A stretch of 64,000 nt of DNA from Deltaproteobacteria bacterium UBA6601 (lineage in GTDB: Bacteria; Myxococcota_A; UBA796; UBA9615). The translations under genes and the position numbers were made by a program. Location: assembly GCA_002433485.1 (NCBI GenBank), contig DJIF01000084.1, positions 61,286-125,285 of the forward strand. Direction: 5' to 3'. A model generated the notes under the pieces. That model was not told the origin of the DNA. It worked only from the letters and a program-made list of their open reading frames with translations, and made no database searches. Below are positions 1-64,000 of the stretch, one piece after another (within the stretch, counting starts at the first letter, position 1; every line of letters begins with the position of its first letter).

Positions 1-1623
1 TGAATCCACTGCGACGCTAACCTTCAGCTTGCTGATCTCAGGGTGCGCTTCAAGAATCCTACGCACCGCATTGATGGTCGGATAAGAGCGGCGCGCTGGG
101 CTCTTTGCTCCCTTGGCGAAGCTGAGGTCTCCGAGCAATACGATCCGAGCGCCACGTAGCACAGCCAACATGTCGTCAGGACAGCCATCTTCATCAAGAT
201 GACCGTTTAAATTCTCCGGATCATCCGGGCACAGGTCATCACCATCCAGAACCGCGTCCGCATCATTGTCCGGCTCAGGACAGCCATCGTGATCACGCCA
301 TGAGTCCATGTCTTCAGGCTCCAGCGGGCAGCGATCATCGCCATCAAGGATTCCATCCTCATCATTGTCTGGCTCGGGACAGCCGTCCTGGTCCTCGTGA
401 CCATCCACATCCTCTGCCTCGCCAGGACAGGCGTCCTCAGCGTCAAGCACACCGTCTTCATCGTTATCATCTTCAGGACAGCCGTTTTCATCGGAGTAGC
501 CATCGAGGTCCTCGGGATCCTCAGGACAGAAGTCATCCACATCGACCACACCGTCACCATCATTGTCCGGGTCAGGACAGCCATCGAGGTCCTCAAAGCC
601 ATCAAGGTCCTCAGCCTCATCAGGGCAGGAGTCATCGGGCTCGACAACCCCATCGCCGTCACGATCTCGGATCGGTCCGTAGGAAATACCAGCAAAAACC
701 CGGAACACTGGAGTTCCCACCCCACGCGAAAGGCCAGGGCCGCCACCAAAGACAGCGTCAATCCCCTTGGGAAAGCGCAGCCTGGCGCTCACCAGCAATT
801 CGGCCGGGCTGTGAGTCATGGCGCGGCCATCGTAACCACCGACCAACTCAAGGCCCGGCCCGACGATGCCGGCGCCGCTCAGCTCAAGGTTGAGGTCAAA
901 TCGCCGCGGCACCAGAGAAGCTCCCACAGCTAGCCCCCAGAGGATCTCATCGTCTGCCGCAATGTTGTCGCCAATAGCAGCGTAGCCAGGCTTGAAACGA
1001 TATCCGAAGTGCGCCGCCGCTCTGAGCTTGCGCATCGTCTTAGAGGCCGCCACCTTGACCCCTACAGTCGGCACCCCTGAGGTCAGGAAGATGTTGGGGT
1101 TGCCGGTCGGAAAGGTGATGAAGGGAATGACCGCGACCGAGAGGAACTTATTCTCTTCTCTGAGCACGCGAAAGCGACCCTCAACCCACAGATCACCGAG
1201 GGAAAAGACCTGCTCCTTGCCGCCCAGTTCCAAGATCCCTTCACCGGTACTAGCCACCTGCATAAATGCAATTCCAGCGTTCACTTCAACCCAATTGGTG
1301 ATGGCATAGCCGGCACGGAACTGCCCGGCAAAGAGCCCATCTACGGCACCGCCAGTGCGACGAAGGTCACCTGCGACCACCTGGAGCGGCCGATAGCCGT
1401 AGTTAAACGAGACATCAAAACCAAAGCTGCGACGCGGCAGTAACTGGCCGTCATGAACGAGAATGAAGTTGTGATAGGAGCCCACCGCCTGAAAGCGCTG
1501 AATATCAAGCGACGGCGGAGGTCCTGAGGGAGGACCGGCATCCTGTGCTCTCGTCTGCACAGGTATCCACGCCAGCATCAGGGCAATAACAGTCAGCAGA
1601 GTTCTGGCGCACGACACCACCAT
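1..1623 (-). CDS. OmpA-family outer membrane protein: signal peptide, beta-barrel-like N-terminus, 5 thrombospondin type 3-like repeats, start of OmpA C-terminal domain (3' end outside window)
   Basis: Not in the ORF track. I read the frame by hand and it is open from ATG 1623 (GGAG 5 nt upstream) to base 1. It reads MVVSCARTLLTVIALMLAWIPVQTRAQ...SLDIQRFQAVG...GLSRGVGTPVFRVFAGISYG-DRDGDG repeats-ILEAHPEISKLKVSVAVDS. Confidence 0.85.
   Translation of the reverse strand, partial: MVVSCARTLLTVIALMLAWIPVQTRAQDAGPPSGPPPSLDIQRFQAVGSYHNFILVHDGQLLPRRSFGFDVSFNYGYRPLQVVAGDLRRTGGAVDGLFAGQFRAGYAITNWVEVNAGIAFMQVASTGEGILELGGKEQVFSLGDLWVEGRFRVLREENKFLSVAVIPFITFPTGNPNIFLTSGVPTVGVKVAASKTMRKLRAAAHFGYRFKPGYAAIGDNIAADDEILWGLAVGASLVPRRFDLNLELSGAGIVGPGLELVGGYDGRAMTHSPAELLVSARLRFPKGIDAVFGGGPGLSRGVGTPVFRVFAGISYGPIRDRDGDGVVEPDDSCPDEAEDLDGFEDLDGCPDPDNDGDGVVDVDDFCPEDPEDLDGYSDENGCPEDDNDEDGVLDAEDACPGEAEDVDGHEDQDGCPEPDNDEDGILDGDDRCPLEPEDMDSWRDHDGCPEPDNDADAVLDGDDLCPDDPENLNGHLDEDGCPDDMLAVLRGARIVLLGDLSFAKGAKSPARRSYPTINAVRRILEAHPEISKLKVSVAVDS
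178..666 (-). repeat. Five ~33-aa (99-nt) TSP3-like Ca-binding coding repeats
   Basis: The unit DxDxDGVxDxxDxCPxxxEDxDGxxDxDGCP occurs five times, e.g. DNDGDGVVDVDDFCPEDPEDLDGYSDENGCP. Confidence 0.9.
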
Positions 1624-1758
1624 ACGGGCTCCCCATCGGCTGATTCTGATCCGGCCTTTAACAACAATAGCAATGGCCCAGGCGATGGGCGTCGGTTCCA
1701 CGCACCGCAACAGCACCTTAGCTTGCGCTGAAGCCAAAATGATGGCACCCCTTTGTGC

Positions 1759-2811
1759 ATGAATGTGTCGTCAAAACTGCTCTCTACCGCTCTCGACCAG
1801 GTGCTCAACCAGACTCGTCAGCTCAACCAGGCCCCCGAGCAGGACACTAGCGTCCTGAGCCGGGAGACCCTGCTGTTCCCGCTCGATGAACTGGAACTGC
1901 TGACCATTGAGGGGCGGGACCGCAGGCGTTTTCTCCATGCCATGCTCTCCGGCGAGGTCGCCGCGCTCACCGCAGGTGCAGGAGTGTGGGCGACCTTCAA
2001 CAACATCAAAGGCCGAACCATCGCCGACATTCGCCTGCTCGACATCGACCCCGATCCAAAACAGGGCTCCATGCTTGCACTGCTGGAGACCGGCGCCAGC
2101 GAGCCGCTGATCGAGAGCCTCGACCGTTTCATCATCGCTGAGAAGGTGTTCTTCGAACGGCCAGACGGGTTGTGCCTGTGGCTATTGGCCGGAGCCACAG
2201 CGGACGAGACTCTGCGCGACCTGGGTCTAGAGGTGCCCGAACAGGCCCCACTGGCTCACTGCCCGATCAGCAGAGACGGCCTGGAAGCTCGAGTAGTGCG
2301 CATGGACCGCAGCCACAGCGAAGCACGAGACCTGCTCCTCATCGTTCCCCAGCAGCAGGAGGAACTTATGCTTAGCCTGCTTTCAGAGATTCCACGCGGC
2401 TCATCTGAGCTGCTGGCTGCAGCCCGCATCGAGGCAGGACCACCGCGCTTCGGCATCGACTTCACCCACGGCAACATCCCCCTCGAAGCGAACCTCGCTG
2501 ATCGCGCCATCAACTTCAATAAGGGCTGCTATCCCGGGCAGGAAGTGATCTGCAGAATCAACTCGATGGGAGCCCCCGCGCGGCGACTCATGCGCCTGCA
2601 GGTCACCGCCGAGCGCCCGCCCGAGCCAGGTACGGTGCTATTTCATGGTAAGCGAGAGGTGGGCTACATCACCTCCGCAATTCGTTCAGCCCAATGCCAG
2701 CCCATCGCAGCCCTAGGCTACGTTCGCAAAAAGCTGTGTGAGGCAGGAACCATGTTCCACGTCGGAGAGGTTGGCGCTGCCGCAGAAGCACAAGTCCTGG
2801 AGTCCGCCTGA
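1759..2811 (+). CDS. ygfZ: YgfZ/GcvT-family folate-binding protein
   Basis: KGCYPGQE signature, GRDRRRFLH N-terminal motif, C-terminal VGYITSA...ALGYVR barrel. Start could also be TTG 1753. Confidence 0.85.
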   Translation: MNVSSKLLSTALDQVLNQTRQLNQAPEQDTSVLSRETLLFPLDELELLTIEGRDRRRFLHAMLSGEVAALTAGAGVWATFNNIKGRTIADIRLLDIDPDPKQGSMLALLETGASEPLIESLDRFIIAEKVFFERPDGLCLWLLAGATADETLRDLGLEVPEQAPLAHCPISRDGLEARVVRMDRSHSEARDLLLIVPQQQEELMLSLLSEIPRGSSELLAAARIEAGPPRFGIDFTHGNIPLEANLADRAINFNKGCYPGQEVICRINSMGAPARRLMRLQVTAERPPEPGTVLFHGKREVGYITSAIRSAQCQPIAALGYVRKKLCEAGTMFHVGEVGAAAEAQVLESA

Positions 2812-2838
2812 GTCTGGACCCATGGCCCCATTGATCCC

Positions 2839-3690
2839 CTACTCCAGGGTCCCGACCTCCTGGATCCAGGCAAACACCTTCGAGTACCACTGCGGTTGGA
2901 CCGCGACTACACCTCTGCAGCGGGTATCGACTCGATTAAAGCGATGCTCATCCCCGCCGAGGTCAGTAACCCGTGCGCCGGCCTCTGAGCACAGCAACAC
3001 ACCTGCAGCTACGTCCCACTCGTGGCGAGGCTTGCGGGTGAAGTAAACCTGGCCTTCACCACCAGCCAGCAAGGCCAATTTCCAAGCCGTAGAGCCCATG
3101 GCTCGCACCTGCATGCGTTCCGCGAAACGCGCAAATTCACCCCGTCGGATCTCGCTTCGGCTCGCCAGCAGAATGGCCTCATCAAATGAACTGGATGCAG
3201 TGATCTGACAGGCAGCGCCATTGCGCCATGCGCCCTGTCCGCGCACAGCAGTGAACAGATCTTCGGTAGCCGGATTGTAGAGCACTGCAAGCAAAGGAAT
3301 GCCCCCGTCTACCAGGGCCACCGAAATGGCAAACTCCGGAATCCCAGCAACGTATTCGCGAGTTCCATCAATGGGGTCCACCACCCACACATAGCGAGCC
3401 GAGAGCCGTACCGGGTCGTCGGCGCTCTCTTCCGACAGCCAGGCAGCCTCAGGAAGGAGTCTCAAAAGATGTTCGCGCAGCACCTTGTCGGCTTCAAGGT
3501 CTGCCTCTGTAACCGGGTTGCGGATGTCCTGAGCAGCCCCTTCAACCTTGGTTCGACGGCCCTGTTCATCCTTAGCCCAGGTCACAGGGCTGGACTGAAA
3601 TCGATCCATTACCGGCAGTGCTGCAACCTGAACGGCCGCAACCACTCCCGGCAAGAGGCGAGCTGCATCAACTTCAGCGGACGTATTCAT
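2839..3690 (-). CDS. Inositol monophosphatase family (CysQ-like 3'(2'),5'-bisphosphate nucleotidase)
   Basis: PVTEAD, SEES, WVVDPIDGT and WDVAAG motifs. Confidence 0.85.
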   Translation of the reverse strand: MNTSAEVDAARLLPGVVAAVQVAALPVMDRFQSSPVTWAKDEQGRRTKVEGAAQDIRNPVTEADLEADKVLREHLLRLLPEAAWLSEESADDPVRLSARYVWVVDPIDGTREYVAGIPEFAISVALVDGGIPLLAVLYNPATEDLFTAVRGQGAWRNGAACQITASSSFDEAILLASRSEIRRGEFARFAERMQVRAMGSTAWKLALLAGGEGQVYFTRKPRHEWDVAAGVLLCSEAGARVTDLGGDEHRFNRVDTRCRGVVAVQPQWYSKVFAWIQEVGTLE

Positions 3691-3753
3691 GGCGACCTTC
3701 CGTCCCCACCCAATAGGACCATCAAGCTACGGATAGCTGAACAGCCGCAGGGC

Positions 3754-5133
3754 TCAGACCAGCTCAGCAATCCGAGCGCCAGCCTCCTCAACCTGCTCAA
3801 GGGGGACATAGAGACGATGGATAAGAAGTTGCTGATCATAGCGATTGAACAACTCGGTGGACTCCTCCAGCTCGACCGCACGCAGCTCTTTGGCGCCACG
3901 ATAGGGCGAGCCAAGAACATAGATCGGCGAGGGCGCCTCAGGAGCGCCGCTAGAGGAATTGCCTAGGGGAAGACTCCCCTGGCCAACCGAGTCAGCATTC
4001 TGGCGCTTCGCAAAGTACTTGCTTAGGACTCCTTTGCTGGCGCTGTGGATGGTGGGAATCCCGAGTTCGGCAAGGGCCGCTTCGATCGGGCCGAGATCAA
4101 CGTCATGAGGCTCACCATGGCGCTCCAACAGCAGCTTGTACTCCCGTCTTTCAACGATACGACGAGCCCACTCATTGTCGCTCGAGCGGAGATGGGCGCT
4201 CATGTGAACGTCATCAAAACGGGCGTAGTCCTCGATGCGATGGGGGAGCGCATAGCCATCACCACCCGACTGAAAGTATCGCTTAAGCATTTCTTCGTAA
4301 CCAACGCTTCTGTGATGAAAATAAACCATCAGAAACATGTGATATCGAGCGATAAGAAAGTCATCAAAGGCATAAATCGCGCGGGCCTTGAGAGCCAGAT
4401 AGGCCGAGTCGTCGACCAGGTGATGACTGAGGTGAGCCATCAGCCAGCCCACATCGAAGACCCCATAGTGGACACCGGCGAAGTGAGAGTCTCGGGCAAG
4501 GTAGTCCATCCGATCCACATCCAGTTCCGAGCTGATCAACTGCTGGAGCAACGGCCGAAAGTCGACTCCTGCGCAGCGGTACCAGGCCTGATCCACCTGC
4601 AGGCTCGGCTCAACCAGGCCGGCAACCGCCAACGCCGGCAGCTCAACCACCGACTCCAGCACCGAGGTGAGGCTGGAATCAGTGATGATCTTGATGGTGT
4701 AGTCCTCATGACTGGCCTGACGCTCGACGGGAAAGTCCTCAGGCTGCTCTCGGTAGGCCGGCACATCCAGCAACCCCAGCGGCGGCATCGCGAATTCTGA
4801 GGCATGAGAAAACGGTGCATGGCCGACGTCATGGAGGAGGGCCGCAATGCGAACCAGACGCCGCATCTCAGCACGACGCGAGCCGTGGACCATTCCATCT
4901 GCGCCCCCTTCGGGAAAGATGGCGTCAAAGGCACGGCCGGCCAGGTGCATAGCACCCACGCTGTGAAGATAACGATTGTGGGTCGCGCCCGGGAAGGAGA
5001 GGTCTGAGAAGCCCAACTGCTTGATGTGCCGAAGTCGCTGCAGCAAGGGGTGGTCAAGCACCTCAAGCTCACCGCGACTGATGGAAATCGCTCCGTGGAT
5101 GGGATCTCGAACTTCGATGGGACTGTGCTTCAC
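3754..5133 (-). CDS. HD-domain phosphohydrolase (SAMHD1/dNTP triphosphohydrolase-like)
   Basis: RDPIHG, QRLRHIKQLG, HNRYLHS, LLHDVGH, SHASE and DVDRMDYLARDS motifs. Confidence 0.9.
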   Translation of the reverse strand: MKHSPIEVRDPIHGAISISRGELEVLDHPLLQRLRHIKQLGFSDLSFPGATHNRYLHSVGAMHLAGRAFDAIFPEGGADGMVHGSRRAEMRRLVRIAALLHDVGHAPFSHASEFAMPPLGLLDVPAYREQPEDFPVERQASHEDYTIKIITDSSLTSVLESVVELPALAVAGLVEPSLQVDQAWYRCAGVDFRPLLQQLISSELDVDRMDYLARDSHFAGVHYGVFDVGWLMAHLSHHLVDDSAYLALKARAIYAFDDFLIARYHMFLMVYFHHRSVGYEEMLKRYFQSGGDGYALPHRIEDYARFDDVHMSAHLRSSDNEWARRIVERREYKLLLERHGEPHDVDLGPIEAALAELGIPTIHSASKGVLSKYFAKRQNADSVGQGSLPLGNSSSGAPEAPSPIYVLGSPYRGAKELRAVELEESTELFNRYDQQLLIHRLYVPLEQVEEAGARIAELV

Positions 5134-5272
5134 GGCAGGGCGAATCTAACAGCTTGCAGTCTTAGCTGCTCGCTACTTCCCTGAGTCGTTGCAGATCCAC
5201 GCCAGGAAAGCTATACGCCCGCCTTACCGGCAGGGACTCACCAGTTCCTGCTCGGCCCAGCAAGGAGCAGTG

Positions 5273-6631
5273 ATGAGCCCCCATCCGCCACGAAGACAGA
5301 GCATTCGCGAGATCCTCAGCGCAGTCAGCGCCGGTACCGAGGTGCACCTCACCGGCTGGGTGCGAAACAAGCGGGTGTCCAAGGCGGTCGCCTTCCTGGA
5401 GCTCAACGACGGCTCCATGCTTTCCAACCTGCAGCTGGTGTTCCCCGCTGACGGCCTGGGCCCGCAAGCCGCCGAGCCCATCGGCAAGGGTTCGGCCATT
5501 GCGGTCACTGGAACCATCTGCCCATCTCAGGGCAAAGGTCAAAAGTGGGAAGTTCAGGTCAGCACAATCCAGCTGGTAGGCGACTGCCCGGATGACTACC
5601 CACTTCAGACCAAGCGGCACTCATTCGAGTTCCTCCGGGAGAAGGCCCACCTACGGCCACGCACACGCACCTTCTCCGCAGTGTTCCGGGTGCGAAATGC
5701 CCTTGCAATGGCCATTCACAACTTCTTTCAGCAGCGTGGCTTCCTGTGGATCCACACTCCCATTATTGCCGCCAGCGATTGCGAAGGCGCCGGTGACCTG
5801 TTTGAGATCAAGGCGACTGAAGCAGAAAACTTTTTTGGCAGCCCCACCTACCTGACCGTATCAGGGCAGCTAAACGTCGAGGGCTATGCCAGCGCCTATA
5901 CGGACGTCTACACCTTCGGGCCCACCTTCCGCGCCGAAAACTCTCACACCGCGCGACACGCCGCCGAATTCTGGATGGTCGAGCCGGAGATCGCCTTCGC
6001 TAACCTGAACGACCTGCTCGATCTCGCCGAAGACTTCATCCGCATGACCTCTGCCGAGGTGCACGAGCGCTGCGCGGAAGACATGGAGTTCTTCGATCGC
6101 TGGATCGAGAAGGGGGTCATCGAGAAGGTCCGCAGCACCCTGGCACGACCCTTTGAGCGGATGACCTACAGCGATGCGATCGCTGCGCTGAAGAACAGTG
6201 GGCGCAGTTTTGAGTACCCGGTTGAATGGGGGGTGTCGCTGCAGACTGAGCACGAACGCTATCTGGCTGAAGAATTCGTTGGTGGCCCGGTTTTCGTGAC
6301 CGACTACCCCACCGACCAGAAAGCCTTCTACATGCGACTCTCAGACGACGGCAAGACCGTCGCTGCCACCGACCTGCTGGTTCCGCGGCTAGGCGAGATC
6401 ATCGGCGGTAGCCAGCGGGAAGAACGCGCCGATGTGCTCAGCTCCGAGATGAAGCGTCGCGGTCTCGAGAGCGCGCCATATTGGTGGTATCAGGAGCTGA
6501 GACGCTACGGCACAACGCCCCATGCTGGCTTCGGTCTGGGCTTTGAGCGACTGCTCATGTACCTCACCGGCATGCAGAACATCCGTGATGTAATCCCCTA
6601 TCCGCGGACTCCCGGGCAGGCCGACTTCTAA
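5273..6631 (+). CDS. asnS: Asparagine--tRNA ligase
   Basis: GWVRNKR OB fold, [38 protein letters not shown] and [15 protein letters not shown] lies 5 nt before ATG 5273. Confidence 0.97.
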
Positions 6632-7758
6632 CCAGCAATCAGTTCGGCAAGAGCCTCCTCAACTTCAGACCGCACGAAAGCGTCGCTATCACTGCGCGCC
6701 GCCTGCAGCGCCGCCTGGGCTTCAGCCCCAGCCAGGCGACCCAGCGCCCATGCCGCATGCCCTCTCACCAAAGGCTCCGCTTCCTCTTCTAGACAACGAA
6801 CCAGCGCCGGCACCACCCTGGCATCACCGCTATTGCCCAAAGCAACCGCAACGTTGCGCAGCAAGCCCCTGCGTTTGGTGCGCTTTATAGGGCTTCCCTT
6901 CAACTCACGAGAAAAGCGTTCCTGGCTCCAGCCAAGCAGCTCTTCGAGGACCGGCGCAACCAGGACCTCACGAGGCTTAAAGCGGGGCTCGGGGCTCTCT
7001 GTCGCGAAGCGATTCCAAGGGCAGGCATCAAGGCACAAGTCACAACCAAAGATCCACTGACCGATGAGCGGCCGAAGCTCTCTGGGAATGGGGCCGCGCA
7101 ATTCAATGGTCAGGTAGGAGATGCACAAGCGGGCATCCATTCGACCAGGCTCGGCAGCTGAGATGGCCCCTGTAGGACAGACTTCCAGACAAGACCTACA
7201 GGTGCCGCAGTGGTCCTCCATCGGGGCACTGGGCTCGACCTCAACCCGAGTAATTATGGAGCCCATAAGCCACCAGGAGCCATGCTCCTTGGAGACCCCG
7301 TTGGTGTGCTTGCCGATCCAACCCAGCCCACTGCGCTGGGCCCAGGCCTTCTCAAGCACCGGCCCCGTATCCACGTAACTGCGAGAGTCGGCGTCCTCCA
7401 GGACTGCTGCCAACTCCTTTACTCGCTCCAGAAGCGCATCATGGTAGTCATCGCCCAACGCATAGCGGGCAATTCGACCCCGAGGTCGGTCGTCTTCAGG
7501 AGGGGGCGGCTCCGGAAAGTGATAGCTCATTCCCACCGACAGGACCGAGCGCGCCCCATCAACAACCTGCCTCGGATCACTGCGCCTCTCGGGATTGCGG
7601 GCCAGCCAAGCCATCTCTCCGTTACGCCCCTCGTCGAGCCAGCGACGGAGCCTATCTCCCTCAGAACCAGGGATGGCTCGCGACACACCGACACTCAAGC
7701 CCAGGGATGCAGCCCGAGCGCGGATCTCAGCCAGCGAGATAAAATCTCTACTACCCAT
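6628..7758 (-). CDS. queG: tRNA epoxyqueuosine(34) reductase with C-terminal HEAT repeat
   Basis: ARYALGDDYH, VDTGPVLEK, CGTCRSCLEVCP, CISYLTIE, FGCDLCLDACPWN and RNVAVALGN. Start set at ATG 7758. Confidence 0.95.
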   Translation of the reverse strand: MGSRDFISLAEIRARAASLGLSVGVSRAIPGSEGDRLRRWLDEGRNGEMAWLARNPERRSDPRQVVDGARSVLSVGMSYHFPEPPPPEDDRPRGRIARYALGDDYHDALLERVKELAAVLEDADSRSYVDTGPVLEKAWAQRSGLGWIGKHTNGVSKEHGSWWLMGSIITRVEVEPSAPMEDHCGTCRSCLEVCPTGAISAAEPGRMDARLCISYLTIELRGPIPRELRPLIGQWIFGCDLCLDACPWNRFATESPEPRFKPREVLVAPVLEELLGWSQERFSRELKGSPIKRTKRRGLLRNVAVALGNSGDARVVPALVRCLEEEAEPLVRGHAAWALGRLAGAEAQAALQAARSDSDAFVRSEVEEALAELIAG

Positions 7759-7865
7759 CTGTGGAGCACCTCCCTGGAAGATCAGGCAGCACAGGTCCCT
7801 GGGACCGGAGCGTTTACAATGGTAGCGGTGAGGGTGAAAATGATCAGTGCCGCCGCGCAAACTGA

Positions 7866-9968
7866 ATGGAGTTCTCCTTGATGAACCGCTTTCTCATGCT
7901 GCTCTGCCTGATCCTGTCCAGCTCCTTGAGTATGGCCTGCGAACAACGGGAATCCCCAACCCCACAAGGTGACGACGACGATGACGACCTCGCCAACACG
8001 GTAAATGAGGAGGACCTCGACGGCGACGGCTTCTGCCCCTCGAACCAATGCGAGGACCTCTCTCTTTACGGGGGCGACTGCGATGACGAGAACCGACTGA
8101 TAAATCCCGGCGCAACGGAGAGCTGCGACACCCTGGACAACGACTGCGATGGCCGTACGGACGAGCCCTTTGACGTCGACCAGGACGGCTTCTTCGACGG
8201 TCTCGTCCCCGACTGCATCCTCAACTACCCAGAGGAACAGCTCGACTGCAACGACCAGTTGGCCCTCATCAACCCCGCGGCAGAAGAGGCCTGCGATGGC
8301 AATGACACCAACTGCAACGGCCTCATCGATGACGGCCTCGATCAGGACGGCGACGGCTACCGCATCTGTGACGTACCGGCCGACTGCAATGATGAAGATG
8401 CCTCGGTCTTCCCCAATGCGACCGAGCTGTGCGATGGCGCGGACACCAACTGCAATGGCTTCATCGACGACGGCGTCGGGCTGGAATTCGCCGACAGCGA
8501 TGCTGATGGTTGGAGCGACTGCACAGGCGACTGCGACGACAACGACTTCACGGTCAATCCCGGTGTCATGGAAGCCTGCGATGAAGCGGACAACGACTGC
8601 GATGGTGAAGTTGATGAAGGGCTGGACAACGATGGTGATGGAGTCCCTGGCGCACATCCCGGCTGCCTGGCCCAGTTCGGCGCTGTGGACTGCGACGACG
8701 ACGACCCCTCACTGTTTCCGGGCGCCCCCGAGGTCTGTGATTCCCTGGACAACAACTGTGATGGACAGATTGACGAGAACCTCGACTTCGATGGTGACGG
8801 CTTCAGCTCTTGCCAGGGCGACTGCGCATCCCTTGATGCCAGCGTTTTCCCTGGGGCTACCGAGGCCTGCGACGGCATCGACAACAACTGCGACGGCACC
8901 ATCGACGAAGGCTTTGACAACGATGGTGATGGTCAGTCCCCCTGCGATGGTGACTGCAACGACCTGCTCGATACGGTGTACCTCGGCGCACCCGAGCTCT
9001 GCGATGGCAGCGACAACGACTGTGATGGTCAGATCGGCAGCAACGAAGTCGACCAGGACGGCGACGGCAGCTCAGAGTGCGACGGCGACTGCGATGAGAA
9101 CAATGCCGAGATTGGGCCCGCAGCGAGCGAAGTCTGCAACGCAATTGACGACGACTGTGATGGCATCGTGCCGGCAGACGAACTCGACAACGACCTCGAC
9201 GGCTTCGTGGGCTGCACCCCACCTGGCTGCTCCATCGCGCTACTCAACGACGGCGACGATGCCTCCTTCTGGAGTTCGATGGATGCCCTCGACGCGACTG
9301 GAATGGACACCGTGCAGTGGGACGGGGTAGCCGCCAGCAACGTCCTGATTGACGTCAACAACTTCAGCGATCATCAGGTACTGGTCTGGTACACCACTGC
9401 ACGCAGCCTGTCTGCCGCGGAGTTGAGTGGCTTAGAACAGTGGTTGGGCCTAGGTGGTGGCCTGATCGTTACCGGCGCTGATGCCCTTTCCAACTCATCA
9501 ACATTTGACCCCAATGGGGGCAGTGAAGCACTCGTAGATGGCAGCAATCTGGCAGCCCTGGTTCGGTCCCAGACCTGGGGTAATGGCCCTCAAACCAACA
9601 GCTGTGTAGTCAACAGCAGTGGCAACCCAATCATCGATGGTCCACACGGATCATGGGCCAACGGCTTCACCTTCTCCGCGACCGACCCGAATCATGAAGC
9701 TGCCATCGCAGACAGTTCTTCAGGCGCGATCCGCGTGGCATCAGTAGGAAACCGCGCCAAACTCATCTTTACTGAGCTGGCAAGTGGCGGCTCGGTGCTC
9801 TACTGGAACGGCAATGCAGGGCTCAGCGACTGGAGCGAGGCAAACGCCCCCGACATGGCCGCGATGCTGCGCAATGCGGTCCACCACATGAACCTGGGCT
9901 GTGCGGTCATGCGCGGCGGCGACTGCGACGACACCAACCCAAGCCTGATGCCCGGGACCTGCCTCTGA
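7866..9968 (+). CDS. Exported (probable lipo)protein with putative metal-binding (MopE-type) Cys/Asp repeats and an inserted globular domain
   Basis: Hydrophobic N-terminus ending SMAC, eight CDxxDNxCDG-type units, and a ~233-aa non-repeat block before a final partial unit. Confidence 0.85.
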   Translation: MEFSLMNRFLMLLCLILSSSLSMACEQRESPTPQGDDDDDDLANTVNEEDLDGDGFCPSNQCEDLSLYGGDCDDENRLINPGATESCDTLDNDCDGRTDEPFDVDQDGFFDGLVPDCILNYPEEQLDCNDQLALINPAAEEACDGNDTNCNGLIDDGLDQDGDGYRICDVPADCNDEDASVFPNATELCDGADTNCNGFIDDGVGLEFADSDADGWSDCTGDCDDNDFTVNPGVMEACDEADNDCDGEVDEGLDNDGDGVPGAHPGCLAQFGAVDCDDDDPSLFPGAPEVCDSLDNNCDGQIDENLDFDGDGFSSCQGDCASLDASVFPGATEACDGIDNNCDGTIDEGFDNDGDGQSPCDGDCNDLLDTVYLGAPELCDGSDNDCDGQIGSNEVDQDGDGSSECDGDCDENNAEIGPAASEVCNAIDDDCDGIVPADELDNDLDGFVGCTPPGCSIALLNDGDDASFWSSMDALDATGMDTVQWDGVAASNVLIDVNNFSDHQVLVWYTTARSLSAAELSGLEQWLGLGGGLIVTGADALSNSSTFDPNGGSEALVDGSNLAALVRSQTWGNGPQTNSCVVNSSGNPIIDGPHGSWANGFTFSATDPNHEAAIADSSSGAIRVASVGNRAKLIFTELASGGSVLYWNGNAGLSDWSEANAPDMAAMLRNAVHHMNLGCAVMRGGDCDDTNPSLMPGTCL

Positions 9969-10061
9969 GCGGCAGGATTCGCTAGCGCCTGGTCAGGAAC
10001 CCCGGTTCCACCCGGTCCCTCGCGGTTCTCGTTGCAGTACCCACACCAGCCCAGCTCTAGT

Positions 10062-11264
10062 TCAAGGCTGGCGACTCCGCGCAAAGGCCTGCTCCAGGTC
10101 CTCGCGCAGATCCTGCTCGTCCTCGAGCCCAACACTCAGACGGACCAGACCGTCAGCAATGCCAATGGCCTGGCGAACATCAGGCGGCACACTGGCATGG
10201 GTCATTGCTGCGGGCAGCTCGATGAGGCTCTCTACGCCGCCTAAACTCTCCGCCAGGGTCATCACCTGGGTAGACGATACAAAGCGCTCTGCGCGGGCCA
10301 GGTCGGCCCTCAGCTCAAAGCTGAGCATGCCACCAAAGCCGTGCATCTGCCGGGCCGCAACTTCATGCTGCGGATGACTCTCGAGACCAGGATAGATGAC
10401 CCTCTCAACGTCCTCGTGCTCGCTGAGAAAGCGAGCCAGCGCCATAGCGCTGCGCTGATGACGATCCATGCGCACGTGAAGGGTCTTAATGCCGCGCAGA
10501 GTAAGAAAACAATCCTGGGGCCCAGGCGTCGCACCGATGGAATTCTGCAAGCGGAACATCTCGGCTGCAAATTCATCTTCATTAGTGATGACTGCGCCGC
10601 CAACCACATCGCTGTGCCCCCCCAGATACTTGGTCGTACTGTGCAGCACAGCATCAGCACCAAGGGCCAAAGGACTCTGAAAATAGGGCGTAGCAAAGGT
10701 GTTATCCACCAGGGCACGGGCTCCCACGCTATGAGCCAGCTCTGCCATCTGGGCAATATCGATGACCTTAAGCAGTGGATTGGTCGGCGTCTCGATCCAC
10801 AGCAACCGGGTCTGCCCGGGTCGAAGGGCCGCCTGTGCCGCATCCAGATCACACAGATCCACATAGGTGAATTCAATTCCCAGCGGCCGAAAGACGGTCT
10901 CGAAAATCCGCCAGGTCCCACCATAGACGTCGTCCGAAGAGACCACATGATCACCCGGCGACAAGCTGTGCAGAACGGTGCTGGTAGCGGCACAGCCTGA
11001 GCTGAAGCAGACCCCATGACGAGCACCCTCCAGCGATGCCAGACAGGTCTCCAGCGCAGTCCTGGTCGGATTGCCGGTCCGAGCATACTCGTAGCCCTTG
11101 TGGCCACCGACACCCTCCTGCACGAAGGTGCTGGTCTGATAGATGGGCACCATCACTGCCCCGGTCACCGGCTCGGCGGGCTGACCGGCATGAATGGCTC
11201 GGGTTCCGAAGCCGTTCCCTTCGCAGAGATCATCGCGCGGCGGCCAGGGCTTGACGGTGCTCAT
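10062..11264 (-). CDS. Cystathionine gamma-lyase/synthase (Cys/Met metabolism PLP enzyme)
   Basis: YARTGNPT, FSSGCAA, DNTFATP, HSTTKYLGGHSD (PLP Lys), AESLGGVES and VRLSVGLE. Start overlaps the cbs stop. Confidence 0.93.
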   Translation of the reverse strand: MSTVKPWPPRDDLCEGNGFGTRAIHAGQPAEPVTGAVMVPIYQTSTFVQEGVGGHKGYEYARTGNPTRTALETCLASLEGARHGVCFSSGCAATSTVLHSLSPGDHVVSSDDVYGGTWRIFETVFRPLGIEFTYVDLCDLDAAQAALRPGQTRLLWIETPTNPLLKVIDIAQMAELAHSVGARALVDNTFATPYFQSPLALGADAVLHSTTKYLGGHSDVVGGAVITNEDEFAAEMFRLQNSIGATPGPQDCFLTLRGIKTLHVRMDRHQRSAMALARFLSEHEDVERVIYPGLESHPQHEVAARQMHGFGGMLSFELRADLARAERFVSSTQVMTLAESLGGVESLIELPAAMTHASVPPDVRQAIGIADGLVRLSVGLEDEQDLREDLEQAFARSRQP

Positions 11265-12646
11265 CGATTCCCCTTCGAGACATAGTCGATGACATCGATC
11301 TTAGTCACCACATCAACGAGGCTGCCATTCTCCATCACCAGGGCAATCTTGACCCGGGTGAACATGTCGGCGAGGACTCCTATCCGGGTCGCCCGATCGA
11401 CCACTGAGTAGGAATTCACGACGATTTTGCTGACCGGTTCCTGGGCAGCGCCAGGGTGGTCCAGGAGATGCGCAAGGACAGCAGCCTCTGTGACGATTCC
11501 AATCACCGCATCACCGTCCATAACCGGCACCTGACTGACGCCCTGATCGCGCATCAAGGCGGCCACTTCACGAATCGCCCGATCCTGCTCCACGGTGAAC
11601 ACCGAGCTGCGCTCTCCACCATTGAGAAGATCGGCCACGGTGCCACTACCCGCGACATCATCGAGATAACCGTTCTCCCGCATCCAGTCGTCGTTAAAGA
11701 TCTTGCCGAGATACTGGCGGCCCGTATCAGGCAGAAGGATCAAGACCTTCTGACCGGGTCGGTCGTGCTGCTTGAGCCACTTCATCGCCCCAGCGACAGC
11801 CGCGCCACCCGAGCCACCACAGAAGATCCCCTCCCGACGGACTAGATCACGAGTCATCAGGTAGCACTCACGGTCCGTCACTCGAACCACATCATCGAGC
11901 ACCGAGAGGTCCATGGTAGACGGCAGAAAGTCTTCACCAATACCTTCAACACTGTAAGAATAAGCCTCTGTCATCTTTCCAGTTTTAAATAGGTCATAGT
12001 AAATTGAGCCGACCGGGTCTACGCCGACGATCTTGATCTCGGGATTCTGCTCTTTAAGGTACTTGCCAACCCCCGACAGGGTCCCGCCGGTACCCATCCC
12101 AGCCACAAAGACATCAATCTCACCGGCCAACTGCCGCCAGATCTCAGGTCCGGTCTCCAGGTAGTGGGTCTCCGGGTTATCCGGGTTGTGATACTGGTTG
12201 GCGTAGAACGAATTAGGGGTGTCCTCCACCTCCTTGCGCGACACCGAATAGTACGAGCGTGGGTCCTCGGGCTCGACCGCAGTAGGCGTCACCACCACCC
12301 TGGAGCCAAATGCGCGCAGCGCCTGAACCTTCTCCATGGACTGCTTGTCGGGCATAACAAAGGTGCTGTCGTAGCCCCCCAGCACAGCGGCCATAGCCAG
12401 ACCCAGACCAGTATTGCCTGAGGTAGCCTCCACGATGGTCCCGCCAGGAACGATCTCGCCACGCTCCTCGGCCCGACGCACGATATGACGTGCAATGCGG
12501 TCCTTCACCGAACCACCAGGGTTCATGAACTCGAGCTTCGCGTAAACCTCACTCTGCAGCTCACCAGCGAGCCGACCAAGTCGAACCGCAGGGGTATTGC
12601 CAATGCACTCCAGAACGTTATCAAAGACGTTGATCTGTTCAGCCAT
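11261..12646 (-). CDS. cbs: Cystathionine beta-synthase with C-terminal CBS-domain pair
   Basis: NPGGSVKDR PLP Lys, EATSGNTG, GMGTGGT and EGIGEDF, followed by a C-terminal CBS pair. Confidence 0.9.
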   Translation of the reverse strand: MAEQINVFDNVLECIGNTPAVRLGRLAGELQSEVYAKLEFMNPGGSVKDRIARHIVRRAEERGEIVPGGTIVEATSGNTGLGLAMAAVLGGYDSTFVMPDKQSMEKVQALRAFGSRVVVTPTAVEPEDPRSYYSVSRKEVEDTPNSFYANQYHNPDNPETHYLETGPEIWRQLAGEIDVFVAGMGTGGTLSGVGKYLKEQNPEIKIVGVDPVGSIYYDLFKTGKMTEAYSYSVEGIGEDFLPSTMDLSVLDDVVRVTDRECYLMTRDLVRREGIFCGGSGGAAVAGAMKWLKQHDRPGQKVLILLPDTGRQYLGKIFNDDWMRENGYLDDVAGSGTVADLLNGGERSSVFTVEQDRAIREVAALMRDQGVSQVPVMDGDAVIGIVTEAAVLAHLLDHPGAAQEPVSKIVVNSYSVVDRATRIGVLADMFTRVKIALVMENGSLVDVVTKIDVIDYVSKGNR

Positions 12647-12857
12647 CCCTCACCTCGCAACGCGGAGCAGCGAGGCCATTGGTCTCGGCTCCTTTCCCTG
12701 AGGCCTCTGCAGCGCACCCACTCGCACGCAAGAGACCGCGCCGCAGTGGTAGCACGAGGCATGGTCGCGGGCAACGGTCCTTCCCTGCCAAGCTGTTCAA
12801 GTCCAGTCAACTTCAGCTCGGCCGCTCGCAAGCGGCACCCACCCTTCGTCATGTTGC

Positions 12858-13085
12858 TCAATAGTGCGGCGGAAGGTCCTCCTCTGGCGCAGGCAGTTCT
12901 CCTGGCGGATTCTGAAGTTGTTCGACCAGCTGCTCGATCCGACGTTCCAACCTCGAGATGCGATTTTCAAACCCACGGACAAAGGCCTCGAGACGCTCAT
13001 TATCCGAGCGCCGTTCCTCGCTGCGCAGCTCCAACTCTATAAGACGGCCCTCAAGTCCCTGGGATGTAGTCTCTTCGGTGCTCAC
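12858..13085 (-). CDS. slyX: SlyX-family protein
   Basis: RLIELE coiled coil and C-terminal PPHY. GTG 13085 has GGAG upstream and gives 75 aa. Confidence 0.75.
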   Translation of the reverse strand: MSTEETTSQGLEGRLIELELRSEERRSDNERLEAFVRGFENRISRLERRIEQLVEQLQNPPGELPAPEEDLPPHY

Positions 13086-13199
13086 TGCTCTGTCTCCGCA
13101 ACTGCCCACAGCTTGCACGCAGCTTCTCCGCATTGTACCTCTCGCACAAGCTGTAGAGATGTCCTCCACAGTCATGTGACACCCGAACGAGGAAGTGCC

Positions 13200-15344
13200 G
13201 TGCGAAGCGTAACGCTACTGGTGCCCTCCCCCGCCGATCCGCAGCGACTGGACCGATTCGTCGTGGCCAACGTCAGCGAGCTCTCAAGACGCCAGGTCAA
13301 AGGCCTGATAAACGCCGGAAAAGTAAAGGTGCAGGGGCGATTGGAGCGACGCGCTGGACGGCATTTGAAGCCAGGTGAGACGGTGTCGGTCGAGTACCGA
13401 CCGTCCTGGAGCGGCCAGGCTCTGCCAGCAGCCTTGCGGGTCGTCCATCAAGGGCAGGGATGGCTGGCCATCGACAAGCCCAGCGGGGTTGCCAGCCACG
13501 ACAGCGGCGATCACGAGCTCCCCTCCATTACCGCTTTGCTCGACGCAGATTCAGATCCTGAGCGCCGCGAGCTGCGCCCTATTCATCGCCTAGATCGCAG
13601 CACATCTGGCCTGCTACTGCTCGCCGCAGGAACGCACCGAGCCGAGCTCTCCGCGCTGTTCGCCCAGCGAAGCATCTCCAAGGAATACCTCGCTGTGGTC
13701 CACCCGGCACCCAAAAAGGCTGCCGGAAAGATCGACGGCCCGACCATCGAAGGCAAGCCCTGCTCGCTAAGCTGGCAGTTGCTCAGAACCTCCCAGGATG
13801 GCAGCCGCGCTGAGCTGCTGGTACGCCCCGACCAGGGTCGCTGGCACCAGGTACGCATTCAACTCAGCGCTGCCGGGCATCCCCTGATCGGTGACATGGA
13901 GCACGGACATCCGGTCCCCGGCGGAGCTCCTCGACTGGCCCTCCACGCCCAGCGCTTAAGCTGTGATCGATTCGACATCAGCTGCCCTCCACCACCATCC
14001 TGGGAAGATCTTCTGGAGCCCAGCACGAACACAGCAGAAGCCCTATCGAGGGCAACGAGCAGCCAGCAGACTGCTGCGGACAGCAGCCGCCGCCAAGACT
14101 CAGGCAACACGCTATCGACGCAAAGCAACAGACTCCCGTCGCTGCGAATCTCCCGCGCCTCGGCCAGAATCCTGGCAGCTGGTCACCCTTGGTTGATTCA
14201 AGATCGATGGACTGGTGATCTGAGCGGCCTGCAACAAGGGCAGCCCATTCGACTGTTCGACGAAAAGGACCGATTTGTTGCGACCGCGCTGGCCGATCCT
14301 GAGCGCGAGCTATGTGCCTGGGTGCTCTCCAGACGACCCGCTGAGGAGCCTTCCCCGGAGTTGTGGGTTCAGCGAGCTGCAGCCGCAATTGAACGGCGCT
14401 CTGAACTTCTTAACGACCCAGGCTGTAACGCACTACGCCTGATTCACGGCGCCGCCGACGGCTTTCCTGGACTCAGCATAGACCTCTGGGGGGAATTGCT
14501 GGTAGCGACCCTGCGCAGCCCTGCCTTAAGGACAATGGCCACCGCTGCCTACCAGGGCCTCCGCAATCAGTTGGGCGAGCGACCGCTGCTGGAACGAGAC
14601 CACTTCACCGACCTCCGCACTACAAAACGGAGCAATGCGCGTCTTACGCAGCGATGGATTGATCCGCCAACAACAGAGCTGCCCAGCTCGTGGTGGGTCC
14701 AGGAGGCTGAACTCAGTTACCTCGTCTCACCGCTACAGGGCCTATCGAGCGGGCTGTATCCAGATCAGCGCTCCAACCGCGCGCTACTCAGCGCGCTACT
14801 GAAACAGAACCCTGGCGGCCAGGTGGCCAACCTGTTCTCGCACACCGGGGCATTCTCGGTGGCCTGTGCTGCGGCAGGAGCAGAGCGGGTTTGGTCGATC
14901 GACCTCTCTCGACCGTGGAGTGAGGTGGCGCGAAGAAACCTTCAGCAAAACCAGATCAGTGAGCAGGACCACCCTGTCATCACAGCCAGCGCCCACGCCT
15001 GGTTGGAATCTCACACGGAACCCCTTGCTGGGATCATCCTGGACCCTCCAAGTCGCTCAAGCGGAGCTCGCAGAGATGGCGGATGGAGCAGCAGAAAGGA
15101 CTACAAGGAAATGATCCGACTGGCAGCTACACGCCTTAGACCTGGCGGTTGGATGCTGTGCTGCAGCAACCTAAAAGGGGTGCGCAATCGCTGGCTTCAA
15201 GAGCAGATCCAAACCGGAATCACAGCTGCCGGCAGAGCAGTGATCCAGCGGCGCAATGCGCCGCCTTCACCAGACTTCCCTACCCTAAAGGGCTTCCCAG
15301 AGGGGCGCTCCTTCCAGGCCTCGTTGGTGTGGCTGGATGAATGA
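13200..15344 (+). CDS. Fusion of S4/RluA-family pseudouridine synthase and RlmI-like PUA + class I SAM rRNA methyltransferase
   Basis: RluA half: RLDRFV..LSRRQV S4, DKPSG, HRLDRSTSG, KEYLAVV, GRWHQVR..GHPLIGD. RlmI half: GHPWL, HGAADGFPGL, GLYPDQRSNR, NLFSHTGAFS, ILDPPS. GTG 13200 follows GAGGAAG. Confidence 0.85.
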   Translation: MRSVTLLVPSPADPQRLDRFVVANVSELSRRQVKGLINAGKVKVQGRLERRAGRHLKPGETVSVEYRPSWSGQALPAALRVVHQGQGWLAIDKPSGVASHDSGDHELPSITALLDADSDPERRELRPIHRLDRSTSGLLLLAAGTHRAELSALFAQRSISKEYLAVVHPAPKKAAGKIDGPTIEGKPCSLSWQLLRTSQDGSRAELLVRPDQGRWHQVRIQLSAAGHPLIGDMEHGHPVPGGAPRLALHAQRLSCDRFDISCPPPPSWEDLLEPSTNTAEALSRATSSQQTAADSSRRQDSGNTLSTQSNRLPSLRISRASARILAAGHPWLIQDRWTGDLSGLQQGQPIRLFDEKDRFVATALADPERELCAWVLSRRPAEEPSPELWVQRAAAAIERRSELLNDPGCNALRLIHGAADGFPGLSIDLWGELLVATLRSPALRTMATAAYQGLRNQLGERPLLERDHFTDLRTTKRSNARLTQRWIDPPTTELPSSWWVQEAELSYLVSPLQGLSSGLYPDQRSNRALLSALLKQNPGGQVANLFSHTGAFSVACAAAGAERVWSIDLSRPWSEVARRNLQQNQISEQDHPVITASAHAWLESHTEPLAGIILDPPSRSSGARRDGGWSSRKDYKEMIRLAATRLRPGGWMLCCSNLKGVRNRWLQEQIQTGITAAGRAVIQRRNAPPSPDFPTLKGFPEGRSFQASLVWLDE

Positions 15345-15413
15345 CGAGATCATGTTAAGCAGCATCGTCTACGGCTGCTCGCGAAGCTGACCGAGGCAGG
15401 CTAGAGTCCCCCT

Positions 15414-15740
15414 GTGGCCAGCAGCACACCAAAGCGAGACGTCAAATCCATCAACCCGGCCTGGGAGAAGGACGAACAGACGACAAGTGCGCTACCTGGG
15501 ACCAGCGCCGCCGGGGCCTTGGCGCGATCTGTAGCGGCAGCTACTCGCCGCATCGCACCGGCACTATTCCATTGGATCTCGGGAAAAGCCCCGGAACTGA
15601 GCCTACGGTGGGGAAGTCGCGAGTACGCGCTTCGCTACGATGGAATCCACGAGAAGCGACGCGAAGGCAAGGCTTGGCGCGACAACCCCAAGAGCAACTA
15701 CAATGAGGCGGTCCGGCGTCGTCAGGAGCGCAAAAGCTAG
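15414..15740 (+). CDS. Hypothetical protein (108 aa, basic C-terminus)
   Basis: Fills the gap between 15344 and 15768 on the same strand as the upstream gene. No recognised motif and a weak RBS. Confidence 0.4.
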   Translation: MASSTPKRDVKSINPAWEKDEQTTSALPGTSAAGALARSVAAATRRIAPALFHWISGKAPELSLRWGSREYALRYDGIHEKRREGKAWRDNPKSNYNEAVRRRQERKS

Positions 15741-15767
15741 CATCGCCGAGATCCGTGAACCAAAGAA

Positions 15768-16943
15768 TCACGGAATTTCAGGGACTGTCTCCTGACCATC
15801 AGCAAAGAGCTCCTGCAACAAACCCTCACAACGGCTCAATGCTTCCGAAATAGCCACGATCCAGGCGTCTTCCAACTGGTAGCGCTGGGCATCCCGAAGG
15901 ACCTCTCGATAGTCACTGGCCGCGCGCTCGAGAAAACGCCCTGTGGCCTCTTCCAGGAGTTCCCGATAGACAGCCCCATGCTCTCCATCCAGTTGAGACG
16001 GCTTCGGTGCGGCCAACAAGTCGCGACGAAAGTCTTCATACACTCCACCAAGAGCGAGTGCTGCTGCACCACTCCAAGCCGCCTCCAGGTGTCTTAGACA
16101 CCGCTTGAAGTGACGCCGCGCCTCGAGCAGATCGCGAGCTTTATCGGTGAGCCGCTGGTCCAGGAGTTCAAGGTTATCGACCGCATCTAAGGAGTGACTA
16201 GCGGCCCTCATCCGGTACACCTTGCCCACGTGGTACCAGAGCATGGCGGACTGGAATGGGTAGCGATCACCCTCCCGCAATGCACGCTTGCGGATGGCCC
16301 TACCGATTGCCTTAATGTTCCACTCAGCCCGTTCAAAGTTGCCCTCTTGAGCAGTAACGATAGCGTAGAGGATCTGTGCCTCCCAGCGCTCTGGCAGAAC
16401 CAACTCGGTCTCTGCGAGCGCCTTATCAAGCGGAGCTCTGGACTCCTCGACCCGACCGAGCCGTTGCAGCAAGGCGGCGATCCGAGTGCGGGTTTCTGCG
16501 GCATCCTGGCGAAGATCGAGACCGCACAGCTCTACATAGCGAGCAAAGGCTCCTATAGCAGCTTCAAGATCGCCCAACTTCTCCAGCGAAAGGCCTAGGT
16601 TGTAGTGAGCCGAAAGGGCACCCTCGGCATCGGGGAATTCATCAACAAGGCGACCGTAGAGTGCCGCACTTAGTTCAACATCCCCACGCTGAAAAGCCTC
16701 ATAACCGAGATGAAACAGGTCCCCAGCGTCGTAACCATCAAGCCCGGTAAGAAGGTCATCGCCGGCGCGGATTCGAGTGGGATCAAGGCGCAGTCCGGCG
16801 GGCGGCTGACCTGCTGGCAGCTTGGCCGCATCCTGGACCTGAGGGGGGCCACCGCGTTGATGCGCACAACCGAAACTGCCAAACAACAGTACAGCGAAAC
16901 AAAGCACCAGCAACCGAGAAAAAGCCAGGCCGGCGCTGCTCAA
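15768..16943 (-). CDS. Tetratricopeptide-repeat lipoprotein
   Basis: Lipobox-like LFGSFGC and TPR-like helices (AHYNLGLSLEKLGDLEAAIGAF). ATGA overlap with miaB. Confidence 0.75.
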   Translation of the reverse strand: MSSAGLAFSRLLVLCFAVLLFGSFGCAHQRGGPPQVQDAAKLPAGQPPAGLRLDPTRIRAGDDLLTGLDGYDAGDLFHLGYEAFQRGDVELSAALYGRLVDEFPDAEGALSAHYNLGLSLEKLGDLEAAIGAFARYVELCGLDLRQDAAETRTRIAALLQRLGRVEESRAPLDKALAETELVLPERWEAQILYAIVTAQEGNFERAEWNIKAIGRAIRKRALREGDRYPFQSAMLWYHVGKVYRMRAASHSLDAVDNLELLDQRLTDKARDLLEARRHFKRCLRHLEAAWSGAAALALGGVYEDFRRDLLAAPKPSQLDGEHGAVYRELLEEATGRFLERAASDYREVLRDAQRYQLEDAWIVAISEALSRCEGLLQELFADGQETVPEIP

Positions 16944-18322
16944 GAAAGCACCTCAAGCCTGCGGCGAGGGCTGACCTTGGCGCCCAACGGGCTCGGATCA
17001 TGGCCGAGAAGGCTGTTGCTCAAGGCGCGCTCTACCCCGACCTCAACCAATTGGCCAATCAGGGCGGTATCGCCTGGGAAATTAACGATCCAGTTCTGCG
17101 ATATTCGACCACTAAGCCAACTTGGATCGCGGCGACTGGGGCCCTCCACCAGGACCGGCACCCTGCGCCCCTCAAAAGCAACCATCTTGCGCTGGGTAAT
17201 CTCAGCCTGGAGGTGTTGAACCTCATGCAGCCTGCGTTTCTTGACCTCGGCGGGCACATCATCGGCGAGACTTCTTGCCGCCGGCGTATGGGGCCGGACA
17301 CTGTAGGCAAAGGAGTAGATAAAGTCGTACTCAACCTCTGCCAACAGGCTCAAGGTGGCCTGATGCTCTTCCTCTGTCTCACCGCAGAAGCCAACGATAA
17401 TATCCGTTGAGAGGGCAATATCAGGGCGGGCCTGACGGAGGTCACGAACCAGCGTGAGGTACTCCTCACGGCTGTGCCGACGACGCATTCGCGCAAGCAT
17501 CGAGTCGGCTCCAGCCTGCACAGGCAGGTGAAAGTAGGAGCACAGTCTGGGCTCTGTAGCGAACAGCTCCACAAGGCCTGGATCAAGATCCCAGGGATTG
17601 GACGTCGTGAATCGAACGCGCTTGATCCCGGGCACCGCAGCGATGCTCCCAAGCAACTCGTGAAAAGGCGGTTCAGCACTCTTCTTCAAGCCGTAGCTGT
17701 TGACATTCTGCCCAAGCACGGTGACCTCGGCGACACCACGGGCGGCGAGCGCACGCACCTCAGCCAGCACCTCAGCAGCAGGTCGAGAAGCTTCGCGGCC
17801 TCGGGTAAATGGCACGATGCAGAAGGAGCAAAAGCTGTCACAGCCCTTTTGGATAGTGACGAATGCGGTCACGCCCTTCTCGCCACGAACCACGATGTCG
17901 TTGGTGAACGGATAGTTCTGCCGGTCAAGCTGCTCAGTGGCCAATACCCGCGACCGGCTGAGCTGCACATCCAACAGCAGCCCCGGCAAGCGCGGAATAG
18001 CATCGGGCCCCATCACCAGGTCGAGGTAGGGAAAGCTGCGCAGCAGAGCGCCCGACTCCTGCTGCGCATAGCAGCCGGTAACTCCCAACACCAATCCGTC
18101 CCGTTCCTCCTTGAGCGAACGCAAGCGACCCATCATCGAGCGCAGCTTCTGCTCCGGCTTCTCCCGCACCGAACAGGTATTGAGCAAGATCACATCGGCA
18201 AGTTCGGGGCTATCGGTCTGGACGTAGCCGTCCGCTTCGAGCAAGCGCAGCATCTTGCCGCTGTCGAGCTCGTTCATCTGGCACCCGAAGGTGCGCATAT
18301 AAACTCGCTTCAGCTGCTCCAC
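16940..18322 (-). CDS. miaB: tRNA-2-methylthio-N6-dimethylallyladenosine synthase
   Basis: TFGCQMN, NTCSVRE, GCYAQ, radical SAM CDSFCSFC, HLPVQAG and C-terminal TRAM domain. Confidence 0.95.
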   Translation of the reverse strand: MEQLKRVYMRTFGCQMNELDSGKMLRLLEADGYVQTDSPELADVILLNTCSVREKPEQKLRSMMGRLRSLKEERDGLVLGVTGCYAQQESGALLRSFPYLDLVMGPDAIPRLPGLLLDVQLSRSRVLATEQLDRQNYPFTNDIVVRGEKGVTAFVTIQKGCDSFCSFCIVPFTRGREASRPAAEVLAEVRALAARGVAEVTVLGQNVNSYGLKKSAEPPFHELLGSIAAVPGIKRVRFTTSNPWDLDPGLVELFATEPRLCSYFHLPVQAGADSMLARMRRRHSREEYLTLVRDLRQARPDIALSTDIIVGFCGETEEEHQATLSLLAEVEYDFIYSFAYSVRPHTPAARSLADDVPAEVKKRRLHEVQHLQAEITQRKMVAFEGRRVPVLVEGPSRRDPSWLSGRISQNWIVNFPGDTALIGQLVEVGVERALSNSLLGHDPSPLGAKVSPRRRLEVLS

Positions 18323-19224
18323 GACTCGGACTCGAAGTCACTGGCCTCTGCCTTACGCTCAAAGCGCTTGACCAAGCCGCACAGGGTGCGCCCGGCTCCA
18401 ACCTCCAACCAGCGGTCAACACCGCGCTCCACCAGAGTGGCCATGGACTGCTGCCAGAGCACCGGCCTGCTCACCTGGCGAACCAATCGATCTCGAATCT
18501 CCGCCGGACTCGACTGGTCGGCCCACTGAGCGGTGACGTTGGGTACATAAGGAAGAACCTGCGGGGCGATCTCAACCTCCTCCAAGGCGACCGCAAGGCG
18601 CTCCCCAGCCGGAGCCAACAGCGAACAATGAAAGGGAGCCGATACATTCAGCTTCTTGGCAATGCCCCGGTATTCCTTGATCCGTCCACAAGCCCGATCG
18701 ACTGCCTCAACATGACCGGCGATGACCACCTGGCCAACCGTATTGTAGGCGGAAGGCTCAAGCACCTGACCTTGCGCTGAATCCGCACACAGCGCTTCAA
18801 TGACCGCCGGGTCCTTAATGCCGATAATTGCGGCCATGGTCCCAACACCCAAAGGCACGGCACTCTGCATGGCCTGGCCTCGGAGTCGAGTCAGCCGAAC
18901 AGCATCAGCAAAATCGATGGCACCCGCACAGACCAGCGCGCTGTACTCACCCAGCGAGTGTCCAGCGACCACATCCGGGCGGTGCCCCTCAGCTTCAAGT
19001 ACTCGTGAATAGGCGACCGCGACTGTCAACAGCGCCGGCTGGGTATTCTCAGTGCGAGTAAGGAGCTCATCAGGCCCCTCAAGAATGACTTTGGACAAGG
19101 CCTCTCCGAGAGCCTCATCAGCCTCTTCGAAGGTCTGTCGTACCAGCTGAGAGCGCCCCAACCAGTCGCTTCCCATTCCAACTGCCTGACTCCCCTGACC
19201 GGGAAACACATGAGCCGTAGTCAT
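18310..19224 (-). CDS. fabD: Malonyl CoA-ACP transacylase
   Basis: FPGQGSQ, TQPAL, GHSLGE (catalytic Ser) and VSAPFH. Confidence 0.96.
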   Translation of the reverse strand: MTTAHVFPGQGSQAVGMGSDWLGRSQLVRQTFEEADEALGEALSKVILEGPDELLTRTENTQPALLTVAVAYSRVLEAEGHRPDVVAGHSLGEYSALVCAGAIDFADAVRLTRLRGQAMQSAVPLGVGTMAAIIGIKDPAVIEALCADSAQGQVLEPSAYNTVGQVVIAGHVEAVDRACGRIKEYRGIAKKLNVSAPFHCSLLAPAGERLAVALEEVEIAPQVLPYVPNVTAQWADQSSPAEIRDRLVRQVSRPVLWQQSMATLVERGVDRWLEVGAGRTLCGLVKRFERKAEASDFESESWSS

Positions 19225-19228
19225 CTCT

Positions 19229-20050
19229 CTACCTCACCTCAATGTTGGCGCAGGCGACTGCAAGCAGCCGCGTCTCGTTTTGACACTTGACCTCGCGATG
19301 CAACGCGAGTCCCTTCTTACCCAGGAAGCGGGTCTCGTAGTCAACCCGCCAATGAACCCTCTGACCGTTAACCTCAATAGGCATGTCGATGATCTCGGCT
19401 TCACCGTTTACCCACAGATCGACCTGCGGAACACAGCCCTGGGGTATCACGGAACTGGGCGACCACTGCGCCAGGGTCAGAGAGTCGGCAGTAATCACCG
19501 GCACCTCTCCCACCGCGCTTAGCTTGCCCGGCGCCTTCGATCGAGCCGCGCGGCCCAGCGCCAACCGCTCGGTGCAGGGTGCAAAATCAAGGCGGCTGAG
19601 ATCGAAGGCCACGAAGGTGTGTGGTGAAGATGGATGATCCACTTCCGTGGGCTGGGCGGCAGGGCCAGAGACCCAGCCATCCGCTACATCAAGCCGACAC
19701 TTGGCGTTGAGGGAGACCTTAAGTCGTCGCTTACGTTGGCTCACCTGCCCCTGCTCGACGAAGTCCATAGACTCGTTCCCAGTACGCCGTCCGACCAGCG
19801 AAAAACGCTCGTCCAGTCCACCAGCAACGTAGGTCGCCAAGACCTGTTCTCCTTCGCGGGCGAAGCGAATGCGGAACTTGGAGTTAATGGACTGCTCTCC
19901 GTCCAGTCGACCGAAAGTGCCGGCAAGACTATCCATGTTGAGGTCACCACAACGGTGCAGAACCACCGCGACTTCGTCATCAGAAGGTCCGCAGCCCACA
20001 GCCGAGGTCAAGGCAAACAGAACGGCAAGGATGAAGTAGCAACGGGTCAT
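19229..20050 (-). CDS. Uncharacterised lipoprotein (273 aa)
   Basis: From ATG 20050: MTRCYFILAVLFALTSAVGC (lipobox), then a beta-rich body. It ends 4 nt before fabD. Confidence 0.7.
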   Translation of the reverse strand: MTRCYFILAVLFALTSAVGCGPSDDEVAVVLHRCGDLNMDSLAGTFGRLDGEQSINSKFRIRFAREGEQVLATYVAGGLDERFSLVGRRTGNESMDFVEQGQVSQRKRRLKVSLNAKCRLDVADGWVSGPAAQPTEVDHPSSPHTFVAFDLSRLDFAPCTERLALGRAARSKAPGKLSAVGEVPVITADSLTLAQWSPSSVIPQGCVPQVDLWVNGEAEIIDMPIEVNGQRVHWRVDYETRFLGKKGLALHREVKCQNETRLLAVACANIEVR

Positions 20051-20115
20051 GGGCGGCCTTATAGCAGAGGACAGGAAAGAGGCCGGAAACCTTGCCAAAG
20101 GCAAGGAAACAAAGT

Positions 20116-21243
20116 TCAGGCAGTACCGCGCACCGAAACTGACCACAGCATCCCACTGCCGACCAACATCGTTAGCACGGATGAGCCGCCATAGGACATA
20201 AAGGGCAAGGTGACGCCAGTGATGGGCAGCAGCCCTAACACCCCGCCTAGGTTGATGCACACGTGACAAAAGAACACCGCCACAATCCCTGCACAGAGCA
20301 AGGCACCAAAACGGTCCCGCGCATGCCAGGCAATCCACAGACCACAAAGCATATAGGTGAAATAAAGGAGCAACAGAGCAACGCAGCCCACATAGCCCCG
20401 CTCCTCAGCAAAGACCGAAAAGATGAAGTCGGTGTGCTGCTCGGGCAGGAAACGGAGCCGACCCTGGGTGTTATTGCCAAAACCCTTTCCCAGCAACCGA
20501 CCCGAGCCGATGGCATAGCGGCCCTGGATGGCCTGGTAGCCGTGACCCTTGGGATCCGCATCGGGTGAGAGGAGGGCATCAACCCGGTCCCGCTGATAGT
20601 CACCCAGCACATGGACGTAGGCCAGTGGCGCTGCGAGACCGGCCACCAGAACCAACATCAACAGGCTCCGCCAGCGCAGCCCCACGACAAAGACCATCAC
20701 CCCATAGACTGAGCACAAAAACAGGGTGGTCCCAAGGTCCGGTCCTTTGAATACCAGCAAGGCAGTGGGTAGCAGGAGCATGGCAGTCGGAAAAAGCAGA
20801 TCTCTGAGATTCCAGCCCTGTGGACGCGACTGAGCCGCAAAGTATCGAGCGGCAGCGAGGACCAGGCTTAGTTTCGCCAATTCAGAAGGCTGTAGGCTGA
20901 ATGCTCCCAAGGGCAGCCATCGCTGTGCCCCCCCACGCACCGGCCCGACCAACAGAACCACCAGCAGCAACAGCAGAGTGACCCCCAGGGCACCGTAGGC
21001 GCAACGCTCATAGAGCCGCGGTGGGACAGCAGCCGCGGCGACCATCAAACCCAGCCCCAACCCCATGTAGACGACCTGCCTGGTGAATGCCCGAGGAGCC
21101 CCCTCCAAGAGCGGCGAACCGGCGGCAGAGTAGAGGGTCAGCAGACCTACCACGCAGAGACTCACAGTGACGACCAGCAGAGGCCAATCGACCAGGCGCT
21201 GACGGCCGCCGATGCTGGCTGTCTCCAAAGCCCTGGCCATCAC
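20116..21243 (-). CDS. rodA: Rod shape-determining protein RodA (SEDS)
   Basis: GAQRW, QPSELAK, DLGT, FLPEQHTDFIF and LPFMSYGGSS. Confidence 0.95.
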   Translation of the reverse strand: MMARALETASIGGRQRLVDWPLLVVTVSLCVVGLLTLYSAAGSPLLEGAPRAFTRQVVYMGLGLGLMVAAAAVPPRLYERCAYGALGVTLLLLLVVLLVGPVRGGAQRWLPLGAFSLQPSELAKLSLVLAAARYFAAQSRPQGWNLRDLLFPTAMLLLPTALLVFKGPDLGTTLFLCSVYGVMVFVVGLRWRSLLMLVLVAGLAAPLAYVHVLGDYQRDRVDALLSPDADPKGHGYQAIQGRYAIGSGRLLGKGFGNNTQGRLRFLPEQHTDFIFSVFAEERGYVGCVALLLLYFTYMLCGLWIAWHARDRFGALLCAGIVAVFFCHVCINLGGVLGLLPITGVTLPFMSYGGSSVLTMLVGSGMLWSVSVRGTA

Positions 21244-23357
21244 TGGACCGCAGCTCCAGCACCCGTTGCCAAAGACCTACTTTTGGGGCGTGAGTCACCA
21301 ATTCGACGACCTTCTGAACGCGCCTTTGCAAGCGGTTCGGCAAAGTAGTGCTCCAGCATCTTGCGCGCGATCGGGGCAGCCGCCGTGCTGCCGTGCTCAC
21401 CGTGCTCAACGAGGACCGTAACCACCACCTCAGGCTGCTCGTAAGGTGCAAAAGCGGTGAACCATGCATGGTCCTTAAACCGCTTGCTGTTGCGCTTCTT
21501 TGCATTGCGCACCGAGCCCAGGCTGACCACCTGGGCTGTCCCAGTCTTGCCCGCATAAGCCAGGTGCTTGAGTCGCTGGCCTCTGGCAGTACCACCACGC
21601 TCATCGACCACTGCCAACATGCCTTTGCGAATGGATTCAAAGTGGCTCGGTGCCAGATCAACCTGACCGGTGACTTCAGGATCCTGCCGCCAGACAACCT
21701 GCCCGTTGGAGCCGACCACCCGGTCCACGACCAGTGGACGATACAAGGTACCGCCGTTAGCAAAAGCCGCGGTCATACTGGCCACCTGTAACGGAGTAGC
21801 CAGGGTATAGCCCTGACCGATCACCGCTGAAGCAGTGTCACCCTTCTTCCAAACCCCCAAGCGGGGACGGCTCTTAAAGCGCACCTTCTTCCACGCACTG
21901 TCAGGATTCAGTCCACTCGCCTCAGAGTTAAAGCCGATACCGGTAGGTCGACCCATGCCAAACATGGAAGCAAAGCGAGCAACGGTATCGATACCCACAT
22001 GCAGACCCGCTCGATAGAAATAGACATCACAAGAGTGCTTCAAGGCACCACTAAGGTTCACCTTGCCGTGCCCCTTACGGTTCCAGCAATGGAAACGGCG
22101 GCGGCCGACCTTGACGCTGCCGGCACAGTTGACCAGCTTGCGATCGCTCCATTCACCACTGGCCAGCACTGCGGCTCCCACAATCATCTTCCAAGTGGAT
22201 GCTGGCGGGTAGACACCCTGCAGCGCCTTGTCCACCAGCGGATGGTCCGGGTCCTGACTGAGCCGCTTCCATTCCTCTGGGCTGATCCGCGAGTTGAAAA
22301 TAGTCGGGTCAAATCCGGGCGCATTGGCCACTGCAAGCACCCGACCGCTATCCACCTCCATCATCACCACCGACCCCGACTCATTACCCAGCAAGTCGAC
22401 CGCCAGCTGCTGAAGATCTCGCCGTACCGTCAGATGTAGATCATGACCAGAGCGCTCCGGCGTCAAACCGCGGTTCAAGAAGTGATCAATGGAACGAAAG
22501 TACTCGTCTCCGGGACGATCGGCAGCAGCAGAGCGGCCCAATTCGCGGCCATGCACATCAACCTGCACCCAGTAAGAACCGTCATCACCCCGCAGCCACT
22601 CCTCATAGGCAGCCTCGAGACCATATTTGCCCATCATGTCACCGGACTGGTACCAACCGGGCCCGTGACTGCTGTCCCGATAGCGCTCACGCAACCGCGG
22701 CAGTTCATCGGCCCGGACCTCACGGAGATAGCCCACCAGATGGGAAAAGAGCGAACCGTTGGGGTAGTGACGGCGGTGCCGCGCGACCACCGAGACCCCC
22801 GGCAACCAGGCCCGCCGCGCGAGGACCCGCTCAAGTTCTGCTTCACTTACATCCGCAGCCAACACGACGCTTCGCCACCGGTCGGCCCTACGCCCCTGCT
22901 CAAAGCGCTCCAACAGTTCCTCTGGATCAGCGTGCTCCAGGAGCTCTGCCAGACGGACACAGAGAGTGCCCACATCAATCCTTGATGGTAATTCCCAGGC
23001 GTCGCTGTCGGGCGGCCCAGCCTTGGCCCAGGCCATTTCGCCAAGCTCAAGGGCCCTCCCCTCCTCCACCTCGTCGGGCGCCACCACCACATCGAACGAA
23101 GCACGAACCTCAGCGATCCGCTCACCGTCCGCATCGTAAATGCCACCCCTCGGCGCCGGAATCTCCCGCTCTTTGAGGTGATTCTTCTCTGCCAAATCAG
23201 CGAACTCAGCGCCCCGCACCACCTGAAGAATCCAAAGTCGGCCCAACAACATGACCAACAGAACCACCAGGACCACAGCAAAGAAGCCGAGTCGCGGTCT
23301 CAGTTCCTGCGGTCGGCCAGCCACTCGCAGCGTTGGGTTCGCTGAAGGACCAATCAC
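21240..23357 (-). CDS. mrdA: Penicillin-binding protein 2
   Basis: APRGGIYD, RHYP, YPPASTWK (SxxK), SCDVYFY and GKTGTAQ. GTG 23357 overlaps the mreD stop (GTGA). Confidence 0.95.
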   Translation of the reverse strand: MIGPSANPTLRVAGRPQELRPRLGFFAVVLVVLLVMLLGRLWILQVVRGAEFADLAEKNHLKEREIPAPRGGIYDADGERIAEVRASFDVVVAPDEVEEGRALELGEMAWAKAGPPDSDAWELPSRIDVGTLCVRLAELLEHADPEELLERFEQGRRADRWRSVVLAADVSEAELERVLARRAWLPGVSVVARHRRHYPNGSLFSHLVGYLREVRADELPRLRERYRDSSHGPGWYQSGDMMGKYGLEAAYEEWLRGDDGSYWVQVDVHGRELGRSAAADRPGDEYFRSIDHFLNRGLTPERSGHDLHLTVRRDLQQLAVDLLGNESGSVVMMEVDSGRVLAVANAPGFDPTIFNSRISPEEWKRLSQDPDHPLVDKALQGVYPPASTWKMIVGAAVLASGEWSDRKLVNCAGSVKVGRRRFHCWNRKGHGKVNLSGALKHSCDVYFYRAGLHVGIDTVARFASMFGMGRPTGIGFNSEASGLNPDSAWKKVRFKSRPRLGVWKKGDTASAVIGQGYTLATPLQVASMTAAFANGGTLYRPLVVDRVVGSNGQVVWRQDPEVTGQVDLAPSHFESIRKGMLAVVDERGGTARGQRLKHLAYAGKTGTAQVVSLGSVRNAKKRNSKRFKDHAWFTAFAPYEQPEVVVTVLVEHGEHGSTAAAPIARKMLEHYFAEPLAKARSEGRRIGDSRPKSRSLATGAGAAVQ

Positions 23358-23917
23358 GAGGAACGTCCCATCCCGCCCCGACCGCGAACCAGCCCACAAA
23401 CCCGCAATAAAAAGGGCCACAGACAAGCGCTGGCAACGACCGCCGCCAAAACTTCGTGAGGAACGGCCTTCAAATCACTGGACAGCTCCGCTCCGACCAG
23501 AGCCGGGAAGAGATAGACGAGCACGCCAGAAAAGCCACAGACCAGGGCCACGCCGATGGTCGGCATCCAGCGATCCCGCAACACCACGTGCCCCCTGGCG
23601 GGAATTGCGAGGACCACGATCAACAGGTTGCGCATCAACTGCCGGTAATAAGGAGCACCGGACAGTGAATCAGCTAGCAAACCCAGAGCCACGGCGAGCG
23701 TCAGGCTCTCGGCCCGCCGCGGGCCAAGAGAGGACGCGACCAATAGCGCGACAATGGGATCAAAAGGCAGACCAGAAAGGCTCAAGTTCGGCAGTACTGA
23801 ACTCTGTAGCAACAGCCAGACGGAGCCTACCGCGAGGCCAGCAGTGAAGCTTGATGGGCGCAGATCGACGCCACTCTGCCCTTCTCCTGGCAAAGCGAGC
23901 CGCGCTCCACCCCTCAT
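23354..23917 (-). CDS. mreD: Rod shape-determining protein MreD
   Basis: Hydrophobic multi-TM ORF between mreC and mrdA with overlapping stop/start codons; GLLADSLSG motif. Confidence 0.7.
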   Translation of the reverse strand: MRGGARLALPGEGQSGVDLRPSSFTAGLAVGSVWLLLQSSVLPNLSLSGLPFDPIVALLVASSLGPRRAESLTLAVALGLLADSLSGAPYYRQLMRNLLIVVLAIPARGHVVLRDRWMPTIGVALVCGFSGVLVYLFPALVGAELSSDLKAVPHEVLAAVVASACLWPFLLRVCGLVRGRGGMGRSS

Positions 23918-24840
23918 GGCCAGCGCTCCAACTCCGGCTCAAGCTGGGTCGGCCCATCATCCTGATGTTCTTCAAAGTGCGGCTCCCCTCGAAGTCCAGG
24001 AACTTCAGGGAACTGAAACACTCCAACTCCATCCTCCACCAGGACCAGCACCTCTTCAACCCGATCCAGATCAACCGCAGACTGCAGCGTAATGTCGAGA
24101 AACAGACCGGTCTGCGGGACCTCAACATTACTTACCCGAGCAAGAGGAACCCCCTCAGGAAACAGACCATCCTCCCCGCTGGAGACCACCCACTCACCGG
24201 CAAGGACCGCGTGCTGTTCGCGGCGGCGAACGAAGTCCAACTCCAGAAAATCACCCCCCTGCCCGGCGGCAACACCCCGCAGGCGACTGCCCTGGAGCAC
24301 CGCGCCCACCGTACTCAAACCGTCGGTCAGCAACAGCACATCGGCGTAGTCGGAAGAGACCCGAAGCACCTGACCCACCGCACCGCGGAGCGCCAACACT
24401 GGCTGGCCCGCCCGCAAACCTGCATTGGCCCCACGATCGATCCGCAAGGTATGGAAACGGGTCGAAACACCACGGCCAATGACTGAAGCGGCGACGCTCC
24501 TAGCGGGGACCCGAGTCCTGAGGCCATGCAGTTGCCTAAGCCGCTCATTTTCAAGCCGCAGCTCAAGCAGTTCCCCCCGCCGCGAATCCGCCACCTCGAG
24601 ACTGCTCAAAAGTCTTTTATTTTCTTCATTTACAGAGACAATTCGAAAGTATTTGTCGAATATTCCCACAGCGCCGTCCGCGACTCCAGACAGTGCAGCC
24701 TGGACGGGACCGGTTATTGCCAACAGGGCGCGATCAGCCACACTGGTTTCGTCAGTGACTTTGCTGCGGGCATGGACATGCCAGCCCATAAGGCCCAGCA
24801 CCACCAGGATGCAAGCAGCGCGAAGTCCTGCGTTTGACAA
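23914..24840 (-). CDS. mreC: Rod shape-determining protein MreC
   Basis: N-terminal TM, coiled coil ENERLRQL, IDRG..G, and VVSSGEDGLFPEG. Confidence 0.92.
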   Translation of the reverse strand: MSNAGLRAACILVVLGLMGWHVHARSKVTDETSVADRALLAITGPVQAALSGVADGAVGIFDKYFRIVSVNEENKRLLSSLEVADSRRGELLELRLENERLRQLHGLRTRVPARSVAASVIGRGVSTRFHTLRIDRGANAGLRAGQPVLALRGAVGQVLRVSSDYADVLLLTDGLSTVGAVLQGSRLRGVAAGQGGDFLELDFVRRREQHAVLAGEWVVSSGEDGLFPEGVPLARVSNVEVPQTGLFLDITLQSAVDLDRVEEVLVLVEDGVGVFQFPEVPGLRGEPHFEEHQDDGPTQLEPELERWP

Positions 24841-24933
24841 GGACCTACCTCATTCGGTCCGGCAGTAGTTCCGAACCTGCTCCGAAGGACGGAGCCGTAC
24901 GCTGAAGCAGGGAGCTGCGCCTCCCAACCCCAG

Positions 24934-26070
<1,137 letters not shown>

Positions 26071-26299
26071 TTACCGCGCAGGGCTCAGTTACGCTGAGGA
26101 TGGATCGCGAAAAAGCCTGTGTCAACGAAGAAAGAGCGCAGACGCAAGGATTTCTGGAAAGGCAAAAAAAAGCCTGCCAAAACAGGATTTTTCGAAGCAT
26201 CGGTGGGAGCTACCTTGACGGGGAGCCAAGCAATCGCGACACTGCGCCACCCAACGGCGGGCCCAATTAAAGTAGTGCCCGCGAAACCCTGGACTCCCG

Positions 26300-27805
26300 A
26301 TGCTCGGCTACCTTCGCAATCAGACCAATTCTTTCTTCATCAAAGGCATCATCGTTCTGATCAGCCTGTCCTTCATCCTGTTCTTTGGCTCAGCGGCCCT
26401 GTTCTCGGACCGGACCCAGGTTGTGGCAGAGGTAAATGGCTATGCCATTCGCGACACTGAGCTGAATCGAGAGTGGCAGCTGGCAGCGCGCCGAGCGCAA
26501 CGATTTAATCCCGAGATCAGCGACGATGACATCCAGCGACTGCGCGCCCAGGTGCTGGACAACATCATCGAACGCCATCTCATCACCGAAGAAGCCCGCA
26601 GCCAGGGATTTGTCATATCTCGCGACCAGGTGCAGCGCGCGGTGCTCGAGGAGCCGGGCTTTCAAGACGACGAAGGCAACTTCGATATGGAGCGCTATAA
26701 GGCGTACTTAGGGAGCAATGCCACTCGGAATGCAGCGCGCCTCCAAGAGGACTATGAGGAGCGCCTGCTCTACTCCAGCATTGTCGACTTTATCGGTGAC
26801 AGCATTGTAATTGGCCCACAGGAGGTTCGTGACACGTACGAGCGCGAGAACAGCAAGCGCAACGTGGAATTCCTGAAGATCAACTCGTCGCGATTTCGCA
26901 ACGCAGTCTCCTTGGGTGAAGAAGAACTAAAAGCCTTCATCGCTGAGCAGGGCGAAGCAATCCGAGAACGCTACGACCGGGACTTCGACCGCAAGTACAA
27001 CCAACCGAAGAAGGTCAGCGCCCGCCACATCCTGCTCAAGTTCGGCGACAATGATGATGACAGCTCCCGGGCCGAAATCCGCACCCGGATGGAGGAGATC
27101 CTGGCCCTGGCGAAGGCAGATGGCTCCGACTTCGCTGCCCTCGCCAGCGAGCACTCTGAAGACTCTTCTGCCAGCCGCGGTGGCGACCTGGGTTTCTTCG
27201 ACAAAGGACGGATGGTCGAAGAGTTCTCGGACGCTGCATTCGCCCTGGAGATTGGTGGAATCAGCGGCATCGTGGAAACCCGCTACGGCCTCCACATCAT
27301 TAAGGTAGAGGACATTCAGGAAGCCTCCACCAAAGCGTTGGAAGAGGTCCGCGATGAGGTTGCGCTCGACCTTGCCCGCGAGGAGCGGGCCCCAGAGCTC
27401 GCCCGCAGCTATGCAGAGCGACTCACCGGGGCGCTGAACGGCTCCCTCGACGAGCCTGCTATCGAAGCGCTACTCGCAGAGCAAAGCCTGAGCGTGCAAG
27501 AGAGCGGTCCGTTCAACGGTGGGGCCCGCGCTGTTCCCAAGCTCGGCGGGGCAACCCCTGAGGCCGTAGCGGCAGCCTTCCAGCTGAACGAAATCGGCGC
27601 TGTTACTGCGGCGCCAGTGCAGATCCCGGCGGGCTGGGTGGTGATGCGGCTCAAGGACAAGAGCGAGCCCAGTGCGAATGGCTTCGAGGAGGACAGAGAA
27701 TCCATCCGCAAGCGGCTACAGCGCGCCCGACGCTCCCAGGCCGTAGAGAGCTGGAAACGCGACCTGAAGGCCAATGCCCAGATTCAGGTAAGGCCTGGCG
27801 TCTAA
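26300..27805 (+). CDS. PpiD/SurA-like periplasmic chaperone with parvulin PPIase domain
   Basis: N-terminal TM, SurA-N-like region, then SARHILLK, FAALASEHSED, GGDLGFF and ETRYGLHIIK. Confidence 0.85.
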   Translation: MLGYLRNQTNSFFIKGIIVLISLSFILFFGSAALFSDRTQVVAEVNGYAIRDTELNREWQLAARRAQRFNPEISDDDIQRLRAQVLDNIIERHLITEEARSQGFVISRDQVQRAVLEEPGFQDDEGNFDMERYKAYLGSNATRNAARLQEDYEERLLYSSIVDFIGDSIVIGPQEVRDTYERENSKRNVEFLKINSSRFRNAVSLGEEELKAFIAEQGEAIRERYDRDFDRKYNQPKKVSARHILLKFGDNDDDSSRAEIRTRMEEILALAKADGSDFAALASEHSEDSSASRGGDLGFFDKGRMVEEFSDAAFALEIGGISGIVETRYGLHIIKVEDIQEASTKALEEVRDEVALDLAREERAPELARSYAERLTGALNGSLDEPAIEALLAEQSLSVQESGPFNGGARAVPKLGGATPEAVAAAFQLNEIGAVTAAPVQIPAGWVVMRLKDKSEPSANGFEEDRESIRKRLQRARRSQAVESWKRDLKANAQIQVRPGV

Positions 27806-27818
27806 CGGAGCCGGAATC

Positions 27819-29855
27819 ATGAACCGGAACCGCCTGCTGGTCCTGCTGATCGTCCTGTTTCTGGTCGCCGTGGTCGCTACGGCGGCGATCGGTGTCAACC
27901 TTATGGTCAAGGCGGCCAGCGGCGACGTCGAAGAGGGCTCTACCCTGGTGCTCGACCTGGCCGGGCCCTTCCCCGAGCAACCCGCTCCGGAGGCACCGCT
28001 CGCTGGATTGGGCTCTCAGCCGCTGTCGGTGTTTGAAGTCGACACAGTGCTCGAAGAGGCATCCTTCGATGACAACATCGAGCAATTACTGATCCGGATT
28101 GGCGGCATCGAAGCGGGCTACGGAAAGGTCTTTGAGTTGCGAGAAATCATCGCCCGTTTCTCCCGAGAGTCTGGCAAGGCGACCACCTGCTGGATGGAGG
28201 CCGGTGGCAACCGGGAGTACCTGCTTGCCACTGCCTGCGATGAGATCTTCATGGCTCCTGAGGGCTTCATGCTGGTCAACGGGCTGCACATCAACACCAC
28301 CTTCTTTAAAGGGACCCTCGACAAGCTGGGCATCGAGGCTGAATTCACCCGAGCCGGTCGCTACAAGAGCGCTGTCGAGCCTCTGACTCGAAAAGAGATG
28401 TCGGGCCCTTACAAGGAAATGCTCAACTCCATCGCCGACAGTCTGTTCACCGATTACGTGGATGCAGTAGCGAGCGCTCGAGATCTGGATGGAGATAGCG
28501 TCCGTGCCCTGATCGACAACCCCAGCATTACCGCAACAAGCGCCCACCAGGTCGGCCTGATCGACGGACTCCTCTACCGAGATCAGCTGCACGATTACTT
28601 GCGAGGTGACTTTGAGCCCGAAGCAGTTGAAGAGCCGACTGAGCCCCTGATTTTCGCTGCAGCCGACACTGACCTGCCCACCCTCAACGAATCAGCGGCA
28701 GCTCCAGGCACCTGGGTTGCAGGTCGCGGTGAGGTCGCGCCTGAGTTGGTCGACCTGCTGCGCCAACAACAACCGGTTGATGCTCAAAGCAAGGGCAATG
28801 ACGACGACAGCGGCGACCTGGCCCCTGGCAATCAAGAGGGCCGGGACGACGACGACAGCAGTGACCAGGACACTGACGATGAAGAGGACCAAAGCAACGG
28901 TCCACGCATTAAATTCCGGGACTATCAGGCCTCCATGGAAGACCTGTTCGATCTGGGCGGGAACGAGGCCATCGCGGTGATCTTCTGCGAGGGCCAGATC
29001 ATGTCAGGAGCCAGCGAACGCGGCGGTCTGAGCGGTCCTACTATGGGCAGCGCAACCCTCGGTCGGGCGATTCGCTCTGCTCGCATTGACGACGAAATCA
29101 AAGCGCTGGTCCTCAGAATCGACTCTCCAGGTGGAAGTGGTCTCGCCTCTGATGTGATCTGGCGTGAGATCGAGCTGGCACGCACTGAGAACAACAAACC
29201 GGTGATCGTCTCGATGGGCAACCTCGCTGCCAGTGGCGGCTACTACATCGCGATGGGTGCCGATGTGATCGTGGCCGCTCCGACCACCCTGACCGGGTCC
29301 ATCGGGGTCTACGGAGGCAAGTACAACCTCTCAGGTCTCTACGAGAAGCTGGGCATGAGTCACGATGAGCTCAAGCGTGGCGAGTTGGCCGACCTGTTCG
29401 CTTCGACCAAGCCGCTGGGTGAAGCCGGCCAGGCCAAGCTGGCAGAATTCGTCGACGCCTTTTACGAAACCTTTCTGCGTAAGGCTGCAGCAGGACGAAA
29501 CACCGATCCGCTCAAGATCCACGAGGTCGCGCAGGGACGAGTCTGGACTGGTCGTCAAGCCCAACAGATCGGCCTGGTGGACGAATTGGGCTCGCTCCGA
29601 ACCGCCATCGCCATCGCTCGGGAACGGGCCAATCTGGACCGCTCGGCTAAGCTGCGAGTGCTCCCGGAGCAGCCCAGCTTTCTCGACGAACTGCTCGGCG
29701 GCAGCTTTGAAGCCCACGCAACTCAGCGCCTGCTGCACTCCATTGACGCCCAGTACGGCAGCAGCACGGCCCTCTCAAGGCTACTGCAGGCAGCTCCGCT
29801 ATTCGCCTCCGGAAGGCCCGTACTCATGGCGCCCTACACCATCAATATCCACTGA
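27819..29855 (+). CDS. sppA: Signal peptide peptidase SppA (67K type) with acidic insertion
   Basis: Two S49 domains: GRYKSAVEP (Lys), LRIDSPGGS, AASGGYY (Ser), TGSIGV and QGRVWTG. Confidence 0.92.
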   Translation: MNRNRLLVLLIVLFLVAVVATAAIGVNLMVKAASGDVEEGSTLVLDLAGPFPEQPAPEAPLAGLGSQPLSVFEVDTVLEEASFDDNIEQLLIRIGGIEAGYGKVFELREIIARFSRESGKATTCWMEAGGNREYLLATACDEIFMAPEGFMLVNGLHINTTFFKGTLDKLGIEAEFTRAGRYKSAVEPLTRKEMSGPYKEMLNSIADSLFTDYVDAVASARDLDGDSVRALIDNPSITATSAHQVGLIDGLLYRDQLHDYLRGDFEPEAVEEPTEPLIFAAADTDLPTLNESAAAPGTWVAGRGEVAPELVDLLRQQQPVDAQSKGNDDDSGDLAPGNQEGRDDDDSSDQDTDDEEDQSNGPRIKFRDYQASMEDLFDLGGNEAIAVIFCEGQIMSGASERGGLSGPTMGSATLGRAIRSARIDDEIKALVLRIDSPGGSGLASDVIWREIELARTENNKPVIVSMGNLAASGGYYIAMGADVIVAAPTTLTGSIGVYGGKYNLSGLYEKLGMSHDELKRGELADLFASTKPLGEAGQAKLAEFVDAFYETFLRKAAAGRNTDPLKIHEVAQGRVWTGRQAQQIGLVDELGSLRTAIAIARERANLDRSAKLRVLPEQPSFLDELLGGSFEAHATQRLLHSIDAQYGSSTALSRLLQAAPLFASGRPVLMAPYTINIH

Positions 29856-29899
29856 TATGAAGGTGGTCATCCGGTCATCCCCGGCCTAGGATTCTCAGC

Positions 29900-30676
29900 A
29901 TGAAACCCACCCTAATCCTCAGCCTCGCCCTGGCACTCTCGGGATGCAGCGAGATCGATGACTATTTCTCTACCGTAGCGGCTCAAGCGCTCTTCATCGG
30001 GCTCGACGACCCGAGTTCAGCCCAATCCATTGGACTCGACCCGGCCCTGGCCAACGGAGCGACGGCCACCGTGTTCCTGGCCAAGGCGCGCAGCTTGGAG
30101 AGCATCTCAGCCAACCTCTTCGATGATGCAGATAGCGTGTCGATCTCGGACAGCACTACATCGGTGACCCTCAGTCCCAGAGGTAACGGTCTCTACAGCG
30201 TTGACTCCGGGGAAGACGAGGCGCTGAGCTATGTGATTGGCCGCTCGTACAGCATCGATGTCTATGAAGAGGGGCGCCTCCATAGTGCAGAGATGCTCGC
30301 ACCGCCCCCGCCCAGCCTGACAGGCATCCCTGATGCTCAGGCCGGGTCAACCCACCCTGCCGGCAGTGAACTCCAGATCAATATGGGGCAGCAATTCGAC
30401 AACTATCTGGTGCTGGTCAGCGATGAGAGCGGCTCCATCACCTACAGCAACCGGCCAGAAGAGGTCAGCGACTACCTTGACTGGATCGGTGGCAGCAGCG
30501 TGTTCACCACCATCACCGTGCCAGGTTCGGCCTTTCCTGCCAGTGGGACCGGCTACATCGTCGCGGTTGCCGGCATCCGACGAGCCTCCGACAGCGCCTT
30601 TGACAACTTCAATCCGTTGGTGAGCAACCTCGCCATGGGCAGCCTGGCGGTCAGCCCGGTCGTGACCAGCCCGTGA
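29900..30676 (+). CDS. Uncharacterised lipoprotein (258 aa)
   Basis: MKPTLILSLALALSGC lipobox and a beta-rich body; stop overlaps the next start. Confidence 0.7.
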   Translation: MKPTLILSLALALSGCSEIDDYFSTVAAQALFIGLDDPSSAQSIGLDPALANGATATVFLAKARSLESISANLFDDADSVSISDSTTSVTLSPRGNGLYSVDSGEDEALSYVIGRSYSIDVYEEGRLHSAEMLAPPPPSLTGIPDAQAGSTHPAGSELQINMGQQFDNYLVLVSDESGSITYSNRPEEVSDYLDWIGGSSVFTTITVPGSAFPASGTGYIVAVAGIRRASDSAFDNFNPLVSNLAMGSLAVSPVVTSP

Positions 30677-31182
30677 AGTCCACCTCTGCAGATTCGCGGC
30701 TCGTCACTCCGCTGCAAAGCCCCCGACTGGTCCATTTACCTGAACCGGTGTTGGCGCATGCCTGCCGCTGGGCTCAGCAGCACAGCCCCCGGGAGAGTTG
30801 CGCGCTGCTCACCGGACGGCGTTCAAACAACAGCCTTAGCGTTCATCGCCTAATTCCCTGCCACAATCAGGTCGACCTGGCGCATCAGCACAGAGCCTTC
30901 GCCATCGACCCCATGGAGGTCCTGAGCGCTGAAGACCAAGCCCTGGAAGAAGGGGAGCAACTCATCGGTCTGATGCACAGCCACAGCCTCGCCCCTGCGC
31001 GACCCTCAGCTGCCGACATCACCTCAGCCCGCAGCTGGCCCCAGACCCTTTGGCTGATCCTTGGGCCTGATGGGGATGGTCGCATCGAAGCCCGCGCCTG
31101 GTGGGCAGATGGCGAGAGCCTCCATGAGCTGAGCTTCTCCCGGCCGGTCCCCACCCACCTACTATGGTCCGCCAATTCATGA
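30673..31182 (+). CDS. JAB/MPN (M67) metallopeptidase
   Basis: JAMM motif: ESC...HSH......PS..D. Confidence 0.85.
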   Translation: MKSTSADSRLVTPLQSPRLVHLPEPVLAHACRWAQQHSPRESCALLTGRRSNNSLSVHRLIPCHNQVDLAHQHRAFAIDPMEVLSAEDQALEEGEQLIGLMHSHSLAPARPSAADITSARSWPQTLWLILGPDGDGRIEARAWWADGESLHELSFSRPVPTHLLWSANS

Positions 31183-31814
31183 GCCACGGTCTATTCATCA
31201 GCTTTGAAGGCATCGAAGGTTCAGGCAAGTCAACCCAGCTGAACCTGCTTAGAGACTGGCTCACTGAGCAGGGCCGCGAGGTAGTTTCCGTTCGTGAGCC
31301 TGGCAGTACTCCCATCGGTAACCGAATCCGCGGACTGTTGCTGGATCCGTCCGCGACTGAGATGTGCGAACACACCGAAATGCTGCTGTTTGCGGCTGCG
31401 CGGGCGCAGCTGGTGCGGCAGGTGATTCGACCGGCCCTCGCCCGCGGCGCTATGGTCCTCTGCGATCGGTATCTGCACAGCAGCATCGCCTACCAGGGTT
31501 GGGCCCGCTCGCTCGGGCGAGAGCGCGTCATTCGGGTCAATGCCGAAGCGACCGACGGTCTGCTTCCCGATCAAGTCCTGCTGATCGATGTTCCGGTCCC
31601 GGTGGCCATGGAGCGAGCTCGAAAACGGGCTGGACTTGACCGCATTGAACAGGAAGACCTCACTTTTCACGAAGCGGTACGGCGCGGTTACCTGGCCGAA
31701 CACGCCTGGGACCCCAGCCGAATCCAGCTGATCGACGGAGATCGAGATCAGAACAGCGTCCTGCTGGAGATCATCGAGCGCCTTGACAATGCCCTGTCCT
31801 CTCCGGAGGCCTGA
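31179..31814 (+). CDS. tmk: Thymidylate kinase
   Basis: FEGIEGSGKST, REPG, LFAAARAQ and CDRY. ATGA overlap at 31179. Confidence 0.96.
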   Translation: MSHGLFISFEGIEGSGKSTQLNLLRDWLTEQGREVVSVREPGSTPIGNRIRGLLLDPSATEMCEHTEMLLFAAARAQLVRQVIRPALARGAMVLCDRYLHSSIAYQGWARSLGRERVIRVNAEATDGLLPDQVLLIDVPVPVAMERARKRAGLDRIEQEDLTFHEAVRRGYLAEHAWDPSRIQLIDGDRDQNSVLLEIIERLDNALSSPEA

Positions 31815-31816
31815 TA

Positions 31817-32803
31817 ATGTCCGCCTGGCAGAGGCTGATCGGCCATCAACGGATCACCCAGGCTCTCAAGCGGGCGGCCGAAAACAACAGTCCCCACCAC
31901 GCTTACCTGATGCTCGGACCAACTGGCATCGGCAAAGACAGTGTCGCTCAGGTGTTCGCACGGGCACTGCTCTGTGGGAGTAGCGGAGAACGTCCCTGTG
32001 ACAACTGCAGTTGTTGCCGGAACACCCTGGCTGGCAGCCACCTGGACCTTCTCAGCCTGGCCCCTGAGCCGCCGTCCCGCAACATCAGCGTCGGCCAGGT
32101 CCGCGAGCTACAACGTCAGCTCGCCTATCGGCAAGCGGGAGTACGGTTCCGGGTAGTTATGATCAACCCGGCCGGAGCCCTGGGCGTCGACGCTCAGAAC
32201 AAGCTCCTTAAGACCCTCGAAGAGCCCCCAGCACAGACCGTTTTGATTCTGTGTGCACTGCATCCAGGCCAGTTGCTCCCCACCGTGCGTTCTCGCTGCC
32301 AAAAGCTCAACTTCGGCCCGGTCGCCAGCGAAGAGATCGAAGCCTGGCTGGTAGCTCAACATGACACGGCCCAGCCAGCGGCTGAGCGAGCTGCCAACGC
32401 CGCCCGAGGCCTGCCAGGGAGAGCCCTGGAGCTTAGCGATCCGGAGCTGGATGAAGCCAGAAGCCAACGACTGGGCAAGCTTGTTGCCTGCATAGAGGGC
32501 GACTCTGAAGCCATTGAACAGCTCCTGGCCCTGGTGCGCGGAAACCGAGAAGAGTCCGAACTCAGTCTTGAGCTACTCGAAGAACTGATTCGAGACGCAG
32601 CAGTACGGGCTAGCGGCGCCACCACCCGGCCCTATCACAGCGAGGTGCAGATCAGTCACGGCCCGCTGACCCTGCTGGGTCTGCCCCGGCTGAGTGAGCT
32701 GGTAGACGACATCGAAGTGGCACGCGGCCGCCTTCGCCGCTCCGTAGACTCGAGCGCACTGGTTGAGGACTTCCTGTTACGCCTGCACGGGGGGGCTGCG
32801 TGA
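31817..32803 (+). CDS. holB: DNA polymerase III subunit delta'
   Basis: HAYLMLGP.GIGK, Zn motif C...PCDNCSCC, NKLLKTLEEPP, LLPTVRSRC; follows tmk. Confidence 0.9.
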   Translation: MSAWQRLIGHQRITQALKRAAENNSPHHAYLMLGPTGIGKDSVAQVFARALLCGSSGERPCDNCSCCRNTLAGSHLDLLSLAPEPPSRNISVGQVRELQRQLAYRQAGVRFRVVMINPAGALGVDAQNKLLKTLEEPPAQTVLILCALHPGQLLPTVRSRCQKLNFGPVASEEIEAWLVAQHDTAQPAAERAANAARGLPGRALELSDPELDEARSQRLGKLVACIEGDSEAIEQLLALVRGNREESELSLELLEELIRDAAVRASGATTRPYHSEVQISHGPLTLLGLPRLSELVDDIEVARGRLRRSVDSSALVEDFLLRLHGGAA

Positions 32804-33192
32804 GCAGGCATTGGCTCAGGCTGTCTCAGACCGAGCTCACCAGGCTGGTCCCAGCCCGCCTGCCGCGCATCAACAAGCGAACTCGCACCGTCAAAGGTGG
32901 TAAGGACAAGGTCGTGGCAGCAGCTATCCTCCACCAGAGCTTCACCCGTCGCGACAAGCGCCAACAAAGAGAGCAGCTGCCAGCGCAACTCTGGGACCGG
33001 GACCTTAGCCGCGAGCCACCGGATTCAGCGGTAGACCTGGCTCCGCTGGTGCGACCGGCATTAGCCATACTTGAAGCCCTGGACCTTAGCTCCAATCAAG
33101 GGCAGAACAACCATCAGAATCAACCCAACCAGAGAGGCCGATATAGGCGCCGAAAACCTGGCCCCGGCCGCTCCCGGAGAGAACAACCATGA
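32800..33192 (+). CDS. Hypothetical basic protein (130 aa)
   Basis: Start overlaps the holB stop (GTGA) and stop overlaps the metG start (ATGA). No motif recognised. Confidence 0.55.
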   Translation: MSRHWLRLSQTELTRLVPARLPRINKRTRTVKGGKDKVVAAAILHQSFTRRDKRQQREQLPAQLWDRDLSREPPDSAVDLAPLVRPALAILEALDLSSNQGQNNHQNQPNQRGRYRRRKPGPGRSRREQP

Positions 33193-34730
33193 GCGAAGGC
33201 TCGTTCTACATCACCACCGCCATCGACTACGTCAACGGCAGCCCCCACCTGGGCCACGCCTACGAGAAGATCACCACCGATGTAATTGCCCGTTGGCGAC
33301 GGCTGCGCGGGGATCAAGTCCGCTTTCTTACCGGCACCGACGAGCACGGGATAAAGGTCGAGCGAACCGCACGTGATGCAGGCCTCACGCCAAAGGACTA
33401 CGTGGACCAGCTGGCACCCAGCTTCCAGCGAGCCTGGGATCAGCTCGACATCAGCTACGACCGCTTCATCCGCACCACTGACCCCGACCACGCGCGCAGC
33501 GTCGTACTGCTGCTTGAGCGCATCCGTGACAACGGCTACCTACGTGAAGGAAGCTATGAAGGTTGGTACTGCGAAGGCTGTGAGGCATTTAAGACCGAAA
33601 AGGACTTTGTGGACGGGCGCTGTCCGGAGCATCCCAACCGCGCGCCTCGCTGGCTGGAAGAAAGCAACCTGTTCTTCGAGCTGAGTCGGTTTACCCAGCC
33701 CCTGTTGGAGCACATCGCCGCCAATCCAAGCTTCATTGAGCCCGAATTCCGTCGCAACGAAGTGCTCGGCCTGCTGCGCGAAGGCCTGGAAGACATCTCC
33801 ATATCGCGCAGCGACGAGAGCGTCAGTTGGGGAATCCCAATCCCGTTCCGAGAAGGGACCGTGATCTACGTCTGGTTCGACGCTCTGATCAACTACCTGA
33901 CTGGAGCAGGCTTCGGCAGCGATGCGGCGTTGTTCGAAGAACTCTGGCCCGCTGACCTGCACATCATCGGCAAAGACATCGGTCGATTTCACTGCATCAT
34001 CTGGCCAGCGATGCTGCTGGCGGCAGGATTACCGCTGCCGCATCAGGTCTTCCTGCACGGCTGGGTACTCACTTCCGGTGAAAAAATGAGCAAGTCGACT
34101 GGCGTATCCATCGACCCCGAAGAGATGGCATCGACCTGGGGGGCTGACCCGCTACGCTACTTCCTGACCTCGGAGGTCAGCTTTGGCCGCGATGGAGAAT
34201 TCAGCTGGAAGCGCTTTGAAGAGGTCTACAACGCTCATCTGGCCAACGGTCTGGGCAACCTCCTGTCACGGGCTACAGGGATGGCCTTGAAGTACTTCGA
34301 TAGCGTGCCCGATCCGAAAGGTCGCAGAGATTCTTTGCTGTCAGAGGTCTGCGAAAAGGCTACCGGCGAAGCCGCTCAGTGCTACGACCGACTGGAGCTA
34401 CACCGGGCCACCGCCGCAGCCTGGCGAATCATCTCCAGCTGTAATGAACAGATCCAACACCGGGAGCCGTGGAAGATGGCCAAGAATCCGGACCAGCGCG
34501 GGGACCTGGCCGAATTTCTCTACGCTGTGCTGGAGTCGCTGCGAATAGCGATGATCTTGCTGAGCCCGGTCATCCCCAACAAAGCAGGTGAGTGCCTGAA
34601 AGCCATGGGCTGCGAGCAGGCCCAGAGCTTCGCCGCTGACTGTCGCTGGGGAGGGCTCAAAGCAGGCGCACCGCTACAGAAGCCTGCACCGCTGTTTCCC
34701 CGTATCGAAGCCAAGGCGCCAGCGAGCTAG
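33189..34730 (+). CDS. metG: Methionine--tRNA ligase (short form, no C-terminal dimerisation domain)
   Basis: YITTAIDYVNG, HLGH, GTDEHG, YVWFDAL, GKDI and KMSKS. Confidence 0.97.
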   Translation: MSEGSFYITTAIDYVNGSPHLGHAYEKITTDVIARWRRLRGDQVRFLTGTDEHGIKVERTARDAGLTPKDYVDQLAPSFQRAWDQLDISYDRFIRTTDPDHARSVVLLLERIRDNGYLREGSYEGWYCEGCEAFKTEKDFVDGRCPEHPNRAPRWLEESNLFFELSRFTQPLLEHIAANPSFIEPEFRRNEVLGLLREGLEDISISRSDESVSWGIPIPFREGTVIYVWFDALINYLTGAGFGSDAALFEELWPADLHIIGKDIGRFHCIIWPAMLLAAGLPLPHQVFLHGWVLTSGEKMSKSTGVSIDPEEMASTWGADPLRYFLTSEVSFGRDGEFSWKRFEEVYNAHLANGLGNLLSRATGMALKYFDSVPDPKGRRDSLLSEVCEKATGEAAQCYDRLELHRATAAAWRIISSCNEQIQHREPWKMAKNPDQRGDLAEFLYAVLESLRIAMILLSPVIPNKAGECLKAMGCEQAQSFAADCRWGGLKAGAPLQKPAPLFPRIEAKAPAS

Positions 34731-34839
34731 CGACCCTCAACGGGCGCAGTACAGAAGCGGCCAAGCGCTACACCCAAGCAAACAGCAGCCAGGGCCCCGA
34801 TCGCAACAGCGCAAGGCCCCTTCAGCGTTCGCGAGTGAA

Positions 34840-35010
34840 CTACTCGCTCTTCTTTTTCTTCGCAGCTGCTTTCGCCGGAGCAGGCTGCTCCTTATGAATG
34901 AGGAAGCTCGGAGTCGTGCCCTTGCTTTGCAGGGCCTTCTTCCGGGCGGCACCCATTCTGGCGCGCTTACGCCGACGAATGCTGGAGGTCTTCTTAGTTA
35001 GGGAAGCCAT
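34840..35010 (-). CDS. Small very basic protein (56 aa), absent from the ORF track
   Basis: MASLTKKTSSIRRRKRARMGAARKKALQSKGTTPSFLIHKEQPAPAKAAAKKKKSE. AGGAG RBS 5 nt upstream and its own promoter. Confidence 0.75.
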   Translation of the reverse strand: MASLTKKTSSIRRRKRARMGAARKKALQSKGTTPSFLIHKEQPAPAKAAAKKKKSE

Positions 35011-35031
35011 GACGTCTCCTGAAGGCGACGG

Positions 35032-35060
35032 AATGTAAAAGGCTCACAGGCTTCTGTCAA
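35032..35060 (-). promoter_or_regulatory. Sigma70-type promoter for the small basic protein
   Basis: On the minus strand: TTGACA (35060-35055), 17-nt spacer, TACATT (35037-35032). Confidence 0.65.
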
Positions 35061-35902
35061 CAGTTGCCTAGCGGGCGGCGATGCTCAATGGCTGGAAGCT
35101 CGCCACGGATCCGCTCTGTGCGACTACCATCAAGGTGTGCAAGCAACAGGCCCGGCTGGTCACTCAGGCTCGCCTGGACAGTGCCCCAGGGGTCGACCAC
35201 CATCGAATGCCCGAAGCTTTCTCTACTGCGATTGTGATGACCGCACTGATCAATTGCCACCACCCAACACTGCTGCTCGATTGCCCTTGCCCTGAGCAGC
35301 AGCTCCCAGTGGGCCCTGCCGGTATGAGCGGTAAAGGCTGCAGGAACCATGAAGACCCGGGCCCCGGCCTGACGCAGCAACTCGTACAGAAGCGGAAAAC
35401 GCAGGTCATAGCAGACAGTGAGGCCAGCTGGGCCAAGGGGGCTGTCGACCACCACCAACTCGTTACCCGGCCGTACCGTGGCGCTCTCGAGAAAGGTCGG
35501 CCCTTCCGTCATGTCAATGTCGAACAGGTGCAGCTTGCGGTAGACCGCCACCAGCTCTCCGGAGGCATCAATCACCGGCGCAGTGTTGTAGACGCGTCCC
35601 GGCTCATCGCTCTGTTCAGCAAAGGAGCCGGCAAAGATCCAGACCCCCAACTGGGCCGCCAGTTCACGCATTGCCGAGACCGAAGGGCCTGCCAGGGTCT
35701 CAGCACCGGCAACCTTAGCGGCATCCCTACCGATGAACGGCCACATCTCCGGAAGGCAGATCACCTCCGCCCCTTGCTGCGCCGCGCTACGCACCATCTC
35801 TCTGACACAAGCGAGGTTGTGCTTCCGGTCCGCTGTCGCACAGATCTGAACAGCGGCAATCAGCACTGCTGGCGCGCCAGCGGCCAAGGCTCCTGACGTC
35901 AC
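35057..35902 (-). CDS. Carbon-nitrogen hydrolase, Nit1 / deaminated glutathione amidase-like
   Basis: Triad motifs LPEMW, YRKLHLFD and VCYDLRFP, plus AHWELLLRARAIE and GHSMVVDPWG. GTGA overlap with the upstream ligase. Confidence 0.9.
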   Translation of the reverse strand: MTSGALAAGAPAVLIAAVQICATADRKHNLACVREMVRSAAQQGAEVICLPEMWPFIGRDAAKVAGAETLAGPSVSAMRELAAQLGVWIFAGSFAEQSDEPGRVYNTAPVIDASGELVAVYRKLHLFDIDMTEGPTFLESATVRPGNELVVVDSPLGPAGLTVCYDLRFPLLYELLRQAGARVFMVPAAFTAHTGRAHWELLLRARAIEQQCWVVAIDQCGHHNRSRESFGHSMVVDPWGTVQASLSDQPGLLLAHLDGSRTERIRGELPAIEHRRPLGNC

Positions 35903-37080
35903 TCAGAGCTCCCTACAATCGGCCGCTCGGCTTCCACGGTCTCTTCTGTCTCCGAACCCTCATAGACCCCCTCACGGGTCTCCTCGACCACGTTGTCAAC
36001 AACCGCAGACAGCTCTCCACCGCTCTCTTCAAAGACGCGCAGTTGCCGCTCCGCCGAGGTGCCATCCTTCAGGATCTTCAGACAATACTCGGCCTCTTGT
36101 CGTGACCCCAACTGGTCAAGCACAGGATCAAGAAAAACCAACAACTCATCGAGAAGGCAAGAGAAATCCACCTCTCTTCGTTTGCCGAAATCAATCAGCT
36201 TGCCGCGAACACCGTGCCGCATGGCACGCCACTTGTTCTCCTCAATGAGCGCGCGGGGATACTGCCGCCAGCCCAGGTTTTCTTCCCGCAACTGGCGCAA
36301 CCGCACCACAATGGCCTGGACCAGAGCAGTGATACAGAGGGTTTCCTCCACCCGAGTCGTCAGATCGCAGATGCGGAATTCAACTGTCGGATATTTATGG
36401 TGCGCTCGAATGTCCCACCAGATCTTGCCAGCGTCCTCGATGCAACCGGTCTCAAGCAACACATCAAGATGACGCTTTAGCTCCTGATGAGAGCGAAACT
36501 TGGACGGGATCCCGGTACGCGGAAAGCGCCGAAAGACCCCCGAGCGGGTCGACATCAAGCCCGACCGCCGGCCCAACCAGAACGGCGAGGACGAGGACAA
36601 CGCCAACAGGTGAGGCAGGAAATAACGAGCCTCATTCATGACCTCCACTGCGGCATCCGGGGTGGGCACCCCAACATGCACATGGAGTCCAAAGATAAGA
36701 TTGCCGCGTGCAACGTCCTGCATGTCATCGACGATCTGCTGATAACGTTTGCGGCGGGTGATGCGCTGGTCCTTCCAATCGGAAAACGGGTGAGTACCCA
36801 TTGCTGCGATGGTCGCCCCGCTATTTTCCGCATCACGGATGATCATCCGGCGCAGCCGACAGACATCGCGGCGAACGTCGGCAATGTTTCGGCATACCGG
36901 CGTGGCGACTTCGACCACGCTCTGATGTAGTTCCGGCTGAAACATCAGGTTCTCGCCAATGGCACGAGCCCCCTTAGCCATCCGCATCAGGGTATGAATG
37001 TGCGACTTCAGAGCGCGCGTCTCCGGGTCAACGATGGCGTACTCTTCTTCAACGCCCAACGTGTATTCGTGATCGCTCAT
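35899..37080 (-). CDS. Carboxylate-amine ligase, YbdK / glutamate--cysteine ligase family 2 (GCS2)
   Basis: TLGVEEE, ELHQSVVEVAT, GTHPF, FGLHVHVG, SSSSPFW, WWDIR and TVEFRICD. Confidence 0.9.
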   Translation of the reverse strand: MSDHEYTLGVEEEYAIVDPETRALKSHIHTLMRMAKGARAIGENLMFQPELHQSVVEVATPVCRNIADVRRDVCRLRRMIIRDAENSGATIAAMGTHPFSDWKDQRITRRKRYQQIVDDMQDVARGNLIFGLHVHVGVPTPDAAVEVMNEARYFLPHLLALSSSSPFWLGRRSGLMSTRSGVFRRFPRTGIPSKFRSHQELKRHLDVLLETGCIEDAGKIWWDIRAHHKYPTVEFRICDLTTRVEETLCITALVQAIVVRLRQLREENLGWRQYPRALIEENKWRAMRHGVRGKLIDFGKRREVDFSCLLDELLVFLDPVLDQLGSRQEAEYCLKILKDGTSAERQLRVFEESGGELSAVVDNVVEETREGVYEGSETEETVEAERPIVGSSE

Positions 37081-37216
37081 CTACTCAGCTACTCCCTCCA
37101 GCCAGGACCAGAACTTCCATGGCCTGATCCTAGCCAAGATCCTAACTGCGATGGGCAATGGGTTCGTCGATTCCCGAAATCAAACGGGCCGACCCACAAT
37201 TCCAGCATCGTCCCCA

Positions 37217-38560
37217 TCAGCTCTCAACCACGAAGGTGGGAACCATCCCACCTCCTGCAGTGACGTTGGCCAGCTCGCCACCGGCGAGCCGGGTCAGGAA
37301 ACCGCCAACTTTCCCCCGAAACAAGAACGGGTCCCGATCAACCAGAAAATCCGCAGTCCCGCCGCTGGCATCCATCAACGGGAAGCTCATGCTGTGGACA
37401 GGAACCCGGCACTGGACCACATGCGGCCTGCGCAGGGCGGCCTCAATGACCTCATCCCAGCGAGCCTCAGACACAGCCCAACCCAGACAAACTCCATGTC
37501 CTCCATAGTCCTCGTCGGGTTTGATCACCAACTCAGAACGATGCGCCCGTACGAAACTGATCAGGTCGACATCGTCGCCTTTTGGGCCCTGCGTTAACCC
37601 GGGTGCCACCAATCGAGTCCAGGGCACATGCTGCCTTATGACCGCCAACTCCTCAGCGCTGAAACGCAGTTCAATGGAAGGATCCGTCAGATAGGCAAAC
37701 AAGCGCTTTCTATGCAGCAGATGAGCGCGAAAGGGGTTGACCATGCAGACTGCTCTTGAAGTCACCGCAGAGGTCAGCGCTGCCACCTCCTGGGGCCGGG
37801 CCAGGCAGTCTTCCAGCAGGACCCTGCGATACACCAGATCGATGCGACGACCGGCGGCATAGAGCCGGCCCGAGCGGTACTCCAAGTCTCTCGGGTCCGC
37901 AACCACCGTGGGATAGCCGACTCGACTGAAGGCGTCAGACAGAAGCCGAAACTCCGCTTCGGTAGGGCTATCCCGCCAATCCACAATGGCAATCCGCGGC
38001 TTACCAGCGCCCCTGCCCCACTCATTGTAGGTCGTAAGCAATGCTCTAAGCAGCACTCCTGTGACCCGCAACGGCCAGACTTCGGCACGCTGCCGTAGGG
38101 TCTTCATAGCGGCAAAGCCATCAAACATGCGTGCCAGGACATCGTGGTATGCGATCCCAGCGGGCGCCTCAGCGTTAAGCTCAACAAAGCTAAACGCTGA
38201 GGATGTGGCAAAGGCATCAAGGCGAGTTGTAATCCCAAGCCGATCAAAGCCAGGATCAATCCGTACCAGGGCCATGGTCTCGGGCGGCAGGTCCAGAACC
38301 TGAGCAGCGTCTTCGGCAGAGAGCAGCCAGGCACGAACCTTACGGATCGCAGTCGCAACCTGACCACAGACCCGCTTGAGTCGCTCGAGTTCGGGCCGCG
38401 ACACAAAAGCGGGCCGCAACACCTTGCATAGCGGCCGATCAGCAAAACTGGCGCCATGCTTGAGCTGCCAGGACTCAAGCGCCGCGCAACCAGGACCATC
38501 GAGCGCAGGATCGCGCCGCACCTCCTCGTCCCACTCCGACAGCAGCTGTTTCATTTCCAT
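37217..38560 (-). CDS. Circularly permuted ATP-grasp ligase (GspS / type 2-like)
   Basis: RLDAF, FVELNAEAPAG, DLVYRRV, MVNPF, VPWTRLV, LVIKP...YGGHGV.LG, VVQ and NVTAGGG, in the permuted order. Confidence 0.8.
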   Translation of the reverse strand: MEMKQLLSEWDEEVRRDPALDGPGCAALESWQLKHGASFADRPLCKVLRPAFVSRPELERLKRVCGQVATAIRKVRAWLLSAEDAAQVLDLPPETMALVRIDPGFDRLGITTRLDAFATSSAFSFVELNAEAPAGIAYHDVLARMFDGFAAMKTLRQRAEVWPLRVTGVLLRALLTTYNEWGRGAGKPRIAIVDWRDSPTEAEFRLLSDAFSRVGYPTVVADPRDLEYRSGRLYAAGRRIDLVYRRVLLEDCLARPQEVAALTSAVTSRAVCMVNPFRAHLLHRKRLFAYLTDPSIELRFSAEELAVIRQHVPWTRLVAPGLTQGPKGDDVDLISFVRAHRSELVIKPDEDYGGHGVCLGWAVSEARWDEVIEAALRRPHVVQCRVPVHSMSFPLMDASGGTADFLVDRDPFLFRGKVGGFLTRLAGGELANVTAGGGMVPTFVVES

Positions 38561-38683
38561 AGCTCAAACTCGATTGTGAAGCATTCCGCCCGCTAACACA
38601 GCACTGTCAATAAGGTTTCTTAGCAACTGCGGCCACAAACTTAAGTTGACCTCACAGCATCAGCGGTGATACCTGGGCTGTAA

Positions 38684-39808
38684 ATGAGCAACACCGTACG
38701 AATTGACGAACGACTCCGCGAACACCTGGAGCGTGGCATCACCCCGCGCCTCGACGAAAACGGGCGCCAGGTCCGCTGCCTGCTCATGTACTCGGGCGGC
38801 CTCGACAGCACCCTTGCCGGCATCCTGCTGCGATTGCAGGGAATCGATGTAGTAGCCATCAACTGCTTCACCGGCTTCTGCCTCACCGACCACAAGCGCA
38901 AGATGGGCCACGAGCGCCGCGATGGCAGCCGATATCAGAATGAGGCCATCGTGGGCGCCGCAGGACTACAGATACCGGTCGAGGTAGTTGACGTTCGAGA
39001 AGGCTACCTCAAGGTCCTCACGGAGCCCAGACACGGCTGGGGCAGCGCGGTGAATCCGTGCATCGACTGCCGCATCCATATGCTGAGCCATGCCAGCCGC
39101 GAACTGCTCGAAGAATATGACGCCCACTTCATTGCGACCGGCGAAGTCCTCGGACAGCGCCCCATGACGCAGATGAAAAGACAGATGAAGATTATCGAGA
39201 GGGAAAGCGGCCTCGAGGGCATGGTCGTTCGACCTCTCTGTCAGGTCGCCCTGGAAGAAAGCATTCCGGAACAAAAGGGCTGGGTCGACCGAGACAGTCT
39301 GCTGGGCATCAATGGCCGCGGCCGCAAGGAGCAGATCCGACTGGCCGAAGCCTTCGGCGTCCTCGACTATCCTCAGCCTGCCGGGGGCTGCTGCTTCCTC
39401 ACCGACGGCAACTATGGGCGCCGCTTAAAAGACACCATTGTCCACCTGGGCGAGAAGGATTTGGATTTCGATGACGTGCTCGTCCTCAAGGTCGGGCGCC
39501 ACTTCAGGCTACCCGACGGCAACAAGCTGATCGTAGGCCGTAATCAGGAGGAAAACGAGCTACTCCGCAGCTACTGGCACCTGGGCCTGTTCCTGGCAGT
39601 AAACGGGCACCCAGGCCCGCTGGCTCTGTACCTTGGCCGCCCCGAGAGCGACGACCTGGACCTGGCGCTGCGCATTGTTGCTCGCTACTCCGACTGTCCC
39701 GCAGATGAGGAAGTCCAACTCCGCATGATGAGTGGGGAAGACGTCACAGGCACCCGCCCCGCCACACCTTGCAGCCGGGGTGACGAGCGCGCCTGGCAGA
39801 TTCTCTAA
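38684..39808 (+). CDS. PP-loop ATPase of the ThiI/MnmA-like tRNA sulfurtransferase group with C-terminal extension
   Basis: SGGLDS, NPCIDC, TGEVLGQRPM, PAGGCCFLTD and KVGRHFR. Confidence 0.75.
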   Translation: MSNTVRIDERLREHLERGITPRLDENGRQVRCLLMYSGGLDSTLAGILLRLQGIDVVAINCFTGFCLTDHKRKMGHERRDGSRYQNEAIVGAAGLQIPVEVVDVREGYLKVLTEPRHGWGSAVNPCIDCRIHMLSHASRELLEEYDAHFIATGEVLGQRPMTQMKRQMKIIERESGLEGMVVRPLCQVALEESIPEQKGWVDRDSLLGINGRGRKEQIRLAEAFGVLDYPQPAGGCCFLTDGNYGRRLKDTIVHLGEKDLDFDDVLVLKVGRHFRLPDGNKLIVGRNQEENELLRSYWHLGLFLAVNGHPGPLALYLGRPESDDLDLALRIVARYSDCPADEEVQLRMMSGEDVTGTRPATPCSRGDERAWQIL

Positions 39809-39829
39809 GACCGGCGCGCGCCAGCAGCC

Positions 39830-41158
39830 TCAAGACAGCCCCAAACCAAGCTGGCGACGGACATCGCCGACCAGATACAGGGAACCAGCAACCAGCAACT
39901 CATCTTCGGGTCCCAGCTCACTGAGCAGCCGCTCGAGCGCGATCGAGACAGTCGGTTGGTGCTCGATGGCAAGCCCGCCCTGCACATCTCGCAGAGCCCT
40001 GGCCAATATTTCAGGTGCAGCAAACCGATCGCTACTGGTACCTGCCGTACACACCACTTGATCAACATGAGGCAACAGCGCTGCGGCGACCCCAACTTGC
40101 TCCTTATCCGCCATCGACGCGAACAGCCAGATCCTACGCTGCGGTCTCGGGCGGGCTGCCAGTGTGGCTGCGAGGGTGGCAGCCCCCGCCGGATTGTGGG
40201 CACCATCAAGCAGCACCCGGCCACCTGCCGAAAGTACGAGTTCTTCAAGCCGTCCAGCCAGGCTCGCACCGGCGAGGCCTCGCACCAGCTGCTCTGATTG
40301 CGGCAGCGAGCGACCGGTGACCGCGCAGAGTTCCTCAACAATCGCCAGCGCACAGGCCGCATTCTGTCCCTGGTGCCACCCTGCCAGGCCAAGCCCCCCC
40401 CGCAACTGCAGCCGCTGACTGCGGTAACAAAACTCACCACGGGCCATGCTCCATTGAAAGTCCTGTCCAATGACTGAGACAGAAGCCCCAGCCAGCTCCG
40501 CCTCCCTGCGCAGCACCGTGAGCCGATCCTCACGAGACTCACCGAGCACCATGGGCCGACCCGCTACCGCAATCCGAGCTTTAGTCGCGGCAATATCAGC
40601 CAAATCACTACCGAGAAACTTCTGATGGTCCAAGTCCACAGAGACCACCGCTGTAACCTTCGGGTCGCAGGCTCTGGTCGCGTCAAATTCACCACCCATT
40701 CCCACTTCAACCACTGCAGCATCAACCCGCTGCTCCCGAAACCAAGACATGGCGAGCAGCACCCCGAGCTCGAAAAACGTAAAAGATCCAAGCTCCGGGT
40801 CCTCCTCGATGAGAGGGCGCAAGGAAAGCGCCAGGCGGTCCAGTGCCTCTGGGCTGATCAATTCTCCCGCTACGGAAAACCGTTCTCGATAGCTGACCAG
40901 ATGCGGTGAGGTGGTAGCGCCAACCCGCCAACCACCGCTGGACAGCAGCGAGCGAACAAAGGCCACTGTTGAGCCCTTGCCGTTAGTGCCACCCACCAGA
41001 ACGCTGGGGAAGGAGGCCTGCGGGTCAGCGGCCAGGGCAAGGGCGCGGCGGATGTTGCCCAAGCCCAGCTTCACCCCGCGAGACTGCACCTGCTCGAGCC
41101 ACGAGCTGAGAGCAGGCCCTACGAAGAACGGTTCCCGGCCGCCAAGCTGAGACACCAA
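39830..41158 (-). CDS. folC: Folylpolyglutamate synthase / dihydrofolate synthase
   Basis: GTNGKGST, TSPHL..YRER, VEVGMGG..DAT, DHQKFLG and LDGAHNP. Confidence 0.93.
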   Translation of the reverse strand: MVSQLGGREPFFVGPALSSWLEQVQSRGVKLGLGNIRRALALAADPQASFPSVLVGGTNGKGSTVAFVRSLLSSGGWRVGATTSPHLVSYRERFSVAGELISPEALDRLALSLRPLIEEDPELGSFTFFELGVLLAMSWFREQRVDAAVVEVGMGGEFDATRACDPKVTAVVSVDLDHQKFLGSDLADIAATKARIAVAGRPMVLGESREDRLTVLRREAELAGASVSVIGQDFQWSMARGEFCYRSQRLQLRGGLGLAGWHQGQNAACALAIVEELCAVTGRSLPQSEQLVRGLAGASLAGRLEELVLSAGGRVLLDGAHNPAGAATLAATLAARPRPQRRIWLFASMADKEQVGVAAALLPHVDQVVCTAGTSSDRFAAPEILARALRDVQGGLAIEHQPTVSIALERLLSELGPEDELLVAGSLYLVGDVRRQLGLGLS

Positions 41159-41173
41159 CGTTTCGTCTACTGA

Positions 41174-42052
41174 CTAGGGATACAGCAAGGAAAGGATGTC
41201 AGTGATTCGCTGACGCAGTTCCCTGCGGTCGACAACCTGATCGACCATGCCATGATCAAGCAAAAACTCGCTGCGCTGAAAGCCCTCTGGCAGCACCTCA
41301 CGAATGGTCTGCTCAATGACCCGAGGGCCAGCAAAACCGATGAGCGCCTTGGGCTCAGCCAGGATCACATCACCCAGCATCGCGAAGGAGGCCGCTACAC
41401 CGCCGGTGGTGGGATGAGTTAAGAGCGATATATAGGGGACACCCTCGTCTCGAAGACGCCCCAGCACCGCTGTGCTTCGCGCCATCTGCATGAGCGACAA
41501 AACGCCCTCCTGCATGCGCGCGCCGCCCGATGAGTTAATGCAGATCACGGGTATCTTTTCCGCCAGAGCCAGCTCAAACAGCCGCGTCACTTTCTCGCCA
41601 ACCACCGAACCCATGGATCCACCCATAAAGGAGAATAAAAAGGTTCCAATGGCGATGGGTCGCCCACCAAGCCGGGCACGGCCATACATAAAGGCCGACT
41701 TACGAGAGGTCTTGGCCACCGAGGCCTTGAGCCGATCCGCGTAGGACTTGCTGTCGACAAAGCCCAGCGGGTCTTCTGAGGTCAACTCAAGGTCAAGCTC
41801 CTCGAAGCTGCCCTCATCAACCAACAACATCAAGCGCTCCTCACCACCAATCCGATGATGATGACCACAACTTGCACAGACCATCCCGGCCCGGACCAGC
41901 TCTTCGGTCCGCAGGTATTCGGCGCAGCCGTCACACTTGTGCCAAAGACCTGACACCGCTTCAGAGCTTTCGCGTTCGGTCTGGGGCACCGGCCCGCCCC
42001 GCTCTCGATGGAACCAGGCTCCTCCGCTCCCCTGATCACTCTGCTCAGACAT
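41174..42052 (-). CDS. accD: Acetyl-CoA carboxylase carboxyltransferase beta
   Basis: C4 zinc finger (CDGC..CASC), FMGGSMG, SGGARMQEG, PTTGGV and GFAGPRVI. Confidence 0.97.
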   Translation of the reverse strand: MSEQSDQGSGGAWFHRERGGPVPQTERESSEAVSGLWHKCDGCAEYLRTEELVRAGMVCASCGHHHRIGGEERLMLLVDEGSFEELDLELTSEDPLGFVDSKSYADRLKASVAKTSRKSAFMYGRARLGGRPIAIGTFLFSFMGGSMGSVVGEKVTRLFELALAEKIPVICINSSGGARMQEGVLSLMQMARSTAVLGRLRDEGVPYISLLTHPTTGGVAASFAMLGDVILAEPKALIGFAGPRVIEQTIREVLPEGFQRSEFLLDHGMVDQVVDRRELRQRITDILSLLYP

Positions 42053-42105
42053 CGCGCACCTCTTCTCCAATTACCTCACACCCTCTTCTAGCAGTGAGGC
42101 CGCGA

Positions 42106-43179
42106 TTATTGCATCCGGTCGACAAATTCTGCCACCGCATCATGCAACTGGGGCCGAAAGCGACGAATCGCCGCGCCATTGCCGCGCTCCGGGTGCACCC
42201 TGTTACTGAGCAAAACCACCGCAATGGCACGCTCCGGATCTACCCACAGCGAGGTCCCGGTAAAGCCCAGGTGACCATGACTCCGCCGCGACAACTGCTG
42301 GCCGGCTGAAGAGGTCCCACTGCTGACCGTGTCCCAACCCAAGATATGCCCACCAGCGGCAGATCCAGACCAGGCCTGGTCTCGGAGCTCAGCGGGAAGA
42401 AAGGACAACTCAGGAGCCTGCCACCAGGCGCGTGCAAAAGCAGCAACCTGCTCGGCACTGGCAAACAGTCCCGCGTGCGCGGCAACTCCACCCATTGCCC
42501 AGGTATTGTCATCATGAACTTCGCCGCATAGGAGCCCGCGATAAGGACATTGTTCGGTAGCGGCAAAGCGACCCGTAGCAATCCGCTGCAAGGCAGCTGA
42601 TTCACCTCCGTTCACCGGGCGATAGCCCACCTCGACAAGGCCGAGAGGGACCAGTACTTCTTGTTCCATCAGCTCGCGAAACGACCGCCCACTGGCGCGC
42701 TCCAACAGCTCCATCAAGACCAGAAAGCCCACATCCGAATAGCAATGTCGACTGCCCGGGGGCGCTTCAAGAGGCTCCAGCAGCGCCGCCTCCCGCACCG
42801 GAACGGAAGACTCAAAGTAAGGTCTCCAGGCAGGTAGACCACTGCGATGCTCAAGGAGATTGCGCAGAGTCACACCGCGCAACTGCTGCCCTTGGGGGGC
42901 CAGCACATGCGAGACGTCCACATCAAGCTCCAAGACCTCTGCAGCGACCAGGCGCAAACTCAGGGTCGCCGAGAACAGCTTGGTCAGCGAGGCTATGTCA
43001 AACAGAGTGCTGGGCTGCATAGCTGGTCCTGAAGGCAGGCTACTGACGCGACCCACGGCGAGCTCAAGCAAGGCTCCCGTACCCCGGAGCCCCTCAACCC
43101 GCAGTACCGCACCAGAAAACACCCCCTCCTTAGCGCCGCGCTGGAGCAGGGCCTCGACCGCAGCATAGCTAGCGGACAA
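42106..43179 (-). CDS. Serine hydrolase (beta-lactamase/PBP-like fold)
   Basis: FDIASLTK (SxxK), LLEHRSGL, YSDVGF, GEVHDDN and HLGFTGTS. Start uncertain (TTG 43179 with GAGG). Confidence 0.85.
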   Translation of the reverse strand: MSASYAAVEALLQRGAKEGVFSGAVLRVEGLRGTGALLELAVGRVSSLPSGPAMQPSTLFDIASLTKLFSATLSLRLVAAEVLELDVDVSHVLAPQGQQLRGVTLRNLLEHRSGLPAWRPYFESSVPVREAALLEPLEAPPGSRHCYSDVGFLVLMELLERASGRSFRELMEQEVLVPLGLVEVGYRPVNGGESAALQRIATGRFAATEQCPYRGLLCGEVHDDNTWAMGGVAAHAGLFASAEQVAAFARAWWQAPELSFLPAELRDQAWSGSAAGGHILGWDTVSSGTSSAGQQLSRRSHGHLGFTGTSLWVDPERAIAVVLLSNRVHPERGNGAAIRRFRPQLHDAVAEFVDRMQ

Positions 43180-44113
43180 GCGGTGCCTCGCGAAACTCAA
43201 CCAGCCCCTGGCCAGCGTCCATGCGGACCCGCGTTCCCACCGGAAACGCAAGATTCGGCTCGCCGTGCCCAAATGACAGGCCGGCGACTACCGGAATGGG
43301 CAGGTTACGAAACACCCGATCTGCAGCGTCTCGCCAGCTGGGCTCGCCAGCCGGCTCATCACAGCCGACAAAATCACCGAGCACGACCCCCTCGACCCCG
43401 GCAAACAAACCGCTCTGGTGGAGCTGGGTAAGGAGACGATCTATCCGATAGGGGCGCTCGCCTACATCTTCCAAAAACAGCACTGCTCCTCGCGTATCGG
43501 GTTGTAGCGGAGTGCCGCACAGCGCGGCCAGTAAGGACAAGGATCCTCCCAAGACCCTTCCGCTCGCAACCCCCGGGGACAGGCACCAACCGTGAGCATC
43601 GTCGAGGGCGCTCCTCATGGAGCTTGGCTTTTGGTCACTGCGAAGCAGCTCACGAAGGCGCTGAGCGCCCGCCTCATCGCTCCCCTTCCCCAAGGCTCCA
43701 ACCATAGGACCGTGAAAGCTGGCCATCCCCACTTCGCTGTACAACCACTGCAGCAGCACTGTCAGGTCCGAGCAGCCAACAACGACCTTTGGATGGGCCC
43801 GCACCAGCTCAGCATCCAGCAGGGGCAGCAAAGTAGTCAGCCCATAGCCGCCCCGCACCGGCAAAATGGCCGCCGCCTCAGCGTCAAGGAAAGCTGCATG
43901 CAGTTCGTCCGCGCGACGCCGGGGCGAACCCGCCAGGTAGTGCCAGGAACTGAAAATGTCATCGGGGACCCGAACTCGATAGCCCCACGACTCAAGAACC
44001 CTCACCCCCGCAGCGAGGTCTTCGCTTTTAAAGGGCGAGGCAGGAGCCACCACTCGAATGACATCACCGTCTTGCAGAGCCCGTGGGCGAATAAGCGTGC
44101 GGTTCTGGGTCAC
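43169..44113 (-). CDS. ldcA: LD-carboxypeptidase (S66)
   Basis: APAS, RGGYG, GCSDLT (catalytic Ser), HGPM, LFLED..E.PY.IDR and FGHG. Confidence 0.9.
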   Translation of the reverse strand: MTQNRTLIRPRALQDGDVIRVVAPASPFKSEDLAAGVRVLESWGYRVRVPDDIFSSWHYLAGSPRRRADELHAAFLDAEAAAILPVRGGYGLTTLLPLLDAELVRAHPKVVVGCSDLTVLLQWLYSEVGMASFHGPMVGALGKGSDEAGAQRLRELLRSDQKPSSMRSALDDAHGWCLSPGVASGRVLGGSLSLLAALCGTPLQPDTRGAVLFLEDVGERPYRIDRLLTQLHQSGLFAGVEGVVLGDFVGCDEPAGEPSWRDAADRVFRNLPIPVVAGLSFGHGEPNLAFPVGTRVRMDAGQGLVEFREAPLVR

Positions 44114-44139
44114 TGTTCCAACCCCCGGTTAAGATGTAG

Positions 44140-44216
44140 TGGCGCTCCCGGCAGGATTCGAACCTGCGGCCCTTCGCTTAGGAGGCGAATGCTCTATCCT
44201 GCTGAGCTACGGGAGC
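44140..44216 (-). tRNA. tRNA-Arg(CCT)
   Basis: 77 nt. Acceptor GCTCCCG/CGGGAGC, anticodon arm TTCGC-CTCCTAA-GCGAA, T arm GCAGG-TTCGAAT-CCTGC, encoded CCA. Confidence 0.97.
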
Positions 44217-44366
44217 CTGGTTCCACACTTCTGGCCGGCAAGCCTCGCCCACTTGGAAGCAGATTGCAAGGGGGTGAAGGGGGCTCGGGCAGGGCTTGCG
44301 CCTTGACCCCGTTTCAGCAGGGTGCTAGCTCTCAGTGCAGCGGTTTCAACCTTCGGAGAAGAGCCG

Positions 44367-45518
44367 ATGAAGCGACTCAAAGACACTTCCTGCGGCGCCC
44401 TTCGGCACTGCCTAAGCCTGACGCTGTTGCTGTTCAGCAGCGGCTGCAACTGTAGCGACCAGACCGTCGCCGAGCCGCCCCCGGATCCAACCCCTGCACC
44501 TAGCTACAACCGGGGCTTCTACGTTGACATGGCACTGGACAGCGCGGGCAACCCATGGCTCGCCTACCAGGACCGCGACACCACCGCACTGGCCATAGCC
44601 CAGGGCAGCGGTGAACCAATTCAGTTCAGCCACCAGACCATAGACGGTGAAGGCGAAGTACAAGGTGGGCTGCTGATCGGCAACTTTGACGGGGGCTATT
44701 ACGCCTCCATCGCTCTTGATGCTGGAGACGTGCCGCACGTCGCCCACTGGGACCAAGAAGGTGGGAGACTGCGCTATGGCACCAACTCCGGCGAAGGCTG
44801 GGAATTCACCACCGTCGAAACCGGAAATGTCGGTCAGTTCGCCAGCATCGGCCTGCGCCAGGGCGAACCGATTATTGCCTACTACGACTACGGCGCCCAG
44901 ACACTTAAGGTAGCCCACCGCAGTGAGGGCAGCTGGGAGCTGGAGGTCGTGGATGAAGGCGATGGCAGCACCACTTCAGGCTGCGGCAAATACGCAGACC
45001 TATTGGTTGGCGAGAATGGAACCGTCTACATCGCCTACCACGACGCTGCAGCGGGTGAACTGAAGGTCGCGAGCGGGACCCCTGGGAGCTGGGTTCTGCA
45101 GAGCTGGTTCGCAAGCGAGACCGGCCCAACCGGCCTGTGGCCCGACATCAGCCAACAGGGCGGCAGTCTCTATGTCTCCTTTCAGGACCAGAGCGAGGGG
45201 GCCGGTGGGCTGATGTTTGGGCGCTGGACCGGCTCCGAGCTGGACGCCACCTCCGTACATGCCGGCGAATTTATCGGCGCCGACTCAGCAACCGCATGGT
45301 CTGGGTCCAACCCGCTGATCATGTACCACGATGGTGTCAACAACGACGCACTGCTAGCTACCAACAGCGGCGCTGGCTGGACCCACAGCGTACACCGCAG
45401 TGAAGGGGCCCACGGGTTCCACAACACGCTCATCGTGGGCAGCAACGGCCAGCTCAACTGGGCGGCCTTCAACCACACCAGTACAGACATCGAGTTCGAG
45501 CGTTTCTCGGCCCCCTGA
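44367..45518 (+). CDS. Lipoprotein with ~7 repeated beta-propeller-like blades
   Basis: LLFSSGC lipobox. Repeats: DMALDSAGNPWLAYQD, SIALDAGDVPHVAHWD, SIGLRQGEPIIAYYD, DLLVGENGTVYIAYHD, DISQQGGSLYVSFQD and others. Confidence 0.7.
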   Translation: MKRLKDTSCGALRHCLSLTLLLFSSGCNCSDQTVAEPPPDPTPAPSYNRGFYVDMALDSAGNPWLAYQDRDTTALAIAQGSGEPIQFSHQTIDGEGEVQGGLLIGNFDGGYYASIALDAGDVPHVAHWDQEGGRLRYGTNSGEGWEFTTVETGNVGQFASIGLRQGEPIIAYYDYGAQTLKVAHRSEGSWELEVVDEGDGSTTSGCGKYADLLVGENGTVYIAYHDAAAGELKVASGTPGSWVLQSWFASETGPTGLWPDISQQGGSLYVSFQDQSEGAGGLMFGRWTGSELDATSVHAGEFIGADSATAWSGSNPLIMYHDGVNNDALLATNSGAGWTHSVHRSEGAHGFHNTLIVGSNGQLNWAAFNHTSTDIEFERFSAP

Positions 45519-45537
45519 TTCGGCCCAGGACATCACC

Positions 45538-46089
45538 GTGACCGCGTCGAGAAGCAGCCACTGGCAGTTGGCCTTTGGCCTGGGCATGGTGCTGGCCCTT
45601 AACAGCCCTCTCATGCTCGCCTGCGCGAGCTTGGGCGGCGCAAGCGCCAGTAAACCACGGCTCAAGATGAGCCGGGCTGAGGCCCTTAAGGATGACCTCG
45701 ACGGCGACCAGGTGCCCGACCGCTTTGACCAGTGCCCCGGCCAGAGAGAAGACCTCGACTCCTTCCAGGATGACGACGGGTGCCCGGAATTGGACAACGA
45801 CCAGGATATGATCCCGGATGTCTATGACCGGTGCCCAGCGGAGAAAGAAGACATTGACGGCTACAATGATGGCGATGGCTGTCCGGACTGGGACAACGAC
45901 CAGGACCGCATCGCCGATCACCTGGACGCCTGCCCCTTTGACGCTGAAGACTACGACGGATTCGAGGACCTCGGAGGATGCCCCGATGACGATAACGACA
46001 AAGACGGCATCCTCGACAAAGACGACCGCTGTCCCATGAAACCAGAAACCTATAATCGTCGCCGGGATCGGGACGGCTGTCCGGACTAA
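45538..46089 (+). CDS. Small exported TSP3-repeat protein
   Basis: Hydrophobic N-terminus ending LMLAC and four 33-aa TSP3-like units; ends DGCPD-stop. Start uncertain. Confidence 0.75.
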   Translation: MTASRSSHWQLAFGLGMVLALNSPLMLACASLGGASASKPRLKMSRAEALKDDLDGDQVPDRFDQCPGQREDLDSFQDDDGCPELDNDQDMIPDVYDRCPAEKEDIDGYNDGDGCPDWDNDQDRIADHLDACPFDAEDYDGFEDLGGCPDDDNDKDGILDKDDRCPMKPETYNRRRDRDGCPD

Positions 46090-46122
46090 ACTGAGACAGA
46101 GTCCCCGAGCCGCCAGGACCCG

Positions 46123-48108
46123 CTAGTCGAAGCTGTTACTGATCTCTTCAGAGACCAGCATTTCTTCATTGCCGTAGTTGCGGACAATCACCTCGCAGTT
46201 ACTCGCCTCCCCCGCTTCGCACCAGCAGTCTCGCCGTTCCTTCCACACTCCGTACTTGAGGCCGTCCCGATAGGTCCCCTTACTGCAGACCTGAGCGCGA
46301 TTGCGAGAGGTCCAGCTACCGCGACTCGCCATCCCCGACGGATCGCAGGAGTAATAGCGCGGGCCTGGACGACTGGACCACTCACCGTGCTTGCGCCCCT
46401 CTTTATAGCTACCCTTCTCGACCCACCAGCCACACTGGGCGTCGTAGCGCTCAAAACTGCCGTGCTTCTGCCCCGCTGCATACATCTGCTTGCTTTCAAG
46501 GGTGCTGAAGGGAATCCCGGCATCGCGCTGCTCGGGTTCTCGGTAGGTCGTCCAGCGCCCTTCCCGCAGATCACTCTTGAAGCTGCCTTCCTCGCGCGGC
46601 TCTCCAGACAAGTGGTAGCTGGCGTAGGGACCTTCCTTTAGCCCCTGCTTCCACTGCACCGTGCTCTTGGGCACACCGCCCTCCTGCCAATAGGAAAACT
46701 CGCCATCCTTCAGCAGACTTCCTACCCGCGTGCTGGTTCCCCAGAGGTAGGTGCCACGACCGGTGCGAGCGCCCTTCTCATCCCAGCTCTGCCATAGCAG
46801 ATGGGTCTCTCCCTGAAGCGGTGCGATCTCCTCGCTGAGCTGACCGATCTCATACCAACTGCGCTGCCAGACCAGCCTCCCTGCGGCATCGTAGTCCGCT
46901 GATTTACGCTTATTTCCCGACTCAAACCAACGCCGCTCCTCGACCAGAAAACCGCCTTTGTAGGAGAGCCTCTCCACCAGGGTTCCGGCCACCGACCAGC
47001 GCTGACTGATCAACCGGCGAGGGTCAAGGAGATCACGGTGCTCACGACTCACCTCAACCTGTTTTAGTTCGCCAGTCGAGGTCCGAACGACCAGCACGAC
47101 TGCGGTCCCAACCTCGCCCTGCAAGGCTCCATAGACAAGCTCCTGATCGGGCCCATCGGGGAGTTGCCATTCGCCGATGGAAACCAGCTCATCGCCAGGC
47201 CGCAGCCCCGCTGTCGCTCCCGGCCCACCATGCACCACTGAAGCCACCTGCAACCGCTCCCCAAACAGCAGTTCAATCCCCGGGCTCCCCACCGTCGTGG
47301 CTGGCCAGACGGTGGCCGCAACCTGTGGATCATAGTTAAGCCGTCGAGTCTGCGCGCCATTACGGTCAAAGACCTCATAGCTGAGGATCCGGCCCAATTC
47401 GCCATATTTACGTTTCTCACGAACCGCACCATTGCCGTGAAAAACTGACTCTGCGATCGGATAACCACCGGCATAGCTGGCCAAGGACATCATCTCCCCT
47501 TGATCGTTCCACCGCTTGAGACTGCCGTTTTCTCCCTGTAGCTCTCGAGCCTCCAGGAGCTTCACCCCGTCAAGGTTCCACCGTTCTTCGAGCAACGGGA
47601 CCTCCCCGTCCCAACGTGCCTCAAAGATCTTCTTGCCAAGGCGACCAAAGCGGCTCTCGCGCGCCCTGAGCCCGGCGATGTACTCAATCTCCTGGCTCGG
47701 CAGGCCCTCGTCATCGATCCAGCGATGAACCCCAACCGGAACGCCCTCCTCAAAGCCCTGCTCCACAGCAACATCACCGTTGTTGTGCCAAGCCGTAAGG
47801 GTGCTCCATAGCTCGCCGTTGCGATACTCGGCCCGGGAGCGGGCGCTACCATCAGCAAACCAGGACTCAAAGACTCCCTGTTCGAGCCCATCCTCAAAGT
47901 TGCCAATCTCGGCAACCGCACCGTCAGGATGGAGCTTGCGAAAAGGTCCGTGAGCAGTGCCGTCAGCGCGCTTACAGGCATAGCCCCCAGCAGCGCCACG
48001 GGTCTTCTCTGCACCCTCCGGACAGCTGACAAAGACCCCGCTGCTGCAGCCAGAGATCAGGATCAGAATGCAGCCAAAGCAAAACAACAGGGAGCGATTC
48101 GAGCGCAT
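46123..48108 (-). CDS. Lipoprotein with MORN-variant (YwqK-like) repeats and an internal PDZ domain
   Basis: ILISGC lipobox, repeated G.F..W..G.....G.F..G...G units, and a PDZ-like VASVVHGGPGATAGLRPGDELVSI segment. Confidence 0.8.
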   Translation of the reverse strand: MRSNRSLLFCFGCILILISGCSSGVFVSCPEGAEKTRGAAGGYACKRADGTAHGPFRKLHPDGAVAEIGNFEDGLEQGVFESWFADGSARSRAEYRNGELWSTLTAWHNNGDVAVEQGFEEGVPVGVHRWIDDEGLPSQEIEYIAGLRARESRFGRLGKKIFEARWDGEVPLLEERWNLDGVKLLEARELQGENGSLKRWNDQGEMMSLASYAGGYPIAESVFHGNGAVREKRKYGELGRILSYEVFDRNGAQTRRLNYDPQVAATVWPATTVGSPGIELLFGERLQVASVVHGGPGATAGLRPGDELVSIGEWQLPDGPDQELVYGALQGEVGTAVVLVVRTSTGELKQVEVSREHRDLLDPRRLISQRWSVAGTLVERLSYKGGFLVEERRWFESGNKRKSADYDAAGRLVWQRSWYEIGQLSEEIAPLQGETHLLWQSWDEKGARTGRGTYLWGTSTRVGSLLKDGEFSYWQEGGVPKSTVQWKQGLKEGPYASYHLSGEPREEGSFKSDLREGRWTTYREPEQRDAGIPFSTLESKQMYAAGQKHGSFERYDAQCGWWVEKGSYKEGRKHGEWSSRPGPRYYSCDPSGMASRGSWTSRNRAQVCSKGTYRDGLKYGVWKERRDCWCEAGEASNCEVIVRNYGNEEMLVSEEISNSFD

Positions 48109-48199
48109 ACAGAGCCTCCAGAACCCCCGCAAATCTACCACGCTCAAAGCTTGGGAGGTCGCATCATCAGTCCTGGCCCAGCCAAACAGGGCCCCGCAC

Positions 48200-51064
48200 T
48201 CATCCGCGACGAAGAGCCTCAATGACCCCATCGGCCGTGATCACCTCTGGCAGGGGGATGGTCTGCTGAGCGCGGTCAGCTGGAATGACCAGGTAAAAAG
48301 GAACTCCCGCTTTGCCATAGCGCTTCAGCCAGCGAGTAATCACTGGATCCTTGCGGGTCCAATCGGCCTTCATGGGCACGACTCCCAGCTCGTCCATAGC
48401 TGAGCGCACCCGCGCAGTCTCGAGGATGCTGCGCTCGTTAACCTTGCAGGTGAGGCACCAATCGGCGGTGAAATCCACAAAGACCGTACGTCCAGCCAGT
48501 TCATCAAGGCGCTGCTCGGCAAAGGGCAACCAGGGGATCGCCTCGCTGAAGTCGAGGTCATCCACTGCCACTTCAGCGCCCTGAACGCCCGGCTCTTCAG
48601 CCATCTCCAGATCAAGAAAGGCCCAGGCACCGACAGCGGCGATGAGCAAAGCGGCGGCCAGGGCCAGCAGCTGACTCTGGATGCTACGGGTCGGCGCACC
48701 CCAACGACCAAAGACCCAGGCGCTCATGGACAGCACCAGGAGAACTGCAAGAAACCCAATGCCTCGTTCCGATCCGATCTGGGCCATCAACACATCGACC
48801 AGCCACAAGGTGGTAGCAACCAGAGTGAACCCCATCAACTGCTTGAAGGCATCCATCCATGCGCCGGGACGGGGCAAGAAACGATACAGAGCAGGCACCA
48901 TGGCAATCGCGAGGAAGGGCGCCGCCAGCCCCAATCCGGCAACCGCGAAGAACAGGACCACTCCAGCGGTGGGTAGGGAGAAAGCAAAGCCCATACCCGT
49001 CCCGAGGAAGGGAGCGCTGCATGGAGTCGCCAGCAGGGTAGCGAAGACCCCAGTAAGGAAATAGCCGCTCGCGCCCTCCTGCGCCGAAGCCTCTGCGGCC
49101 CGATTAGCCCCCAGAGCGGGAACCTCAAAGACACCAAACAACGAGAGCCCAAACAGCCAGACAATGGCGGCAAGGCCGGCCACGTAGGCTGGATACTGAA
49201 ATTGAAAGCCCCACAGCACCTGCTGATCGAAGGAGACTCGCAGGACCACCACCGCCAACGCAAGCAACAGGAAGGAAGCGACAATCCCAGCGCTATAGGA
49301 AATCCCAGCTGTCCTGCGTTCACTCGCCGAGATGTCCCGCTGCTCTACCAGGGAGTACAGCTTCATGGTCAACACGGGCAGGACACAGGGCATGATGTTG
49401 AGCAACATCCCGCCCACAAAGGCAAGCAGCAGCATCCACAACAGCCCCCCTTCAGCGGGCGTCGGCGTGGGAACCGCTGCTGATATGGGCGCCGAACCGT
49501 CATGACCGCCCGGGCTCTGCGGCGCGTCACCACTCACCCCAGCAGCAACCACCTCATCGGCGCTCTCCTGCTCACTCCCCTTAGCGGCAAAAAGCCCCGA
49601 ATCAGAACGCGCAACCTGTTCACCTTGCCTGGCCCAGGGCACTGGAACGGTGACCTCAGTTCGAACCCACTCGCCATCAACCAGAAGTTGGAAGAGACCA
49701 CCGAGCAGCTGTCCTGCGGGGAGCTCTTCGCCCTCCTCAAGGGGAAAGGCCTCCGCCTCCATCTTCACCAATAAAGATCCGTCATCCTGGTTAGTTAACG
49801 AATACTCAGAAACAAAACCATTTAAGCTTGAGATGGGCGTAAAAGCTGGCCAGGTAGCAACCGACTGCGGCGCTTCTAGCTGCACACCTGCGGCAGGAAC
49901 CACCCGAACTGCGGCCTGAAAGGGCTGCTCTGGGCGCACCGCTGAGACCGAAAGAAGCGCCTCAAAGGCGAGCTTCGAGACGTCCAAAGCGGCAACCGGA
50001 TGCTGCTTGCTGAAGTGCTGAAAGAGAGGCGATCGGGGCCCGGGCAATGGCTGGCCCGGCGGGTCGGAAACAACATTAATTCTATGCTTTAAATGTGCCT
50101 TTCCAGGTATGCAACTTGTTTCACATACTAACCAGTTAACTTCAGCTGAAAGCTCAACTAAACCAGGCTCCTGATCTGGAGGAATACTGACTTCCGAGAA
50201 GAACATCACCTGATCGTCGTAACCGTAGGAGACGATCCCCTCCTGATCGAAGCGCAGCGGTACCGGAAACTCAAAAGCTTCAGCGGTCCAACCTGCTGGC
50301 AACGACCAGTCAATTCGAGTTGGCAGGCCGATGTCGCCGGGCGACTTCCAATAGGTGTGCCAACCTTCCTTCTGCTCCAGGTGAACGGCAAGCCTGAAGC
50401 TACTGCCCGGGTCGAAACTGCCCTGTTCCGCAAACAGGCGGGCCTTTACCGGATGCTCTTTACCCTCATCATCGATCTCCTGATAGGTGGAGGCTGACTC
50501 AAGATCGGCGAAAGAAACTGCTGGAACAGGCGGGGTCGTGAGGGCCGGAGGACCGCCACGCGGCGCTGTCTGAGCAGGAGCCACCCGGATGGGAATGATG
50601 AGCTCCTGTCGAGCCGGGAACAAGCAATAATTCTTGGGCGCGTTGCAGCCCTGCCAGCGAGCCTCCAGGCGCAACTGATGGACACCCGGCTGAAGAGCTC
50701 GGGGGGAGCGAAGCTGAAGTAATACGTCGAAAGACGTCGCGTAGATCTCACGCTCTTTGTCACTGATCCGGTCGAACTTCCTGTCACCCTTAGGGAAAGT
50801 TGCCTCAGAGACCTCCAAACCAGCGGCATCGACCACCCGCACCGACGACATGTCACGGTAGATAAAGTGATCTTTAAAGACCTGATAGCGAAGCTTCAGA
50901 TCTCCTTCACCACCCTGCTCGACAACCAACGGGCCATCTAAGGCAACAACTGCAAAGGGCTTCTCGGCATCGATTGCATGAGCTGGCGACCCACAAAGCA
51001 GGGCCAGAGCCAACAAACTGAAGGCCAGCCATGACCGCGGATGAATCTGCAAGCTCTCAATCAT
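48200..51064 (-). CDS. dsbD: Protein-disulfide reductase DsbD family with two N-terminal alpha domains
   Basis: HFIYRD..QGCNAPKNYC, HTYWKSPG..VCETSCIPG, TM PCVLP and PCSAP, thioredoxin FTADWCLTC. Confidence 0.9.
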   Translation of the reverse strand: MIESLQIHPRSWLAFSLLALALLCGSPAHAIDAEKPFAVVALDGPLVVEQGGEGDLKLRYQVFKDHFIYRDMSSVRVVDAAGLEVSEATFPKGDRKFDRISDKEREIYATSFDVLLQLRSPRALQPGVHQLRLEARWQGCNAPKNYCLFPARQELIIPIRVAPAQTAPRGGPPALTTPPVPAVSFADLESASTYQEIDDEGKEHPVKARLFAEQGSFDPGSSFRLAVHLEQKEGWHTYWKSPGDIGLPTRIDWSLPAGWTAEAFEFPVPLRFDQEGIVSYGYDDQVMFFSEVSIPPDQEPGLVELSAEVNWLVCETSCIPGKAHLKHRINVVSDPPGQPLPGPRSPLFQHFSKQHPVAALDVSKLAFEALLSVSAVRPEQPFQAAVRVVPAAGVQLEAPQSVATWPAFTPISSLNGFVSEYSLTNQDDGSLLVKMEAEAFPLEEGEELPAGQLLGGLFQLLVDGEWVRTEVTVPVPWARQGEQVARSDSGLFAAKGSEQESADEVVAAGVSGDAPQSPGGHDGSAPISAAVPTPTPAEGGLLWMLLLAFVGGMLLNIMPCVLPVLTMKLYSLVEQRDISASERRTAGISYSAGIVASFLLLALAVVVLRVSFDQQVLWGFQFQYPAYVAGLAAIVWLFGLSLFGVFEVPALGANRAAEASAQEGASGYFLTGVFATLLATPCSAPFLGTGMGFAFSLPTAGVVLFFAVAGLGLAAPFLAIAMVPALYRFLPRPGAWMDAFKQLMGFTLVATTLWLVDVLMAQIGSERGIGFLAVLLVLSMSAWVFGRWGAPTRSIQSQLLALAAALLIAAVGAWAFLDLEMAEEPGVQGAEVAVDDLDFSEAIPWLPFAEQRLDELAGRTVFVDFTADWCLTCKVNERSILETARVRSAMDELGVVPMKADWTRKDPVITRWLKRYGKAGVPFYLVIPADRAQQTIPLPEVITADGVIEALRRG

Positions 51065-51163
51065 TGCGTCCCCTTGCCTTACGCCCATCATTCCTAGTCC
51101 AACACGCAGCCTCGTTCAAGGTAACCCTTGCAGCAGCAGCGCGGACCGCTATCTTTCCAGACC

Positions 51164-51850
51164 ATGCGCGTCGCAGTCATCATCCCTGCACTCAATGAAG
51201 AGCGCGCCCTACCGCTGGTGCTCGACGACCTGGCAGCCCATCTTGAAGCAGAAATCATCGTCGTTGACAACGGCAGCACTGACAAGACTCCGGACGTTGC
51301 GAGCAGCCGGGGCGTGGTGCTCGTTACCGAGCCTGCACGCGGCTATGGGGCTGCCTGCCTGCGCGGAATCCGCTACCTGCAGGAGCGCGCCGAACCGCCT
51401 GAAGTGCTGGTCATTCTTGACGCTGATTACAGCGACGACAGCGCTGTCCTACCGGACTTCATCGCGCGGATCCGGCGCGGAGAAGCAGATCTCGTACTCT
51501 CAAGCCGAACCCAAGGCGGCGCAGAGCCCGGGTCCATGACCGAGGTTCAGATCTGGGGCAACCGACTGCAGACCTTCGCCCTACGCCATCGTTTTGGGCT
51601 GGAGTTGACCGACATGGGACCAATGCGGGCAATCTCATGGCAGGCGCTGATGGCTCTGAAGATGCAAGACCGAACCTGGGGCTGGAACATTGAAATGGCC
51701 TGCAAAGCCGCGCGACAGAAACTGCGGGTCCAGGAGCTGCCCGTTTCGTATCGGAACAGGGTCGGGCAGAGCAAGATTTCAGGCAGTTTCCAGGGCGCGG
51801 CCAGGGCCGGCGCCAAGATCCTATGGGCGCTAGCGAGATACGGAATTTAG
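51164..51850 (+). CDS. Glycosyltransferase family 2
   Basis: IIPALNEE, VVDNGSTD, GYGAAC, LDADYSD, TDMGPMRAI and YRNRVGQSKI. Confidence 0.9.
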   Translation: MRVAVIIPALNEERALPLVLDDLAAHLEAEIIVVDNGSTDKTPDVASSRGVVLVTEPARGYGAACLRGIRYLQERAEPPEVLVILDADYSDDSAVLPDFIARIRRGEADLVLSSRTQGGAEPGSMTEVQIWGNRLQTFALRHRFGLELTDMGPMRAISWQALMALKMQDRTWGWNIEMACKAARQKLRVQELPVSYRNRVGQSKISGSFQGAARAGAKILWALARYGI

Positions 51851-51919
51851 AAAAGCTATATAATAAAATTATTCTTTAAATACATGTTATTAGGTGATAA
51901 TACTTAACAATATATATTA
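51851..51919. other. Extremely AT-rich intergenic patch
   Basis: 10 G+C in 69 nt. Contains TATAAT (51859-51864) and the palindrome AATATATATT. Confidence 0.8.
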
Positions 51920-52096
51920 CGTGTCTTCCGGTTTTTTCGGGTCGATTCTGCCTGTGTGAGGGTGGCTATTATCGACCGCAATCGAGACCAGACCACAGCG
52001 AGTCAGGGCCAGCCGGCCTCAGCTAAATCGCTGCGTGCGGCTTCGATAAGATCCGGTGCTGTGGCGCGCAGCAGACGGCTGGGCTAGTCTCCGGCC

Positions 52097-52975
52097 ATGC
52101 GCATTAAAAAGTTCCCCCTCCCCTTCCTGCTATTCCTCATAAGTTCGCTGGTGGTGGTGGCCTGTACCCGACCTAGTGGCGACGATGATGACTCCACCGC
52201 CATGGATGACGACGACACCAGCGGCGATGACGACGACACCAGCGGCGATGACGACGACTCCGCTGCGGGCGACGACGACGACAGTACCCAACCCATCCCC
52301 TCCGATGATGGCGATGGCGCGGCTGACGACCTGATTTACGAGATTCAAACCGGGGCTACCGCAGAAGGCGTGTTCGTTGACGTTCAAAATGTCGTAATTA
52401 CTGGGGTCCACCAGTATGGAGTGTTCGTTCAGGAGCCCCTGTCTGGAGCCTACAGCGGGGTTTGGGTCTATACCGGAGCCGATGCTGGCACCTTCACCAC
52501 CGGACAGATGGTGAACGTCGGTGGGATGACCGAAGAGTACGCTGGTTCAAGCGGTGATTGGGCGGACACGGTCACCGAGATCAACGTAGGGGCCTACTTG
52601 CCCGGCGCTGGAGATGATGACGACTCAGCCGAGCCTGGTCCCACAGTCAACGCCTACATTGAGGGCAGCAGCGCGACACCTGCCACCATTGTTGGCCAGG
52701 TGCTCGATGTCGCGGTGTTCACGACTGCCGATATCGAACGCTGGGAAGGGGTGCTGGTCACCGTAGAGAACGTCACCGTAACCGTGGCTCCCGACAACTA
52801 TGGCGCGTGGACCGTAACCGGAGGCGTTCGAGTCGATGACAAGCTGTTTACCTACAACGACCCTGACGGACCAAGCATCGGCACCAGCTTCGCTTCCATT
52901 ACTGGAGTTCTCGACTACAGCTGGGGCGAATACAAGATCACTCCCCGTGACGCCAGCGACTTCGTAGTCCCCTAG
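52097..52975 (+). CDS. Lipoprotein with GDDDD(S/T) acidic repeats and OB-fold-like (extracellular nuclease-associated type) domains
   Basis: LVVVAC lipobox. IYEIQ..VVITGV..GVFVQE..YSGVWVY, then EGVLVTV..YG.W and GVLDYSWGEYKITPR. No nuclease catalytic domain seen. Confidence 0.75.
   Translation: MRIKKFPLPFLLFLISSLVVVACTRPSGDDDDSTAMDDDDTSGDDDDTSGDDDDSAAGDDDDSTQPIPSDDGDGAADDLIYEIQTGATAEGVFVDVQNVVITGVHQYGVFVQEPLSGAYSGVWVYTGADAGTFTTGQMVNVGGMTEEYAGSSGDWADTVTEINVGAYLPGAGDDDDSAEPGPTVNAYIEGSSATPATIVGQVLDVAVFTTADIERWEGVLVTVENVTVTVAPDNYGAWTVTGGVRVDDKLFTYNDPDGPSIGTSFASITGVLDYSWGEYKITPRDASDFVVP
52178..52285 (+). repeat. Coding tandem repeat of DDDD(S/T) blocks
   Basis: Five DDDD blocks, including an exact 21-nt duplication GATGACGACGACACCAGCGGC at 52205-52225 and 52226-52246. 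Confidence 0.95.
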
Positions 52976-53065
52976 CCTGCGCAGCCGGATGGAGCCACTA
53001 AGAGTTGCTGTTTGCGCCTGACTGATTGGTCCTCACTCGCAACGATCCCAACCGAGCCGAGCACG

Positions 53066-54508
53066 ATGCCCAGAGAAATCCCTGTCTCCGTAAAAAACAT
53101 CCACTTAATGGGCGTGTGCGGCACCGGCATGGGTGCCTTTGCCGGATTACTTAAAGAAGCGGGCTACAACGTGCGTGGCTCCGACGCGGGAGTCTATCCG
53201 CCCATGTCCACCCAGCTCGAGAAAGAAGGCATCGAGCTCATGGAGGGCTATCGCCCCCAAAATCTGGCGCCACACCCCGATCTGGTGGTGGTCGGCAACG
53301 TCATTCGCCGGGACAACTTGGAGGCAGCGGAAGTCCGCGCGCAAGACCTCTGCTATGCGTCGTTTCCGGAGACTTTAGGAGAGCTATTCCTTAAGCATCG
53401 TCATCCGGTCGTAGTCGCCGGAACGCATGGCAAGACAACGACCTGCTCACTGCTCGCTCACCTCTACTATGAACTGGGCACTGACCCGGGCTTCCTGGTC
53501 GGCGGGGTGCTTGAGAACTTCGGTAAGAACTATCGGGTTGGGCGCGAGGGAGGTCCCTTCGTCGTCGAAGGTGATGAATACGACACCGCCTACTTCGACA
53601 AGGTACCGAAGTTCGTTCACTACCGACCCCAGAGTGCCATTCTCACCTCAGTTGAGTTCGACCACGCCGATATTTACCGCGATCTCGATCACGTAAAGGA
53701 GGCCTTCAACTCCTTTGTTGATCTGATCCCAAGCGACGGCATCCTGCTGGCCTGTGCAGACGGCAGCCATGTCGCCGAGATCGCTGACCGCTGCGGTGGC
53801 CAGGTCGAGTACTACAGCACCAGAGATGCAGCAGGAGCGCTGTGGTCAGCTCGGGTGATCAGTGCCGACCCTGCCGGCATGAGCTTCGAGGTTCGCAAAG
53901 CCAACCAGGCTCTCGGGACCTTCCGCGCCTGCCTGGTCGGGGAGCACAACCTCGCTAATCTCTGCGCAGTCATCGCCCTGCTCTGCCACCAGGGGCACGC
54001 AGTAAAAGACATCGCCGCGGCTCTGAGTTCCTATCAGGGAGTGCGCCGAAGGCAGACCGTTTTTGCTGAGCCAAGAGGCATTACCCTGATTGATGACTTT
54101 GCCCACCATCCAACCGCGGTAAAAGCGACCATTGCTGCGACTCGGCTACGCTTTGGTGCGAACCGGCGACTGTGGACGGTGTTCGAACCCCGAACCAACA
54201 CCACCCGGCGTAGTTTCTTTCAGACCGAATACGGTCGCGCCTTTAATGACACGCAGCACCTGCTGGTGGCCCCAGTGCATCGCGCCGAGGCAATCGCTGC
54301 AGAGGAACGCTTTGACCCGGACCGCCTGGTGCTTGACGTACAGCAGCAGGGAGTACATGCGAGCCTCTGTAGCAGCGTCGAAGAAATTGTCGCCAGACTC
54401 AGCGCCGAGACCCGCAGCGGGGACATCGTCCTGATCCTGTCGAACGGCGGCTTCGAAGGGATCTATGAGAAGCTACCGGCCGCACTGGAGCCGGCGACAT
54501 CTCGGTGA
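53066..54508 (+). CDS. mpl: UDP-MurNAc:L-Ala-gamma-D-Glu-meso-DAP ligase (murein peptide ligase)
   Basis: GVCGTGMG, YPPMSTQL, VAGTHGKTTT, EGDEYDTAYFDK, VEFDHADI, DDFAHHPTA and FEPRTNT. Confidence 0.9.
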   Translation: MPREIPVSVKNIHLMGVCGTGMGAFAGLLKEAGYNVRGSDAGVYPPMSTQLEKEGIELMEGYRPQNLAPHPDLVVVGNVIRRDNLEAAEVRAQDLCYASFPETLGELFLKHRHPVVVAGTHGKTTTCSLLAHLYYELGTDPGFLVGGVLENFGKNYRVGREGGPFVVEGDEYDTAYFDKVPKFVHYRPQSAILTSVEFDHADIYRDLDHVKEAFNSFVDLIPSDGILLACADGSHVAEIADRCGGQVEYYSTRDAAGALWSARVISADPAGMSFEVRKANQALGTFRACLVGEHNLANLCAVIALLCHQGHAVKDIAAALSSYQGVRRRQTVFAEPRGITLIDDFAHHPTAVKATIAATRLRFGANRRLWTVFEPRTNTTRRSFFQTEYGRAFNDTQHLLVAPVHRAEAIAAEERFDPDRLVLDVQQQGVHASLCSSVEEIVARLSAETRSGDIVLILSNGGFEGIYEKLPAALEPATSR

Positions 54509-55431
54509 TCAGCAGGCTCGGACCGCGCCGATTAGCGGCCGGCCTCAGCGTAGTTCGCTCCCTGCCAGGGCGGCGAGGGCGGCGACTGCTGTCACGGCTC
54601 AGGGGCAACCGACTACGGGAGCAGTCATTCTGGCTCACCAACACCTCGGGGTACCGGATCGCTGCCCACTTGCATGAACCGAGCGATGTTCTCCCCAGGC
54701 CAGCGGTAGTGCTGGTTCCGGCCCGAGGTATCGGCGGCGAGGTGTTCTGCTCACGCCCTTACCTCCTCAATGCCCAAGAGCTAGCTGCCCAGGGAATCCG
54801 CTGTCTGCACTTCGATCCGGTCGGCCGAGGTGCGTCTTGGGGACATGATGACTTCGCAGGCCTGGAAGGGCAGGATTCCCTGCGCACTGTGCTCGACTTC
54901 ATCCATTCGCTGCGCCGGGTGAAGGGGGACCGGGTGGGCGTCATCAGTTTTTCCAGCGGGCTGTGTCTGGCGGCCCCCTGTCTGGCCCGCGAAGGCAGGC
55001 GTCTTGGCACCCGCTTTCTAATTGACTGGGAAGGACCAGCAAGCCGCCACGAGCTGCTGCGCGGCGGTCCGCTACCATCGACAGCCAGAAGTGCAATGGC
55101 CCGTGATCCAGACGCTTTCTGGGCACTCCGCGAGCCCATCACCTGGATCGACAAGGTGCCCTGCCACTACCTGCGGATTCAAGGCCCGAGTCAACAGAGT
55201 CAGGGCGCCGGAGACGAACAGGCTGCGCTCCAGTTGGTGTCAGCTGCTACTCAGGGACAGGCAGCCAGCACCCGCCTGTGGGGCAATCCCAGAGACACCA
55301 GCTGGCGCATCGAGCAACACAGTGATCTACGCTGGGCACCCCACGACGCAGGTCCGCTCAACCGTGTCCTGATTCAGTCCACCCTAGAGATGAGTGGCAT
55401 TGACCCGTCTGGAGCAGATTCCCCTTCCTGA
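54505..55431 (+). CDS. Alpha/beta hydrolase fold protein
   Basis: FDPVGRGASWG and a nucleophile-elbow-like VGVISFSSG. GTGA overlap with mpl. Confidence 0.65.
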   Translation: MISRLGPRRLAAGLSVVRSLPGRRGRRLLSRLRGNRLREQSFWLTNTSGYRIAAHLHEPSDVLPRPAVVLVPARGIGGEVFCSRPYLLNAQELAAQGIRCLHFDPVGRGASWGHDDFAGLEGQDSLRTVLDFIHSLRRVKGDRVGVISFSSGLCLAAPCLAREGRRLGTRFLIDWEGPASRHELLRGGPLPSTARSAMARDPDAFWALREPITWIDKVPCHYLRIQGPSQQSQGAGDEQAALQLVSAATQGQAASTRLWGNPRDTSWRIEQHSDLRWAPHDAGPLNRVLIQSTLEMSGIDPSGADSPS

Positions 55432-55448
55432 CCCTAGCCCCCCCAAGC

Positions 55449-55498
55449 CAGGCAATGTTAACTAGAGCTGTTCAGGCAATGTTAACTAGAGCTGTTCA
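55449..55498. repeat. Perfect 24-bp tandem duplication upstream of the usp gene
   Basis: CAGGCAATGTTAACTAGAGCTGTT at 55449-55472 and 55473-55496, followed by CA. Confidence 0.95.
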
Positions 55499-55525
55499 AC
55501 CTTATGCCCTGGAGCGCTAGCAGCT

Positions 55526-56017
55526 ATGTACGCCTTCAAGCACATTCTCGTACCAACGGACCACTCCCAGTGCGCACGCAAGGCCCTGGGCCTCGCTATC
55601 ACCTTTGCACTCCGATTCGACTCGGACCTCTACCTGCTCTATGTCGAAGACAATCGACCTGACTCAAAGACCTGGGAAAAGAACGAGACCGCAAATCAAG
55701 AAATCCATCAGCTTGAGAGTGACGAAGCGCGTTGTCTCGAGACCTATCTGGAGGTCGCCGCCGAGGTGGCCGACTACACTGGACTGCCGGAAATGAACCG
55801 TGACAAGATCCACGTACGGGTTGGCGCCGGTGACCCAGCTGCCCAGATCCTGGCCGCAGCCGAGGACGCCAGCATCGACCTGATCGTTATGGGCACCCAC
55901 GGCCGCAGCAGCATCAAAGACTTCTTCGTCGGTTCTACCGCTGAGATGGTGGTTCGCCGCTCCACCTGCAACGTACTGGCAGTCAAGCCGGACGGTTACC
56001 CCTACCTGCGTGACTGA
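55526..56017 (+). CDS. Universal stress protein
   Basis: FKHILVPTDHS, DLIVMGTHGR, FVGSTAEMVVR and CNVLAVK. Confidence 0.9.
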   Translation: MYAFKHILVPTDHSQCARKALGLAITFALRFDSDLYLLYVEDNRPDSKTWEKNETANQEIHQLESDEARCLETYLEVAAEVADYTGLPEMNRDKIHVRVGAGDPAAQILAAAEDASIDLIVMGTHGRSSIKDFFVGSTAEMVVRRSTCNVLAVKPDGYPYLRD

Positions 56018-56750
56018 GCCCCGCCAGCCCTGGGTTCTTGAGACCCGCAACCTTCGTCGCTGCTATGGCGAGCACGTCGTCGTGGAAGGTCTCAATCTTA
56101 CCGTTGGCAAGGGCGACATCTACGGCTTCCTGGGCCCCAACGGAGCCGGCAAGACGACCACCATGAGAATGATTCTTGGGCTCATCGCACGGGATGCTGG
56201 CGAGGTCCTGGTGTTCGGCTCCGCAGACCCAATCAAGGCCCGCGCCAGAATCGGTGGCATCGTAGAGGGACCACGCTTCTACCCATATCTGTCGGGACGC
56301 GAGAACCTGCGCATCTTCGCCGCCTACTCTGGCGGCTGCGAGGAGCAAAGACTGGACGAGCTACTTGAACTCGTGCGACTACGAGAACGCTGCCTGGACC
56401 GGGTGAGCACTTACTCCCTTGGTATGCGACAACGCCTCGGCATCGCCCAAGCTCTGCTCAACGCTCCCGATCTGCTGCTACTGGACGAACCCAGCAACGG
56501 CCTGGACCCAAAAGGCATCAGAGAGATGCGGGAGCTGATTCTGCGGCTGCGCGACGAAAATGGGCTCACCGTTTTCGTGTCCTCCCATGTGCTTTCAGAG
56601 CTGGACCGGCTGTGCAACCGAATCGGAATCCTGCAGGACGGGCGAAAGGTTGCTGAGGGCCCGACCGCCGAGCTGCTCCGGGACGGCGAAGATCTGGAAT
56701 CCGCCTTCTTGCGGATCACCGCACAAGTCGAGGGAGCACAGATCAAGTGA
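56010..56750 (+). CDS. ABC exporter ATP-binding protein
   Basis: GPNGAGKTT, YSLGMRQRLG, LLLDEP and VSSH. Confidence 0.93.
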   Translation: MTEPRQPWVLETRNLRRCYGEHVVVEGLNLTVGKGDIYGFLGPNGAGKTTTMRMILGLIARDAGEVLVFGSADPIKARARIGGIVEGPRFYPYLSGRENLRIFAAYSGGCEEQRLDELLELVRLRERCLDRVSTYSLGMRQRLGIAQALLNAPDLLLLDEPSNGLDPKGIREMRELILRLRDENGLTVFVSSHVLSELDRLCNRIGILQDGRKVAEGPTAELLRDGEDLESAFLRITAQVEGAQIK

Positions 56751-57703
56751 GCGACAGGTCCAGCTTCTCCCTGCTGTGCAGCGCCGAGTTCCGCAAGCTA
56801 CGTGGGCGAGGTCTACTGCCGGCAGTGCTGCTGTTCGGCGCCGCCCATGGAATCGCCGCAGGCCTCGGCATACGAGCCCTTGAGCTGCTAGGTGGAAAGG
56901 CCCTTGATGCCTCTGGGGTGGAGTCCAGCAGAGACCTCCTGGATTTCACGGTTGCCGGCGAGGTCGCCCTGCAGCTCGCCGCAGCACCGATCCATGGTTT
57001 CGCCATGCTGCTGCTGTTTGCCATCCTCTGGGCAGAAGACTTCTCGCTGGGAACCATGGCAATGATCGTCTCTCGACCGGTGGCCCGCTGGCGAGTCTTT
57101 GCTGCCAAGTTCACCGTTGGCAGCTGCTGCGCAGCTGCCTCCCTGCTAATGGCCTTGCTTACTGCCCTGGTCCTGGGCACAGCACTATTCGGCCTGAACG
57201 GGGACCTCTCAGCCCTGGAGAGTATTCCTCTGGTGGGATGGATGGCAGCCCTACCTTCCCTGCCCATGCGGCTGATTCACCTGCTCAGCGGCGTGCTCGC
57301 CGGAACCCTGGTTTTGCTGCCCGCGCTGGGCATCACCGCACTGCTTGGAAACCTGAGTCGATCACCGGTACTGACCTTGTTCAGCTCGCTGCTGATCCTG
57401 CTGGCCGACTTCTTTGCCCACGGTATTTTAAGTATCTGGAGCAACAGCCAACTGCGTGGTGCTGAGCTGGCCGAAATGGTGCAGCCTTGGACGCTCTGGG
57501 GCAGCGGCCGAGCGCTGTTCAAGATCCACGGACCCTGGGCTGAGAGCTGGACCATCGAGGCCGCCTCCGTACAGACCGCCGAGCTGGTGAACGACCCGAG
57601 TCTCTGGAGTCAGCTGGGTCAACCCCTATTGGGAACCCTGATCTGGACACTGCTATTCACCAGCCTGGGCCTGCTCCTGTTCCGATCCCGCGATGTGAGC
57701 TGA
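56747..57703 (+). CDS. ABC-2 type permease
   Basis: AEFRK N-terminus, EDFSLGT...VSRPVARW.VFAAKF, multiple TMs, and the typical F..RDV C-terminus. Confidence 0.8.
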   Translation: MSDRSSFSLLCSAEFRKLRGRGLLPAVLLFGAAHGIAAGLGIRALELLGGKALDASGVESSRDLLDFTVAGEVALQLAAAPIHGFAMLLLFAILWAEDFSLGTMAMIVSRPVARWRVFAAKFTVGSCCAAASLLMALLTALVLGTALFGLNGDLSALESIPLVGWMAALPSLPMRLIHLLSGVLAGTLVLLPALGITALLGNLSRSPVLTLFSSLLILLADFFAHGILSIWSNSQLRGAELAEMVQPWTLWGSGRALFKIHGPWAESWTIEAASVQTAELVNDPSLWSQLGQPLLGTLIWTLLFTSLGLLLFRSRDVS

Positions 57704-57705
57704 AC

Positions 57706-59904
57706 TCAGGGAGCAACCATGGGAAAGGGCCCGGCCAGCTTCTGACCACCCACTACCAGGCCCCGATCAGGCAGCACAGCAAAGGCCCCATGCATGCTGG
57801 TCGCAAAGGGGCCTGACAGGACCGAAGCTGCCGTGTCCAGGGGATCGTAGACCCGCACTTGCAGGTTGCCCCCTGCTACAACCCTAGAGCCGACCACCTC
57901 AATCTGCTCCACAGCGTACTGGGCAGCGCTCTCCTCAAGGACCTGGACCTTCCAGCCGCTCGCACCGCGACGGGCAATGCTGGGCCGATAGCGAGCGAGC
58001 TTGCCGTAGTTAATGTGCCAGCCATCGCCAAACACCAACTCACTGACCCCATCGCCATTCAGATCACCGGCGCCTACCGCCCGCACCCCGCGCAGGCTCG
58101 GAATCTGCTCCGTAGTACCGTTCCCCAGCAATACTCGAAGGTCTCCATGTTCGCCCTTCTGGTCACCGTAGAGGCGTCCTACCGCCACATCAGAGCGCCC
58201 ATCCCCATCAAAATCGCCGACCGCGCGGGCCATTCCCATTCTCAAGCTGTGTCCGGGCAACCAATCGGGCTCCCCGCCGGCCCTCGAAAGCACTCCACCA
58301 CGCACCACAAAGCGACTCTCAAAAGCCGCGAGGTAGAGGTCATAACCATCGCCATCTCGCCTCCATGGGGCAAGAGCAGTAGCCTGGTTACGAGCGCCGG
58401 TGAGTAACGTGAGCCTCTTGCTCACGATCTGCCCACGCTGCTCTTCAAAAAGCACGACCTCCAAAGAGGCCTTGGGAAAGCCTCTACCCTGCCCAAAGGC
58501 CACCACCAGTTCATCCTTACCATCGCCATCGAGGTCCTCGGCCAACCAGGTCTGGACCATGCCCTGTCCCCGATACGACCAGCGAAAACGGGGCTGCCCG
58601 GCAGCTGCAGGCCAGGGCCCCAGGCGGAGTTCGGCACCTGAAGCTGCCAGCACTTCAAATGCCCCGCCACCTCGCACGTCGACGCTCAGGACCCGGTCAA
58701 CGGAAGACATGGGAACCATCGAAGCCGCAGCTGGTGAGACGCTCTCAGAGGCCACGGAAGCTACAGACTCGGTACCTGACTTTGCCCCGCCAGCCTCCGA
58801 CTCCGGAGTGGGCTGCCGAGTCTGGTCAATGGCAGGCGACGATGAACTGCAGCCAAACAAGGCGAGACCACTCAACAGGACCAGTAAGGCCAGCATCGGG
58901 GTCTTAGACGCGCGTCCCGGTAGATCTCTGACAAAGGCTGGCAGAGCGATCCCGCTCAGCGTTGAACGAAGACCTGCAAACAGCGCACGCGCTGAAGCTT
59001 CCGGGACCTCGAAATGGGCCACACCTTCAACCCGGTCCAGTTGGTGTAGATAGTAAGGCTTCACCCCCAGATCAACGAGGCCTTCAAACAGCTCAGCCAG
59101 CAGCTCCGGGTCATCGTTGACACCAGCGAGAAGCACACTCTGATTCAGCACGGGAATCCCTGCTCGGAGCAGCCGTTGGCAACAAGCACGCGCCTGCTCC
59201 GTGAGTTCACGAGGATGATTGAAGTGCGTAACCAGCCACAGGGGTAGGCGCTGGCCAGTGAGGCGCTCAAGAAGGCTCTCATCAATGCGCTCTGGGAGTA
59301 CCACCGGAAAGCGGCTATGAATCCGAATCCGGCGCAAGTGAGCAATCGTTGAGAGTTCCTCCACCAATGCAACGAGTCGGTCATCAGAGAGGCTCAGAGG
59401 ATCGCCTCCAGAGAGGATCACCTCACGAATGCTCGGGTCCTCTCGAATAACCTCGAGGGCACGCTTCATCACCGGTCCTCTACCTCGCAACTCCTGGTAA
59501 GGGTAGCTACGCCGAAAGCAATATCGGCAGTGCACCGGGCAGGCTGAATTAGTCACCAGCAGGGCCCGACCTGGATACTTGTGGACCAGCCCTGGTGCCT
59601 TGTGATGAGCAGGATCAAGGTCACCTACAGCGTCAAGGCAGTAGCCAGCGGGCCCCTCCTCAAGCTCGCGTGGGTCAGGCAGGATCTGGGCCAGAATCGG
59701 ATCCTTTGGATCGGAACCGTCGGCAAGGCCCAGATAGTAGTCCGTCGCGAGAAAACCAAAGCGCCGATGCGCCTCTTCCGCTGCCGCCAGTTGCTCTGCT
59801 GAATCAAGCCGGGCGCCTCCCCACCGGCGCAGCTCATCGAGACCGGTAACAAAAGCGCCGCGCCAGGACCTGGCAGGCTGCGGCTTGGGCGAGGACTGAT
59901 TCAT
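57706..59904 (-). CDS. epmB: EF-P beta-lysylation lysine 2,3-aminomutase (EpmB/KamA) fused to a lipoprotein-type signal and FG-GAP repeat domain
   Basis: HKYPGRALL, CPVHCRYCFRR, LSGGDPL, HFNHPRE, NQSVLL, YYLHQLD and GRASKTP, followed directly by MLALLVLLSGLALFGC and three DxDGDG FG-GAP motifs. ATG 59904 has GGAG upstream. Confidence 0.85.
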   Translation of the reverse strand: MNQSSPKPQPARSWRGAFVTGLDELRRWGGARLDSAEQLAAAEEAHRRFGFLATDYYLGLADGSDPKDPILAQILPDPRELEEGPAGYCLDAVGDLDPAHHKAPGLVHKYPGRALLVTNSACPVHCRYCFRRSYPYQELRGRGPVMKRALEVIREDPSIREVILSGGDPLSLSDDRLVALVEELSTIAHLRRIRIHSRFPVVLPERIDESLLERLTGQRLPLWLVTHFNHPRELTEQARACCQRLLRAGIPVLNQSVLLAGVNDDPELLAELFEGLVDLGVKPYYLHQLDRVEGVAHFEVPEASARALFAGLRSTLSGIALPAFVRDLPGRASKTPMLALLVLLSGLALFGCSSSSPAIDQTRQPTPESEAGGAKSGTESVASVASESVSPAAASMVPMSSVDRVLSVDVRGGGAFEVLAASGAELRLGPWPAAAGQPRFRWSYRGQGMVQTWLAEDLDGDGKDELVVAFGQGRGFPKASLEVVLFEEQRGQIVSKRLTLLTGARNQATALAPWRRDGDGYDLYLAAFESRFVVRGGVLSRAGGEPDWLPGHSLRMGMARAVGDFDGDGRSDVAVGRLYGDQKGEHGDLRVLLGNGTTEQIPSLRGVRAVGAGDLNGDGVSELVFGDGWHINYGKLARYRPSIARRGASGWKVQVLEESAAQYAVEQIEVVGSRVVAGGNLQVRVYDPLDTAASVLSGPFATSMHGAFAVLPDRGLVVGGQKLAGPFPMVAP

Positions 59905-60079
59905 AACCGACTCCAAATAATGAGGCGAAGAGCCGAATCTAGCCGGAATCTGCACCCTCTTCACCAGGCAATGGTTAATTCTGACAACGCACTCACCGAT
60001 CGTTCCATTCCGTGCAGCCCAGCTTTTGTGTACAGTGCCGCAGCATCACACTCAACCCACCTGAGATCAGGAGCACGCA

Positions 60080-60649
60080 ATGGCCATGCTGAGTCACACT
60101 GAACTGCGAAAGGGCGTCAAGCTCGAGATCAACGGAGAGCCGGGCATCATTGTCTCCTCAGACTTCGTCAAGCCTGGCAAGGGGCAGGCCTTCACCCGAA
60201 TCAAGGTACGCAGCTTCCTGACCGGAAACACCCTTGAGCGAACCGTCAAGTCCAACGAGAAGATGCCAAAGGCAGACGTCGAAGAGCGCAACTGTCAGTT
60301 CCTCTATCGCGACAGCGAGGGTTTTCACTTCATGGATTCTGTCAGCTACGACCAACTTGCCTTAAGCGAAGAGGCGCTGGGCGACGCAGCCAAGTGGATG
60401 GAAGAGAACATGGAGGCGCGGCTGCTGATGTGGAAGGGCCGGCCGATCTCAGTAGAGCCGCCCAACTTTGTTGAACTGGAAATCACCAACTGCGAGCCAG
60501 GGGTAAAGGGCGATACAGCTCAGGGAGCCACTAAACCCGCCACCTTGAGCACAGGTGCTACGGTCAACGTGCCACTGTTCGTCAACGAGGGGGAATGGGT
60601 TCGCATTGACACCCGGACCGGTGACTACATGGAGAGAGTCAAGAGGTAG
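60080..60649 (+). CDS. efp: Elongation factor P
   Basis: FVKPGKGQAF (modifiable Lys), PGVKGDT and VPLFVNEGE. Confidence 0.98.
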   Translation: MAMLSHTELRKGVKLEINGEPGIIVSSDFVKPGKGQAFTRIKVRSFLTGNTLERTVKSNEKMPKADVEERNCQFLYRDSEGFHFMDSVSYDQLALSEEALGDAAKWMEENMEARLLMWKGRPISVEPPNFVELEITNCEPGVKGDTAQGATKPATLSTGATVNVPLFVNEGEWVRIDTRTGDYMERVKR

Positions 60650-60651
60650 CA

Positions 60652-61656
60652 GTGGAGACACTGCGCAAACGTGCCGCAATCCTGAAGCGTATTCGAGATT
60701 TCTTCGAGGAGCGCGGCTCTCTGGAGGTCAGCACCCCGGCCATTGTGCGCTCCCCGGGCGTAGACGCTCACCTCGACGCCATAGCCGTCCAGCTCAGTGG
60801 CGGACCAGCCGGCACCCCGCAGAACGGCTGGTTGCGGACCAGCCCCGAGTACCACATGAAACGCCTCCTTGCGGCTGGGAGCGGGGCCATTCACCAGCTT
60901 GCTCCGGCCTGGCGCGATGGCGAGAAGGGCGAGCTGCATGAGCCCGAGTTCACCCTCCTTGAGTGGTATCGTCCGGGTGCCGATGACAGTGCGCTGATGG
61001 ACGAGACCGAAGCGTTGGTCCGTGATCTGGCCAGCAACTTCGCCGATGGTGTACTCAGCCATCAGGGCACGACCTGTCAAGCAGGCCAAGGCGCCCCAGC
61101 ATTCGAGCGCATAACCTTCCGTGAAGCGTTTGAGCGCCACACCGGGCTGGACCCGATCAACGACAGCACCGGCAGGCTTGGCATCGCGCTGCGGGCTGGC
61201 GGCGTCCGGGTCCAACGGCCCGCCTCACGGGAACAACTCGTCGACCTCCTGTTGGCCTTTGTCGTCCAACCCCGCCTCGGCGAGCAACACCCCTGCTTCG
61301 TCACCGACTGGCCGGTGGACCGAGCAGCCCTGGCCCGGGTTCGGCCCGGGCGCGATGCCGACCAGGCAGCTTCAGCAGCTCGATTTGAGCTGTACGCCTG
61401 CGGAATCGAGCTCTGCAATGGCTACTTCGAACTAAGTTGCGCAGAGGAGCAGCGGGCTCGCATTGAATCGGAAAACAAGCGCCGTGAAGACTTAGGCAAA
61501 GCTCCCTACCCGGTCGATGAAGACTTTCTTGCTGCCCTCAGCTCGGGGCTTCCAGACTGTGCAGGCAATGCCCTTGGAATCGACCGGCTGCTGATGCTGC
61601 TCAACCACAGTGAATCGCTGCGGGAAGTGCGCTCTTTTCTCGTCGACCTATCGTAA
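60652..61656 (+). CDS. epmA: EF-P lysine aminoacylase (GenX/PoxA)
   Basis: TSPEYHMKRLL, HEPEFTLLEWY, ELCNGYFEL and GNALGIDRL; no anticodon domain; next to efp. Confidence 0.95.
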   Translation: METLRKRAAILKRIRDFFEERGSLEVSTPAIVRSPGVDAHLDAIAVQLSGGPAGTPQNGWLRTSPEYHMKRLLAAGSGAIHQLAPAWRDGEKGELHEPEFTLLEWYRPGADDSALMDETEALVRDLASNFADGVLSHQGTTCQAGQGAPAFERITFREAFERHTGLDPINDSTGRLGIALRAGGVRVQRPASREQLVDLLLAFVVQPRLGEQHPCFVTDWPVDRAALARVRPGRDADQAASAARFELYACGIELCNGYFELSCAEEQRARIESENKRREDLGKAPYPVDEDFLAALSSGLPDCAGNALGIDRLLMLLNHSESLREVRSFLVDLS

Positions 61657-61730
61657 AGCGCCCTACCAACAAAGGTCTCCAGTGGATCCGATCAGTCGCG
61701 CGAGCGCGCGGGCCTGAAATAAAGAGGAAA

Positions 61731-61759
61731 TTGACAGTGGGTACTGCCAAATGTAGCTT
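61731..61759 (+). promoter_or_regulatory. Sigma70-type promoter of the peptide ABC operon
   Basis: TTGACA, 17-nt spacer, TAGCTT, with an A-rich tract upstream. Confidence 0.6.
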
Positions 61760-61785
61760 GCGACGTTCGTCGAAAGGGAGAGGAT

Positions 61786-63723
61786 ATGACCCGCGGTTTT
61801 CTGAGCACCCTCGCTGGTGTGCTCTTGCTCGCTGCGCTGCTGGTGGCAACCGTCATCAGCCTCTGGCAGGGAGACCGAATGGAGCGCCGCCAGCTTGCGC
61901 TGGATAAACGTCTACAGCTGGTAGAGAAGCAGCTCGAAGAAGGGGTTAGTCTAGGCTCTTCTGGCAGCCGCAGTGGCAGCGCAACGCGCGGCGGAATCTT
62001 CGGCGCAGCCGAGCCCGACTATGTCACTGCAGCGCTATCGGACCCGAGCAATGCCCTGAGCCGCGATCCTAGTCCCTGGCTGCCGCCTGAAGCAAAGGCT
62101 GGCGGCACCCTGCTGCTGCAGCTCAGTTCCGATCCTAAAGGCCTCAACTACGTTGCCGAGAACGGCGCAGACGTATCTCGAATCGAGACCTTCAACCAAC
62201 TGGGCATGATCAGCCGACACCGCAAGGATCCGACCCGCTTCGGACCGGCGCTCGCTTACCACCTCAAGATTGAAGACGACTACAAGACCTTCACCTACAA
62301 GATGCGCCAGGACATCTACTGGCACCAGCCCGCAGTAGACCTCTCAGACGAGCGCTTCACCTGGCTCAAGGGAGACCATCAGGTCACCGCCACCGATGTG
62401 GTGTTCCAACTCGACATGATCCTCAACAAGGACGTCACCGGGGCGGCAGCGTCTCGCTCCTACCTCAACGAAGTAGAGAGCTACGAGGCTCTTGATGAGT
62501 TCACCTTTCGCATTAAGTTCAAGAAGAAGCTCTACACCAACCTGAGCACCATCGTGCCGGGCATCGGGCCGACACCAGAGTTCCTCTACGCCTTTGACGA
62601 GGATGGCCAGCGCTATAGCGAAGACATCATTGGAGCTCGCTTTCAAGACCACTGGTACAACCCGAATGCGCTCGGCTGCGGCCCCTACCGCTTTGTCAGC
62701 TACGAACCGGGCGTCGCCATCACTCTAGAGCGGGACCCCCGCCACCCCATGGGAGGGAACGCCTTCGACAAGGTCATCTACCAGATCCTCAAGGACCAGA
62801 CCTCATGGCCGCGCAAGCTGCGCACTGGCGAACTCAGTCTCAGCGTCCTGCAGCCAGCTCAATACCGTGCCGAGGTAGTAGAAGGAACCGAACAGTCTCC
62901 CTTCAAGGACGGCAGCCTCGAAGGCGGTGAGTACTGGGCCTTTGGCTTCTACTACATCGGCTGGAACGCGGACCGCCCCTGGTTTAGCGACAAGAAGGTT
63001 CGCTGGGCCATGTCCCACGCCTTCAACGCTCAAGGCATCCTGGATGATGTGTTCATGGGCCTAGGCACCCGCAGCACGGGTCCTATCGCCAGCTTCCTGC
63101 CCTACTACAACAGTGATCTGACCCCAATTCCCTTCGACCTCGACAAGGCTGCTGCCCTCCTCGATCAGGCCGGTTGGGTCGACACCAACGACAACGGCCT
63201 CCGCGACAAGACCATAAATGGCCAGGTCGTAGAATTCGACTTCACCCTCATTGTGTACGGCGGTGGTGACGAGTACCTGACCATGGGCAATATCTTCAAG
63301 GAAGACCTCGCCCAGATCGGCGTGAAGATGAACGTCCAGCCCCTGGACTGGGCGGTCCACCTGAAGAAGAAAGACGAGCGCGACTACGACGCCATGACCC
63401 TCGCCTGGGCCACCGGCACCGAAGTGGACTTCCATCAGATCTGGCACTCAAGCCAGGCAGACGTACCCAAGGGCAGCAACTATGTGGGCTTCCGTAACGC
63501 AGAGGCGGACAAAATCATCGACGCAATGCGCGCTGAGTTCGAGTTCGACGAGCGAGTGCGACTGTCGAGGGACTTTCACAAACTCATCTATGACGAGCAG
63601 CCCTACACCTTCTTCTACACCAAGAAGCGAGTGCTCTATTGGCAGGATGAACTGAAGAACGTCTGGTTCGCCCTGACTCGGCCGCAGGAAAACCATCGCC
63701 CCTGGTACCTGAGCGAGCAATAG
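61786..63723 (+). CDS. Peptide/nickel ABC transporter substrate-binding protein (family 5)
   Basis: GGTL, DPKGLN, VTATDVVF, GCGPYRF, DKKVRWAMSHA, GW.D...G...K.G and FVGF.N.E.D. N-terminal TM plus coiled coil. Confidence 0.9.
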   Translation: MTRGFLSTLAGVLLLAALLVATVISLWQGDRMERRQLALDKRLQLVEKQLEEGVSLGSSGSRSGSATRGGIFGAAEPDYVTAALSDPSNALSRDPSPWLPPEAKAGGTLLLQLSSDPKGLNYVAENGADVSRIETFNQLGMISRHRKDPTRFGPALAYHLKIEDDYKTFTYKMRQDIYWHQPAVDLSDERFTWLKGDHQVTATDVVFQLDMILNKDVTGAAASRSYLNEVESYEALDEFTFRIKFKKKLYTNLSTIVPGIGPTPEFLYAFDEDGQRYSEDIIGARFQDHWYNPNALGCGPYRFVSYEPGVAITLERDPRHPMGGNAFDKVIYQILKDQTSWPRKLRTGELSLSVLQPAQYRAEVVEGTEQSPFKDGSLEGGEYWAFGFYYIGWNADRPWFSDKKVRWAMSHAFNAQGILDDVFMGLGTRSTGPIASFLPYYNSDLTPIPFDLDKAAALLDQAGWVDTNDNGLRDKTINGQVVEFDFTLIVYGGGDEYLTMGNIFKEDLAQIGVKMNVQPLDWAVHLKKKDERDYDAMTLAWATGTEVDFHQIWHSSQADVPKGSNYVGFRNAEADKIIDAMRAEFEFDERVRLSRDFHKLIYDEQPYTFFYTKKRVLYWQDELKNVWFALTRPQENHRPWYLSEQ

Positions 63724-63750
63724 GCCCAAAGCAGGCCCCGGAGACCTCCC

Positions 63751-64000
63751 GTGCTCACCTACATCATCAAGCGAATCCTGCTGATGATCCCGACGTTCTT
63801 CGCCATCAGCTTGATGATCTTCGTGATCCTCAACTTTGCCCCTGGCACGCCCGGCGCCTCGCTAGCGGGTGGTGAGGGCACCCAGAGCTCCGAGGACTCA
63901 GTAGGGCAACGCGAGAGCTACCAGATCTTTAAAGAGCAATTCAATCTCGACAAACCAGTGCTCTTCAATACCCGCTTCAGCCTGACCCAGGAGCAGGTCG
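63751..64000 (+). CDS. OppB/DppB-like ABC permease (5' partial)
   Basis: MLTYIIKRILLMIPTFFAISLMIFVILNFAPG; runs off the window. Confidence 0.85.
   Translation, partial: MLTYIIKRILLMIPTFFAISLMIFVILNFAPGTPGASLAGGEGTQSSEDSVGQRESYQIFKEQFNLDKPVLFNTRFSLTQEQV

Follow-up and report, generated by a model that had tools for sequence, protein, structure and literature searches.

In the window analysed here (the whole stretch of 64,000 nucleotides from Deltaproteobacteria bacterium UBA6601), a single open reading frame on the minus strand encodes an EpmB enzyme that continues through a lipobox segment into an FG-GAP beta-propeller. To judge from its relatives, this gene fusion is real and long-conserved; an assembly error and a recent stop loss are both rejected as its origin. 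With moderate confidence, the product is read as one chain that would be inserted by Sec and would be lipidated and cut by Lgt and LspA, which would give a lipoprotein and an EpmB with the signal peptide as its C-terminal tail.

Organization of the fusion gene

The frame of the fusion gene is open and uninterrupted over 57706..59964 (minus strand) in the ORF list and translation. Its likely start, read from the sequence, is the ATG at 59904, which is preceded by GGAGTCGGTT, and the stop codon of the 732-residue ORF is 57706-57708. The initial annotation described a 336-residue EpmB domain fused without a stop through a lipobox to an FG-GAP domain, and this is confirmed by the ORF list and translation: the sequence ...DLPGRASKTP runs stop-free into MLALLVLLSGLALFGC, and the hydrophobic stretch after SKTP comprises 15 residues, ending in the lipobox LFGC. 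The three FG-GAP motifs that it claimed were found as DLDGDGKDE, DFDGDGRSD and DLNGDGVSE. The fusion gene is also divergent from efp-epmA as described, both neighbours passing their NCBIfam cut-offs. SppA, likewise said to be encoded in the window, is present at about 28167-29636, but it is uninformative, lying roughly 28 kb from the fusion gene. In the AF2 model of the full protein, two independent, confident domains are separated by a helix (residues 335-350) and a disordered linker. The features are as follows.

57706..59904, minus strand: fusion ORF of 732 aa, with EpmB, internal lipoprotein signal, linker and FG-GAP propeller (ORF list and translation; architecture common to relatives)
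59911..59914, minus strand: GGAG Shine-Dalgarno-like motif, 6 nt 5' of ATG 59904 (sequence reading)
58897..59904, minus strand: EpmB domain (KamA-family radical SAM / PLP lysine 2,3-aminomutase), aa 1-336 (profile models, 2A5H alignment, AF2)
59518..59541, minus strand: radical-SAM cluster motif C122-x3-C126-x2-C129 (invariant in the alignment of 38 fusion proteins)
58897..58908, minus strand: S-K-T-P motif with the PLP lysine K334 (invariant; aligned to K337 of 2A5H)
58849..58896, minus strand: signal-peptide-like internal segment MLALLVLLSGLALFGC, aa 337-352 (translation, alignment, AF2 helix, lipobox pattern)
58849-58860, minus strand: lipobox L-F-G-C with Cys352, inside segment MLALLVLLSGLALFGC
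58705..58848, minus strand: linker rich in Ser/Ala/Glu/Pro, aa 353-400 (disordered in the AF2 model; sequence and length unconserved)
57709..58704, minus strand: FG-GAP beta-propeller, aa about 401-732, with three DxDGDG-type loops (Pfam, AF2, Foldseek)
60080..60649, plus strand: efp, elongation factor P, with the loop lysine in KPGKGQAF (divergent from the fusion gene; above NCBIfam cut-off)
60652..61656, plus strand: epmA, EF-P-(R)-beta-lysine ligase (above NCBIfam cut-off)

The two domains

The best NCBIfam model for residues 1-337 is the EpmB equivalog TIGR03821 (E=4e-101), with a score of 338 against a cut-off of 369. The fusion protein scores 276 with the KamA subfamily model TIGR00238, against a cut-off of 199, and its radical-SAM core (PF04055) is also above cut-off. 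Residues 45-337 align with residues 51-340 of lysine 2,3-aminomutase 2A5H (E=5.6e-68), and in this alignment K334 pairs with the PLP lysine of 2A5H, K337 in ...PGGGGKTPV. The AF2 pLDDT of the domain is mostly >90. Since the fused gene is the sole EpmB match at E<=1e-40 in each fusion genome, and since EF-P and EpmA adjoin it, the fused EpmB must presumably be the working enzyme. Long EpmB matches of 480-640 aa were considered as independent C-terminal fusions and rejected; their extra length comes from over-calling at the N-terminus, and SKTP is still where they end. Public annotation records the fusion proteins as EpmB or as hypothetical, and nothing more.

The C-terminal part scores 44.2 with FG-GAP_3 (PF13517; cut-off 26.9) and 34.3 with FG-GAP (PF01839; cut-off 22.1) in Pfam. 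The AF2 model of this domain is all-beta (pLDDT 93.5, pTM 0.92), and its top Foldseek matches are seven-bladed propellers at a TM of about 0.6. The fold search gave no functional clue to the propeller, returning only generic seven-bladed propellers (Lis1, DDB1, Seh1). Sequence matches in the PDB are marginal, with weak ones to integrin alpha propellers.

Conservation of the fusion and its split relatives

A search of relatives for the fusion and its lipobox, suggested by the initial annotation, recovered the junction-spanning fusion in 10 of the 15 species genomes of the family and the lipobox in all 38 aligned fusion proteins, the set on which the counts for conservation, lipobox and spacing are based. 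About 40 protein clusters, with identities of 50-61%, contain the fusion, and many catalytic and structural residues are invariant in both halves of the 38 proteins. It is conserved across at least six genera, for which reason the recent stop loss formerly offered as one explanation is rejected. An artefact of assembly or frameshift, or an accident in the form of a meaningless stop-codon loss in very recent times, has prior plausibility only, the genome being a draft of 154 contigs. Against it stand the in-frame junction in independent assemblies of several genera, clusters that come from different sources, and clear constraint on both halves, and it is considered extremely improbable. In one congener (G001), the gene was taken as a possible pseudogene with a TAG and a frame change; this was rejected because the disruption stems from a string of N in the contig sequence. 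A scan of named genomes found only ordinary EpmBs of Planctomycetota and Gammaproteobacteria, and the fusion family was not found there.

In sister lineages, epmB and the lipoprotein gene are separate and adjacent, and mostly overlap (GTGA, ATGA, TGATG) or are divided by a 29-nt gap. A canonical lipoprotein signal stands at the N-terminus of the split orthologues, its Cys in the homologous position, e.g. MRLSVLLVVLVLVPGC, MSRWPLLLGLCLLIGC and MNHALLSAVVLLVGC. The tree places the split forms as a basal grade and, nested inside the fused clade, one lineage that has only the lipoprotein; the support for this order of events is moderate. Thus, the fused and split states appear to interchange. Because the sister lineages are split and the nested lineage has no linked EpmB, physical coupling is apparently not required for either function.

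The lipobox at the junction

The lipobox was defined by a PROSITE PS51257-type pattern, in which six uncharged residues are followed by [LIVMFWSTAG]2-[LIVMFYSTAGCQ]-[AGS]-C. Every one of the 38 aligned fusions has this core pattern at the junction, and only one further match lies elsewhere in those proteins, so the junction lipobox is, on this count, not a chance feature. The linker beside it is unalignable among the same 38 proteins. K334 and the Cys are spaced by a median of 13 residues, and the uncharged span at the junction has a median of 17.5 and a minimum of 14. A span of this size fits a signal peptide and is short for a stable helix in the membrane; in the window protein and some relatives the span reaches 20-25 residues, which is enough for one. 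In most members, R331 and K334 precede the Cys by 12-19 residues (in one by 28), with no acidic residue between them and the Cys. K334 stands in the place where a signal-peptide n-region would carry its positive charge.

Ordinary lipoprotein precursors have their Cys in an N-terminal position (about the first 35 residues), which residue 352 is outside. Because of this position, and because there is no conserved internal start, the fusion is not filed as an ordinary lipoprotein precursor. The genome encodes one LspA (PF01252) and five Lgt (PF01790), all above cut-offs.

Proposed processing of the fusion protein

From these comparisons, we infer export, lipidation, cleavage and the fate of EpmB as follows. 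The ancestor would have been a translationally coupled pair, epmB followed by the gene of an FG-GAP propeller lipoprotein. The fusion event would have removed the epmB stop codon together with the start codon and n-region of the lipoprotein, so that EpmB now passes from SKTP directly into the h-region and lipobox. A single polypeptide would be translated from ATG 59904, and EpmB would fold in the cytoplasm. The internal signal would then be inserted N-in/C-out via Sec, and the linker and propeller translocated. Cys352 would be lipidated by Lgt, after which LspA would cut between G351 and C352. The mature lipoprotein would be the same as that of the split relatives. The signal peptide, roughly 15 residues long, would stay on EpmB as a C-terminal tail in the membrane until it is trimmed by signal-peptide peptidases. 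The product of EpmB, (R)-beta-lysine for EpmA and EF-P, is small and diffusible, and the enzyme should therefore be able to work tethered or released.

The earlier proposal that EpmB serves as a giant n-region is the best supported comparatively, by the invariant lipobox, the signal-peptide-length stretch and the split lipoprotein orthologues; the cleavage that it entails is predicted. Conservation of the lipobox could also mean lipidation without cleavage, or some other constraint. A literature search for EpmB fusions, internal lipoboxes and LspA-cut polyproteins found none, nor was a precedent found there for processing by Lgt/LspA at a lipobox some 350 residues into a protein.

Alternative readings

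The two halves might instead be made as two products, the lipoprotein being initiated inside the ORF (here at ATG 58896), with the full-length protein only tolerated as a by-product, or serving as an EpmB whose tail is dispensable. The window ATG does lie exactly at the beginning of the hydrophobic segment, and some in-frame ATG, GTG or TTG occurs within 45 codons upstream of the Cys in every relative. These candidate starts have no common position, however, and no in-frame start at a shared position was found within those 45 codons among the compared fusion genomes. The codon that follows SKTP in ten genomes is ATG, GTG, TTC, GCG, CTC, CTC, CTG, ATC, CTC and CTC. This codon is ATG in the window but CTC, TTC, GCG or ATC elsewhere, and Leu is the residue at position 337 in most relatives. 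A conserved internal start, whether at residue 337, at V325 or elsewhere, was rejected at the codon level. The nested start put forward by the initial annotation fails with it, the ATG not being conserved even within the genus (the residue-337 codon of two congeners is GTG and TTC). Its remark that ATG 58896 has no clear ribosome-binding site was correct; no Shine-Dalgarno-like sequence precedes ATG 58896-58894. Moreover, the ORF is stop-free, so ribosomes from 59904 would still yield the fusion, whose fate would need explaining. Internal initiation is accordingly considered unlikely.

A more serious rival, although still doubtful, is an uncleaved bitopic membrane protein with a permanent N-in/C-out anchor, whether or not Cys352 is lipidated. 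EpmB would be held at the inner membrane face with the Ca-binding propeller outside, and an envelope signal might be coupled to the supply of beta-lysine for EF-P. Such an arrangement is consistent with a single ORF without a conserved internal start, with a predicted helix (335-350) between two independent domains, and with the longer uncharged stretch of the window protein and some relatives. Proteins with a cytoplasmic domain, a single anchor and an outside domain are also common (PknB-type kinases, anti-sigma factors). In contrast, a plain anchor leaves unexplained why a lipobox with a small -1 residue is kept in 38 of 38 proteins amid a drifting segment and linker. Many members have merely 14-17 uncharged residues, and the proteins are separate in the sister lineages, while the nested lineage has the lipoprotein without a linked EpmB. 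The sensor-enzyme of the initial annotation is thus retained as a rival, with the split lineages and the short hydrophobic span weighing against it. It is highly improbable that the protein is more than a merger of neighbouring genes that the cell tolerates, namely a transmembrane device, in which the periplasmic Ca-binding propeller stays on EpmB or cleavage is regulated, and envelope conditions set the amount of active or free EpmB, hence of beta-lysylated EF-P and polyproline translation.

Implications of cleavage at the lipobox

If the chain is cut at the lipobox, as preferred here, the fusion would be a naturally occurring polyprotein of bacteria that matures through the lipoprotein pathway. 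Lgt and LspA would then recognise a lipobox that lies about 350 residues into the chain and follows a folded iron-sulfur enzyme, and a cytoplasmic enzyme with a C-terminal tail anchor would arise as a by-product. This would bear on the substrate rules of lipoprotein biogenesis, on prediction tools that inspect N-termini only, and on how adjoining genes of an operon, whose products go to opposite places in the cell, can fuse with their functions kept. The fusion of EpmB with a lipoprotein opens no long-standing question. With the two genes fused in some members, overlapping in others and separated in yet others, the family is a ready comparative set.

Comparison with known systems

E. coli EpmB (YjeK) shares with the fusion an aminomutase core that ends just after SKTP, without the C-terminal domain of KamA. 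The CxxxCxxC motif and the PLP lysine of KamA 2A5H are also in place in the fusion. Ordinary EpmBs stop 1-12 residues past SKTP, whereas the fusion runs 396 residues further, into a putative exported domain. The split operons of the sister genera G006 and G011 (P0141, P0143, P0144) are orthologous to the fusion halves, share their gene order and have the same neighbours (ABC-2 permease, ABC ATPase, Usp). They differ in that the epmB stop is present and the lipoprotein brings a start and an n-region of its own; the fusion has neither, and its positive charge would be supplied by the C-terminus of EpmB.

Type II bitopic proteins with a large cytoplasmic N-domain include PknB-type kinases and RseA-type anti-sigma factors. 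Their topology resembles that of the fusion, with a folded cytoplasmic domain, one hydrophobic segment and an outside domain. However, their anchors are about 20 residues long, have no conserved lipobox and do not derive from a lipoprotein signal peptide. FbcH (cytochrome b-c1) of Bradyrhizobium japonicum is said, from the work of Thony-Meyer et al., to be a polyprotein split at an internal signal peptide. As is proposed for the fusion, one ORF reportedly gives two proteins after an internal signal exports the C-terminal part and the chain is cut. The upstream part of FbcH is reportedly a membrane protein that is cut off by signal peptidase I, whereas that of the fusion is a soluble iron-sulfur enzyme, and its putative cleavage would be the work of Lgt and signal peptidase II.

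The fused gene and its EpmB half

The fusion gene lies in a single minus-strand reading frame, open over 57706..59964 in both the ORF list and the translation. Its probable start is ATG 59904, with GGAG six bases upstream, which gives a product of 732 residues. The features discussed here are as follows.

57706-59904, minus strand: fusion gene
55526-57703, plus strand: Usp, ABC ATPase and ABC-2 permease, convergent to the fusion gene
28167-29636 (G000:C148:89452-90921 in the source genome), plus strand: SppA-type signal peptide peptidase with two Peptidase_S49 domains

Profile and alignment matches place a complete EpmB/KamA-type radical SAM aminomutase at residues 1-337. The top NCBIfam model for this half is EpmB TIGR03821 (E=4e-101, score 338 vs a cut-off of 369), and the cut-offs of the KamA subfamily model and of Pfam Radical_SAM are both exceeded. 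Residues 45-337 align with residues 51-340 of the KamA structure 2A5H, and K334 falls on its PLP lysine K337 (...PGRASKTPM vs ...PGGGGKTPV). The divergent neighbours, efp and epmA, both exceed curated cut-offs. Its sequence, its catalytic residues and its genomic context all mark the N-terminal half as a predicted EpmB, with an equivalog score below the cut-off. No stop follows it; the chain runs on into MLALLVLLSGLALFGC (residues 337-352), then into a low-complexity linker and a domain with above-threshold matches to both FG-GAP Pfam models. The initial annotation had described the frame, the junction and the divergent efp-epmA accurately. It had also mentioned SppA, which is indeed encoded in the window, at a distance of about 28 kb from the fusion gene and with no link to it.

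Public calls of the gene disagree, at 613 residues (P0002) and 438 residues (P0005, on a short contig). Automated callers place the start within EpmB or close to the junction, so the fusion could go unseen in annotation. Residues 301-368 also matched the NCBIfam model 'lipo-invert putative C-terminal anchoring domain' (NF058595) below threshold, with 13.5 bits vs a cut-off of 37 (E=0.07); the match probably reflects only the hydrophobic stretch and the Cys.

Conservation of the fusion

A search limited to proteins of similar length returned about 40 clusters of 680-775 residues with the same two-part architecture and 50-61% identity. In an alignment of 38 fusions, many residues are invariant in each half, including the three cluster cysteines and K334. 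A single open frame crosses the junction in 10 of the 15 species genomes of the family, representing six genera; in two others the genes are separate but adjacent, in two more the lipoprotein and an EpmB are encoded on different contigs, and one, which is incomplete, gave no match. The fusion is thus confirmed as real and conserved, and its presence across genera excludes the recent stop loss that had been considered. No second EpmB was found in the fusion genomes at E<=1e-40, so that, judged by gene content, the fused protein must be their working EpmB. Public annotation lists these proteins as EpmB or hypothetical, and a literature search found no paper on fusions of EpmB, internal lipoboxes or polyproteins cut by LspA.

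The fusion gene of a congener (L003, G001:C247) shows a frame change and a TAG in a genome search. A broken gene was ruled out there, as the apparent break comes from a stretch of N in the contig sequence, within the EpmB part.

The predicted internal lipoprotein signal

The lipoprotein core pattern, defined as six uncharged residues followed by [LIVMFWSTAG]2-[LIVMFYSTAGCQ]-[AGS]-C, occurs exactly at the junction in 38 of 38 fusions, with one further match in all 38 proteins. Among the fusions the hydrophobic segment differs both in sequence and in length, and the linker that follows cannot be aligned; the lipobox, being kept nevertheless, is thus itself under selection. Between K334 and the Cys the median distance is 13 residues, which equals that between the last Arg and the Cys of free-standing orthologues (11-15). 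For the uncharged span as a whole the median is 17.5 residues and the minimum 14; signal peptides typically have this length, which would be short for a membrane helix that is permanent. Position apart, the internal segment has all the sequence properties of a lipoprotein signal. The protein is not filed as an ordinary lipoprotein, because it lacks an N-terminal signal, a defining feature of the precursor.

The source genome codes for one LspA and five Lgt homologues. The Lgt (PF01790) paralogues all lie outside the window, on C73, C134 (two copies), C103 and C148:194836-195585, and the copy at C103:19946-20701 adjoins lspA (C103:20894-21361). After the lipobox, many members share (E/D/N)-R-S-L-(A/S)-x-V (about columns 376-400 of the fusion alignment, A1; P0137-P0145). 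A PP pair (APPR, EPPR, KPPH) is also frequent there, with none in the window's protein; with such pairs, the exported part might need EF-P for its translation.

Structure of the propeller half

AlphaFold2 modelling of the fusion (38-sequence alignment) gave two confident, independent domains (mean pLDDT 86.7, pTM 0.52) separated by a helix (335-350) and a disordered stretch (351-384). Modelled alone, the C-terminal part is an all-beta propeller (pLDDT 93.5, pTM 0.92). Foldseek against the PDB found solely generic seven-bladed propellers (TM about 0.6), and a PDB sequence search found marginal matches to integrin alpha FG-GAP repeats; neither gave a functional clue beyond a Ca-binding-type propeller. 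This half is a member of a lineage-restricted family of FG-GAP propeller lipoproteins. Distant homologues in other phyla, such as Thermoanaerobaculia (P0155-P0159, 30-36% identity), are fused to thioredoxin, redoxin or AhpC-TSA domains.

Split relatives and origin of the fusion

Outside the family, EpmB stops 1-12 residues past SKTP, and the propeller homologues are free-standing, with textbook lipoprotein signals at their start (MQPILLRILCLPIGLLLAC, MRPTLPILASLLSALILAC). Non-fused propeller proteins inside the family likewise open with lipoprotein signals (MRLSVLLVVLVLVPGC, MSRWPLLLGLCLLIGC, MNHALLSAVVLLVGC and others). In the adjacent-gene lineages the lipoprotein gene directly follows epmB, in four arrangements.

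Arrangements of epmB and the lipoprotein gene in adjacent-gene lineages
GTGA overlap (two genomes)
ATGA overlap
TGATG overlap of one base
29-nt spacer

As in the window, the ABC-2 permease, ABC ATPase and Usp genes lie downstream in these lineages. Fused, split and stand-alone relatives (loci L116, L118, L013) all keep this block downstream of the propeller gene, and a functional link of the transporter with the lipoprotein is possible.

A maximum-likelihood tree was built from the propeller domain and rooted with the neighbouring family; in it, four of the five adjacent-gene forms are a basal grade. The fifth (P0141) has an unresolved position at the base of the clade that holds all fusions, and a lipoprotein-alone lineage is nested within that clade. 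The fused state needs three changes on this tree, and a single change was found in no bootstrap tree. The EpmB tree is broadly congruent, at poorer resolution. The simplest history is that a translationally coupled pair fused via a small deletion, which would have removed the epmB stop together with the lipoprotein start and n-region, and that the two parts later separated again at least once; as branch supports are moderate, how many events there were is uncertain.

One genus carries the propeller lipoprotein alone, still adjoining the ABC-2 permease (L104 on G004:C30, L105 on G010:C47; L013, L014). Its sole EpmB lies on another contig and is very divergent (45% identity, with a long branch that falls outside the EpmB clade of the family), which suggests that the linked EpmB was lost and then replaced.

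Proposed processing and alternative explanations

A single polypeptide joins an EpmB that looks functional by sequence to a domain whose counterparts in relatives are exported lipoproteins. The best supported reading, which we infer with fair confidence, is a polyprotein exported, lipidated and cleaved by LspA at the internal signal. The internal segment would serve as an N-in/C-out export signal, the propeller would cross the membrane through Sec, Lgt would modify Cys352, and LspA would cleave just before it. The products would be the usual mature lipoprotein and an EpmB with the signal peptide at its end, membrane-tethered until that peptide is trimmed. Since the EpmB product is small and diffusible, EpmB at either location should serve EpmA and EF-P. 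Fused and split states interchange freely in evolution, which fits a model where both yield the same end products.

An uncleaved bitopic protein would agree with the domain layout and with the spans of 20-25 residues in the window's protein and some others; it is nonetheless rather unlikely, since it leaves the invariant lipobox and the 14-17-residue spans unexplained and is made unnecessary by the split relatives. Production of a separate lipoprotein from an internal start, also raised in the initial annotation, is less probable still. In the window the hydrophobic stretch does open with an ATG, as had been noticed, with no Shine-Dalgarno-like sequence before it. At the matching position the two congeners have GTG and TTC, and other genera have GCG, CTC, CTC, CTG, ATC, CTC and CTC; no in-frame ATG, GTG or TTG within 45 codons upstream of the Cys shares a position among relatives, and the codon for V325 is GTC, GTT, GTA or GTG. 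Initiation within the frame is thus not conserved, and even if it takes place in some genomes, ribosomes beginning at the EpmB start would still all produce the fusion. An artefact, including assembly error, is excluded by the comparative data and hardly needs consideration.

The closest known functional analogy is FbcH of Bradyrhizobium, a cytochrome b-c1 polyprotein that is divided at an internal signal peptide. There the cut is made by signal peptidase I, whereas the enzyme proposed for the fusion is LspA.
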